Positions 1 through 64,000 of a stretch of DNA of 64,000 nt are shown here, one piece after another. This DNA is from Phyllosticta citribraziliensis (Eukaryota). The notes beneath the pieces are model-generated. The model was not told where the DNA came from and made no database searches. It worked only from the letters and a program-made list of their open reading frames with translations. The stretch's first letter is position 1. Every line of letters begins with the position of its first letter. The position numbers and the translations under genes were made by a program. The DNA lies in contig NW_027117349.1 of the NCBI RefSeq assembly GCF_038025025.1, positions 744,001-808,000 of the forward strand, written 5' to 3'.

Positions 1-3000
1 CCTCGGAATTTCACCCTCGTCAATCGATTTATTGTATTTCAACCCCTTTGCATCCAGAAGCAGCGAAACAAAAGCCCGATGCGCCCTGTGCTCCACAAGA
101 GCAGCAACCCACCCATCTCTCCCGACAATTGAACCAATCGCGCACAACCCTCACTCAACACCCAGGCAACGAACGGCTTCGCAACGACTCTCGCCCTTGG
201 CCTCACTCACGAACCCACGCAGGGCAGCTTAGAAATCACAACAACTCTCCGCTCGCTCTCGCGCGCTCTCCACGCCCGACTCCTCCGCCGACACCAACAC
301 ACCAGGACATCCCTGCCCAGCACCCAAGACTTCCCCCGCCGTAACTCGACCACCCACGCGCCAACACCCGATTCATTTTCCTTACCGTACAATACGCAAC
401 GATACAACATGGCGCCAAACGCCAAACGACCAAACGCTCGTTCCGCCCAGCCTATACGACGCGCATCCGCCCGCCCGTCCGCCGGCGCTTCTCGTCCGAA
501 CGAAACCGGTTGGTTCGATGGCACGGGATCGACCGATGAAACAGGCAAACCCTTTTCAACGGCGGAGGCGGAGTCATGGACGGGACGCGCGGGGTGGACA
601 CGGGCGAGCTAGTCCGTCGACGGTACCTGCCAACCCGAAGCGCCTGTGAAACAACTTTACAGCGGTGCGTTGGGCGGACTGACGAGTCAGAGGAAGGCGA
701 GCGCGAGACCGGAAATCGAGACCGACAAGGCCGGGATCGACAGCGCCGACGCCGAGGCCGAGGGCGAGCTTGCATCTCTGTATCGCATGAGTTTGGCTAC
801 GGAAAAGCGACGACGATGACGCCTTGATCTTGGTTGCTGCTAGATCTGCGTGACTAGAGTGGGTCGTTTCATTCTGTGCCTTGATCTGGCGTTGGCGTCT
901 TTTGGCGGCTCCTTGACTAACGCCGACGGGAGGGTTGACACTGTGGTTGCACTGACTGCCTGGAGTGTCTGCGCGAGTAGTGGTACAGATGCATGTGCGT
1001 ATGCACGCACGCTGGTGGGCTAGTTCTCTTTCCCTCTCCCGATTTCTACGCGACAGTTTTGAGTTGCGCGAGTGTGTCGCTCTTCTATTTCCTCGTGCTG
1101 CGTCAATGAGGAAGAAGGTTACACCTCTCGATGTTTCAGGGGCGTCTTTTTCTGCCATTTTGCCTTTTGTCGATTTGCTGACTGAGGTGACGAAGTCGGT
1201 GACGGAGATCCTTGATAAACCAAATAAAGGTAGGGGGGCGTGTTTATCTTTTTGCATGGCCTCAACTTTCACTCTGAAACCCTCACTTAGGTTTCTTCTT
1301 GCAAGCTGGCAGCAATCGGACTGTAAAGCTTACGCCAAAATGTCTCCTGGTAGCTCTGACCAACCGGGTTGACTGCCTGGCCAGACCTTCGACACCTAGT
1401 CGATTCAGCGCACCACTGCATCGCACTGACACTTCATCTCTCTGCATCCATAGAATCGGCTGGCAAATTTCTCCACTTGCTCCTCACCAACATCTCCCTG
1501 TCCTGTCCTCACGCTGAGCGCTGTTGTCCATCAGTATTGCTGATTTCCCCCAGTCTTCGGTTTCAGCGTCGAGCTGTCGCGCTATTCTGCCGCAAGCAAG
1601 GACACGCAGCGCCAATTCAAAGGCATCAAAATAGCTGTAGATACAACAGCACCGCGCAACTACACTCCCACTTCTACTCTACTGTTACAAATCGACAGCG
1701 AGGAAAGAAATAAGGAAATTGTGCATAGGAGGGAAAGAAGTATTGTCGCTCCACTTGATCTGACGCAGAACTTTCTCCATCTGCCATGTGGAAAGCATGC
1801 GGCCAAATAAAACGACGAAGATAAGAGGAGGCCCGTCATGGTACATCCGACGGCTGAAATGGAGTAGAAGAGGATGAAGAGATGCATGGTATTGAAAAAA
1901 GGAAAAATCCATGGCAAAGGAACGGGAATACGCTGATGTCTAGTGGGAGTGGAAGAAGCCTCCTCACTCAAGCTCGCCTAGTCGGTCTCGCTCGACACCT
2001 TGTCTTCATAGGCCAACGAGTTCGTCTCACCGGTCTATGAGACCTTTCGCCTGACCTTCTTTCCCCACTTCCTCCTACTCTAGACAGCCACCACCACCAC
2101 TCTTCCAACGGCTCATCCGCTACTCACTCAGTCGCCTCCTAGCCACCCACTCCATTGCAAACATCGATTAGACCACGCTGGGCTCAACAGCAGCAACCGC
2201 AGCGTCACTGACTCGTCGACATCTGTAGTCCACGAGACATACACAGACTTCGGTTCCCATCAGCCAGCACACGCGTCCATTGACCAAGCCCTCTGCCAAC
2301 GAACCAACCTACCAACCAACCAACTACCACCAGAGATTCCCACCACTCAGTCAAAATACTGCCCACACGGCCAACAAGCAAGTCGTCGTCGTCGTCGTCG
2401 CCGCCGCCGTCCTTGCGGGCGCCGTCGTCCAGCGGCTGCGCCGAGAGAAACTGGGATCGAAAGACAGCTGCTGCGGCACGCGAGGCGCAAAAAAGGTCTA
2501 GAGGGTGCGGTGCGGTGTGTATGTATTGTACGCCGTACGTGTTCCCATGTTGCGTCTGTCAAGTCACCGAGTCAGCCAGTCCATCTGCCAGTCGGTCAGT
2601 CAGCCCCTTGGTAAGCCCGTTGCCGATGATCAACTGTATGAACAGTGTGCAGGCGTCCGTCCGTGCTCCCTCTACCGCCGCCACCTGGCCGGCGCAACTA
2701 GCCGACTGAGCTCAGTGGATGTTCCACGTGTGGCGTGACATGGACGCTGCGTGGTATAGCGAAGTTCTTGACCTACTTACCTACTTACCTACTCAATCCG
2801 CGTGAATCAGGCGTGGGAATGGAAATCGGAGACGAGAGACGAGAGACGAGAGACAAGAGCCGCGGTCGATGTATGGAAGACCGGCGGAGATGAACAACAG
2901 CGCAGTAGTTAAAGTTGTGGTATGTAGAATCACTCCGCTCCCTCCCCAGGCGCCGCCACAGGACCACAAGCCAGGCACTCATGATTTATTCCACACCCCC

Positions 3001-3413
3001 CAGGGCAGCCAGAGGCACCAGCGGCACCAGTAGCTCCACCTCTCAAGCAACCGTCAAGCCCATCACATCCGGCAAGTGCAAGAACAGGACGACCAAGACG
3101 GTATGGTCTGCAAGTTACATCACAGAGCAAGCAAGCAAGCAAGCCTGAAACAGCACAGCACCAGCAACATCACCGCCAACCGGCAGCGTCTTCAATGATT
3201 GTAAAAACCAGGAAGTATAGGTAAGGTAGGTAGGTAATGAGCCCAACTCCCAAATGCCAGACAATTTTAGGAGAAGTAGTTGTGATAGTAGTGTAGATTT
3301 GGCCACATAAATTTTCTCTGTGCAAAAAATGTAAAAGTATGAGGATGGGAGGGACGCGAATTGGTGGCGGTTGGTGTTGGAACAATGTCCAGAGGCTAGC
3401 CTGCCTATGCCTT

Positions 3414-5185
3414 CTAGTCTTTCCACTCCCACACCTGCGAGAGAAACAGCTCCATGTTGACCTTTTTGGTCTTCATCTCGACCATCCACGGGTGCTCCAT
3501 CATCCGCCACGGCGTGGCACGTTTCGTTGCGTCCTTTTCCAAGCTGTGCAAAGCATCGTTAGCTAGCTGTACTGTACTCTGTTTGATTGCATGCTTGCGA
3601 GACTTACCAGCACTCGATAAAGTACTTGAACTTCTCGCCCCAGAAAATGTTGTTTTTGGGCTCGTCCTTGAGCTTTGGGATGGGTTGCATGACGATGTAC
3701 GTCAGCAAGTCAATCAAGCCATGCTGCGGCTTGATTGCGCCGGTGCCGCCCTCGCCCCCATCCTCCGCGTCCGCCGGGAACGGGAAGCGGGCCTGCGCCA
3801 CTTCCAGCAACGTCACACCCAGCGACCACACGTCTGAGGTGATGGTGTAGCTCATGCCCTGGATGCGCTCAGGGGCCATGTAGTACGAGGTGCCGATGAA
3901 GGTTTCGGCCATGCCCTTGGTCCCGAACTCGCCGCTGACGCCAAAGTCGCACAGCTTGACGATGCCTTCCCAGGCATTTAGACGCGAGCCTCTGCCGTTT
4001 TGCCGAGAACCATCTGGGTTGCTCGGAGCACGAGAAAGGAGGATGTTGCTGGGCTTGATGTCGCGATGGATGATGCGCTGGCTGTGGAGGTACGTCAGAC
4101 CCTCAAGTACGCCCCGCGCAACGACGCCGAGGACCTTTTCGCCAATACGTCCTCCGCGACCCAGCACTTCGCGGTAGACGCTGTCGAGTGAGCCACCTTC
4201 GCAAAATTCCATGGCAATGTTGATGACGGATGTGTTTGACGGCGGCTGAAAAGCACCGTAGTAGCGGCAGATTGAAGGGTGTTGTAGAGAGGCATTAAAG
4301 GAAAGCTCGCGGACGATTTGCCGCTTTATCGAAGGGTCTGGGTTTGATGTGATGATCTGGATTCGTCAGAAATGCCTCGAGCCCAAAGGAACTGGGACAT
4401 ACTTTGAGTGCGAATACCGTCCTCCCGCCTTTGAGCTTGCACCTTGTCACCGCACCGCCAGCACCCTCTCCCAAAGAACCCAGCTCTTCGATCAACCCGT
4501 CCTTGCTTGCCGCCCGCCACCCCGCATCGTCCAAGTCTCCCGGTTCGAGTTGTCCACCCTTTTCAAACCTGAGCTTCTCCAGGTCGACAACAAGCTCCGA
4601 CATGCCACTGGGTGTGCGCTGCATTTCCGTGGACGAGTTGGAGTTGAGTGTTGGCGAATTTGAGGAAAGCGCGGAAAGAGGGTCGTGAGAGTTGGTGTTC
4701 AAGTGTAATGGCGGGCGTCCTGGTGTGAAGCCCGTCTCGCCGCTGTTGCTTCGACTGCGGTCAGAACTGCTGCTTGCTGCAGAAAAACCACCGCCAACGT
4801 CAAGTTTCAGGCCGCCGACCCCTCGTCGGGGAGCATTCTCTTGTGGCGTTGCTTGGCTGCCGCTGGGGGTAGCCAGGCGGAGCATCGGCGGAGGAGTAGG
4901 GCGAGCGTGAAGCGGTTGTTGCTGAGTCTGGAGTGCTGGCATGGCGGGTACTTCGGTGGTTGCACCGTTGACTACTGGTCTAGCGTTCGGCGATGGAGGG
5001 ATGGACAGTCCCAGGCGAGGAGCGCGCGGCGACGAGTGGCTTCGTGCACCGGGAATCGGTGGGCGGAGGAGCGGAGCAGGTGTTGACATGTCGGAATGTG
5101 GTTGCGAGGGTCCTGGCGGGGTGGAAGGACGCGGCCCGGCCGAGGCTTGAGTGGGATTGGCTGCACCGTCACCTGGCGCTTGCAT
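3414..5185 (-). CDS. MKK1: MAP kinase kinase of the cell-wall-integrity pathway (Mkk1/Mkk2/Pek1 type), 3 exons
   Basis: Kinase motifs [52 protein letters not shown]. Introns 4357-4402 and 3544-3607 (GT-AG) join the frames, and the last exon ends ...QVWEWKD* at 3414. The start may instead be the downstream Met ([11 protein letters not shown], ~5089). Confidence 0.93.
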
Positions 5186-6220
5186 GTAGGACCTTGTCGT
5201 CGATGGGAGGGTGGAGCGGAGGAGCCGTCGAAGGGACCGACAAGTGTTGGAGCAGTGTGTGAGGGCGTGTCAAAGAAGAGAGGGTGGTAGGGTGGAAAAA
5301 GCCAAGTCACACGGGCAGGAAGCTGGTATGGCGGAGCTGCAAGCAGCCGTGATGGTCGCTGTGGGCTCAATCTTCTGCAAGTGGGTATTGAGAATGGCAG
5401 GTGTCGGTTGGCTGCAGGAAGCCTGATTTGATGGGGCGGTGGTAGCGGAGAGGCGCTGTGGTACGTGTCGAGAGGCGCGTGGAGGAGTAAAGAGGGGTAT
5501 CCGCAGAGAAGGCGGACTCGACGAAGAGCGAGCGAGAGGATGTCGAGAAGAGACGGAGGGCGTCGGGGAGCCCGAAGTAGGAGGGGAGACTGGTGGAGCT
5601 TTGCGGGTTGTGAGGCCGTCTGTGCGTGAGTCGAGGTGGAGACGACGAGTAGCTGGCGGCTGGCGGATGAGGAACGAGGTGTGTTGAGAGGGCGAGCGAG
5701 CGTGGGAGGCAAAGGGAACAAGGACAAAGACGCAGGCAAGCAAGAAGGCAATGGGTGTGGGGTGGGATGGGGTGGGTAAAAGAGGAGGGCTGGAGGTGGA
5801 AGAGAGCAGAGCGGGACGAGGTGGTTGAAGAAGTGGAGGAGGAGGTGGTGGTGGTTGTGGTGCAGTGCTTGCTCGTCTCCGTCTGGCCTGGCGCGTGCTC
5901 TGACTAGGCCGGGCGGATCTCGTGCGTGCAGCGCAGCCCTACGACGCCGTCTGGTCTGGTCTGGTCTTGTCTTGTCTTGTCTGGTGTCGGCAGGGCAGGG
6001 CAGGGCAAAGCAGGGCAAAAAAAGGGCCACGAAAGGCACGGCTGTAGCCGCAGCGTCAATGGGTTTGCGAGGGAGCGGCTGATGACCCCGTTGGGCTTCA
6101 ATCTGGCCTTGAAGCATGTAGCGAATGCCAAAAACTCAGCCCACCAGACCACAGTACACGGCACCCGACAAACAACGTGTCCTGCCATGACAGTGCCTCG
6201 ATCCCTGGTGACGCCATGGC

Positions 6221-6284
6221 CTGTACCTGTACCTGTGCCTGTACCTCACTGCCACTCCCACTGCCACTGCCACTGCCACTGCCA
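6221..6284. repeat. Hexamer microsatellites (CTGTAC)n and (TGCCAC)n in the MKK1-DBP8 divergent intergenic region
   Basis: Directly visible tandem units. Confidence 0.8.
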
Positions 6285-6660
6285 CCTGTGCTGTGCCTCT
6301 CGACTCGACTGGTGGCAAAAAGCAGCATCATCATCAGTCCGTGCCCTGCCTGATCTGCCTGCCCGGTCCTGGTCCCGGTCCTGGGCGCTTCGCTTTGTGT
6401 TTCCTGCAGCCGCTCGACGGTGTGATTCAATCGCGCAGGACAGGGGGCCTTGTGACAGACGCCTTCCTTTGCGAACCGCAAGCAATGAGATGATGATGGC
6501 TGCCGCTCGCCCGCTTCCCCGGCGCATAGACGACCCTCGGCCCCTTACTAAGCCCATCTCGGTCAAACATTCCGCCGACCAGATTTTCTACGGTACGTGC
6601 CGTGATCCATCCATGAGGTGGATGCCATCGTCTTGTTTCCATAACCAACTGAACTGCAAA

Positions 6661-8249
6661 ATGCCCTCGTCGCATGATTCCGCCTCGGATTCCGACTCCC
6701 CTCGCCTGGACCTGCAGCACAACGGCGTCCGCAAAAGGAGAAAGCTGTCACCCCCCGTAGACTCTGATTCCGACCAAGACACCCACGCCAAGTCTGCTCC
6801 CGTCGTCCCATCGACCTCAACTCTTTCTCGTGTCAAGGCAAAAAACACTGCATCAAACCAGAAAAATCTTCCAGAGTCCATCTTACAAGCCCAAAACCCA
6901 AAGGAAAATCTCTCCTTTGCTTCACTAAATGTTTCGCCATGGCTCGTGGCTTCTCTCTCTGCCATGGCCATCAAAAAGCCCACGGGCATTCAAAAGGGCT
7001 GCATCCCGGAAATCCTCAAAGGAAGAGATTGCATTGGCGGTAGTCGTACGGGCTCCGGTAAGACGGTGGCGTTTGCCGTGCCAATCCTGCAAAAATGGAG
7101 TGAAGATCCCGTCGGCATCTTTGCCGTTGTTTTGACACCAACCCGGTATGTCTTGTTGATATCCCGTAGAGGTAGCTGCTAACCATGCGCAGAGAACTTG
7201 CTCTCCAAATATATGAACAATTCAATGCAATCGGAGGGCCGCAGTCGCTCAAGACTATTCTCGTGACCGGAGGCGCCGATATGCGTACCCAAGCAACAGC
7301 ATTGGCAACACGTCCGCATGTAGTCATCGCAACCCCTGGCCGTCTCGCCGACCACATCAGCCAGTCTGGCGAAGATACGATCGGTGGCCTCCGCCGTGTA
7401 CGCTTCATCGTCCTCGACGAAGCTGACCGTTTGCTCTCCGCCGGCCGTGGCAGCATGCTTCCCGATGTCGAAACTTGCCTCTCCGTCCTTCCCCCCTCCG
7501 CTCAACGCCAGACCTGCCTCTTCACCGCCACCGTCACCCCCGAAGTCCGCGCCCTCCAAGAACTGCCGCGCGCCCCAACCAAACCACCAGTCTTTGTCTG
7601 CGAAGTCGATACCGAAGACCTTGCCGTCCCAACGACGCTCGCGCAAAAGTACCTCTCGCTACCCGTCACGCAAAAAGAAACCTACCTCCACACGCTACTT
7701 CTGACGCCCGCCAACGCCGACAAGAGCGTCATCATCTTCGTCAACCGCACCTCCACAGCGCAGTTCATCGAACACATGCTGCGTCTCCTGGACCACCGCG
7801 TCACCAGCCTGCACTCGGGCCTGCCGCAGTCGCAGCGCATCTCGAACCTCGCCCGCTTCCGCGCCAAAGCCGCCCGCATCCTCGTCGCCACCGACGTCGC
7901 AGCGCGTGGTCTCGACATCCCCGACGTCGAAATGGTCGTCAACTACGACGTGCCGCGCGATCCGGACGACTACATCCATCGCGTCGGTCGTACGGCTCGC
8001 GCGGGCCGCTCGGGCGAGAGCGTCACGCTGGTCGGACAGCGCGACCCGGAGCTCATCTTGGCCATCGAGGAGCGCGTTGGCTCCAAGATGGTCGAGTATG
8101 AGGAGGAGGGCGTCAACCTGGAGACGCGCATGCTTCGCGATGGCTTGAAGATTGTCAGCGAGAAGAAGAGGGAGGCCTTGTTGGAGATGGACGAGGGTAG
8201 AGACGTCAGGGGCAAGAGGAAGAGAGGAATGCAGAAGAAGGCGAAATGA
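6661..8249 (+). CDS. DBP8: ATP-dependent DEAD-box RNA helicase Dbp8 (18S rRNA biogenesis), 2 exons
   Basis: Q motif PTGIQ, GSGKT, PTRELA (formed across intron 7146-7192), DEAD, TAT in place of [28 protein letters not shown] and WSEDP.GIF are typical of Dbp8. Confidence 0.9.
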
Positions 8250-8880
8250 GGTGGCTGTGTGCCGGCCAATCAGTCGGCGGATTATTGAAAGAGCTTGGGT
8301 GTAGAGTTTGAGAGGTCGAAAAAGAGTTTCGTGGAGGCATTGCGAGATACCACTAAGCCGTCGGATGATGCTGCACCAAGACGTAGAAATGGAATTCCAG
8401 ATTTGCAGCATGGCGGCAAGGCCACTGAAAGTTCTCTGGCACATTTCAACATATTCAATGTCTTCAACACCACCTCCACCATCATCATCATCGTCACTAT
8501 TACCAAAAAACTGCCTGTCCCATCTATCCCGGCTCTCCTTCGCCTCACCAAACTCCAATCTACTCACCCATCCCCCAAAACAAAAACATCTCTCACGCCA
8601 TCTCCCTCCCTCCCCCACCTCCCCCGACAAGAGGCCCTCAAACGTCCTCCCGTCACTCACTTCACGCAATACACCGCCAAAAATCTCCTTTCTCGCTGAA
8701 TCCCCACCCACACGCTCTGATGTGTGGGCCAATCATGCCGTGCCCTCACCACTCACTCAATCGGTCAACAACCAGCCAACGAAACCAATTGACTCCGAAA
8801 CGCAGACGTCGATCGAATTCAGACGTCCATCATTTTTATATCTATCTCTCGATCTATCGACCCCTTTGAATTGGGAACTG

Positions 8881-8937
8881 AGGCAAGCAAGCAGGCAGGC
8901 AGGCAGGCAAGTAGGTAGGTAGGTAGGTAGGTAGGTA
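8881..8937. repeat. Compound tetranucleotide microsatellite (GCAA/GCAG)n(GTAG)n
   Basis: Directly visible tandem units. Confidence 0.85.
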
Positions 8938-9428
8938 CACGCACGCATGTACCTGTACCTATACCACCCGTCGCCTGCCCAAGTCCCTCGAGCCGCAGTA
9001 TCCATCATCCCATTCATTTCCCCGATTCGCTGGTTGCTCAGTGTCGCTCCCGTCATTGCTCACCCAACTCAGCTGACGACTGCAGCTGAGTAAGGGGCTA
9101 AGGTGAGGTAATGTATTGTACAGGGGGAAGTGGAGTGTGATGTGAGGAAGGAGACGCAGGTGCCGTCTGTCAGGACAAGACAGGACCGGACAATGCCAGG
9201 GCAGTGTGTGCGTGTCTGTCCGACGGAGGGTTGGTTTGTTGGTTTGTCGGTTGACCGGCCCCCACCCACCCTCGTCATCATCGTCATCGTCAGCCGCAGC
9301 CGCAGCTTTCTCTCATCGTACAAGGTGCACCTGCACCGCATCGCAGCGACGCCGGCCGTTCGTTGGCGGTGGACGACGACGGCATCCATCACCACCACAC
9401 AGCACCACGCCATCAACGACCCGCTCGC

Positions 9429-11105
9429 TCACTCGTCGTCCTCCCAGTCGTCCTCGGCGTCGTAAGCCGCCTCATCCAGCTCCACGACCTGGCTGTGCGC
9501 CGCCTCTTCCTCGCGCCTCTTCTTCTCGTCCTCCAGCTCCTGCTCCGCCTTCTCCCTCTCCTTTCCCTTCTGCTTCTCCTTCTTGTCCTTGCGTCCCCTG
9601 CCCCACCACTTCTTGTCCTTCTCCTTGTCGTCCTTCTTCGCCTTGCCCTTTCCTTTGCCCTTGTCGTCGTCCCAGCCAGTCGACGACGAAGCAAACGACG
9701 GCAGCGCCTGCAGCTCCTCCCTCTCCTCTCTCGGCGGGCCGACGACCGCCTTCTTCTTCTGCGTCTGCGTCTGCGTCTGCGTCTCCTGCAAGCCGGCCCA
9801 ACTAGCCAGCTCGGCCTCGATGCGATCGAGCGTGTTGGTCGAGTCATTGCGGGCCCGGCCGCCAAACTCGGTGCTCACAGCCGCATACTCGATGTCCGTG
9901 TCAGCATTACCTTCATCGCTCGACAGCGACGACGACGCCGACCAGCGGCCCAGCGGGCCGAACTGGTGATGGTGCAGCGGCGGCACGGCGGGCGGCGGGT
10001 GCGAGGGCGGAGGGCCGCTGGGGCCGACCGAGTTGCTGCTGCTTCCGAGACCGCCTGAGAGGTTGCTGCTTCCGAGACCGCTGCCGACGAGAGGGCCGAC
10101 GAGACCGCCGCTGCCGCTGTCCTTGCTGAATTGGCTCTGTTGGCTGCGTTGGCTGGGCGTGCGCTGCTGCTGGCCGCTGCTGTGCTGGCGCCAGACGAGG
10201 GGCTTCGGGACGGGAACAGGCGTGGTTGGCGCCGTGGCCCAGTTAGGGGTCGAGGAGCCGGTGGTCGACGTGGCGGTGCTCGGCGCGAAGGAAGGCTTCT
10301 TCTTGACAATGTTGAGAGGGCGCGGGATGATGGTGGCAGCGGTATTGGGGCTGTGGGCGCGAGCGAGGTGAGCTGGCTGCGGTGACTGTGGAAGCTGCTG
10401 CAGATGGTGATGCTGCTGCTGCGGTTGGTAGTTTTGCAGCTGCTGCAGCTGCTGCAATTGCTTCACCTGCTGGCCGCTGACGAGGAACAGGTCGTTGGTT
10501 GATGGCGGCGGCAGCGCGGGCAATGGCTTGTTGATGCCGGTCAAGGGTCCAATGTACCGGTTATGGCGATCACGAGGCGAACACGCACTCTGGGTGCGCG
10601 TGGGAGTCTCGCGAGGGATGCCGGCGGCGGCGGCACGGGCACCGAGCAAGAGGCGCTCGTCTGGCTTGGGGGTCTCGGGCGTCGAGGTGGTACCGGTGTG
10701 GTTGCGGCTGTTCTTGTCCTTGGTCCTGCCGCGGCGGCGATGGAGCTCATGTTTGTCGTCCGTGTCGTCGGCTGGTTCCTCGTCCTCATCCTCGAGGTCA
10801 TGGTCCGGGAAAAGAGTACTCAGACGTGGCTGTTGCGCCGAGACGGAGCGTGGCGTGAAGACTTTGGGGACCTGGCCATGCTGGGCCATGGCCTGGCGCA
10901 ACTGCTCGGGCGTGAACAAGGGAGCAGCACGGGGGCGCTGGTACAGCGGTCCGCCACGGCGTCCATCTCGTTCTCTATTGTCGTTGTTGTCTACCGTGCC
11001 ATTGTCACCTTCAGGAGGAGCACTGCTGCGTCCGTTGCGACCATTTCCACTTCCTCCTCCCCAGTCCGTCCGTTCGCCCAGGATTGGACCGCGAAACGAT
11101 CTCAT
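9429..11105 (-). CDS. Hypothetical low-complexity/disordered protein (558 aa)
   Basis: Long ATG-initiated ORF with Q-, P-, S/G- and K/E-rich tracts and fungal-type linear motifs (KPLPALPP, PRPLNIVKK). No domain recognised. Confidence 0.55.
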   Translation of the reverse strand: MRSFRGPILGERTDWGGGSGNGRNGRSSAPPEGDNGTVDNNDNRERDGRRGGPLYQRPRAAPLFTPEQLRQAMAQHGQVPKVFTPRSVSAQQPRLSTLFPDHDLEDEDEEPADDTDDKHELHRRRGRTKDKNSRNHTGTTSTPETPKPDERLLLGARAAAAGIPRETPTRTQSACSPRDRHNRYIGPLTGINKPLPALPPPSTNDLFLVSGQQVKQLQQLQQLQNYQPQQQHHHLQQLPQSPQPAHLARAHSPNTAATIIPRPLNIVKKKPSFAPSTATSTTGSSTPNWATAPTTPVPVPKPLVWRQHSSGQQQRTPSQRSQQSQFSKDSGSGGLVGPLVGSGLGSSNLSGGLGSSSNSVGPSGPPPSHPPPAVPPLHHHQFGPLGRWSASSSLSSDEGNADTDIEYAAVSTEFGGRARNDSTNTLDRIEAELASWAGLQETQTQTQTQKKKAVVGPPREEREELQALPSFASSSTGWDDDKGKGKGKAKKDDKEKDKKWWGRGRKDKKEKQKGKEREKAEQELEDEKKRREEEAAHSQVVELDEAAYDAEDDWEDDE

Positions 11106-11232
11106 TATTGCAGTTTCAGCTGCAGGTCTCAGGTCAGCTTCAGTCCCTTTCGTCCCAACTCAACTCTCAAGATATCAACGGCGACGGGGCTTGCCATAGC
11201 GCAGCCGTCAGAAGCAATGGGAAACAGGTCAA

Positions 11233-11904
11233 TCAACTTACAGCTTCGAGAGCGCAAATGTTGGCGAACGACTGAGCGTGAGACCTGCGGTGTCCACGCG
11301 CCTTTTGCTGGTCCAGACTCGGCGGGCGGATCTGAAGAGCACACGACCGGCGATGACCCAGCTGCTTCTGGGGCTCTGTGATAGTCGACTGCGCGTGCGA
11401 CCGACGATGCCCAATGGCGCGCTGCTTGGCGATGGTGATGCGCGTCGTGGGATCCGGTGTCGGGGTCGTCTTGGTCGCCGCAGTGGTGGTTGTCGAGTCA
11501 CGGCTGTGGGCTAAGTAAGAGCTAGGATGGGCTGCTGGCAATGAGAAGCGGTTGCCAGTGGATTGAGTCGCCGAGTAAGCGTACGGCGTCGTGGAGCTTG
11601 ATGACATCGTCGTCGACATTGGCCGCCTGGATAAGGTCTCGGCGACTGCACAAGAGTTATGCGGCGTGTGCGAATACGCCTGCTGAGCCGTACGCGGGGC
11701 TGCACTGCGGGTGAAATAGCTTGTGGAGTTGGCCATCCCATCGTTATCGAAGGCCCAAGGAGCAGAGGGCGTAAAGGACATGTCTGGTGTCTCCAGAACA
11801 CCATGTCTCTCCGCCAGCGGTGATGGAATGTGTCCGTGATACGTCTGGCCCGCCATCGAAGCAGTTTGGATTGGGCCAGGGAACATGAAGATACTCGACG
11901 ACAT
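11233..11904 (-). CDS. Hypothetical S/T-rich protein with three GHRRS repeats
   Basis: ORF from Met at 11904. Three GHRRS(H/C)A motifs are encoded by synonymously diverged codons. The ORF ends over a perfect GTAAGT donor (11241), so the 3' end is uncertain. Confidence 0.4.
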   Translation of the reverse strand: MSSSIFMFPGPIQTASMAGQTYHGHIPSPLAERHGVLETPDMSFTPSAPWAFDNDGMANSTSYFTRSAAPRTAQQAYSHTPHNSCAVAETLSRRPMSTTMSSSSTTPYAYSATQSTGNRFSLPAAHPSSYLAHSRDSTTTTAATKTTPTPDPTTRITIAKQRAIGHRRSHAQSTITEPQKQLGHRRSCALQIRPPSLDQQKARGHRRSHAQSFANICALEAVS

Positions 11905-12929
11905 GATGATGTGATAGAGCAACAGGAAAGATGGCAAACAACTGAAGTGGGAGACTGCAGCGAGGGAGGAAGAGTCGGGGAGAATTTTCAAGAATCAAAG
12001 AGACGGTTCGCAACACGGCGAGAGAAATTTTAAGAAACAGAGACAATTGTACGGCGCGGAGTCGCCGTTCGCACAGGCGTATTCTGGATATATTTTGGAT
12101 TGGGGGGATGCTCATGTTGCGGCGTGGGCAGCGCGTTGTGAGAGCCGTGCGTCCGTCTCTGCATTTCATTTGCCCAGTCGCATCAATTGATTTCATTAAA
12201 GGAGCGCCCACATGGCGCGTCTGCCTTTGTCGCAACGGTTGAAGCGACGTCTCAGTGTCGCCGGTGCTCGTCGTAAATATAGCATCTTGCCCGGCGGGGC
12301 GTCCAGTCTTGTCGCTGTCAAGGCCAAAGAAGGCGACACACCATACTCGTCCTCGAAGGAGCATGCGCCGAGGGACCACGACTAGAATCCCCTCGCCGCT
12401 CGTCGCCCGAGCGCGAATTGCTGATCTTCGCCCGCGGGTCGTGCTGCCCGGCTAGCTGCACATCATCCTCTCGTAGGGCTGATTATCCACACGCGTGCAA
12501 TCACACGCCGGGCCCAGACGAAATTCGCGTCTCCATCGACCGCAATGCAATGCTTCTTTCCAGCGGGACCCTCATTTCTCTGGACATTGCCTTCCCGTGC
12601 TCTTCTTTCCGCCCGCACATCACCGCATGAGCCTCGAACCATACATCGTCTCCGTGCCCCCCTGAATCCCCGAGCTCGGGCGGGGCTGTCGTGTCAATCG
12701 TATATCTGTCTTTATTTGCCCCGTTTTGGTGCCTCATTTCGCTCGATGACTGATGGTGTCGTTGTTCATTCCGGCGTGGCCGTCAATATTGTCGTTTTTG
12801 GTGGCAATTGCGTCGGATATCTAAGACACCTCATCGACTCGACACCCATGGGCGAGGTTAGTTGCGTACTTGCGTTGTCCTTCTCGGGCAATTTGCACTG
12901 GGAGGCCGGATTCGACTCTACATCGACGG

Positions 12930-13362
12930 CGATTTGCGAGTCTCTTGCTTCTGCTCAGACGGCGGCGGTGCTTTATCCTTTTTCACTTGGGGCCTGGATG
13001 GCGCTTTCTTCGAGTCGTGTACTAGAGTGAATGTGTTCTTTCTGTTTGACCCAGCCAGAAACTGTACTGTGGCTCAGTCCAAACCAGTCGGCAGCCTCTT
13101 TTTGGGTCGGGGCCGCCAGGACTCATGGATGGTGGTGAATGATGCCGTCTCGATTTTCACTCGATGATGTTCCAGGAACATGAGAACTCGAATCTTCTTT
13201 TCTCTCCTGTGTGTCTCTTCCTTGCGCTTCAATGGGCCGCGAAAGGTTGGTTTCCGCTCCGATGAGGGCTTTGGCTTAGGTCCAGGCTTGCGCAGAAACG
13301 AATGTGGACACAACTTCAAGTGAATCCTTCGATGACATGGTATCTCCGGATTTCCGAGGCAT
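12930..13362 (-). pseudogene. Frameshifted HTH DNA-binding gene relic (pogo/CENP-B-like N-terminal HTH)
   Basis: RKPGPKPKP...REKKIRVLMFLEHHRV...WRP continues in another frame as TQKEAADWFGLSHSTVSGWVKQKEHI, an HTH pattern. The shift falls in the G4 run 13109-13112. The upstream ATG (13362) is also out of frame. Confidence 0.55.
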
Positions 13363-15221
13363 GGTTGTGGTGGTAAATATGGTTGACGACGGCGAGTTGG
13401 GAGACGCGAATGCAGCCCGCCCGACGCGCACAGGTGCACGAGTGTCAACAAGGTGGCAGAATGCTCACCGCCCCACAACACTGCTGATTGGTTCGCGGTC
13501 GCACTGGTCGGCGAGGTGCCTGCCGTGATTCCATGCCTGCGGTGGTGGGCGAGGACGGCTGGGGGACGGGAGACATAGGGCATGACGTCACCATCATCTC
13601 CTCAACCACCGCAAGGTACCTTCGATAACCATAAGCAAACGGCTTTCACATACTGCACAGCTCTCATCGAGAGAGGCCACACTATGATTCACAGCTTCGA
13701 CAATTCTGAAGATCAGATTCAACGTGCAAAATCCTTCAATTAATGACTTTCCTTTTCCCGCTCACCTAGCGATGAGGTGCAGAAGTCTCCCGTCTGCTCT
13801 CGCAGGATTCGCAATGGGACGCGACTAGCGGGAAGCGCAACGGCGGGGGCAGCAGACCAGCACAGAGTGGACTCCAAGAACCTGGTTGCAAGCCTCGTCC
13901 CAATGATTCATATCTCCCACTCGCGCGTCTCGCAAGCCTGAATGCTAGTGTGGAAGAGACGCGGTCTCGAATCAGAACAACGGCAAAGGCCCATGTGCCA
14001 CTGAATCGTGACACGATTGACACGGCGCCCTCGTGCCTCATGGTCTGCTCGCACATGTCGCATGTGAAAAGGTACGAGCCGACGTGCATGTCGGGTGTCG
14101 GGTCGTCAGGATCTCGCTGCTCTCGACAGTTAAGGCCGTACAGCTTGCTACAGGGCCTCGCATTAGACGCTGAGGTACCGCGATGGAGGATCAAGTATCC
14201 CCACGCGCGGATCGCGAGACAGCTGCGACTGACGGCACTTGGAGGACTGCCGGACTTGAGATGCAAGTCGGATGTTGCCCTCGAGATCAGATGGCACCTA
14301 GGCGTGCTGAACCGATGGCGTCGTCTGAAAGATGGTGGGGTACACTAACGAGACAAGGGTACATGTACGAGGGGCACCATCTCAGACCAGAGCTCGACCG
14401 TGTTCCCTACAGGCAAATCTAGAAGAATAGAAGGGTCTACTCTGGTGGGCCCTGGCATTGAATAGGTACGAGGCATTTACGGGCGTAGAAGATGCCATGA
14501 TGACATTGCTGCTCGCATTAAGGTTTAGGTGCTGGATAACGGCCCGTAGGTGGCCAGTGAAGGTACTGTACCTACTGTACGTACATATGAAGCTTTTTGA
14601 GACGCTCGGTTCCTGCCGCACCTTTAGCCTGACCATAACCACCACCACCACCACTACCACTCCTCCAACCAGGCGGCAGCTGTCATGGTAACCATTCTAC
14701 TCGACCGCCGTTATAAACCTCTGGAAATCTCTGCTCTCTGACCGCCGTGGCCCTCATCATCGCCTGTTCGACCGCTCGTTGCCTGCCTGCCTGCCTGGTT
14801 CGCTCCTGCTGCTGCTTCTCGCCCTTCGATTTTCTCCAGTCCCGCCCCGCCGTCGTCTTGCGTCACGTTGTGCAGCGTCGCCAAAAAGCGCGTGCTCTAC
14901 CGCCAAAAAACCGACGACTCTCATCCCCCCAACCTCCGAATCGCCGCCTCCCGCGGGTCAAGTGATTCGCATCGCGTCGGAGGAAATTGCAAAAGAAGGA
15001 AAAAAGCGAGCTAGTGTCAGCAGGCTGCTGGTCTCCTTTTCCGTTTCAGTCTTCTCTTTTTTCTTTCTTTCCTACTTTCCACACTATTCTTAATCGTCTC
15101 GGCTTTTACGCCTCGAGAACTGAGCGCGCCGTCTTCTTCAGCGCGCGAATATCCCCCTAAGCATTCTTTTTTATTTTTTTATTTCTCCTCCCCATTCCGG
15201 CTTAGGCACTCCTCGACCGTC

Positions 15222-16437
15222 ATGGCGCCTAGACCTCCTTCGGCTGATTTGAAGCTGCACTTGTCCGATTACATCAGATTGAGTTGGATTCTCTGCATCG
15301 TTGGTGAGCAGCTCTCCTCCCGTCTTTTTGAAACTTTGACTGACCTTTTGGATAGTGATCAAAACGACTTTGGCGTTGTTGGCTGTCCCTTTTACTACGA
15401 AGAAAGCGCCTGGTCTTACCCGTCATTTGATGTACACGGCTCTGCGTGCATTCACGGCTCACGCCGACTCTAGACTGGAACAGTAAGAATCCCCATGGAT
15501 TGCTTGATAAAGTCTAACATGGAATGTCAGAGGTCTGGTCCCCGGCACCGAGGAAAGCTACGAGGACTACTGCCGCATCTACAAATGCAAGCCGCGATTC
15601 GAGATTCTCGAGGACGGGACGCGAGCCTACTGGATGGGCTCCAAGACAGCCCGAAACGTCATGCTCTACCTGCACGGAGGCGGCTACGCGTTCCCCATCT
15701 CCAACCTGCACTTCAAGTTCCTGCACTTTCTCCTCGACGATGTGAACCACAAAGACACGGACGCGCTCTCCATACTCGTGCTGCACTACGACACGACGCC
15801 ATTCGGCACGTATCCGCGGCAACTAGCGCAGAGCGCGGCGCTGCTCAACTACGTGCGCAAGACCCTAGGCATCCCCGCGAACCGGCTCTTTGTCAGCGGC
15901 GACAGCGCGGGCGGCAACCTCGTCATGTCGCTCCTCAGCCACCTGATGCACCCGCACCCAGACCACAGCGTGCCAACGGTGGAGCTAGACAAGGGCGAGA
16001 AGCTCAAGGGCGCGGCGCTCATCTGCCCCATGACCAGCTTCGACCTGGGCGCCGACAGCTTCCAGCGCAACAAGTCGCTCGACGTGATTGACGGCCGCGC
16101 CGGCCTGCGCTGGGTCAACGCGTACCTGGGCGGCAAGCCCCACGACCCGTACAACGAGCCGGCCTGCACGCCCGAGGGCTGGTGGAAGAACCTCGCCTCC
16201 GTCTGCCGCGACGTTTACCACCTGATCGGCGGCAACGAGGTCATGCTCGACCACGAGGTGCTCTGCTACAAGAAGATCGAAAAGGAGTGGGCTGGCGAGG
16301 GCGAGATCCGCGTTGAGATCATCCCCGGCGAGGGCCACGTCGCCTGTGCCACGGACCTGCAGGGCGGCTACGACAAAGAGGACATCAAGACGTACACGGC
16401 CGTGCGCGACTGGTTCAAGATGGAGGTGCAGACTTAG
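15222..16437 (+). CDS. Alpha/beta hydrolase, HSL-like esterase (Abhydrolase_3 / Say1-like), 3 exons
   Basis: HGGG oxyanion motif, GDSAGG nucleophile elbow, C-terminal GEGH. Introns 15304-15355 and 15483-15530 link Met 15222 in frame. Confidence 0.88.
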
Positions 16438-17222
16438 GGGGTTTTGTACTGAGTTGATCCAACCAACCAACCTACAATCTAGGCCGCGAGATGCTTTGGT
16501 GGTGGTGTTTACGCAAAGTGCATGTATGCGCCGGAGGGCCGCTCCTTCCACAACGCGTAGAATCAAAGACAGAGAATATTTACATGTGGTTGTTGATGGC
16601 GACAGAGACGAGTCAAAAAACAATGAAATCCCTACCAATTGAAAAGCAGCCGAGAGCGCACCCGCGGATTCGAACGCCCGTCACAGCACTTTCCTATTCG
16701 GGCTGCTTCTCTGCCGCTTTGGGATGCTGCCGCACACTTTCATGTTGCAAAACAAAATGAGGTCGAGCCAGGAGGACCAAGCGGGGAGGTTTACGCTTGG
16801 TGCTCCTGACCGAGGATAGTTGTCGCGAAAACAATTTATGTAGGTCGATGCCCAGGGAGAGGAGGGGTGGGAGGGGACAGGCCATCCTGACTAGATTCGA
16901 GTCGAAAGTCTTTCTTTGCATCATGACAACATCAGCGGATATTAGCGAGGCCAGTGGAATTTTGAAGCTGGCTGGCCGAGTGTGCATGCTGGCGTAAAAA
17001 GTTGCATCGTTGTCACAGTGTAAGAAACTCGACTCGAAGAAAAGACGGGTTGACAAGGAGCGACGAGAGGAAATTTCTCATCGAAACCGATTTCTCACCC
17101 ACTTCTCCCCACGCTTCTCTTCTCCGTGCTTAGCCAGCGCTGCTTGGCTGAGCGCCTGCACACCCGTCTACATACCTAGTTGCAGTCGTAAAATCGCCTA
17201 CACTGGTCTAAGCTGGCCATGT

Positions 17223-19554
17223 CTACCGATCATGGTCATGCGCTCTGCTGCCCCTGCTCCCAACACTGCGCAGCTCAATCGCATCGTCTCTGTCTCTGTC
17301 CCTATCGCGCCTCAGGCTGGCCCGGCGCTGGTGTTGGCCCTGCGGCGCGTTGCCCTTTGCCCACGCACCCTGCGCCTCGCCGCGCTCCGCCTCGTCGCTC
17401 AGCTCTTCCTCGCTCTTGCGACGCGCACTCGCGCTATCGCCAGACGCCTCGGCCGCAGCCGTCACGACACCACCAGCGCCACTCGGGCCGGCGCCGTCCG
17501 ACGAGTCCTCCTCGACCAGAATGCCGCCGCACGACTCCATGGTGAAGGGGCTGGCGGTCGGCGCGTCGAGGACGCCCAGCTCCTGCGGCGTGAAGTATCG
17601 CGGCAGGAAGTGCGAGCGGATGGGGATGAGCAGCAAGATGAAGATCGGGAAGCCAATGGCAGCAATGGTCTGCGTGATGGCGAAGGTGGCGCCGAAGCCG
17701 ACGAGGGCCAGCGCGACAAAGATCCAGATGGCGGCGCGGCGCGGGATGCGCGCCAGCGGGTCCGACGCGTTGGTCAGCGCCTTGTCGCGGATCAGGAACA
17801 GCATCTTGAGCGTGATGCCGTTGCCCTCGAGCGCTTGCACGCCCATGACGAAGAAGAGTCCTGCCAGCACAGCTTGCGGGATCAGGTGCAGCACGATGAG
17901 CAAGGGTCCCGTCATGGTGCCCAGCGTGAGGAGGCCTTGAGCGAGGTTGGATACGCGCTGCTCGACGACGTGGTCGACGACGCGACGGGTGTGGCCTTTG
18001 TTTGTTTCGTCGTCGTCGTCAGCCACGGTGCGCGTCACGCAGAGCGCGTTGGTGTGGAAGGGCGCTTGCGGGATGAGGCCGTTTGGAAAAGGGATTCCAA
18101 GTAGCCCAGCCACACCCGTAGTCACTCCCAAGAGAAAGAGGTCCCAGTGAAATCCAGCAGGTTTGCGGAGAGGGAACTCAGTGCCCTGAGCAATGAGTGA
18201 CGACACTAGAAACATTAGTCCTGCATCATGGCAGGGTTTGGGCATAAGTACCATTGTGATCAAAGTAGAACAAGATTGTCAAGAGAACAGCAAAGGGAAT
18301 GGCGATGAAGATGTCTCCAACGTCAATGTCCCAAAAGTGTATGAACCAGCCGCGGTCAGTGGTTGGGTAGAAAGCCTTGCTTGTTGGCAGTTTGAGCAAG
18401 TCAATGCTCCGCATCTTTCCAATGTGAACGAACCCCGTGAAAAAGATGACCGTCAACGGCGTGGCATAGTCTTCGATGAACTTTCTGACGTTGCGATGGA
18501 ACAGGTTGCTGTTGCCGAGAACGCCTCCTAGGTACGCAGTCATGAGAACGAGCAGCGAGATGCTGATCGCCAGGTAGGCCGAAGCATCACCGGCTTCCCA
18601 CTGGCGAGTGAGGACCTGGATGCCCTTTTGAAGATAGATAAAGGCAACGTAGAATCCAAAGATGTCACAGGAAAAGCGAGTGACATATTTGAGCCAGTTG
18701 CAGGAATTTCCAAAGGCCAAAATCGAGTGCATGATAAACGACCATCTGAATGGCGTCAGCTTCAGTGCGGACCTGGACGCTTCTCAAAACTCACATGCCA
18801 ATCCAGCACATGAACGAGAAGTAGTTTGTGCCACGAGGCACCATGATGTCGTAGACAGTATAGTTGAACACGGTAATGGGGCCTGTTGACTCTCAGCAAC
18901 AAGGCCAAGCTGCCAATTGCATTCCAACGCACCAGTTACGCCGACGATGACAAGCGGCTGCGCGGCAAAGATCGAAAAGACCACGGAACCGAGGACAGAC
19001 GCAAGCAGGACCTCGTTGACGCCAAAGCTCGAGTCCGTCTTGGTGAACATGTCGAGAGAGAAGGCCAAGGCCGGGAGGATGCTGCATAGCCGTTAGGAAC
19101 ACATCGGGGGCGGACTCGGATGTCAAGCTCTGGGCTCGACCAAATCCGAGATGCAATCAATTCACGGGGGCACATGGGGTCGTTGGACCCAATAGGGCGA
19201 TGATATATCTCGCGGAGATACGTACTTTGCAAAATACATATATATTGTTGCTGGCACGACTCTATAGTCCCACGCGTCGGTCCAATCCGAGACAAAGAAT
19301 GGGGCTCTCCTCCTCAAGTCATTGACCATGCCCTCGAACCATCGTATGCCCAGAAACTTGACGTGCATTGTAGAGGTGGTCCTGGTCGAGGCGCGCGTCT
19401 GTTCGCGTTCGAGGCGCTCCTCGCGGGCCGTGGGCTGATTCTTCCACGATAGCAGCGACATTCTCTTCTGCCACGGCCGGCGGGTCTTGGGTTCGCGAGC
19501 GGAATGGGAGGGATGGCGTTGGCCGGGGAGGGTGAAGGAGTCGGAGGGCTCCAT
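17223..19554 (-). CDS. BOR1: Borate/bicarbonate (SLC4/HCO3- cotransporter family) transporter, multi-exon
   Basis: DLRRRAPFFVSDWTDAW, YMYFANILPALAF, QPLVIVGVTGP, TRFSCDIFG, FYFDHN, KPAGFHWD, GLIPQAPFHT, EQRVSN. Four GT-AG introns connect the ORF pieces. Confidence 0.92.
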
Positions 19555-20683
19555 GGTGGAGGAAGCCGTGGGCGATAGCTAGTGAGCTAGAGTACTGCAG
19601 TCAAAACGAGTGAAGTGCTAGAGGGGATTGTCGACCATGGCGACAAGGGCGGCATGGGATGGACTGTCTGATAACCGAAAGTGCGTTAGGCGTTGGGCGG
19701 TGAGAGTTTTAAAGTCGAGCAGGGAGTGCGGAGAAATGGGGTTGGGGTCATATCGCGAGTCAGGGCCTGAGGTGCACAGAGCTCAGATTGCGTCATGGCG
19801 TCGCGAAGTCGTCGCGCTCGTCCACTCACCACGCGCCTGTTCTTGCTATGACAACGACGTCCAACTTGGCTGTTTTCTACAGCAATCAAATGCCTCGATT
19901 GTTGCGCTCATATTCGCGTCTCTCCAGTGCACAGCCACGCCAAGCTCGATTTACTTTGGCACCTCTCCGTCATCGGCACCGCCGCCATCGCCACTCCCGA
20001 CACCGGACACCAGCGAGTTCCTCATGAACCTATCCATGGATGCCGCGGCAGGCAGGCTTAAACACAATCGCCAACCACAGGAAGGGCTGGCTGATGATCA
20101 GGTTTCGTCAGTTGTGAGCATGTTCAGTGTCCATTTTCGCCCGTTTTCCGTATTCCGATCCACCCTCATCTCTTGCTCAAGCCCGGGCCTCTTCCTCTGA
20201 GTCACATTGCCTTTGAATCTCTCGTACCGTGCCTGGAGAACCCCGACTTTGCGTTGGTCGAATGAGACACTTTGCTTCCTGCGAGAATCTGACTGTCCAT
20301 GGAACCTTGTCCAACCCATTCTGCCGCACGGCTACTCGCGACTTTTACAAAGCCCTCCCTGAGTTGTGGAGCTTTGGGAGAAAGCGCACGGGAGCATTCA
20401 GTGTCATGGTCAGCATCTGTTCATGACAATAATGCCGCTTCTCCTGATGGCAGACAAAGATGCTGTTCAAAAACGTCCAGCAACGGCCGGATGCGGTCTC
20501 CTTGGCTGCCACTTCAGCCAACAAAGCGCAAAGACTTTCTTTAATTTTGCCCATTTACTCGATAGAAACGTGGCTTTCATTCCAGCAAGATGCTAATATA
20601 TTATGGAGGCTCATGGTTCTTCTTTTTCCGTGCATCCCAACCCTGTATTCCGAGTCTCCCATTGACTTCAAAGCTACTTCACA

Positions 20684-23600
20684 ATGTACCCCGGCACAGG
20701 CAGAGGGAGAGGGCTGGGCCGCGGCAGGCCAAACAGGCAACTCGAACACCTCGACTTCCTCGAGGATGACTTTCTGTCCTCTCAATGGCCGGAGAGACTT
20801 CAATCGTCGCGAGCCTCGCGGAACTACCAGTTTTTCCCTGGATCAACAACGTGGCGCTCGAGGCTGCCTCCAAGAGTCTTCGTACCATCTATGAGGGACG
20901 ACACTGGGCCAACTTCCGCCCGATCTGCTCCTGGCCTCTTGCAAAGAAGCGAGACTTCCTCCAGCTTGCGAGGCGTTGGACAAGCAAGACAACGTTTGCG
21001 GAACACGGCAGCCAGACTACCTCCAAGAAGAAGTCCACGGCACAATGTCTTTCCGCGGACGCCCAATTCAGCATCTTTTGAACCACCTCCTGCCTCCACT
21101 CGACGCGTTCAGTTCAACGTCCCGTCCGCTACGCCTCCTGTATCACGAAACGAGGCCATGTCCGAATATTTCAAGAGACTTTCCACCGCCAGGGCGGAGA
21201 CGAGGCCATATCGGATCCCAGAAACACCTCGAAGCGCTCCACGCACCGATCATGGGCCTTCTCAGCCAACTCCTCGGCAGCGGGGCCGGGGCCGTGATCG
21301 TCATTTCGAGCTAGGACCCTCAGTCCCAGTAGGCCAATCGCCACGTCCTTCATCATTGAGGATCCCTCGTACGCCCGCGAGCAACACCCTCTCATCCCGC
21401 CTCGAAAGATATGACTTTGACGAAGACACCGCCGTGAACACCCCCCTGACTCCCCGGCGTAGAACCAGGAGATCAAAGCCATTTGTAGAATCTGTGACAG
21501 CGTCACCCAGCTATCCCAAGCCTAGAAGCAGCGGCCGCACGGCCAAGCCCAAGAAGAAGCAAGACCCCGAAGAGCGCTCCTACGTGCCCAAGACCGCGGA
21601 GTATGAGGAGCATTCCGACGCCATCGACGGCGGAGCGTTGACAAGCGGCCGACGCACGCGCAGTAGCGACCGCAAAGGCAGAGGCAGAGCCAGCAATCAT
21701 GGCGACGACTGGCCGTGGCCTTCGGTCCCAGTGGGCCAGTCGCCCCCTCCACCTTGGTTGAGGCGACCAGCGCCTACAGCGTACACGCCCGCTCCTCCGG
21801 CGAAGAAATCTCGAAAGCGCAAGCAAGACGCCGCATACCGCCCCGACAAAGCCTCCGAATCTGACGGGGATGTCATCATGATATCGCCCCCGGGTAAGAG
21901 ACGCAAGGTCAGGAAATCAGCTGCGGACGTCGAAACGAGGACGACGAGCCGCCCTAAATCAAGTGGTAGCGGCCGCAAAGGCAAAGGGAGGACGAAGCCC
22001 AAGCCAGAAGAGCTCTCCTACGTCCCCGAAAGCCCAGAAGATGCGGACGAGCGCGACGCTGGCCCCGCAACCAGCAAGACCCGCGGCAGCGGACGCAAGC
22101 GCAAGACAAAGGAATCTGATCGCTCCTTTGTTCCAACTGTGGAAACCGAAGACGAAGACGACGATGTTGTTGAAGGCAAGATTACTAGCCGTTATACGCG
22201 CAGCAAGTCCAGGTCGATCCCCGAAGACGACGACGACGACGACGACGAAGAAGAACAAGGCGACTTGGACCTCGCCACCGCAGACAACGAAGCGGCGTGG
22301 GACAACATCATTAACTCCTCACCCTTCAGCCGGCGAGTCACCCCTCAGCAGGCTCGCCTCTTTCGTCCGTCGCAAGTATGGGCGACCAGACCGCCCAGCA
22401 CCCCGTTCGCCCGGAGCATGGTGCTGCCGGATGCGCAAGACGACCACGATGGTTCCGAACAAGACGATTCGCAGTCAGTGGTAGACCTGGCATCAGAAGA
22501 TATTGATGCGGCGTGGGACGACGTTTTCTCCCGCTCATCGCCCCCCAACGATGGTGATGGAAGCGACGGCGACAAACAAGACGACTCGCAGTCAGTGGTG
22601 GACCTGGCGTCAGAAGACATTGACGCAGCGTGGGACGACGTTTTCTCCCGCTCCTCGCCCTCCCACGATACCGCTGGAAGCGAAGGCGACGAACAAGACG
22701 ACTCACAGTCAGTGGTGGACCTGGCGTCAGAAGACATTGATGCGGCGTGGGACGATGTCTTTTCCCGCTCCTCGAACTCCAAAGATTCCGATGAAGACGA
22801 CGACGATCAAGACGACTCGCAATCAGTCGTAGACCTGGCGTCAGAGGACGTAGATGCGGCATGGGATGACATTATCTCCCGCACCTCGCCCCCGCGCACC
22901 CGTGTCGCCCCTTGGCAGCCTCGCGGTCCTCGCGTCTATCCTCCTCAGACCTACCGTGCCTTGGGCGGTGGGCCACTCAATCGCCACTTCAATATGGATC
23001 TTACGCTGCCGGACAAAGACAAGGGAAATAAGGGGGCGAGTGACGTTGTCATCGTCATCAATTCGCCCTCGTCTTCCTCTCTGTCTTCCTATTCCGACGA
23101 CGAGGACGCCGATGACGCCGACGCCGACGGCTACCACACAGCGCCCACGACGCCCGTCCCCACCAACGCGCGCAAGCGCAAGGCAGCCGAAGCCGTGGAT
23201 GAAGAGGTCACCGCAAGCCGTCCTAAGCCCGCGCGCCGCGGTCTCCTGCCCAAGCCCATCAGAGTCGCAGATCTCACAAAGGACAACGAAGCAACAAAGA
23301 GCAGTCCCAAGTCCACGCGCCGCCGCGGCCGACCGAGCAAGACCAAGGCAGCTCCGGTCACAGCAAGCGGCCCCAAACCCGCGCGCAGCGGCCGGCAGAG
23401 CAAGCCAGAGAACAAAAAAGCGGTGGCACCGCCAGCGCCGTCGAAGCGGCGACAGCCCTCGCGCCTCTCGCACGTCGAAGTCGGCACCACCGCTCCTGCT
23501 GCTGCTCCCGCTCAGACGCCTGACGCTGCTGGCGACGCGGCTGACAGCGACGCGCCTTCGACGAGGACGAGGGGAGCGGCGAAACGGCGCGCGTCGGCGG

Positions 23601-23737
23601 CTCCTGATGCTGCGTCGGCACCTAAGGCGAAGAAGCAGAAACAGGACAAGACGCAGCAGAAGACGCAGCAGAAGAAGCCTCAGCCTGCTTCAGCTACGGG
23701 TACCAGACGCAGCACACGATCGCGCAAGACGACCTAG
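20684..23737 (+). CDS. Orphan 1017-aa disordered basic/acidic protein with tandem repeats and AT-hook-like motif
   Basis: 3-kb uninterrupted ORF with acaATG start context. Repeat copies differ mostly at synonymous positions. Contains RRGRPSK and several NLS-like basic clusters. Confidence 0.75.
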   Translation: MYPGTGRGRGLGRGRPNRQLEHLDFLEDDFLSSQWPERLQSSRASRNYQFFPGSTTWRSRLPPRVFVPSMRDDTGPTSARSAPGLLQRSETSSSLRGVGQARQRLRNTAARLPPRRSPRHNVFPRTPNSASFEPPPASTRRVQFNVPSATPPVSRNEAMSEYFKRLSTARAETRPYRIPETPRSAPRTDHGPSQPTPRQRGRGRDRHFELGPSVPVGQSPRPSSLRIPRTPASNTLSSRLERYDFDEDTAVNTPLTPRRRTRRSKPFVESVTASPSYPKPRSSGRTAKPKKKQDPEERSYVPKTAEYEEHSDAIDGGALTSGRRTRSSDRKGRGRASNHGDDWPWPSVPVGQSPPPPWLRRPAPTAYTPAPPAKKSRKRKQDAAYRPDKASESDGDVIMISPPGKRRKVRKSAADVETRTTSRPKSSGSGRKGKGRTKPKPEELSYVPESPEDADERDAGPATSKTRGSGRKRKTKESDRSFVPTVETEDEDDDVVEGKITSRYTRSKSRSIPEDDDDDDDEEEQGDLDLATADNEAAWDNIINSSPFSRRVTPQQARLFRPSQVWATRPPSTPFARSMVLPDAQDDHDGSEQDDSQSVVDLASEDIDAAWDDVFSRSSPPNDGDGSDGDKQDDSQSVVDLASEDIDAAWDDVFSRSSPSHDTAGSEGDEQDDSQSVVDLASEDIDAAWDDVFSRSSNSKDSDEDDDDQDDSQSVVDLASEDVDAAWDDIISRTSPPRTRVAPWQPRGPRVYPPQTYRALGGGPLNRHFNMDLTLPDKDKGNKGASDVVIVINSPSSSSLSSYSDDEDADDADADGYHTAPTTPVPTNARKRKAAEAVDEEVTASRPKPARRGLLPKPIRVADLTKDNEATKSSPKSTRRRGRPSKTKAAPVTASGPKPARSGRQSKPENKKAVAPPAPSKRRQPSRLSHVEVGTTAPAAAPAQTPDAAGDAADSDAPSTRTRGAAKRRASAAPDAASAPKAKKQKQDKTQQKTQQKKPQPASATGTRRSTRSRKTT
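22460..22890 (+). repeat. Coding tandem repeat, 4 copies, period 117/117/114 bp
   Basis: Units start at 22460, 22577, 22694 and 22808 and encode QDDSQSVVDLASED(I/V)DAAWDD(V/I)(F/I)SR. A degenerate fifth copy lies near 22256. Confidence 0.95.
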
Positions 23738-26700
23738 GTTTCCTTCGTGCTGCTGAAGCGGACAAGACGGAGGTAGAAGATGGATGACGATAGGCAGGAA
23801 CAGCGGATGAGACGGGGGAGACAATGAGAATAGGGAGGTTGAGAGTAATGGTTGTAGGCTAGGGTAGTTTTTCTCGCATGTTTACGAATCTTGAGTTTTT
23901 CTCGTCATGATTGCTGGGTACTGTGGGCTCCTTCCCTGCTGATTGTCCGCTCATTTTGTTTGCTTGGACTACAGCCAGGCTGATCGACGTTGCTTGCGCT
24001 GAAAGATCGGGGATAAGAATGCATTGCCATCTTTGTTCCCAGAGCGACACTTTACCAATCCGAGTGCACAACTGGTCATCTTTGCGAACGACGAATCCAA
24101 TGCTAGAGACATCATTGCATTGATGAAGGCGTTCTAGAAATATTCACGTGCTGGCCCAACAATGATGACTGATTCTTAATAGGAAGTACTTTGCGCAAGC
24201 AATCCCTGAGGACAGCAGAGCACAAAGGAAATGTTCCTGGCGGCTCCAACAAAGACCTTGGATACAAGTCCAAGCAGAGCAGGGAATGGCAGGGTAGTTT
24301 GCAAGGGGTCATCGGCGCAGATACACCGATGCCACGAGATGGCTCACCTTACTAACGGTTGCTTGCATGGCGCGTCTGCGTCACCAGACTGCGCTTGACG
24401 GGTCGCTCATGATCGTGCCTGCGTGAGTGATCGGTGCGTCGACGGAAGCCTTTAATGCGGTGGTACGTACGCCGTCATGCCAGGTGGAAAGGTGAGTTAA
24501 GTCACTGCTGTGGACGCGCTTGGAACGTGAAGGCGGCCTCAGGTGGTTGCTGACTACAAGTAGTGTGGCAGGGAATCTGCTGCCACGGTCCTGTAATACA
24601 AGACGGCGGATAAATGCAAGCCTGCTCGTACAAGAAAACGTACTTCTCGACTCGTGTCCGCCGGCCTGAAAGATGTGTGCTCGGCGTGGTTCTACATGGG
24701 CACTGCTTGATGGCAGGTGGGAGAGAGCGGCGCCGTTGGCCTGGAAGTTGGCTGTACCGTACGGGCTGTAATTCTCGCATTTTCCGCGGTGCATTAGTGA
24801 AAGAAGGGCTGTCGCTGTTGATGGAATGAAGACAAGTCATTCTCCACCCTTCGGCGGAACCGTGACGGTGGCATCACCGCCGCGAGTCGAGGCAATGAAA
24901 AGGCGGAAGGCTTTGGAGAGCTTGGCCCTCGTACCTTGTTTGTTCTCTGGTGACTGTGACCTTGGCGCCGTGACTTTTCCCCCGAGAGTAGAAGGTCAAA
25001 GCCGGAGACGTAAGCCAAGCAGAGTAGCTTGACAGGAGCGGATGTCGTGCTGGACTACCAGGTGCGTGCCGCCCTCGCATTGCGCCGCATCTGACTTGTC
25101 GATTAGGTAGCTGCCGCTGGCCGCTGCAAAGGTTATCCTGCATGCTGGACTCGGCCCGACGCGAGGCTTGATCTCGACCGCACTTGATATAGACGGTCGA
25201 CTTGGTCGCTCAACAATTGCGTCCTGTAATCGATGGAGAGATGCCGTCAGGTTTTTGGTCGTATCGACGTATCGAGCGCTGCTGGTCGTGTCGAGTGCCG
25301 AGTGAAAAGAAAGAGGGGTTGCCCAAGATGACGCCACATCGATACGGGACTCCGGCATGCAGCAGAGGGCAAAGGATGAATGACAAGGCCAGTGATTCCA
25401 GGCTGTGGCGTGGCCGGCCCCGCTTTGGCGCGAGGGTAGCGTGAGGGCTTCTGCTCGCGGACCGTCCTGGCAAGAGAGCCGCAGCCGAGACCGGACTTTG
25501 GATGCGGGAGCGGGTCCTGGAGCGAGCCGGCCGAGTGGTCAAAACCGAGATGAGAGCAATCTGCAGATGCACTGCGACGGTTGCAATGAAGTGGAGAGGA
25601 GGACCAAGGACCAAGGAGCGGGGAGAGAGAGAGAGACGGAGGGTTGCACATGGTGAGAGGAAAAATGTCGGTTGTTTGCTGGAGACAAGCGAGAAGGATG
25701 CATGCGGGTTGCCTCGTGCACTCCCTCTCCCTCCACATCTCCAGATTCCACACCACCCACCCCGCCATCCCACAATCCCCACACTCTCCCCTCGCCGACG
25801 TTTACCCATCAATCGGGTATTTTGTGGAGTTGGTCCGGCGAACTGGCCGCTTCGAGACGACTCTCTGCATATCGCCATCATGGGCGGCGTTGCCAGCAGC
25901 ACATGGACAAGCCTGGGCAGCCCAAGGCTCAAGGCTCAAGGCCCTCGGGTCCAGCCACGCAGTGACCACAAGCGGTGCAGTCTTTTGGACTCACCGACTG
26001 GCAAAAGATCTTTCCAAGACGAGTCGGAACATTTATGAATCATGAAGAATCCCGCTGGGGAAACTTGTTCCGACTGCGGCTCTTGACCGGACGGGACCTG
26101 GATATCAACCCGGGGCAAACACGGCGGCTCGGTCCTTTGAGAGGCAAGCAAAGGGAAAAGACCATCTGGGACCGGATCGACTGCATGGCTACTACGCCTT
26201 ACTCCTACGTGTACCGCACCCGTAGAGGTGCCGACGGTACAAACGAATCACCTCTGGCAGCCACTCAGCGTCGACCAGGGGGAGAGCAATTTTCAAAATC
26301 ACGCGGGTCACTTGCGGCCATCTCGACGTGAGAGAACAATTCCCCAAGTCGCCTCGCCAACTGCGGGCCTTGACCATGGCGTGGACGGGGCCCCGTGGTT
26401 GGAGGATCAGCAGGAACGTTTGCCTAATGCACGCATGGTTCCCCGCGCCGTCCTACCCTTGGAATTGAGGTCATGGTGCGCGACTGGCCAGAGTAGAGGG
26501 GCGTCTTTGTCCGAATTTTTTTGGCCTGTCCCTCTTCCTGTCTTAGACTGCACTTCAAAAGGCGCCGCCGCCGCCGCTTGCTCACTGACCCTCTGTCCGG
26601 CTCTAGCTTCTGGATCTTTGACCTTACCTCTGCCAATTCGTCCCATTGAGGGCTGCGACTGCCTTTGCGTCGCTTTGGAGCTTGGACCCTGCCGCACGCA

Positions 26701-26762
26701 GTTTATTGTCTCTGCGTCGAGCTTCAACAAACCACCAATCTTCTTGATAGCTATTGCCCAGC

Positions 26763-29723
26763 ATGCGCATTACATCCACTATTGCTACGCTGGCAGCAGC
26801 CAAGTTGGTTGCATCCCAGGTGCGTCAATTGCGTCCCAATTCATGATTTGGTCCTCCACGGCCGCTCGACAACAGTGCTCGCATACTGAGCCTGGGCCAT
26901 TCCTACTGCCTTTTTCAGCACACACAGCCGCAATTATGCTCCAGAAGATTCACTTGCACGACTTCGCTGACCATCTGATACGTAGGCATTGAACGACTCA
27001 AATCCTGACGATGCACTCTGGGGCGCCACTTCCCCACCCTACTATCCCAGTCCGTGGGTCGACGAGACCACTGAGGGCTGGGAGACGGCAATCAGAAAGG
27101 CCAAAGAATTCGTGGGCCAATTGACCCTGTTGGAGAAGGTCAACCTCACCACCGGTGTTGGGTAAGTGCCCGTCATTTGCTTCACGAAACCACTTGCTAA
27201 TATTTCATAGTTGGGAAGGCGGGCCATGTGTTGGAAACGTGGGGGCAATCCCGCGCCTTGGTTTCCCTGCCTTGTGTCTGCAGGATTCGCCCACTGGAAT
27301 TCGCTTCAGTAAGACACCGCCTCAAGAACGCTCCTTCAAAAGCTGACAGGGCCACAGCGGACTACAACTCGGCGTTTACTTCAGGAGGCACCTCCGCCGC
27401 CTCATGGGACCGCAAGGTGTGGTATGATCGCGGATACGGAATGGGAGAGGAGACGAGGGACAAGGGGATTGACGTGCTGCTTGCTCCTGTGGTTGGACCT
27501 CTGGGTCGCTCCCCTGCCGGCGGCCGCAACTGGGAAGGCTTCTCTCCCGACCCGTATCTGTCTGGTGTCGCAGTCGCAGAGAGTGTGAAGGGTGTTCAAG
27601 ATGCCGGCGTCATCGCGTGCACAAAGCACTACATCCTGAACGAGCAAGAGCACTTCCGCCAGGGTCCTGAGTCAAGGGGCTTCGGCTTCAACATCACCGA
27701 CTCGATCAGCTCCAATGTTGACGACAAGACGCTTCACGAGTTGTACCTCTGGTAAGCAAAGCTGACCCGCACTCATCGTATTTGGATAAATCTGACTAGT
27801 TCTAGGCCCTTCGCTGATGCCGTCCGCGCTGGAACCGGCTCAATCATGTGCTCGTACAACCAGATCAACAACACTTACGGTTGTGAGAACTCGGCACTCC
27901 TCAATGGAATTCTGAAGGGTGAGCTAGGCTTCCAGGGCTTCGTCGTCTCGGATTGGGGTGCACAACACTCGGGTGTCTTCAGTGCCTTTGCTGGTTTGGA
28001 CATGACAATGCCCGGAGACACGACTTTCAGCTCTGGCTACGCATTCTGGGGACCCAATCTCACCCTGGCCGTCACCAATAGCACCATTCCCGAGTGGCGC
28101 ATCGATGACATGGCCACTCGTATTATGGCCGCCTACTACTTTGTTGGAAGGGAGAAGAACTACGTCGAGACCAACTTCAACTCCTGGACCACTCAGACCG
28201 AGGGCTGGGAGAACGCAATCGGCAACAAGAACTGGGGAGTGGTCAACAAGCACGTTGACGTCCGTCGCGAGCACGCCAAGCAGATTCGAGATGCTGGCGC
28301 CAGGTCGACCGTTCTCCTCAAGAACAACGGTGTCCTCCCTCTGACCGGCAAGGAAAAGTTCACCGCCGTCTTTGGCAGTGACGCTGGCGACAGTCTCTAC
28401 GGACCCAACGGATGCTCCGACAGGGGCTGCACCAATGGCACCCTTGCAGTTGGATGGGGTTCAGGTACTTCGGCGTTCCCATACCTCATCTCTCCTCTGA
28501 CCGCTATTGCGAACGAGGTCCTTTCCAACGGCGGCATCATCCAGGGCATCACTGATGACTACGCCTACTCTCAAATTGCCGCGCTTGCCAGCCAAGCCAG
28601 CCACGCGCTGGTCTTTGTCAACAGTGACAGCGGTGAAGGCTACATCAGCTTTGATGGCAACATTGGTGACCGCAACAACTTGACTGTCTGGCACGCCGGC
28701 GAGACGCTGATTCAAAACGTGACCGCCGTCAACAATAACACCATCGTCGTCATCCACTCCGTGGGTCCCGTCGAGCTTGGTGCTTTCGTTGACAACGAGA
28801 ACGTCACCGCCATCGTCTGGGCTGGACTTCCCGGTCAAGAATCCGGCAACTCCCTCACGGACGTCCTCTACGGTCGTGTGAACCCCGGCGGCAAGCTGCC
28901 CTTCACCATTGGCAAGAGCCGTGAGGATTACGGCACCGATCTTCTGTACACGCCCAACAATGGAGAAGACGCGCCGCAAGACAACTTCAACGAGGGCGTC
29001 TTCATCGACTACCGCAGCTTCGACAAGAACGGCATTGAGCCCGTGTACGAATTCGGCTTCGGTCTCTCCTACACCAACTTCTCCTACTCGAACCTCAAGA
29101 TCACAAAGCACCCCAACGTCCCCGCGTACGCTCCCAACAACGCCACCAACGCTTTCGCCCCGTCGCTCAACTCGACGCCAGTCTCCACCGACCTCGCCGA
29201 CTACCAGTTCCCCGACGACATTGACCGCGTGCCCCTCTTCATCTACCCCTACCTCAACTCGACCTCGGCCAACGCCTCGTACGGCGACTCGCAAGCGTCG
29301 GAGCCGTACGCCGCGGCCGACACGTCGTCGTATATCCCCGAGGGCTCGCAAGACGGCACGGCGCAGTGGAAGAACCGACACCCGGCGGGCGGCGCGCCGG
29401 GCGGCAACCCGCGCCTCTACGACGTGCTGTTCACGGTGACGGCGACGGTGACCAACACGGGCGGCGTCGTCGGCGACGAGGTGGCGCAGCTGTACGTCGC
29501 GCTCGGCGGGCCCGACGACCCGCTGTACCAGCTGCGCGGCTTCGACCGCCTCTACGACGTCCAGCCCGGCCAGTCGGTCACGTTTGGCGCCGACCTGACG
29601 CGCCGCGACCTCAGCAGCTGGGACACCGTCAAGGGCGACTGGGTCATCACTGACTACGAGAAGAAGGTCTTTGTTGGCAAGAGCTCGCGCAAGTTGGAGC
29701 TGGAGGGCGCGTTGGACCTGTGA
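26763..29723 (+). CDS. bglA: Secreted GH3 beta-glucosidase (BglA/Bgl1 type), 5 exons
   Basis: Signal-like MRITSTIATLAAAKLVASQ, then SPPYYPSPW, EKVNLTTG, GGRNWEGFSPDP, KHY, MCSYN, SDW nucleophile, GEG acid/base region and FnIII-like tail (EVAQLYV, LRGF). Introns at ~26820-26985, 27162-27210, 27309-27357 and 27752-27805. Confidence 0.95.
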
Positions 29724-32700
29724 CGCCGCGGAGGGCTTTCAGGTGCAAGATGATGGCAGCACGGGGGAGAGGTGCTGCGTTTGCTGCATTTGCTGCGTGC
29801 ATGGGCTATGAGCTATGACTTTTCTAGATACCATCCAGCCGACCGGCCCTCGCTACCGCCGTTGCTGGCGTGCGTAGGCGCGGGTGGGCCTCGATCGCTC
29901 AATTGATTGATTCTTGTCGTGTCCATTCGTTGCAGTGGTGCTTCTTTGTAACCTGTTGATCTTGATACGGCAGTGAACGAATGCTCCCTGGGGGCACTCA
30001 TGTGGCCAGGAGATCTATCGCATTTCTTTCGACACCTACCGATGTCGAACAAGTGCATGGTGGTTGCTCATTGGCCGTGGTGAGTACTGGTAGGGCAAGG
30101 TGGGTAGAAGCCGTTAATTCTCTCCCCGCTTGCTACATTAACTCTGGCGCAAAATGCCACCACAGATCTGAAGGTAGCGGGAAAAGATTCGACCAATAAC
30201 CACCATCCGGAGAGGATAGCCTTGGTTAAACATAAATCTTCACTTACGACAGTGCCAAAGCAGCACCTTTGCATCGAGTTCTCAGCTCCTCAAGAGGGAG
30301 ATTTGTGTTGGGACTCTAAGCCGAAGCATAGAAGTCCTGGATGCGGGAAATGCAGCTGTCGGCTTTCTTGGATATGTGGTCGCCACCTTCTTCCTCATTT
30401 CCAACATCTATGGGTTGACTCTCTGCGTTCGATGGAGGGTTGACGCGCTTTGAGCATTGAGCGGAAATTGGCAGGTGTCTCTTCCCTTGTTCATCGAGGA
30501 AGCGGTGGAGGACTGGAGGAAGAGTCGATGCGATGAGGACTGGGAGGCGGATTGCACTTAGAAAAAAAAGGGGAGTTGCGTCGTCATGCTTTCTTGCCTG
30601 GCCTCCGCAGGTTGTGAGTCGTACCCTATTCTTGGAGGTTGTATCTGGTAGATGTTTGATGGATCCTTTTTTGGCGGTGCTTTGCGGCGATGCCGTGTTG
30701 AGTAACCACGGCAGCACCCATGCGTCGAATATACCTTGAAATGGACGGTTGAAAAGTCAATATCATGTTCCAGCGCGTCAGGTTCAAGCCAAATGGTAGA
30801 GGATGTCCAGACTCAGTTAAGGATGCATAACGGAAACGGTGTGGGCCTTGTAGCGTAAGCTGTAAAGTCCGGAATTGAGTGAGTAGGGCCTACGAGAGTG
30901 ACCTTCTGTATGGAAACTGTTGTAAAATACCGTGGCTTCAGTGGGTGAAAAGGGGATGTGGAAGTCAACAAACGCGCTAGATGAATGAAACCGGAATGAC
31001 GTCTCCTCAGGAGGGGTCAAGAGGATGTTTTGATCTACCGGTACTTTGTGTGTTGGAGCGACTTGGTGGAGCTTGATACCCAGCGAACATCGAGAAAAAC
31101 GGCGGCTTCCTGGGTGCAGCCCTGGCGGTGAACGACAGCTCAATGAGGATGGCCGTGGTAGAGTGGGAGCGCTCCTTAGGTCCAGAAGTAGTGCCAGGAG
31201 TTGCTGTTTCATTTGAAACCCCTTGTGCCACCAATCGTAGCCAGTCCAGAATTGCCATGTTGAATTTGATGGATTTCTCCAATTGCAACTCGTGATGCGT
31301 TTGACTGAGCCATTCGCTCGAAGGAGTGAGGATAAAAGAAAGGTACATTTTTTTAGCGCGTCGAAAAGACGGGTTCAAATACGAACAAATCACGACGAGA
31401 TATCTAGCCGCAAATGGTGGCAACGCGGCAGGTGGTATCCATGGATACAAAATGAAGTCTCCTTGGACGGCCGTAAGAGCCCCTGGGCTTGGAGTGTCGA
31501 CGACGTGACGGCCACGCTGGTCGATTGTTTACGTGGCTAGTCATGGTCGTCGAAGGCGCGGGTGGATGATCCAGGCACATTTGGGCACCATTTGAGGTGT
31601 CCAGCCACAGCCGCTGTCGCGCGTCAAAGCGCAGTCCCACGTCACGTACCATTGTCGGGGAAGTGTGTGGGTAGAGAAATAGAAGCGGCACGGCTGAAGG
31701 ATGGGGGCAAAGGGCCGCTTGATGCCGAAAGCGTTTGATTGAGATGGAGACGGAGTAAACAAAGAAAACATTGAGCGGCACGTGAAGAGAAGAGATGAAA
31801 GGATGCAATCAAGGCTCTGCAACTGGAAGAGCATGCTCGTAGCTTTTTCAAGATTCAATAGCGTCGAGGTGACGGCTTGTTGTAGGAGACGGGTGGTGTC
31901 GGAAGGAAGCAGGATCGATCTGGGACGGCGGACGGGGGGTGGTGAAGAGGTGGCCGAGCTTTGGGTGACTGCCATGCAAACTTCTGGCAACGACTTACAG
32001 ACCCTTGTCTCTCTGCAGCACGGCGGCGTGAAATCCCTCGGAGCGGCTATGCCAGTCCAAGGGCGGGCGCCACTCTAGACGTGCAGCGGCTGTCAAAGCG
32101 GAAGAGACGAGCAAAAACCTTGCGTTTGTTTGGATAGACGTCGCGAAGAATGAGGTTGGAGTCGGCGACGGGGACAGACGCGCCCAGAGCCGAGCAAGGA
32201 GAAGGGGGCACGACGCGTGCTGGTGCTGCAAGGCGTGTGCGACGCGTCGTTGACCCAACAAGCGGAATTTGACAGGCCACCAAGCAAACGAGTGATGGCA
32301 CCCAACGCGTAGGAATAGAGTTGGCAAGCAGCTGGGTTCGTTTTGATGTTTGCTAGGGGAGCGCAGCCGGAGGAGGCGTCGGTGGAAGCAGCCAGCGCCT
32401 TGGGCAAAATGTCAACCACAGCACGCGCACCCCCCATGGACGGACGGTCAAAATTACATAGACATATACTGCTCCATTCCTCGCCTCCTGTATTGACACT
32501 CATCTCCTGGCCTCGCAACCACGCCCTGTCCTGCGCTGCCCTGCCCTGCTCTCGGCTGGTCGACCCGGCGCGAATCACCGTGTCCAGCCAAGACCCGGGG
32601 CAAAGGTCAGCACGCCAAAACCCAAATAACGCGACTGCGCTGCCGGCCCGAGCCTCACTGCGTAAACGACTCCAGTCCACCACTCCACTGCACCACCTAC

Positions 32701-33014
32701 CACCTACCACCTCGCCAACCACCTCACATTCGTCCCCCACCCAACAACCGCCGCCTGTCGCTTCTCCTGCGACCCTTCTCCGTCCCGACCGTCGCTGACA
32801 TCGCTCGCTGTCCTCCTCCTGAGCCCGGCGTCGTCGGTAAGTCGTCTCTGCCCAGCCCCAATGCGCAGCGGGGCTGCCTTCAACGCGGGTAGCCTTCGTG
32901 CGCCTCCGCTTGCATCTCTCTCGAGTCCTTTGTCCCATCGACCCTTTGACTCCATCGCTCGTCCACAAAACTTGCACCACTGACATGCGCTTCGCAGACA
33001 GACATTTCGCCATC

Positions 33015-35595
33015 ATGCCTCCGAGAGGTGGCCGCGGTGGCGGTCGCGGTGCAAAGCGCGAAGCCGTCGCCCAGGAGCAATCGGATACCCCCAACCCGGC
33101 AGACACTCCCACAAGAAAAAAGAGAAGAGTACGCTGCTGCCCCTAGCAAAAATCACACATGTCACTCCCGTTGACGACTTTGCAGCTGAACAACAACGAC
33201 GCCGCTGAAACGGCTGCACCGCCCCGTCCTTCGTCAGCACAAAGCGATAGAACAATCGGCAGCGATTACGAGGCCGACATTGAAAAATCGACACCAGAAG
33301 AGCTGCTCACACAGGTTGTTCCCATGCTCAAGGTCGCTCACTATACGACAAACGCACAGGTCGATTTGTCAAACGAACTGCAGAAACGGGACCCAGTCAT
33401 CGCTCAACGCGGGAGCACACAGGCATATGCCAAGATCGAAGGTCATTCTTGGGTCTATTTTGCAAAGTCAACCACCATTCTGATTGGAAGAGGCGAGCAT
33501 GGAACGCGCAACCAAGCAAATGGCAGCACTCCCACCAACAGCCAGAACAATTTCGATGTCCAATCGCAGCAGCCACCCTCGTCAGACGCGCAGGTAAATA
33601 TTGACCTTGGGCCCGACAAGCAGGTCTCCAGACTGCACGCATGGATCGAGTATGAACCGAACGACGGCCACTGGTTCATCATCGTCAATGGTCGCAACGG
33701 CCTGAAGCTGGACGATCGTACATTGTCTCGTGGGGAGAGGGTTAGGCTCCACTCTGGTGCCGTCATCAATGTTTGCGGCACGGACATGATTTTTGTGTGC
33801 CCAGGCGAGGATTTGCGCATCCATCCCATGATCTGGACAAGAAGCAAACAGGGAGAAGCAGGTGATGGTGAAGGTGGTCAAGAAGATTCCTATTTCCACG
33901 CCCACAACCACCAGGGCAGGCCTGCCGACAACCGTGGACTTCCCACAAGCAGCCAATTCAACCAAACTGCCCCCTCGCAACAGCAGCCAAACTCCAACCA
34001 CGATCATTACCAGCAAGCTGCACCTACTTCCGGGCCGCTGGCGCCAAACACTCCCATTCCTTCGCGTATCAAGCAGTCGCCCAAGATCAAGACGTCGCCC
34101 TCCGCCGCGGGTGCTTACTCGCGCGGTGTCATGTTGGAAAGCACCGAGCATATCGACTATAGCGCTGATGGTGCCAAGGACCTGAAGCCTCCATTAAGCT
34201 ATGCTCAGCTAATCGGCCAGGCAATCATGTCTTCTCCCGAGGAGCAGCTCACTCTTGCCAACATCTACGAGTATATCAAGAAGCATTACGCTTTTTACCG
34301 GTATAACGGCGGCGGGTGGCAGAACTCCATTCGGCACAACCTGTCTCTTAGCAAGCATTTCGAAAAGGTTGCGCGCCGCACAGACGAGCCTGGCAAGGGC
34401 ATGAAGTGGCGCCTCGTCCCGGAGGAGCGCGAGAACTTTTTGAAGAAAGGAATCCACACCAAGAAGCATCGTATGGGGTCTTCCGGTCCAAACTCGCCGG
34501 CCATCGCGCAGGCCACCGAGCGTCTGCACGGTGCCGTTGAAGTCCAAACGCCGTCACATCCATCGAAATTTCAGGTAAAGGAGTCGCCGCGGTCCGTCAC
34601 CCCGCCACTGGCCAGCTATCCAACGGCCAATGAATCCTATACTCCTGACCGCGGGCCACAGCCGCCCAGGACCAAGGCTCTCTTCAAGGACGATCAAATT
34701 TTCACGCCAATCAACGATCGGAAGCACGACATGGCGTCTTTCCCCCCAGCTTCGACGGCTAGCTTTGGGGCACCAACCAACCAAGAGAGCAACGTGAGGG
34801 CCACAGCCATCCCTTCCGACAGCAAGGACACCGAGCCCGGACCAACTCCCCGCGTGGGCCGTTCTTCGCTGGAGATTACCTACTCGCCGCCTGCCACCAA
34901 TGGTTACAAGTCGGTAGGTTTGAATGATCTCCCAGACTCGACTTTCAATGGCCTGGTCACACCTCTTGTCGCGAGGAACCGCCCTCACCTGGCACCTCCC
35001 AGCACGGCAAAGATGCCCAGTCAGTACTGTTATCTCAGCTCTCCAGCGCCTTTTTGGAAGTTTGCCGACTTGGGGTCCACCCCTGCCCGCAACTTTGTCG
35101 ACTCGAGCCCGACGAAAGAGGCTAAACCGTTTCGCTTTGGAAAGGGGCAGGAGGAGGAGGAAGAAGAAGAAGAGGAGGAGGAGGAGGAGGAGGAGGAGGA
35201 AGAGGAAGAGAAGCAGGAAGAGGGAGAGGAACCTGGGCCAATGCAGCCGAGCTCTCCTCCAGTTTTGGGTGTTGATGTTGATCGCAGCAGGGAGGGATCA
35301 CGGGATGGATCTGGGTCTGGGGAAGGCGAGTCTCAAGACATGTCGCCCGCGACCCCGACACGTCCAAGCAGTCGGCGATTCAACACGGCAGAAGAAGCGG
35401 CGGTGAAGAAGCAGCTGCCTGCGCAATTCGAGGGTGATGACAAGGAAGAGGGAATCGATCTGATGAAGTAGGTTGCGGATTGGCAAAATGCAGAAGAATG
35501 TATGTCGCTAACTTGTTGCGTGCAGGGGATTCCAGGGCATCGGCAGCTTCCACCGCGGGCTGACCCAGAGTGCTGGATTCATTCGCCGTTCGTAA
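33015..35595 (+). CDS. FKH1: Forkhead transcription factor with FHA domain (Fkh1/Fkh2 type), 3 exons
   Basis: FHA: QAYAKI, IGR, DLGPDKQVSRLHA, GRNG. Forkhead: KPPLSYAQLI, WQNSIRHNLSL, EPGKG..W. Introns 33129-33185 and 35468-35525. Confidence 0.9.
35150..35220 (+). repeat. (GAG/GAA)n coding microsatellite (poly-Glu) in the forkhead gene
   Basis: About 20 consecutive Glu codons in the ORF translation. Confidence 0.9.
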
Positions 35596-36817
35596 TCGAG
35601 GAGACAGAAAGTAGACATGAGAGAAGGTGTATTATCACGCCATGGGTAATGAGGGCCGACCAATGAACCACACACGGGGACTGTTCGAAGGGGCGTTTGG
35701 GATTGCTTCTGAGCGACGCGCGTGAGCAGCAAACGATTGTACAGAGACACGTCTTTTCTTTTGGGGGGGCATCGAGAGGGCTGTTGGGGACGCGAGGCTA
35801 CAGTGCGGGGTTTCTGTTATATGTGATTTTCTTTTTGCGCTTTGCATTGAGTTGCTTTGAAGCTCTATCAGACACGAGGGCTGGCGGCAACAGCGCAAAC
35901 GGGCGATGAAACCGGGCGTGGCGCGGTGGATGTCAGTCCGAAGCGGTCGACACGACGGAGGAGGAGTAGACTAGCAACAGGGCAGTTTCAGAAGGTTGAG
36001 GCATTGTGGTGTTGAGTTCTCGAGGCATGTAGCTAGCCATGCGGGCGCGCGGTCCGGCGACGGGATCCATGCAAGCGGCCATGGCAAATCGCAATTCCCA
36101 GCAAATAAATCAGCACAAGGGCTGCAAACCCCCAACCCGTCACTGACTGACGCATGCCGCGTCGCGTGCTGCACTCACACTACACTGCCTTGCCTGCCTG
36201 CCAGCCTTTGCTTTTTTGTCTGTTTACCTCTTGCTCCAGTCGTCAGCTCCGGAGTCTGCGGCAGAATGACGTGAAGATGGTTGAGCCTTCCGCCTGACGC
36301 CTATTCGTTCAGCCCGCAGCCGCACGCAGCTCCAGGTCTCCGGTCCTCCACCTCAGACTGACCTGACTGGCCCGTCTCCGACCACGTTACGTCGTCGTTG
36401 CGGCCGCCGCAAGCATCCACCAACGTCTCGCCCCAAAACATACGCGCCCGTGCGAATTGATTCCTCGCAAGGAGAAGGAGCGCGCAGCACGAGCGCTCGT
36501 GCCAGGCGCAATTCTCCCCTGACGCGCACCCAACGCCAACCTACCTGAACCCGCCGACGGCTGCCTGGGTACCGACCTACCCTACCCTACCCACCGTCAT
36601 CCTCCTCCTCTCCGCTCGCCCTTCTTCCGCCGCCTCCGCCCCATCGACTCCCAGGTCACCGCAGCTGACCAGCCCCGGGGCCTGACACGACCAAGACGTC
36701 CGCGACTCGGCGAGCCGCGCGTGTGCTCAACACCACCGCCGCCATCCCTCCCTCTCCCAACGTCGCCGCCCCAACAATACCCCACCTCGCCCGCAAGGTG
36801 TCAGCCTTGTTGCCACA

Positions 36818-39800
36818 ATGAATCATATCCGCCAGTCGTGTCGCCCGAAACACCAGGTCCTCATCCTCAAGTGCTATCCCCAGTTGCAAAAGGGCTACCG
36901 GGAGGCAGAGGTCAAGCCGAACAGTTCGGAGTTGAGTTATCTGCTGTACTATGCCTCGACGCGGCGCACGAAATTGGTCAAGGTGGGCGAGTTCCTGGAC
37001 AAAAGAACTGCGGGCGACGTGTGGAGACGGAGAATAGGGTACGTGACATTTATTCTACCTTTGGATGTTTTTGAACGAGTTGCGCGCGTCCATGCAAGGG
37101 ACTTCTTAGTGGGAGATCTGGTCAAGACAAGAGGCAGTAGTGCGCCTGCTAACATGTTGTGCTCTGCAGAAACGTCCTGGTTACTCTTCAAATCCTAAAG
37201 GCCCTGATTGAAAAATGTCCCCGCGACATTCCTCTCTACGCTCTGAGCCTCTTTAGCATCCTCCGCACCGTCCTCAACTCCAATGACATCACACTTGTAG
37301 AGGCATCTGTACCGACATTTGAGACATTATGCGCGCATCTCGACGCAGCGGCCCTCGCCGCCGACAACGAACTCGCTTCCCTTTATGAAGAAATTGTACA
37401 ACTTTATGCATTCTTCGCCAACAAGGAGAAGGAGAAGGAAGCAGGTCAGCTTTGGACCATGGAAATACGGTTTAGAAAAGCCGGCTTGTCGGCGATCAAG
37501 GCCGCTGCTGGCAGTGAATGCCTGGGCGCAGACGCTGGTAAACAACTAAGCGTTATTGTGCCTGTGATTTTAGTCAACCTGTACTCGACCGAGGGGATAA
37601 CCTTGACGCAGTTGGAACTTAGGGAAAAAGAGAGGGAAGACATGGACAAGGAGGCAGCATACAACCGGCGAAAAAGCTCGTCTACAATGCGCACCGTCGA
37701 GGACGGAGACGCCGGGGCCGTAGCCAGGACTACCGAGGACTCGGACAAGATGGCCGAAGAGGAAGCCGGCATCATCGCACTCCAAGCGCTGCGGAATATC
37801 TTCGAAGCGGTGAGCAGAGATCAACTGCGCCAGGCTACTGCCGCCGTTCTCAAATTCATATCGACCCGCGTAAAATGGACGGAACATTTTCCCAACGGCA
37901 ACGCTGATGGCTCATGGGCAACTACTCTATTCGCCATGATGTCTGGTTGGGCGCCTGTCCAGGACCGTTTTGTCATTCTCGTGACAGCATCGCATACGCT
38001 CGTCCACACCAAAATTGTCGAAGAGCATTTGGATCAGGAGTACGTTCTTGCCACCATCATCACTTGGCTTCTTGGCGACGCCCGAATCAACTTCATCGGA
38101 TTATCCGTCATGGATGTTCTTATTGGCCTGGTCAACCACATACTCAAGCTTTTGCACGTCAAAAGCCCGAGTTTGATGAATGGCGACGCTGGCGCAAAAG
38201 CTAGTAAAGAGACTCTCGAGGCTGCATCAACACCGGCCACCCAAACTCCTTCAGCAAGCCTCGCTGACGTGGTCGACCGGACGGCAGCTCCGTCCGAGGC
38301 GAGAGTGAGGCTGCTCAAGCAGCTTAAAAACTGTATTGCAAACCTCGCAAAGCATATTTACTACAACGACCAGATTCCGGACATGCTTCAGGCAATCTTG
38401 ATTCGCCTGAAGCCGTCGACCGGTCCCAACCAATCGATCGCTGCCACCACGGCAGCGGCAATCGAAGAATCCACGGCCATCGTGGATTTGGCTGCCAGCA
38501 CAGGTTCGCTGAGCGAGAAAGTACCAGCGGGATCCTTCTTCAGCTTCGAGACGGCGCGTGTTGTCGCTCTCGAGGCCATCAAAGACATTCTCCATGTGGC
38601 CAATTCTCCAAGTACGGACTCAGACGGCAACAAGAGCTCGATCGGCCGGAGCCGGGTGAGCGTCGACGTCTGGGAAGGCACTCAGTGGCTGCTTCGTGAC
38701 CCATTCGCTAAGGTGCGTCGATCGTACGTCGACACCTTGCTCACATGGCTGGAGCTCGAGGTTCGCAAGTCGGATTTGCGGGTTGTGGACCCGAGAACTG
38801 AGCGAAAAGAGACCGGGAGAAGAGAAGGCGACAACCTGGCGCGTAGGGCCGTATCGAATGCGAGTCAAACGAGAAGTCGAGAGAAGAGTCCAAGAAGGCT
38901 GAGAACGAGTTTCATGCCACTTTTGCATCTTGCAGTCTACGACAATGCGCTGCAATTTGCAACCTCTCCGGACGACGGCGCGGACATCGAATTCGTGTTG
39001 TTGCATCTCCTGCTGTCTCGGTTGGCACTGAAATTGGGTGTCAACGCTCTCCTGACTGGCCTTCCAATGATGATGAGGCTGCAAGAGGATATATCCACTG
39101 TCGAAGAAGCGACGGCAAAGATTCGCATTGGCAGCTTGGTTCACGGCTACTTTTGGGCTCTTGCGCATGCCTTTGCATTCGAGAGCAGTCCCACTGGCCT
39201 CCAAATCACGGCGGAGATCAACCGACGCAAAGAGCGCGGCTTGTGGCTCGAAGGCATTACCGTCCCTCCTGTTGAGCTTCAGGACATTGACACACGGACC
39301 CCAGCAGCGGGAGCTAGAATGCAGGAACCCGTTGATCTGAAACCCTTTGAAGATCGTCAAGACTTGGTCGACAGGATATCGGATGGCTATTCTGACGCCA
39401 TGTACTCGCCGCCCAACAGCCCCCCGGCCAGCCCGGGACGATCGAGCATTCCGAACCTCAATGTCAACGTGCCATTGTTCACAGGTCTCGGTATTGACAG
39501 CAATCTTCAGAGCTCTCCGCCACGTGCAGAAGTCAAGGAGGCCCTTACCCCTGCCAAGTCGAACATGCTGCCCGTCAAGATTCGAGACCAAATGCTTGAA
39601 TCCTGGAACAAGGAAGCCGTGCTCGCAATCATGGCAGCACACTACGACGCCAGCTCTGCGTCAGGCTCCCTTTCACACCGAACGAAGCGCGCCCATTCAG
39701 CCGTTGGCGCTGCCGCAGGTGGTGCGTCAACACCAAATGGCTTCCTTGGTGTCAGTGCTGGCTATGGAAGCCCCAACGGTCTGCCTCACCTCAGTCCCAG

Positions 39801-40590
39801 CCCGAGTATTGTCGGGAACCACCGCGCCGCTCTTGGTGCCCTCAACGACCATCATCATCGCAACGGTGCCAACGGCTCGCCCACGACCAGCAGCGCGCGC
39901 TCAGCCGTGCGTCTCGATGACCTCAAAAAGGTCCTCACGAACCAAGGCGACGGGCCTCTACCCCTGACCCGACACGGCCGGGACTCAGGGACCGCCGAGG
40001 GGGCTGACGAAGCCGTCGATGACGACGACGAGTCGTTCATCTCAGCAGACTTTTCAGCCAGCGAGTACTCGTATGCAGCGCCCGGGTCGAGCTACAGCCA
40101 CGCCAACCCAGACGACCCCAACGCCCGCCCGCCCCTCAGCACCGTCCCATCGTCGACCCTCGACGCCAACACGCCGACAGGTGACTACTCGGACCCTTCG
40201 AGTCCCAACGGCCACATTGACCACGTGCCCCCCGTGCCCCCTCTCCCCGCTGGCGTAGAGCCGGCCGCCGTCTCCAAACACCCCTCGCCGCCTGGCACCA
40301 CGTCGACCCACCCCAATTCCAACGGCAATCTGCACGCGCGCTCCCTCAAGTCGCGCGGCGCGCAGTCTGCCCGCAGCAGTCGCGGCCGCAGCCGCAGTCG
40401 CAGTGCCGCGGCGTCGGCCGTCAGCAACGGCCAGAGGAGAACGAGCGGCGCCAGTGGCATCATCGGCGCCGGCTCTGTCGGGGTGGCCAAGGTTGATCTG
40501 GGCGGCCTTTTGGCGGGCATCGACGTCGATGGGGATAGTGGGGATGATGGCATTAACGTTGGGGTTAAGCGGGGGAGGGCACCGTATTAG
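36818..40590 (+). CDS. EFR3: Efr3, plasma-membrane scaffold of the Stt4/PI4KIIIalpha complex, 2 exons
   Basis: N-terminal CRPKHQVLILKCYP, PNSSELSYLLYYA, KLVKVG, GLSVMDVL, HIYYNDQI. Intron 37039-37169. Confidence 0.92.
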
Positions 40591-41984
40591 GGTTGTCGTC
40601 GTGAGTGGAAGAGCGAAAGAAAGGGGTTGTTGATGGGGTGTTGATGTTGTTGTGCGGTTGTTGCGGGGTGCCGTTTGAGCCTTCTTGTTCTTTATTTTGT
40701 CTAGAGTCTGCCTACCTGCCTGCCTGCCTGGCCCTTTTTTACAACTTCCGGGGGGGTTGGTTGGTTCCATATGGTAGATTGACGGTTTGATAGGTAGTGA
40801 GTGTGGATGGATGGATGGATGGATGGTCTGATTCATTGTGTGTCTGTGTTTGCGTGAACTGGACTGTTTGTACTTGACTAGAGCAAGAAGGCAAGGCAGA
40901 GCGAGCGGAGCGATTGTGTGTGTGTGGAGAGCGAGCAGCTCCCGATCAGCCTCCTCCTCGTCATTTCCCATGTATGTGTGTGTGCGTATGGAGCGTGTCA
41001 GGTTCAACAGCGTAGTCGCCGGCTTGTCTGTCTGTCTGTCTGCTATTCAGTCTTCAGTCACTGCATCTACCCACCACTCTTCATGTACTCTTTGCGCTGG
41101 TGGTCGCTTTGCTTGCTTGCTTGCTTCCTTCCTTCTCCTCCGTCCGTCCGTCTGTCCGTCGCCCCAGACATCACCATCTCTCTCATCTGTCTACATACAG
41201 ACCACTCACTTACTCACTCACACTCCACGGACGGCGCGCACGCGCTTGTATATAGGATACTGGGGCGACGTGGGACGATGTGGGACGTGTTGGAGGGCGT
41301 GCGAGCAGACGGGCAGACAGACAGGCAGGCAGGGAGGCAGAACTTAAAAGTAGTATAGAATGAACGCCGCCCGATTGATCGGTCAGACAACGTCTCTTGG
41401 TGACTTGGTTGCGTGATTTTGTTGACACGTCGGCGCTTTGGAGGCTCCCGGGCTGTGTGGGCTGGCTGGCTGGTGGCATCTCGACTGGGGCTTACGAGGG
41501 GGCAGATTGGGGTGGTTGTGTTGTAGCAGTGATACCTAAGGCAGGGTGGAGGAGTGCACGTGCTCAGTGCCATGCGGGAGGGAGCGCCTCCATCAAGCTT
41601 GCAAGCTTCTGGCTGGGGCGTGCCATGTGGTTTCCGTCCTAGTGTAGTGGGCGATGTGAAGATGGGGTCTGGGGTTTAAGCTTTGCGAGGGGACAAACTG
41701 TGTCTGAGTGGTGAGGATGTAGCTTGGCTCGTCGTTGAAGAGGGCCGGCAAATCATTACTACCGTTGGCGCAAGGAGTTTGGGTTTGGGCAGTGCGTTTT
41801 GAAGGTTCAAGGTGATTCGTCCCCCAGATTCTGGATGACGCATGGACGATTTCGCAGAGTGGCAATGAGTCCTTCCCAAATCGAATGACATTGATACGCT
41901 TTTATTTCGTGTCTCCTGGCATTTTGCTTCGTGCAATCGTCAAAGAACATGGCTCACAGCCGTAGGTACTTGCAAGCTTGCTTG

Positions 41985-42861
41985 CTAGTCCTTCTTCGCA
42001 TCAGCCTTCATGCCCTCCTGAACCCACTTCCTCGCCTGAGCCGCCTGCGCCTCAACCTTGGCGGGATCCTTGAGCAGCTCCTTCATCTTGTCCTGGTCAG
42101 GCACGTTTCTTCCCTTCTCGACGCCGGGCCGGGCAGCCATGCGGTCCTCCCAGGCCTTGAGCGCCGGGAACTCGTTGACGTCGACGCCGCACCACAGCGA
42201 GGCCGACACCCAGCCAAAGTGCGCAATGTCGGCAATCGTGAGCTTGTCGCCGACGAGGTACTGGTTGCCCGTCTCGCTGAGGTGCGTGTCGAGGACGCGG
42301 TAGAGGCGGCGCGTCTCGTTCTGGTAGCGGTTGATGCCGTAGGGGATCTTCTCGGGGGCGTAGCGGAAGAAGTGGTTGGCCTGGGGGACACGCAGTGTTA
42401 GCATTTTAACTCGAGCCGTGGCATTCCCTGAGCTGCTTCTCTTACTTGGCCCTGCATTGGTCCCACGCCCGCGTTCTGGAAGAAGAGCCAGTTGTTCGTC
42501 TCGTAGTACTCGCGGGTGCCCTCGGGATACGATATCTTGTGGTCCTTGTCGTACTGGCTCACCAGGTACTGCATGATGGAGCCGGATTCGAACAGGCGGA
42601 TCTTCTGGCCGTCGCTGAAGGCGTCGGTCAAGGCCGGGATGCGGCCATTGGGGTTGATTGCGAGGAACCACGGCTCCTTCTGTGTGTTCTTGGAGATGTC
42701 GATCTTTTGGACTTGGTATGGAAGCCTTTGGCAAATTAGCTCCGCTCTTGCAAAGAGGTTCGCTCGTCTCGTTACCCAAGCTCCTCCAAGGTGATGGAGA
42801 TCTTGACGCCATTGGGCGTCTGGGTAGTGTAGAGCGTGATGTCGGGCTTTTGTGCTGCCAT
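41985..42861 (-). CDS. Glutathione S-transferase (Ure2/GstA-like), 3 exons
   Basis: LYTTQTPNGVK, INPNGRIPAL, FESGSI, GPMQGQANHF, YLVGDKLTIADI. Introns 42726-42775 and 42381-42445. Confidence 0.92.
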
Positions 42862-43511
42862 GATGTTGGATGAGGTTGCTTTGTCTGTGATGCTTGAGTT
42901 GAATGCGGCCGCTCTATATAAGTAGCGATGGCGACATGGTGGTGCACCAATGGTGGGGCAAGCGGCACCGATCGTAGCGGGGTGCTTAGAAATGTACACT
43001 GGCTTGTCAATCTCACGTCAGTGGACTCTGTGCTCCATCGATTTCCAGATTCGGAAAATATTCATTGAGACGATGGATCAGTGTCTAATATCCGTTCACA
43101 GCAAAAGAGCTCAGGCGCAGAATAAACACCCTGACTTGCGGGTGGTTTCCAACGTGAGGTTGTCAATTTTGGGGAAGTGAAGCTGTGTTTGGGCTCATAC
43201 AAACGCAAATATCGTAGATGAGGCCACTGGAGTTGAGTCTGGATGGCACCGCAGCTTGTTGTAATCAGCGGGACAGGGTCTTGCGTCGTCCGTTGAAAGA
43301 TGTCCGGTTGCTCACAGACACCACCGAAAAGCAGATGAGCCTGAGGCGCCACTCCTCGGTCTCACCTCGGAAGAATGAGCGTCCACATTGGATGACTAAG
43401 TCCTCCATTTGCCGAAGCCTGTCCGCAGAAGTTGTCTAAGACAGGCCCGCCTCTTCATTTGGAGCTTCAGCCTACACTCCACGACAACTCTCCCTCGACC
43501 CACCGGCAATC

Positions 43512-45561
43512 ATGGCTTGGCGCAACCAAGGCATCACCGGATCCAACAACATTCCCTTGGGAAATCGTCGTCGCTTTGGTGGCGACGGTGAGGACACTGG
43601 CTATGACCCGTCCGCTCCCGCCACTGGTCTTTCTGACCTCAAGCGCGGCCGGAGCCCGACGCGTGGTAAGCCTCTCTCCAGCTCTTCACTTTGGATGACA
43701 CTGACCAGAGCTTGATGTGATAGAATCTATCCTCTCCGATGGCGCCAAACGCCGCAAGAAGCGCAACCGCTGGGGTGACGCGTCGGACAACAAGGCCGCT
43801 GGCCTCATGGGATTGACCACGGCCATCACGGCCCACATGACTGCGGAGCAGCTCGAGGCTTACACCCTGCACCTGCGTATCGAAGAGATTTCCCAAAAGC
43901 TGAGGATTAACGATGTTGTCCCAGCCGATGGTGACAGGTACGTCCGCCTCCCCAACGCTTTCTGGCTTGAGCTCACACTGGGCAGATCTCCTTCGCCTCC
44001 GCCGCAGTACGACAACTTCGGTCGTCGTGTAAACACTCGCGAGTACCGCTACCGCAAGAAGCTCGAGGACGAACGTCACAAGCTTGTTGAAAAGGCCATG
44101 AAGATCATCCCGAACTACCACCCGCCCTCTGACTACAGGCGCCCAACTAAGACCCAAGAGAAAGTCTACGTTCCAGTCAATGACTATCCGGAGATTAACT
44201 TCAGTATGATTGCTAACCCTCGATCTCTAACCTTTCCATCTTGCACTCTCGTGTCGCACACAGTGTCTGTGGCATTCCATGTAATGCGCAGCGTTGCTAT
44301 CGTCACTAACCCACTCACTAATCCCGCACTTACGTCCTTGATGAGAACTACAAGCTAACAATAGGGTTTCTTCCTTACTAACAGTTGGACTCCTCATCGG
44401 ACCCCGTGGTAACACTCTGAAGAAGATGGAAACCGAATCAGCCGCCAAAATCGCCATCCGCGGCAAAGGATCCGTCAAGGAAGGCAAAGGTCGCTCGGAT
44501 GCTGCCCACACAAGCAATCAGGAAGAGGACTTGCACTGTCTCATCATGGCCGACACCGAGGAGAAGGTCAACAAGGCCAAGAAGCTCATCAACAACATCA
44601 TCGAGACGGTGAGTTCCATTCCTCTCCAGTTTCTAGTCAGACTTTCAACTAACACATACAGGCCGCATCCATCCCTGAAGGCCAGAACGAGCTCAAGCGC
44701 AACCAGCTTCGTGAGCTCGCCGCCCTCAACGGTACACTGCGTGACGACGAAAACCAGGCTTGTCAAAACTGCGGACAGATTGGTCACCGCAAGTACGACT
44801 GTCCCGAGCAGCGCAACTTCACAGCCAACATCATTTGTCGCGTTTGTGGCAATGCTGGACACATGGCCCGCGATTGTCCCGACCGTCAACGCGGCGCAAA
44901 CTGGCGCAACAACGACCGTGCCGCAAGACCTGGGGCTGGCGACCATGTCGACCGCGAATACGAGTCTCTCATGGCCGAGTTGGGAGGCGGCGCTGCTCCT
45001 GCTGCTATCGGTGGTTCTGGTCCTCAGCACCGCATCGAGGCGGGTCCAGGTGGCTATGATGATCAGGGTGATCGGGATATGAAGCCTTGGCAACGCGGTC
45101 CCACTGGTGCTGCTGCCCCCTGGCGCCAGTCCAGAGAGGAGCGTGATGGTGGATCGTCGGCTCCTCCTTGGGCCAGTGGTGGTGGCCGCGGCGGAAACGA
45201 CAGTTATGGTTACGGCGCACAATCTGGTGGTTATGGAGCTCCCGCTGCGCCTGGCGCTGCTCCTGGCGCTGCTCCTGGCGCTGCTCCCTGGCAACAACCT
45301 GCAGCTGTGCCTCCTCCTCCAGGTGGCGGTTATGGCTATGGCTACGGCTATGGAGCTGACCCCAACGCTGCCTATGGACAACCTGCCATGGGCGCACCTC
45401 CAGGCCTTGCTCCGCCGCCTGGCATGCCCGCCATGTACTCGGGCTACCCTGTGGCTCCGGGAACTTCTGGCAGCCCTCCTCCTCCGCCGCCTCCGGGCGA
45501 CGCTCCTCCTCCGCCACCTCCGAGTGACCAGCCTCCTCCACCTCCTCCCCCGGGCGCGTAA
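43512..45561 (+). CDS. MSL5: Branchpoint-bridging protein / splicing factor 1, 5 exons
   Basis: [23 protein letters not shown]2 ([22 protein letters not shown]), two CCHC zinc knuckles and a Pro-rich tail. Introns 43666-43723, 43938-43985, 44204-44384 and 44609-44661. Confidence 0.96.
44204..44384 (+). promoter_or_regulatory. 181-nt intron with six branchpoint-like CTAAY motifs and alternative splice sites (putative regulatory intron)
   Basis: CTAAC at 44213, 44227, 44306 and 44355, CTAAT at 44318, TACTAAC at 44376. Acceptors at 44364 (TAG) and 44384 (CAG). The motifs are seen directly, and the regulatory role is inferred. Confidence 0.65.
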
Positions 45562-47715
45562 GCGATTCATCAGTTCGTCAGATGTGATTGGTTCGACTTT
45601 GAGAATTCGGCACTTGGGATTCGGCGCGGTATTAGGAAGTAGGGACTACTAACTTCGTCTCGAGGTTTGTTCCGAGTTCCGAAAATGGATATCTTGCAAA
45701 GCATTGACCTTTAGCACTTGGGATCAGCAAGACTTTTTGCCCGCGCTGATTGCCGAGACTTGTCGATTCTACTCGTAGCCGCGATTTTTCTGGACATCCG
45801 GCGACGGCAGAGTGACTTGCGCAACGTTAGGTAGGTAGATGATTCAAAAGTGGGCGCGACTAGCACATTCACTCTTGACGTGCTTTTCTTCGTTCTTTCG
45901 CTTCCGCCTAATATCAAGGAGCTACTCTGCAATCATGAACCTTGGACATGAGACAAGAATCACGACATGCTCCGTTCGAATGCGCCAGTCCATCTCTGCT
46001 TGAGCTTGACATCATCTTCATGTGCTTAACGCTTACGACACATACCAAGAATGATGTAATTTTCGCAATCAGAAGCGTGTCGCTTCTCTCCTTTGGTTGC
46101 TCCTTAGATCATCCAACCTCGGACTCGGTCCAGCCGTTGTTCCAGCTGCGGAAAATTTCCATTCGCGGTGTTTGTGGTTGGCGCCTTGCTCCAAGGTCCG
46201 ACCTTGATCAGCTGCGCTCAGAGACGCTAGGTACTTGCCGCCACCTACCGTTTCCCAGTTTTGCGCTCGCAAGTACCCCACGGGGAAGATTGGCGGCGCG
46301 GTACAAATGCAACATGGCTGACACTGAACCTGTAAGTGACCACATGGTACCCACAAACGGCGAGATATCCATATTGTCGTCTGGTACCTAACCACTACCG
46401 TCCATCGTGGTCATCCGCATGTTGACCGAAGCGGATCTCCGCCTCATTTTTGAGCAATCTCTTGTCATCTAAGCCACGGTACCTGTCCACGAGATCACAA
46501 CAAGATGGATGTTGCTTTGGGGAGAGGACCAAGCAATATGCAGCTGCTTGGCCTTGGCCCAAAAATGTCCACAGATCTGGCCCGTCCCACATCGGACGCT
46601 CTGTCTGACTTGGCTCGTGTCTTCGACTTCTTGTCACCTTGGTAAGCCAAGAGATGTGCAGTCTGCTCGGTGCCATGTGCGAGCTTGCCCGCGCACGCTA
46701 ACAACGTCTTTTCAAGAGCTTCGATTCTGTTCTCTGGGCCAAAGTCAATGTGAGATGGCCAAGTACAATACCACGGAAGCTGTCAAACTTGGTACGGAGA
46801 CATTCTCGAATTTAATTCCCGCAGGACCGTCTGAGTTGCAAAGGTAACATGATTCGTGTTGTTTGTCCGCTTGGCCCGTAATGGCAGGCCAAGACGACCC
46901 GTCTGAGGTGGGCGGATCAATTTGAGGGCAAGTTGATCGGCAAACCGACCCCGCTCCTCACATTCAATGTGTGTGTGAGGACATTTGCTTTATCTGCACG
47001 GCACTCAAGGACAAAGCAACAGATTGCTCCAACAAAGGCACGGACTCGGACTGAACGACCTGAGAATTTCCATAACTGCTCCGTATTCGCATCCGAAAAA
47101 GGTTGAACAGCGTTCATGTCACCGTCCACGTCGGCTCGCGCGGTCAACCTTCTGCATGCGCCAATCAGGGAAATCGATTCTTGGGATATCTCTTCAATGC
47201 AGACTGACGGCGACACAGCCGATTTCGCGTTGTTCGTTCGCACCCAACCTAGCGGGCCTTGCAATTGCAGACCAGGAGGCCCAGGGTAGTCGAGTGTGGG
47301 CTCGATGCTCCGGGCCATGTGAGTGTGCGGGGTGTTGGTTCAGCCACCCCACGGGGTATGCCTGTCGGGCCGTCGTCTGGCTCTAGTTCCGTTTCAACGG
47401 GCTGAAGGGGCTCCTGATTGGCCAGAATGGTCGATGCTGGAGCGTTGCGACAGAGTTCCGCAGCCCTTGTTCTCCAAGCTACCGAGGCTCCTTTCTAGTG
47501 TCCATGGCCTTCATGAGAATGTAGCTATGGGTGGAAATGGGGAGGCTCATATTAAAGTCATTGCGGTGCATTTTCATCCCGCATTGCATCTGACATTCCG
47601 TCCCTGGGAGCTCTGATTGCTTCTTGAACTACACGTAAACGGCTGTGGTGGTGGCATTTTGCGCCTCGTTCTATCTCAAGATTTTGAAACCCATCTTACC
47701 CCACCAATCTTCACC

Positions 47716-49933
47716 ATGGCGACGCAGGATCGCCAGCCAAATGGCCACGACGAATCCCACTCTTCAGAAGACCTTGAGAAGCAAAGAACAAACCAAATCG
47801 AACAAACGCAATCTAACCCCTCGGTGGAACCCATCAGGACGATTTCGAGAGTCCCAGGGAACCCAAACTACTACGAGAAAAATGGACTCCGGACATATGG
47901 TGATGGCATGGAACACGACCATGAGCCGCCGGTAGCACCACCATCTTGTAACAGAGTCCAGCAGTGCTAATACAGAGCAGATGACGGTAAAACGCTTCAT
48001 GGCAATCGTAGCCATGTGCTTCCTTTGGGTGGCATCGCAAATCCCCGTTTACCTCTTCGGCGGCTGCATCACTCTCATTTACTCTGACATAGGCGGCAGC
48101 GACACGTACATTTGGTCCGTCATTGGCAATCTGCTGGCCATCGCCGCGGTGACGCCGTTTGTTGGCGCCTTTTCTGATCTATTTGGCCGTCGCTGGGTCG
48201 GTGCCGCTGGAATGGTTTGTACAAACGCATCCCAGATTCACGAATGATTATTGCTAATGCTGCACCCCAGGCACTCATCACACTCGGCATGATCATTTGC
48301 TCTGTTGCTGGCAACATGAATGTCTTCATTGCCGGTATGGTTATCGCGGGCGTCGGTGGTGGTGTTTGCGAGTTGACCGCGCTGGCTGGCACTGGTGAGC
48401 TGGCACCGACTTCCAAGCGTGGTCTCTACGTCGGCGGCGTGATTCTCAGCATTCTGCCATTCTGCCCGGCGGTGTTGTGGGCCCAGCTCATCTCCAAGAC
48501 TTCATGGCGCTACAACGGCCTGTTCGCTGCTCTCTGGTCCGCCATCGGCCTGGGCCTCCTGCTCGCCTTCTACCACCCTCCGCCTCGCGTCAACTCTCAG
48601 GGCTTGAGTCGCAAGGAGATTACACGGCGCATTGACTACGTCGGAGGCTTCCTAGCCACGGCTGGAATCGTACTCTTCCTCATGTCTCTCGTATGGGGAG
48701 GCTACCAGCACCCCTGGAAGAGCGGGCACGTCGTTGCTCCCATGGTGATTGGCATCTTGTGTCTCATTGGATTCGTCATCTGGGAGTGGAAGTTTGCGAC
48801 GTGGCCCCTGTTTCCCGCTCGCATCAAGCGGGACCTTCGCAACATGTCTCTCATCCTCCTCATCACCTTTACCTCCGGAGCAAACTTCTTCAGTGTCTTG
48901 GTCTGGTGGCCAGTCCAGTCCGAGTCAATGTACGACAAAGACCCGATCCAGGTCGGCATCCGGAGCTTGCCGATTGGCTTTGGTATCATTGGTGGTTCCG
49001 TGGTCGTGGCCTTCTTGGTCACGCTGTTGAACGGGAAAATCAGAACCTTGATGGTCATTTCTTGTGCGATGATGACCGCTGGTATGTTTCCCCTGCCTCT
49101 TACCGTTCTTCTTCCTGCTCTCGTGGTTCAAAGTGCTAATCGGTAACTAGGAACTGGCGGCATGATCGTCGCTGATCTCAACAACCTCCATACTGTATAC
49201 GCTGTTCTTACCCTGGCAGCCTTGGGCGTCGGCGGCGTCATCATTCCGTGCCAGATCATCATTACGATCATCTGTCCCGATGATCTAATTGCCACCGTAA
49301 GGTTCCCTTCTCGGTTTTGGGAAGTTCCTAGGACTGACGTTGTTGACAGGCCACGGCTATGGCGTTGTCCGTCCGCATGATCGGCGGCTGTATCGGCTTT
49401 GCCATTTATTACAACATTTTCAAAACGCACTACACTGACAATGCGTACACGACAATCGCTCCGGCCGCCATCACTTATGGCTTTGTCTTTGACACAGCCA
49501 CTATTTACAACATTGGTATGTAGCCCCTTTCCCCTTCAGTTTTGTGTGAACCCAAACACACCGTGGACATCAAAGGAGAATGCGGGCCCTGGCACTGTTG
49601 TACCATGGCTAGAGCCACGCAACTGTCCTTCGTCACTTCAAACGCACCAAACAAGTTGCCAGTCTTCCACACAAGCCGTGACGCTGACACTTCCTCGCAG
49701 CTCTCGACATCTCGGCCAATCTGAACAAGAACTTGACGACGTACCCGACGCTGCGCAACAACCCAGTCGGCGTGGAACGCATCATCGAGGCCGGACGCGA
49801 GTGCTTCGCCAAGTCCTTCCCCCACATGTACTGGGCGGGCGTCGGGTTCGGCATTGCAAGCACCGTGGCGGCCGTCTTCTTGGGCGACATCACGCAATAC
49901 CTTGACGATCACATTGCAGTTTACATGGGCTAG
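47716..49933 (+). CDS. MFS transporter, Tri12/DHA2-like efflux pump, 6 exons
   Basis: YYEKNGLRTYGDG, SQIPVYLFG, FSDLFGRRW, ELAPTSKRG, FYHPPPR, IDYVGG. Introns at ~47932-47980, 48214-48270, 49082-49150, 49297-49349 and 49516-49700. Confidence 0.9.
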
Positions 49934-50430
49934 ACTTTGCTGGCGACGGAAATTCGGCAGGGACGCAGCATTCGTTTTTGGGTTTGTTCGCACTGTTGCT
50001 GGTTTTGGTTTTGTGAACTCGTAAAGGCAAGTGAAGGAGGCACAGGAAGAGAAATTGTGTGGTCTTGTTCGACGATGCGTTTCGACTGATGAGATACTGG
50101 TTGTCGCTCACTTTTGAATTTATTCGGATATGTCCATAGGTTGGCTGGAAGTGTCAATAGAATACAGTTCGCACCATTGCCTGGTTGAGAAGACATTGCA
50201 ATCATGCGAAGTTTGCAAGTTGACACGATCACATGCAAAGGGACGGGAAGTGATTTGAGATTGCCAAGTCTTGTCCTTTCACAAAGCAAAATGGGAAGCA
50301 CAGATTTTGAAAGAAAGTGTATTTCTACCACGCAGCAAAAGCGAGCAAAAATGATACATCAAGTATCATACATGCAACTAGCTACAATCAAGTCCCCGAA
50401 GAAAACTCGACAAGCCAAAAAGGAAACCAC

Positions 50431-51216
50431 TTACTCATCGTCGTCGAAGAGGGCGCTCTCAGCGCTCAGAAAGCGCTCCACATCCTTTGTCTCGGTGACC
50501 TGGGAAGGTTCCTGCAACGGCTCTTGGGCCGGCCGAGGCACTGCCTCAGACTGGCGGACCTCAAATGTCCTCCACTGCGCGCGATTCTTGTCGAGCTTGA
50601 TCGTAATGACCGCCGCTTGGAAGCGCTCCTCCAGCAACCCGTCCTGGACACCAGCAATCGCGTCCTGGAAGAAGTCCCAAACGTCGCCGCGGCAAGAACC
50701 CAGCGAGACTTGCAGCGCCACGTTGGCGAGCAGGCTGCGCGTGAAGCCCCAGTCGTCCGCGTGGTTGGTGCAGATCTCCCGAATCACGGCAACGCTGGGA
50801 GTCACGCGGTACACCTCGTTGAGAAGCGTCTGGTGCAGCGTCTTGTGGAAAGGGAAGATGTCGAGCACCTGCATCGCTTTGTACGTTTGCAAGCGGCGTT
50901 CGAGCGAGTTGTTGTCCCGGAAGTTGAAGTCGAGTGGCGTGCCCGTCGTCATGCTCCAGCGGAGCTGCCCGAGCACGAAGCCGGCGGCGTTCAGGTCGAG
51001 CGGGATAACGCCGAAGTCGAGGGCCTCGACGTTGCGCTTCGTGGAAAGCTGCGTGAGGAGCTGCCTGATCCCGAGAGAAAAGTGCATCAGCACTGCCTTG
51101 GGAATTGCTTTGATGGTGTGTGCCTTACCGTAAGGCGTTGTCCAGTTGATAGCGATGTACTTACCACTGTCATGGGGAGCCTCTGAGGTGCTGGGGTGTT
51201 GTTGCGAGGCAGACAT
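50431..51216 (-). CDS. Hypothetical protein (261 aa), possibly a diverged BTB/POZ-like fold
   Basis: Single-exon ATG ORF with GC-rich coding-like codons. IPKAVLMHFS...QLL and later TYKAMQVLDI loosely resemble BTB helices (inference only). Confidence 0.6.
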   Translation of the reverse strand: MSASQQHPSTSEAPHDSGKYIAINWTTPYGKAHTIKAIPKAVLMHFSLGIRQLLTQLSTKRNVEALDFGVIPLDLNAAGFVLGQLRWSMTTGTPLDFNFRDNNSLERRLQTYKAMQVLDIFPFHKTLHQTLLNEVYRVTPSVAVIREICTNHADDWGFTRSLLANVALQVSLGSCRGDVWDFFQDAIAGVQDGLLEERFQAAVITIKLDKNRAQWRTFEVRQSEAVPRPAQEPLQEPSQVTETKDVERFLSAESALFDDDE

Positions 51217-52717
51217 CGTATATGCGATGGTTAGCTTCTGATGCGTGCGGCTTACCTGTTCGTAGTTTGGTCTTTGGGTTTGCTCGCTGGTGCGATGATG
51301 AAGAGTTTGTGTTTGTAGTGGGGTCTTTGAATCTATATCAGACCAAAGAATTGCTTGTTTTTGAAAAATGCAACGTTATCAAGAGATTCTTGACAAAGCC
51401 TCTCAATGGCTGAGGATCAGAAAGACTAAACAATGCGATGCTCCACAGAAACAAAGCCCGTGTAGGATGCTTTGCACTTCCCCCAAGCCATAACAATGGA
51501 AATCTCTGTTGTGTTTTGGGCTTTGGCAAACTCCGAGTCCTTCGACAAGCAGCCATTCTTTTATTGCAAATTTAATAGAGGACCCACAGTGATTGCGAGA
51601 AGAAGCTGGCGGAAACTTTGACGAACGAGGTGCTAAGACAAGAAGAAACCAAGACACAAAGACACACTGCTTTCTCGAACAAGGACGACACAACCTCGAA
51701 GCTGACACAGCCTTCCAGAACAAAGGGACTTCCCATTCAAGGCTTGGAAGGAGGTCTGAAAGCCAAACAAAGGACAACAGAAGGATTTCACTGATACGCT
51801 CGAAGGACGTGGGCTCATTCGAAGCTTGAGACATTTTGCGGGACCATTAAGGCGGGCATCCAAAACTGACGCGGGATGATGTCGGCAGAAAAACGCGAGC
51901 TTCTGCGCTCCCACTAGAAGCATTGATGACGCAGGAGCGCGTTCGAAACCAGGCAGAAAAATAGATCAGGCAACAGGCAGCCCAGCATGAGGCACAAGGC
52001 GTTGGTCGCTCTTGCGCGTGCTGAAACAGGTCTCTTCGGCCCAAAATCTTACGGACTGACTGCACTGCATCAGCGCACAAGTTAGCCCAGGAATTGCAGC
52101 TTTGGGGAACGAGAAGAATTTAGACCGTGAGAGAAAGAGGGCGACATAAGCTGGCTGTACACTGAAAACATGGAAGAGAACTTTGCCAGAAAGGGATATA
52201 GTTAGACGACTGATGCCAAGTAAGCTACGAAGGACCACTGCAAGATGTCGTTCGATCAGAGAGCTGGATGCGAGGTACGAGAGCCATCGAAGCCTTCTGG
52301 CACATCATGCCGCTGTCAAATCGTGAAGCGTCCGCTGTGATAGCGTTGGCCTCGGTACGCCAGCCGCTGCATGTGGAAAAGTGTCGTGCAAGGCAGCGAC
52401 ATTTGGTCGCACCGCGTCCAAGTCGCGGCGACGGTGATTGGCAGGCAGCCGCATCAACAGCGCTGTCAACATGTTCAGCGGCGGGTAGTTGACGAAGGGT
52501 TGGCTGAATGGCGGACGTGAAAAGAAAGTAGGGCTGCCAGCCGGTTTTGGACTAGCGGCGCGGCGGGTGGACGAAGGGGTCCGTTCGGCATGACGTCGCG
52601 CTCGGGACCAGCCCGGCGTTTCAGTCGCCAGGCAGCGTCCAACGTCCAGCTATATCACATCTACATCCCAGCGCTGGTCGACAACATGCTTGCAAGCTAC
52701 CTTCCAACACCGTCACC

Positions 52718-54804
52718 ATGTCATCGCAACAGCTTTCTCCTGCACAAGCACATGCTTTGTTCGACATCTTAACCCACCAGGAGACTTATGCCGAAATCGA
52801 ACTGTTCAAGGACCCGCAGGCGATTCACAAATATGGCTACCCATTTCCCAAGCAGCCGGACCAGAAATGTGTGGCACCCGTCATGCACACCATGTTCTCC
52901 AAGTTCATGCTTTCGTTCCCTGGGTTGTGTGACGTTCCAGTCGAATTTTGGTCCGACAGAATCTTGTCTATCATGGAAAAACTCGCCGCAGGCGATCTCT
53001 CCGAAAGCTACGACAAAGGAGCTATTGGACTGAGAAAGACAATCTCTACCGCATGTTCCGCTATGCTCGAGTATCCCGCCAAAGGCATCCTTGGTGGATT
53101 TCCTCAGAAGCCGGTGAATTCAGACCGCGTCTACGACATGTCCCAAGCTTCGGACATCATGCAGGGATGGGAAGATTTCGCACAGGAGCTCATCTACGGA
53201 GACATGATGGACACCCTATTCGACAAAGTTGCCGAGACGGACGACTTGACTCAACATCCGGTCTTGATCCAGGTTGCGCATGAATACATTTTGGTCAAGT
53301 GAGCCAACCTACCCTCATTTTCTTTGAAGAGCCACGCGCTGACGATCCCAAGTCTTGCTTCCTTGGTTCATCACATTCTGATAGTCAACCCTGAGGGTCA
53401 AACTTTGATGCGGATGCTTGACAACATCCACAGACTCATTCCATACGCCATCATGCGACAGACGCTGAAAATAGGCAACGTCGCTACCATGATCAACGGC
53501 ATGTTGAAAATCATTCTTGCCAAGGTCAGCATCGGCTCACTTACCAACTGGGCTGGCCTTAGCAAAGACGCAGACGAGGGGATGAATTTGATGCAACAGT
53601 AAGCCTCCCGGGCTTTCGTCGAGCGTGTCGAACTAATGCGTTTCACAGAATCATCTCCACGGTCTTGTCATGGGATTCCTCCGAATTGGAGAAACGTGCC
53701 AACAAGATCGAAAAATCAAAGGACAGGCCAAGCAAAGAGCACCTGAAAGCGCTCAAAGCTCACATCGAATTGGAGAGGTCCGAGCATGACCGGAGGAGGA
53801 TCATTAGCAGTAAGGATTCCAAGACTGCCAGTCTCATGTACGCGCTGACAATTCTATAATCAGAGAAAACCTCAAAGTCTTTGGTGACCGTAATCTTTCA
53901 AGAGAGCGGATTGTCGACAGATTTGAGCGACGCACAGCACGAGATGTGTCAGACGTACCTTGCATCCGAGCTGGCCATTCGTGACCGCACGCAAATCGCA
54001 CAAACCCTTTGCCGCTCCAACCCGGATCATCTCACGCAAGCAGTCAGGGATATGGTCCCTGCATATGAACCCATCATCCGATCCCTGCACAACGCCGCCG
54101 ACCTGAGTGGCTCCCTGCTAGACCTGCAAAACTTCCTCGACGACCTGATCAAGCTGGCCAAGCTCCCCGTCAAGAAGGAGAAGCGCGATAAGGTCGAGCC
54201 TCCGACGGTCGAAGACTTTGTCAGTCTCATGCGCAAGCACCAGTTCTCGCTGCACAAGTTTTTGCATCAGGTTGCGCACAACGGCGTCGATATCCGCGAG
54301 CGCTATCGCATGTATGCGCACGAGATCCGCAACCTCTTCCAGCAGCCCGCCGACGCCCGCGAAGGCGCTGGTGCCATGACGTCAGTCTTGGAAGCTATCT
54401 TGGCAATCCTCTCCGAGGACGACCGGCAGGCTGTGCTCCGAGCAGTCGACGCGCATTCGAGCTACCTGTCAGGGCTGCAAACGGCGTCGACGGAGCGCAT
54501 GAAGTCCATCCTGAGTCGCGGTCACAGGACCGACTACGGCCCGGGACAGTACCTGGCCAAGTGGCAGCACCTGATGGACTCGACCGTCATTCAGCCCTCG
54601 ACGGCCAGCGGTCCTTTGCGCTCGGGCAAGAGCAAGGATGTCAAGGAGGCGTCACAGATCGACGTCGATGGCGTCTACAGAGGGTCTGTAGTTGTTGGAA
54701 AGGACGCCGAAGGCAGACAGAAGCTTCCAGACCCGCCGAATGTCGACGTCGTTTTCAGCCTCATGGGCGACAAGTACAGGGAAGCTTTGGCCGCTGGGAA
54801 ATAG
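52718..54804 (+). CDS. PX-associated (PXB/DUF3818-like) fungal protein, 4 exons
   Basis: LSPAQAHALFDILTH.ETY.EI, LSESYDKG, LIPYAIMRQTLKIGN, NLMQQIIS. Introns at ~53299-53352, 53599-53648 and 53809-53863. Confidence 0.8.
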
Positions 54805-55132
54805 ATTGAATAGACAATTTAGAGTCAGGAAGTTATGCAATCGAAAGTACAAGAGCAACCTTTGGTCTACAGTGATCGGGGCTTGTTAGCAGAGACGATG
54901 ATGGTGCTGTCGTCCAGGGTTAGACGGGACGGTTGGTGATACGAAAAGTGCAGTGACTGGATGAGAAATACGCTGTCTCCATTCTGGCCCACCTACCTCC
55001 TCGTCGAAGCAGCAAACGCAGTGTGTTCCATCGCCTGCAAACTGCACGAGCTCTTGCCTCCCTGGCCAGCAAATCACTGGCCTCCACTAGCTCATAGGCA
55101 ACTCAATCCACCATGACGGTAACCACGAATAA

Positions 55133-57003
55133 TCACTTGAATCCAGCCTGTTCGTACAGTCTCGAGATGTCCTGCTCAAACGCCTTGAACGTGTTCCTGC
55201 GGTCCACTGCGCCCTTGGCGACCCTCGCAAACGGCCGGCCCTTCGGAGCCACCATCGCCAACTCTTTCCTCAGCTGCGTGGTCTCGAGCACATTACGATT
55301 GTGCTCCTCGATCGCAGGCCAGATCTTGTCCAGCAAGCGCGCGGCGTCATCCTCAGTCTGCGGCGCCTCGATGGCCTCAAGCAGCAAAAACGGCACCGGC
55401 CGCTGCTGACCACCAGCCAACGCATGCTGAATGCCCTCGCAATTTTTCAGCCGCTCCTCCAGCTGCGCCGCGTACATCTTGACCTCGCCAGACAGCACAA
55501 TCAGGTCATCGGTGCGGCCCTCATACTTCCAGAGGTGCGACTTGGCAGGGTCTGGATGGCGCGACCACAGGTCCTTGGTACGGAACTCGATTTTGGCCGA
55601 CGGTACCGAGTCGAAGAAACTGGTGTATTCCTCGGAGAAGGGCGTGCGCTTGACGACGAGCTCGTGGTAAGGACCGACGTGATGGTCGAATACGATGCTC
55701 ATGACTCGGTGGAACGAGAAGTATTGCCAATCGCGCTGATCTTCTGGAACGAAAGTGACCCACGGACCGCCTTCCGTACTTTATTGGAGTCGCAATGGTC
55801 AGCGTGGGTGCTTGCAGAAAAAGGCGGTTAGGCGTTTACCTTCCCATGATGGGGTATGCGTTGCCCCACGAAGCAAGCATATCTCCCGCAGCCTTGGACA
55901 GAGGTGCTCTCCCGAAGCAGACATATTTTGATTTCTGGAGCAGGTCTCGACCTTCGGGAACTCTGAGCATCTCCTCGACCAGGAACGGGGGATGCGTTCC
56001 GCCAACGACATTGCCGTACTTGTAGATCTCGATAGCGACGTCACGATCGACGAGCTTGTTCGAAGGTCCATACACGGCGACCTGGTCGGTAAACACGACC
56101 CCATAAAGGTAAAAGCTCATGCCGAGGCCCTATGTCAGATGTGTCAGCAGAACTTGTTGTGCTGCTTTCTGCCCCGATCAAAGTTGACTTACGTGGAAAA
56201 CGGGAACACTACAAAACATTCTCGAACCCGGTTGTACGGGGGGACAGATCTGAAAGCCCCCTTTGTTCAGATTGTTGACCTTGTCTGCCTTGGCAATCAT
56301 TCTGTGCATCAAGGCATACACCTTTGGATAACCTGTCGAGCCTGAGGTGTGGAACATCATAACGTCGTCATCTTTGGCTTCCTCAAAAGACTTGGCGTAG
56401 GGATACTGAGGCACTGAAGCCGGATCTTTCAAGAGTTCTTCCTGACTGGGTGCTTTGATCATCTTGGAGCCAGGGATCCGCTCCACAAGGTTTGGGAGAA
56501 ACTCAAAATCAGTGCCATAAATGAAAGTCTTGCATCTGGATACGTTCGAAATGTGGACCTGAGCCTCGATTGATGCAAGCAGGGACGGGAAGAGTACCTA
56601 CGTGCGAAAATGAGTGTTTGAATCTCTCAGCCCATATTTGGCGACGTACCCGTCTGCCGACCTTTGAGGCAGCAAGAACCAAGACAGGATATCTGATGTC
56701 TCGGGGTCCAAAGTACGCAAATGTTTCGAAGGGGTCTCCAGGTTGTCGGTAGATCTTCCCAAGGGTGCTATCTAGCCAATGCGCTGCTTCGTTGACGGCA
56801 CCCGCCACTTCAGAAAATTTGATGTCATGGAAGCCTTTAGAGAGGTCATCGTCGTCAATCGGAATGGATGCAAACACTTGGTTCGGTTGATCATGAGCCT
56901 TGGAATCGAAAAGACTGGTAATCACCCTCTCTCCAAATGGAGCAGAGCGGACATCGTAGTCTTTTGACTTGGTCGTGGAACCAAACATCTCGTTCTCGGC
57001 CAT
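55133..57003 (-). CDS. Stand-alone adenylate-forming (AMP-binding, NRPS-like A domain) enzyme, 4 exons
   Basis: HTSGSTGYPK P-loop, PVFH, G(S)TEGG, FRTKDL, GRTDDLIVLSGE, KG.VDR. Three introns join the ORF fragments in frame. Confidence 0.85.
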
Positions 57004-57992
57004 GATATTGGTATAGACAAAGAGGTGAAACCAGGAGGTTCAGGCTTCTGAGGCTGGATTGTTCACACAGTCAAGCTCGTGCTGGCAGTGACGCTGTACT
57101 TATAATATTAATGCCTACCGAGAGATGGACTCCAGTTTGCGGCCGCAACAAGTGTAGAGCGGGGCGGAATCGCATGATCGACCCCAAGCACAAAACCCAT
57201 GCAGTAGTCTTTGCACAACCCATCGGTCAAGCCCGAAAGCTAACAAGGAAATTGTCGGATATGCCCGGCACAAACCGCATGTCGGATTTATTTGGAAGAG
57301 ACACAGTAGTCCAAGTTAGTTGCAGGGATCATTTACGGGCCCAAAAAGAAGAGACCAACATCTGGATTAACTGTCAGGGAAAGGAAGCGTTAGGCGAGGA
57401 TTACTCTTGTTTCCCAACGGAGGGCAGCCACATCTTAAGGTTCAGTGATTCGTAACAGTCCGGCTGAAATCTACCTATGGCGGCGATTTTGAGCTGCAGT
57501 TACATAGTCTTTGCCGTCTTCACTCGCTTCCGATTGACAGTCCGGGCCAAAACTTCCTGGAAGACAGATACGAAGTCCACCTCCGCCGTCGATCCTTCGA
57601 ATGTTTAGTTGTTTTACGCTCGGTGCGGGGAGGTGCAGCCGCAACAGAGGGGAGGGGTTCTTGGCCGATAATTTTCCTGGGCTTTCCGAAACACGGGACG
57701 TTCGGATGTGGCCGAAGAGCTGCAAACCAGGGCTTATTGCCAGAAGTTGCACCACACATGGACAAGGTGGATGATGTAGAGAGCGTTGATGTAGTCATAG
57801 CGTGCGCAGAGAGTGTTGAATTGCTGCAAGTCGATGGAGAGCAGTTGAGATGAGGACCATTCAGTATTTTGAAAGACTGACTTACAGTCAATGCGTGTCG
57901 AGCCGTGTTTGTGTGGTCACTGGAATGGTGTATTGCGCCACGACCTTTGGGCCAAGCCTCAGACGATGCCCATTCGAGCCAGGGGCGGAAAA

Positions 57993-58796
57993 TTATAGTC
58001 TTTCGCGGCCTCGGATACCAAGAAGGTCTAGCTCGCTCGTGCACAGAATGAAGGTGTCCTTGAGACTGCCGACTCTGTGCTGGTTGTTCACTTCTTGATA
58101 ATCCTCACTGGCCAACATGTCCGCAAAATGCTCGATGCTGGGGTAATGAGCCAGAGCAATCTCGTCCCAGACTTTGCCTTCGGAACCTGTGCCGCTTCCA
58201 CGTCCACTACCATCATCGATCACGCTTCCGACAATCTTGGCATCGCCTCCGCGTCGCTTGCCTATGGATTTTGCGAATGCATCGCCGTATTTTAGGTATT
58301 CATCTTTCATTCCAGGTTTGAAAGCGAGCAGATTGAGCATAGAAACTGCTTGCTGTCCTTCTCGCTGGCTGAACCTCTGAATCCAACCTCGTAGCTCTTC
58401 CGTGAGCTCAAGTCCTTGAGCTGACCCGGCAATGCGCGGCTGATTCAATGCGCCCGACAGAGGTGGCAAGTCTTCGGATTTGGGAAACAACAGCTTTTCG
58501 TTGCGTTCTCTGAATCCAGAGATGAGTCGTGATGGAATGCCGACTTTGACCGTCCACTCGTTGCCTACATGCTCCTGGAGTTCCGGTGACAGTCCAGCTG
58601 CGCCGGGTAGAATGACCAGCAAATCCCATGGAATGTTTTGATTGAGCAGTGGATCCACTGAGAGCGATTCAGGGACGATCACCCAGCGGATGACGCGGGA
58701 AACCACGAGAGGCTCCGGTTTGGATTTCAGGAGAAGGTAGAGGAAGTCGGAGAGAGTTGTTCGCAAAGAAACAATGTGCAGGCTGCAGACAGGCAT
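57993..58796 (-). CDS. Conserved hypothetical protein with C-terminal DUF1330-like dimeric alpha/beta barrel
   Basis: Start at MPVCSLH. Pattern MLNLLAF...YLKY...GG...WDEIALAHYPS...F..M..SEDYQ...HR is typical of DUF1330-like proteins. Confidence 0.75.
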   Translation of the reverse strand: MPVCSLHIVSLRTTLSDFLYLLLKSKPEPLVVSRVIRWVIVPESLSVDPLLNQNIPWDLLVILPGAAGLSPELQEHVGNEWTVKVGIPSRLISGFRERNEKLLFPKSEDLPPLSGALNQPRIAGSAQGLELTEELRGWIQRFSQREGQQAVSMLNLLAFKPGMKDEYLKYGDAFAKSIGKRRGGDAKIVGSVIDDGSGRGSGTGSEGKVWDEIALAHYPSIEHFADMLASEDYQEVNNQHRVGSLKDTFILCTSELDLLGIRGRERL

Positions 58797-58874
58797 GGTG
58801 GCGTTGGGATTCAGAATCGCGCTTGAAGCGTGTTTGCAGAATAATGAAGTAGTGGATGTGCCCCTCAATTCACC

Positions 58875-59156
58875 ACCACCCCTAAGTGGGCGTCCAAATA
58901 AACGTTTTGGGCGTCCAAATTAAGTTATTTAATAGATACCTACTAGTAGTGAGATAATCTACTTAATTTAGGTATCTACCTACACACTTAGGGGCCAAAC
59001 CTGAGTTATATGCGTAGAACTTAGTAATACTCTATAAAGTACTTATATACTTAATACTATAAAAGATACGCCTAATTTACTAGTACTAGTATAAAGAGTT
59101 ATATATAAATTATTTAACTATACCTACTAAGCTTTTTACGCAATTAGTAGTAGTAA

Positions 59157-59193
<37 letters not shown>

Positions 59194-59365
59194 TAGGTAT
59201 AAGTTAGTTATTACCTAAAAATGCCTAAAATCTAGGGAGTTTTAGCCCCTAAGTATATAGGTAGATACCTAAATTAAGTAGATTATCTCACTACTAGTAG
59301 GTATCTATTAAATAACTTAATTTAGACGCCTAAAATATTTATTTAGATGCCTACCTGGGGGTGGT
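58875..59365. mobile_element. RIP-mutated non-autonomous TIR element (MITE), 491 bp, 125-bp TIRs
   Basis: 58875-58999 is the reverse complement of 59241-59365 with 12 mismatches, all transitions. AT- and TpA-rich island in a GC-rich background, with no ORF. Confidence 0.9.
59145..59193. repeat. (TAG)n microsatellite inside the MITE
   Basis: About 15 near-perfect TAG units. Confidence 0.9.
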
Positions 59366-60172
59366 TGTTAAATGAGGGTAACAGTAGACATGGAAAAGAG
59401 CAAGCGGGAGGTGGGGGTGCCGAGGCAGAACTCTTTTGGAATCCACCAACGTCGACCCACAACCTCTTCATCAACCACGGCATCTCCGACCAGCGTGCAT
59501 TGTTCCCAAACACTGGATCTTTCGACCGGTCTTCGCCTCAAACTATTGCCGCTCTATCGCGGTACGCGCCTGCAGCCGCTTGCTCGGCCCGGAAGCTCTA
59601 CTCCTACCATCTTCGACAACTTCGAACAGCCTTACCTGGAATTTGATCCTGGCCGAATCTCTCTGGAGCCGTCGCCAATGGTGAATGTGTTACCATGAAG
59701 ATTACTTGCAGCGCGATGCAAGCAAGGGCGTTGAATCTACAGCCTACGTCACAGTCCATTGCAGCGCTTCCCCGCAGTCTTTCCCCGCACTAAACTCCCA
59801 CGCAGAGTGGGGCGACTTACCCCGTGCTCCATGTTCTCTTTCTCCTTAGTCGACAACGTCGTACCAGGCCCTACCGTCATTCTTCCGGAGACGCGTCTCC
59901 CTGCCGTTCTGGGACCGGCTGGCAGGAGAAAAAGGAAAGAGATTGAAGCTCGTACGACTCTGATAATGCATCAAATGACAGTACGAGCTGCACATGCGTT
60001 GACCGGAACTTTTGTGCCGCCACGCAGACAGTGTTCGCCAATCTATTCAATCTCTTGATCCAGATATCTGCACAATCTTAGGCTAAAGATTAAGTATTTG
60101 TTGTTCAAAATTTCTTTGTCCGTGTACAACTTTTGCTTTTCTTTTCTCACAGAGAATTTAGTCATCATCAAA

Positions 60173-62017
60173 ATGCGGCTCATTCCCAAGCCTAGGCCCT
60201 CGAACGCCACAACTCCCGGAGATTCAGAAGCAACTACACTACCAGCCGCAAGAGACGACCTGAAAGTACGTACCGAACACGTGGAGAATGCACCATCAAC
60301 ACTCGACGAGGGAAAGCCGCCAATCGTTAAGGATGGCGACGCTGCTATGGCTGTCATTCACGACGCAGAAGCCCTGCACGACCCCATAGACGCGGCCGAA
60401 GAAAAAAGGCTGGTGCGGAAAGTTGACCTCCGGATCCTACCATACATCGCCGTTTGCTACGCCTTCTTCTACATTGACAAGACGACACTTTCGTACGCGG
60501 CCATTTTCGGAATCAAAGAGGATCTTGACCTAGTCGGCACACGGTACAACTGGCTCAGCAGCATCTTCTATTTCGGTTTCCTCGTCTGGGCTTTCCCCAC
60601 GAATTATCTTCTGCAGCGGTTGCCGGTGGGCAAGTATCTCGGCTTCAACATTTTCTTGTGGGGCGTGCTGCTCATGGCGCAAGCGGGGTCCAAGGTAAGA
60701 CTTTCCAAGTCTAGATGATTCCCAGGCTTGATTCAAAACCGAGGCAGTCAAAGCTGTTCATTCCATTGCAAGGAGAGAAAAAAGCTTGATTTCATTACCC
60801 CTAACTTTCCCCACAAAAACATTCCTTTTCCTGACTACCATTCAGTTCTTCAAACTTTGAGTTAGTACTTGCTCAATTTTGCAGAATACTGACAACTGAT
60901 ACAGAACTTCGCCACGCTCGCCGTCCTGCGCGCACTGTCTGGCGCCGCGGAAGCATGCGCTGACCCAGCGTTCATGCTCATCACAACAATGTGGTACACG
61001 CGGAGAGAGCAGCCCGTACGAATGGGACTCTGGTACACTGCGAACGGAATAGGGATCGCACTCGGCGGACTCCTAGGCTACGGCATCGGAAATATTCGCG
61101 GGGCGCTTGCCTCGTGGAAGTACGAGTTCCTGATCATCGGAGCGCTCTGCTCAGCCTGGGGCATCGTCATGTTCCTGCTGATCCCGGACTCGCCCATGAC
61201 AGCATCATGGCTAACAGAGCGAACGCGGCACGTGGCCATCCGGCGGCTGGCGGGCAACCAGACGGGCATCGAGAACAAGCACTTCAAGACGTACCAGCTG
61301 GTCGAGGCGCTGCGGGACCCAAAGACGCTGCTCTTCTTCGTCATCGGCATCGTGTGCAACACGCCCAACGGCGGCATCTCCAACTTCGGCACCCTCATCA
61401 TCCAGGGGTTCGGCTACAGCACGCTCGTCACGACGCTGCTGCAGGTGCCGTACGGCGCCCTCATCGGCGCGTCCATCCTCGTCTGCGTCTACCTTAACGA
61501 CTACTACGCCAACCGCCTGCGCCGCAACACGCGCTGCGCCTTCATCCTGCTCTTCCTGCTCCCCAACATCGCCGGCTGCCTCGGGCTCCGCTTCGTCCCC
61601 GCCCACCGCCACATCGCCCGCCTGTGGTGCTACTACCTCACCGGCCCCTACAATGCCGCCTTCGTCCTCATCCTGTCGCTCAGCATGGGCAACACGGCCG
61701 GCCACACCAAGAAGATCGTCACCAACGCCTTCCTGTTTCTCGGGTACTGCGTGGGCAACATCGCCGGCCCCTTCTTCTTCAAGACGGACCAGGCCCCCGG
61801 CTACGAGTTGGGCGTTTGGAGCATGCTGTTCTGCCACTTGGCCGAGGTCGTGCTTGTTTGCGTATTGTGGGCGCTGCTGGCGCGTGAGAATCGCAGGAGG
61901 GATCGGAGGAAGGCGGCGCGCGAGGCGGCCGGCGTGGTGGGCGAGAGAGATGCCGAGGCCACGGCGTTCGAAGACTTGACTGATTGGGAGAATGAGAATT
62001 TCAGGTATGTTTATTAG
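60173..62017 (+). CDS. MFS transporter, allantoate permease (Dal5/ACS) family, 2 exons
   Basis: EEKRLVRKVDLRILP, IDKTTLSYAAIFG, YNWLSSIFYFG, MWYTRREQP.R, NTAGHTKK, DLTDWENENFRYVY. Intron 60695-60904. Confidence 0.92.
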
Positions 62018-62239
62018 ACGGTGGGAGCGGCGGCATGATACAGAAGAGACAACAGGTAGATCCACGGTAGGTTACGACGACGGTGAAGATATCCCAGCTA
62101 GAAGAGAGCAAGAGGTAGAAGAGGGTATGAATGAGCATTTTCTATGTGCTAAACTCTATTTCTCGTCGTGAATCGTCAGGACAGGCCCACACGATGACCA
62201 CATTAAGGGGTATCAATTCCGTTGCGCACCCATCCGAAT

Positions 62240-63868
62240 CTATTGCTCCACCGTGACGACCTTCTCAGCAGGGTCCTTCTCTTTTTCGTCCTCCACCCTG
62301 TCCCTCCCTTGAGACATTTTGGCGCCCTTCTCCAAATCAACGTACTCTTTCTTCCCCTGCCACGACTCCATGGGGATCCCCTCAACCTTCTTGATGCGCT
62401 TTCCTTCTTGGAACATGGCATAGCCGCCCAGGCCCGCCACGCCGCATGCCAGCGCGACGAACAGGCCTGTCGACCACGGCGGCCTGTCGTATCTGTTCAT
62501 AGCCCACATAAAGCCCGCGAGACAGCACTGGAAAAACGTGTTCCACACGTTGCACCAGATGACAAAGTCCATGATCCACAACTTGGTGGGTGAGGCGCGG
62601 ACGCCCGTGGGAGGAGGGTCCGGCACCTTGGACGCAGGAAACGGAATGACTGCCTCATTATCCGTCTGCGCGGCAAGGTCTTTAGGCCCCGTCGTCGGCG
62701 GCAGCGAGTTGGAACCTGGAAGCCTGAACCAATTCCGATGGATGCCAGCGAGCCGGCGGAGGCCGTAATTCTTGCGCTCCGCCTTGCTTTGGCCGCGCTT
62801 CTGGCCCCAGCCCAAGCGCCACACGCACCACCAAGCGAGGTCGCGGAAGCGCCAAGGGGCGAGGCCGAAACCCGTTACGCAGAAGAGGCCGTTGAGAATC
62901 TGCGAGGTGACTTCGATCCAGATGCGGCGGGGGCTTTGGAGATCGTTGCACGACGGGTGGCACATGGCGGGCGCGGCGTTGCAGAGGAGTAGGAAAAGCA
63001 TGCCTCCCCACGCGACGATGTTGAGGCCGTAAATGGTGATGGCGAAGCCGAGGGGAGTGCAGAACCAGCGCCAGAAGGCTTTCAGAGCGAGAACGGTGGA
63101 TGTAGTCCACGGGAGCTTCGGAGGCGGTACATAACCATTATCGCTATTGGCTTGGTTGTTTCCTGTTCGTGTCGTTTTGACCTCGCCGATTCTCGTAGAA
63201 CCAGTCATGGCTGACTCTGGGTTGGTTCGAACAGGTCGAACGCCGTCATCCGTGCTAAGTCTATCCTGGTAACTTGGGCCACATGATGCGATGGGCTCAA
63301 GAGTGCCAGTACCGTCCACTTCAGGGGGGAGCTGGGCCAGCCTAGGTGTAGAATCTGCTGGCAAGTCGTCGGCACCCCTATTGCCTTTGCCCATACTCCA
63401 AATGCTCAGTCCAGTGACGGACCTGCTCAGCCTCCTCCTTCCACTTGCAGGGCTTCCTTCTTCCTCTTCGGGCTCTTCGTTGTTTGCTGTCAGATGTGCT
63501 AGGCTCCCTCTGCGTATTTCTGCGGGCGTGTGGACTCTAGCGGCGGCGTTTCCGGTAGCCGCCATGAAACCAGTTGGGAGGTCTGCCTCCAAGACTCTGA
63601 GGGAAGCGGAGCGTAATCTCTCAGCGGCATTTGTCGCAACCGAGGCAGTCCTCGCGCGCGAAAGCTGTCTTCTTGGTTCCGGGCGTTCTTCAGGAGGATT
63701 CGATGCAGGCGGGGAGGGCGCAGATGTCGGAGAAGTTGGAGAAGTTGGCGAAGGCTGGGAATTTGGAGCGTTGGTGGTAGGATTAGACGATGCCGACGAA
63801 ACAGAAAAAGCCGATGGAACAGGCGGTAACGTGGAAGCAGCTGAGACACTGCGTGCGTCGGCTGCCAT
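62240..63868 (-). CDS. DUF2985-family membrane protein
   Basis: TPLGFAITIYGLNIVAWGGMLFLLL, RIWIEVTSQILNGLFCVTGFGLAPWRFRD, WNTFFQ, RYDRP. Disordered N-terminus. Confidence 0.82.
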   Translation of the reverse strand: MAADARSVSAASTLPPVPSAFSVSSASSNPTTNAPNSQPSPTSPTSPTSAPSPPASNPPEERPEPRRQLSRARTASVATNAAERLRSASLRVLEADLPTGFMAATGNAAARVHTPAEIRRGSLAHLTANNEEPEEEEGSPASGRRRLSRSVTGLSIWSMGKGNRGADDLPADSTPRLAQLPPEVDGTGTLEPIASCGPSYQDRLSTDDGVRPVRTNPESAMTGSTRIGEVKTTRTGNNQANSDNGYVPPPKLPWTTSTVLALKAFWRWFCTPLGFAITIYGLNIVAWGGMLFLLLCNAAPAMCHPSCNDLQSPRRIWIEVTSQILNGLFCVTGFGLAPWRFRDLAWWCVWRLGWGQKRGQSKAERKNYGLRRLAGIHRNWFRLPGSNSLPPTTGPKDLAAQTDNEAVIPFPASKVPDPPPTGVRASPTKLWIMDFVIWCNVWNTFFQCCLAGFMWAMNRYDRPPWSTGLFVALACGVAGLGGYAMFQEGKRIKKVEGIPMESWQGKKEYVDLEKGAKMSQGRDRVEDEKEKDPAEKVVTVEQ

Positions 63869-64000
63869 GTTGGGCTGGGATAGGTAGTCAAATGCCTAGT
63901 GCTGTGGCTCGACAGATGGATAACGGCTGGGCAGTGTCTGCGGTGTGTAAGCGGCCGCCGTTTTTTCCAACGTCCCTTGGACAATTTCCGAGAACAGCTC

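Follow-up and report, generated by a model that had tools for sequence, protein, structure and literature searches.

The SF1/BBP gene and its third intron

The window, meaning the whole 64-kb stretch of DNA that was analysed, carries on its forward strand a gene of the SF1/BBP (Msl5) type, whose third intron is unusually rich in the branch-site motif CTAAY. The features on which the analysis rests are the following.

43512..45561, + strand: SF1/BBP (Msl5-type) gene, ATG-to-TAA coding sequence of 569 aa in 5 coding exons
44204..44384, + strand: intron 3, 181 nt, phase 1, splitting the KH domain before the GxxG loop, conserved and selectively retained
44204..44209, + strand: 5' splice site GTATGA, non-consensus, with A at +6
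44211..44217, + strand: site S1, TGCTAAC, whose CTAAC lies at intron position +10
44225..44231, + strand: second 5'-proximal site, CTCTAAC, at intron position +24
44304-44310 and 44316-44322, + strand: mid-intron sites CACTAAC and CACTAAT, within a block, TCACTAAC, that is conserved in the alignments
44354..44359, + strand: probable branch site GCTAAC, with branch A at 44358, 26 nt before the 3' end, and containing the in-frame TAA 44356-44358
44363..44364, + strand: proximal AG, its G 6 nt past the branch A, bypassed in RNA with no joint to it
44376..44384, + strand: TACTAAC (44376-44382) fused to the 3' AG (44383-44384)
45647..45653, + strand: perfect TACTAAC in the 3' UTR, 86 nt past the stop codon, a faint candidate for a further site

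The coding exons (43512-43665, 43724-43937, 43986-44203, 44385-44608 and 44662-45561, all +) enclose introns 1-4 of 58, 48, 181 and 53 nt, and all four introns were recovered as GT..AG joints in RNA contigs, which served as a check of the gene model. When Pfam was run exon by exon, SF1-HH (PF16275) was found in exon 2 (48.3 bits, 1.5e-12) and exon 3 (88.9 bits, 3.7e-25; cut-off 29.3), KH-I_KHDC4-BBP (PF22675) in exon 4 (71.8 bits, 4.1e-20; cut-off 30), and zf-CCHC (PF00098) in two stretches of exon 5 (1.9e-12); the GxxG loop of a BBP-type KH domain, IGLLIGPRG, and a proline-rich tail were read directly in the translation. A helix-hairpin, a BBP-type KH domain with GxxG, and CCHC knuckles followed by a proline-rich tail together identify the host gene as SF1/BBP/Msl5.

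Intron 3 begins with GTATGA and ends with TACTAACAG. The initial annotation had singled it out for its length against that of the other introns (given as 48-58 nt), for its place within the KH domain ahead of the GxxG loop, and for six CTAAY motifs, the first of them too near the 5' GT to serve as a branch point. Each of these points holds: the other introns measure 58, 48 and 53 nt, the intron is in phase 1 with the KH match on exon 4, and the motifs start at 44213, 44227, 44306, 44318 (CTAAT), 44355 and 44378, with S1 lacking branch-point capacity because of its closeness to the 5' splice site. The perfect TACTAAC that had been noted at 44376 is also present, but it cannot be used as the branch point for its own AG, since it adjoins that AG with its branch A 3 nt from the G. 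The real branch point of intron 3 is probably the GCTAAC at 44354. A copy at +18, common in other lineages, is degenerate in the window's intron (CTCGATC).

This array lies well beyond chance. Neither dinucleotide-preserving shuffles of intron 3 (mean 0.73 CTAAY) nor mononucleotide shuffles (mean 0.54) reached six motifs in any of 20000 trials each (0/20000 in both cases), and the most seen in any shuffle of either kind was five. Across the 64-kb window, CTAAY occurs 33 times on the + strand and 32 times on the - strand, or about 0.5 per kb, and intron 3 is the sole place on either strand with at least four CTAAY per 200 nt. The perfect heptamer TACTAAC occurs four times in the window, both strands counted, and two of the four lie within the SF1/BBP gene. 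The frame of the retained intron runs, as the initial annotation had read it, into the TAA at 44356-44358 inside a CTAAC, after 245 residues, and retention therefore truncates BBP ahead of the KH domain.

Conservation of the motif array

Orthologous sequence was drawn from 80 metagenome loci, 77 of which include both flanking exons; with the window added, these gave 78 sequences in 52 lineage clusters. An intron is present at the intron 3 position in 51 of the 52 lineages and is long (137-245 nt) in 49. Introns 2 and 4, which served as controls (45 and 38 lineages; median length 52-53 nt), are gained and lost among lineages, and intron 3 persists. A CTAAY starts within the first 12 nt of intron 3 in 47/51 lineages (0/45 for intron 2, 0/38 for intron 4), and at least two fall within its first 30 nt in 44/51. 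Near the other end, a CTAAY is found 15-45 nt from the 3' end in 47/51, and a CTAA overlaps the 3' AG, within the last 9 nt, in 39/51 (0/45 and 0/38 for introns 2 and 4). At least four CTAAY occur in the whole intron in 47/51 lineages; as few as two or more are reached in 0/45 copies of intron 2 and 2/38 of intron 4. Retention of intron 3 would bring in an in-frame stop in 49/51 lineages, and all such counts overstate independent events, because the lineages are not phylogenetically independent.

The alignment of orthologs proposed by the initial annotation has thus come out in its favour, with a long intron and CTAAY excess at fixed positions in 49/51 intron-bearing lineages and neighbouring introns free of excess; the outcome named as contrary to its reading, namely short orthologs of the intron that carry one branch point and are spliced constitutively, is not what is seen. 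Over 309,615 nt of locus sequence, both strands included, there is one further cluster of at least four CTAAY. In the first 300 nt past the predicted stop, CTAAY is present in 15/31 lineages and a perfect TACTAAC in 6/31.

The splice sites of the long introns are distinctive as well. The 5' site is GTATGA in 31/49 lineages and GTACGA in 8/49, giving 39/49 for the two forms, and the 5' sites of neighbouring introns are mainly GTAAGT, GTATGT or GTGAGT. The 3' site is AAG in 34/49 lineages, versus 1/42 for intron 2 and 1/35 for intron 4. A CTRAY stands 12-55 nt from the 3' end in 49/49 long introns, mostly with 20-28 nt from branch A to 3' end; the branch-site consensus is ACTAACACtTAGcT, with the conserved extension ACTAACAC(T)T, and an AG follows the branch A by 5-7 nt in 48/49 lineages.

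The copies are graded by position. An A precedes CTAAC in 44/48 branch sites and 36/39 terminal sites, 26 of the latter 39 having the form TACTAA. At the second (S2) and third (S3) 5'-proximal sites, this A is found in 0/40 and 1/29 cases, and the preceding base is a pyrimidine in 40/40 and 27/29. CACTAAC is the most frequent mid-intron site (30/61). The array is missing from three lineages, in that L001 lacks the intron and the introns of L003 (97 nt) and L004 (52 nt) are ordinary; some fungi can thus do without it. No compensating array was found in the neighbouring introns of these three, which are ordinary, with 0-1 motif.

Third-codon-position identity among lineages has a median of 0.50, as against 0.95 for amino-acid identity; synonymous sites between lineages are saturated, and the array positions are nevertheless conserved. 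This bears on a reading without any regulation at the RNA level, in which the motifs would be duplication relics, a DNA-level protein-binding site or part of an intron-borne small RNA, and retention would simply reflect poor splicing of a long intron. In fungi, retention is more frequent for long introns whose sites are weak, according to the available text of PMC8624252, and the mid part of the intron is somewhat more stably folded than its shuffles (mean z -1.05, n=49), both of which fit such a reading; we nevertheless regard it as scarcely credible, since the motifs keep to one strand and to set places relative to the splice sites although synonymous sites are saturated. Across 43400-45700, where an intron-borne small RNA was sought, Rfam gave no match at E up to 1, RNAalifold returned 0 consensus pairs for 33 introns, and the fold of the window's own intron 3 is no better than shuffles (z +0.38). 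Reading CTAACCCT, in the 5' cluster, as telomere-like repeat sequence was considered and dropped because the other sites do not fit it and because the positions are tied to splice sites and to one strand.

Retention of intron 3 in RNA

Four RNA-seq runs from one study were available for an organism about 95-99% identical to the window, as assembled contigs with one depth figure per contig. Introns 1, 2 and 4 appear as joints only, with depth bins consistent with zero intron cover. For intron 3, the spliced joint has contig depths of 19.3, 34.8, 49.2 and 0 across the four runs; the fully retained form is represented by one spanning contig in each of three runs (depth 25.4, 49.8 and 50.1), and in the fourth by two overlapping contigs (6.7 and 6.5), one of which continues with intron 4 removed. 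Retained contigs are thus found in 4/4 runs, and spliced and retained depths are similar. A non-productive isoform of BBP, carrying the premature stop, exists in RNA. The retention anticipated by the initial annotation is accordingly seen, and seen selectively, in the contigs. Because the retained RNA is about as abundant as the spliced form, unlike what efficient NMD would leave, the proposed NMD step finds no support.

The metagenome loci point in the same direction. L045 corresponds to L080 with all introns removed, so that transcript contigs do occur in this collection. The contig L022 (2195 nt) has a leader of 28 nt and yields a 575-aa ORF upon removal of its 245-nt intron 3, with no other introns present, and L021 lacks five introns that are present in its 82%-identical relative L077, yet retains intron 3. 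From their structure, both appear to be transcripts that retain intron 3 alone.

The same contigs weigh on the idea that the 181 nt are removed by nested or consecutive steps, in the manner of a stwintron, or through several alternative 3' sites, with the motifs serving separate reactions. Nucleotides 1-59 of intron 3 in the window resemble a complete small intron (GT, CTAAC and CAG at 44260-44262), a second AG closely follows the branch A in nearly all lineages, and stwintrons are known in these fungi from the literature available in part. The RNA contigs, which can miss rare intermediates, show whole removal of the 181 nt or full retention and no partial joints. Depending on the lineage, the first AG stands anywhere between positions 6 and 139, no internal donor is conserved in the alignments as a stwintron would have it, and the CTAAC at +10 is impossible as a branch point for the same 5' site. 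The proximal AG, moreover, is in frame and stop-free in 10/48 lineages, which is near chance. Nested or stepwise removal is thus very improbable. The suggestion in the initial annotation that 3' site choice is redirected gained no support, there being no alternative 3' joints in the RNA contigs and a frame-preserving proximal AG in those 10/48 lineages only. A poison 3' site at the proximal AG was considered as a separate candidate: the extensions fall modulo 3 into 23, 15 and 10 cases, 10 are in frame without a stop, and no RNA joint uses it, and it was rejected as a general mechanism.

A proposed sensor intron and its relation to known systems

SF1/BBP is the factor that contacts the branch point first, whatever the intron, and we know of no account of how cells set its level. 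The KH-QUA2 region of Msl5 binds UACUAAC and bridges to U1 snRNP (PMC4338336, PMC3378887), the CLIP motif of SF1 is ACUNAC (PMC8624252), and loss of BBP or Mud2 leads to more cytoplasmic pre-mRNA (PMC2377449), as far as the available portions of these reports go. Judged by motif alone, candidate BBP recognition sites are present in the putatively regulated intron beyond chance and are conserved.

The interpretation towards which we lean, with slightly better than even confidence, is that intron 3 is a conserved sensor intron through which BBP regulates itself negatively by way of non-productive branch-site copies. The intron would be built for poor splicing and for response to the product of its own gene through four combined features: the GTATGA 5' site, the usually weak AAG 3' site, one good ACTAAC branch site, and copies of CUAAC, the core that BBP recognises, placed where catalysis would be unsupported, namely two to three in tandem 10-27 nt past the 5' site, one or two in mid-intron and one on the 3' AG. 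When free BBP is scarce, the real branch site alone would be occupied, intron 3 would be removed and full-length BBP would be made. When BBP is abundant, the non-productive sites would presumably also be filled, given the identity of their motifs, with the 5'-proximal copies, of the YCUAAC type, as the predicted weaker ones. BBP bound beside the 5' site and over the 3' AG may then hinder U1/U6 and the use of U2AF and the 3' site, leading to retention; alternatively, a dead-end cross-intron complex may be trapped, with the same result. Since the retained RNA stops before the KH domain, no RNA-binding BBP would be produced from it. The net result would be negative feedback on BBP, and array-bound BBP would probably also keep the unspliced RNA in the nucleus. 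The autoregulation proposed in the initial annotation is, on this evidence, partly supported.

The same sites could instead recruit BBP in aid of a weak intron. Under this feed-forward account, which we think unlikely, the extra sites are splicing enhancers that bring BBP, and thereby U1 snRNP and U2AF, to the weak long intron, so that the BBP message is spliced even when BBP is scarce, or is made dependent on BBP, without feedback. The weakness of both the 5' and the 3' site is conserved, and the intron may therefore need help. In yeast, factors that stabilise U1 act 10-27 nt past a weak 5' site. BBP, for its part, bridges to U1 snRNP in the text available of PMC3378887 and PMC3753624. Yet about half of the transcripts are unspliced even though as many as seven sites are present, the copy on the AG reads more easily as masking than as aid, and positive autoregulation of an abundant core factor yields no homeostasis. 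Known splicing-factor circuits are, in addition, mostly negative (PMC3967051, PMC6547761, as partly available).

A further possibility is that the intron senses U2 snRNP or overall spliceosome capacity, and not BBP. Here the CUAAC copies would pair with U2 snRNA in non-productive pre-spliceosomes, or be bound by another KH/STAR-type protein, and SF1 output would be tuned to the splicing machinery. CUAAC is complementary to the branch-pairing box of U2 snRNA, GUAGUA, which is why U2 snRNP could be sensed in place of BBP, and the ACTAACAC(T)T of the real branch site presumably resembles extended U2 pairing. Human branch-point-like decoys affect U2-dependent 3' site use, according to what is available of PMC5727392. 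We consider this account distinctly unlikely, as the array is located in the gene for the very protein that reads the motif and the genes flanking it in the 80 loci showed no cluster like it; it is also compatible with a role of BBP, because BBP binds first and is then replaced by U2.

Negative autoregulation by BBP can be elaborated into a more specific model, which is offered only tentatively. In it, the array titrates free BBP through sites of graded affinity and has been maintained ever since these filamentous ascomycetes radiated. The ACUAAC branch site, of high affinity, would fill first, and the weaker YCUAAC copies by the 5' site and the UACUAA on the 3' AG would fill at BBP excess and turn the intron off. 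The retained RNA would stay tethered by BBP in the nucleus as a reserve for later splicing or, if exported, would yield a fragment without the KH domain, made up of the U2AF-binding N-terminus and the helix-hairpin, which would titrate U2AF65/Mud2.

Full-text literature searches found no description of an SF1/BBP intron array or of SF1/BBP autoregulation. The F. graminearum transcriptome preprint 10.1101/2021.11.08.467853 contains 0 occurrences of SF1, BBP, branch or autoregulat, and in PMC6547761 SF1 appears solely in a reference; PMC8113354 deals with FgRbp1 and the CAAGR motif and not with SF1. If true, the titration model would describe autoregulation of the branch-point recognition factor for the first time, and also for the first time an operator made of pseudo-branch sites beside a 5' splice site. 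An operator of branch-site copies would show that core splice signals can be given a second use as regulatory decoys where introns are tiny and alternative splicing is scant, and intron 3 would naturally report on free BBP or on the capacity of the early spliceosome. A conserved operator of branch-site copies is a testable model, with three site classes, two weak splice sites and one proximal AG as targets, and genetically easy fungi are suited to such tests.

Among known systems, autoregulatory unproductive splicing (SR proteins, hnRNPs, the Rbfox2 network, RBM39, and Chtop with its intron retention) resembles intron 3 in that a protein's own motifs lie in its own pre-mRNA, with a premature-stop product and conservation (PMC3967051, PMC10477243, PMC5175361, PMC6547761, in their available parts). 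In contrast to those circuits, the factor here is the constitutive reader of the branch point, and the cis elements would be unusable copies of a core splice signal. The mode also differs, with retention of a whole intron in a short-intron fungus and with feedback and NMD that are putative.

The decoy splice signals of SF3B1 intron 4 (decoy exons) and branch-point-like decoys, non-productive signals within an intron that is retained, are, like the array, proposed to engage the early spliceosome and to block productive pairing (PMC6097662, PMC5727392, in the text available). Those decoys are mammalian cryptic exons or branch-point-like motifs upstream of the branch point, and the abstracts of these reports describe no decoy aimed at the gene's own product, whereas the SF1 copies stand directly past the 5' site and on the 3' AG.

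Intron-mediated autoregulation is established in yeast for RPL30 and YRA1, and MSL5 of S. cerevisiae has, to our knowledge, no intron. The yeast RPL22 paralogs likewise match the proposed circuit in that a protein controls its own intron in a fungus, as described in the available text of PMC13630204 and PMC11585973. RPL22, RPL30 and YRA1, however, rely on RNA structures or exon length, not on repeated branch-site motifs.

In Yarrowia lipolytica and other intron-poor species, ACTAAC adjoins the terminal AG, as it does in intron 3, but in Y. lipolytica the motif lies at least about 1-2 nt from the 3' site and is the real branch point, according to the accessible parts of PMC2911113 and PMC2483917. 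The spacing in intron 3 is zero or negative (TACTAAC-AG, TACTAA-AG), with another branch site 20-28 nt upstream, and the terminal copy is therefore not a branch point; such a separate CTRAY in 49/49 long introns sets intron 3 apart from the fused branch-point/3'-site type.

Detained introns, exemplified by OGT intron 4, come close in another respect: one intron stays at high level in an otherwise spliced, stable transcript and tunes its output (PMC5588854, PMC12017769, as available in part). They are mammalian and use other cis elements, and nuclear detention of SF1 intron 3 is a putative counterpart.

The SF1/BBP gene and its third intron

The SF1/BBP gene model comprises five exons on the plus strand (CDS 43512-45561, 569 aa), separated by introns of 58, 48, 181 and 53 nt. 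Exon-by-exon Pfam searches identified an SF1-HH domain, a BBP-type KH domain and two CCHC knuckles, and the gene is therefore an orthologue of SF1/BBP/Msl5, the branch-point-binding protein. Its KH domain is interrupted between INF and IGLLIGPRG by intron 3 (44204-44384, phase 1), where a motif scan located repeated copies of CTAAY, the recognition core of BBP:

44213, 44227, 44306, 44318, 44355, 44378, plus strand: starts of the CTAAY motifs in intron 3

Upon retention of intron 3, the reading frame ends at TAA 44356-44358, so that the 245-residue product lacks the KH domain. The positions that the initial annotation had assigned to the intron, its motifs and this stop were all reproduced on recomputation. 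None of 20,000 dinucleotide-preserving shuffles reached six CTAAY (mean 0.73); the motif occurs at about 0.5 per kb per strand across the window, where intron 3 is the sole site with at least four copies per 200 nt. Elsewhere in the window, three copies per 200 nt occur just once, on the minus strand at 59147-59207.

Two of the four TACTAAC copies on both strands of the window belong to the SF1/BBP gene. A perfect copy lies in its 3' UTR (45647-45653), 86 nt past the stop. With stops crudely predicted and several lineages related, CTAAY occurs within 300 nt past the predicted stop in 15 of 31 orthologue lineages, and a perfect TACTAAC 12-108 nt past it in 6 of 31.

Conservation of the array among orthologues

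Metagenome contigs were scanned with the KH exon, and the best 80 of 354 confirmed relatives were taken as loci L001-L080, with 92-99% KH-exon amino-acid identity. The upstream exon is also present in 77 of the 80, being cut off in L034, L062 and L073, and 75 of these 77 loci from the best 80 of 354 carry an intron at exactly the position of intron 3, the exceptions being L001 and L045. Together with the window, the 78 sequences formed 52 clusters, here called lineages, at a KH-exon third-codon-position identity of at least 80%. Across both flanking exons, median third-position identity is 0.50 (minimum 0.34) against an amino-acid identity of 0.95, so synonymous sites are near saturation.

Features of intron 3 in the 51 intron-bearing lineages (from the best 80 of 354 relatives and the window)
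Long intron, 137-245 nt, mostly 175-205: 49/51
CTAAY start within the first 12 nt: 47/51
At least two CTAAY within the first 30 nt: 44/51
CTAAY 15-45 nt before the 3' end: 47/51
CTAA inside the last 9 nt: 39/51
At least four CTAAY in the whole intron: 47/51

The anchored consensus of the 5' end is GTATGATa.CTAACCCTCTAAC and that of the branch site is ACTAACACtTAGcT; the branch A mostly sits 20-28 nt ahead of the 3' end. In the same genes, the median length is 53 nt for intron 2 and 52 nt for intron 4, and each holds 0-1 CTAAY, apart from three of the 45 unique intron-4 sequences, which hold two. A motif in the opening 12 nt, or one on the 3' site, was found in neither (intron 2, 0/45 lineages; intron 4, 0/38). 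Both strands of all loci (309,615 nt) contain one other cluster of at least four CTAAY per 200 nt. Several lineages on long genomic contigs lack introns 2 and 4, yet intron 3 persists. The array is absent from L003 (L003:1359-1896) and L004 (L004:1549-2041), where this position is occupied by ordinary introns (97 nt and 52 nt, respectively) and intron 2 is missing; L001 lacks intron 3 (L001:2282-2722) with introns 2 and 4 present, and L063 and L076 miss the 5' cluster and keep four motifs. A reading in which the motifs have no role at the RNA level is very improbable.

RNA structure is variable. Between the 5' cluster and the branch site, folding is stronger than in shuffles, with a mean z of -1.05 and values below -2 in 20% of lineages (n=49 for both). 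A hairpin ending on the mid-intron CACTAAC occurs in many lineages (e.g. L002:2319-2498, L013:2307-2498, L054), the stem-loop differing between them; no structure of intron 3 shared across lineages was found, folding found none in the window's own intron 3, and an Rfam search gave no matches.

Splice signals and retention of intron 3

The 5' site of intron 3 is GTATGA in 31/49 lineages and GTACGA in 8/49, the neighbouring introns usually having GTAAGT, GTATGT or GTGAGT, and AAG serves as 3' site in 34/49 lineages, versus 1/42 for intron 2 and 1/35 for intron 4. Intron 3 thus preserves a single strong branch site between two non-consensus ends. The perfect TACTAAC at 44376-44382, noted in the initial annotation, is excluded as branch point of its AG, because the motif directly abuts that AG without a spacer; a spacer, if a short one, is reported between branch motif and 3' site even for Yarrowia lipolytica, the extreme case among the species of PMC2483917 (PMC2911113, PMC2483917). 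The true branch site in the window is likely GCTAAC 44354-44359, 26 nt upstream.

An A precedes CTAAC in 44/48 branch sites and 36/39 terminal sites, 26/39 of the latter having TACTAA, while the 5'-proximal copies read YCTAAC (second copy 40/40, third 27/29). Alongside the reported SF1 CLIP motif ACUNAC (PMC8624252) and the yeast optimum UACUAAC (PMC4338336), this suggests that the copies beside the 5' end may be weaker sites than the branch and terminal classes.

Four RNA-seq runs from one study supplied contigs 95-99% identical to the window, with contig depth as a crude measure of abundance. Introns 1, 2 and 4 show GT..AG joints only, and the bins holding them have the depth that exon share alone predicts. 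For intron 3, the spliced joint 44203-to-44385 has depths of 19.3, 34.8, 49.2 and none in the four runs, and a 240-nt retained contig over 44174-44414 reaches 25.4, 49.8 and 50.1 in three; in the fourth, retention appears in contigs 44081-44365 and 44337-44607, the latter continuing across spliced-out intron 4. This pattern, retained intron 3 with spliced intron 4 included, identifies the source as RNA rather than contaminating DNA. By contig depth in this one study, retained and spliced forms are present in roughly equal amounts, and so high a level of the former argues against its efficient NMD. Two further RNA contigs from these runs apparently stem from a second organism that is more distant: one departs from the window at 44219, inside intron 3, into 178 unlike letters and looks like its retained intron, and another joins 43665 to 43738 with 14 foreign letters between.

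A second AG (44363-44364 in the window; ACTAACAC-TTAG) follows the branch A by 5-7 nt in 48/49 lineages. It is bypassed in the RNA contigs and, since splicing to it would be in frame in 10/48 lineages, is not a consistent poison site. No joints to internal AGs of intron 3 were found among the RNA contigs of the four runs; a nested or complex intron is very improbable.

A retained intron 3 contains an in-frame stop in 49/51 lineages. Transcript contigs occur in the metagenome collection, since L045 (L045:1-3061) is a fully spliced copy of L080, its blocks 100% identical and every gap removed. By their structure, L021 and L022 are probably transcript contigs too. L021 (L021:1-1853) has intron 3 as its sole intron and is without five introns that its 82%-identical relative L077 carries. 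In L022 (L022:1-2195), leader and trailer measure 28 nt and 194 nt, and removal of its sole intron, the 245-nt intron 3, gives a 575-aa ORF.

Proposed function and known systems

Because BBP reads exactly the repeated motif, the most economical reading, which we hold to be somewhat probable, is that the array acts as a sensor of free BBP that lowers its own output. For the copies at +10 to +27, the 5' site is too near to allow lariat formation, and the copy on the 3' AG is unable to serve that AG. BBP is reported to bridge to U1 snRNP (PMC3378887, PMC3753624), and its loss to let pre-mRNA enter the cytoplasm (PMC2377449). Surplus BBP would occupy the non-productive copies and, on an intron that is weak to begin with, block or misdirect early assembly; the BBP transcript would then stay unspliced, probably in the nucleus, and less BBP would be produced. 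The same predicted BBP sites could instead be splicing enhancers, which is unlikely, and a function in sensing U2 snRNP or another reader is more doubtful still.

Neither an SF1/BBP intron array nor autoregulation of SF1, whether in fungi or in other organisms, was found described in the full-text literature searched, which comes mainly from outside the subscription journals. An RNA-binding protein limiting itself through unproductive splicing is a well-known principle, and decoy splice signals are an idea already reported (PMC6097662, PMC5727392). Two aspects would be new: the self-limiting factor would here be the very protein that reads branch points, and its operator would consist of pseudo-branch sites, placed at the 5' site and on the 3' AG.
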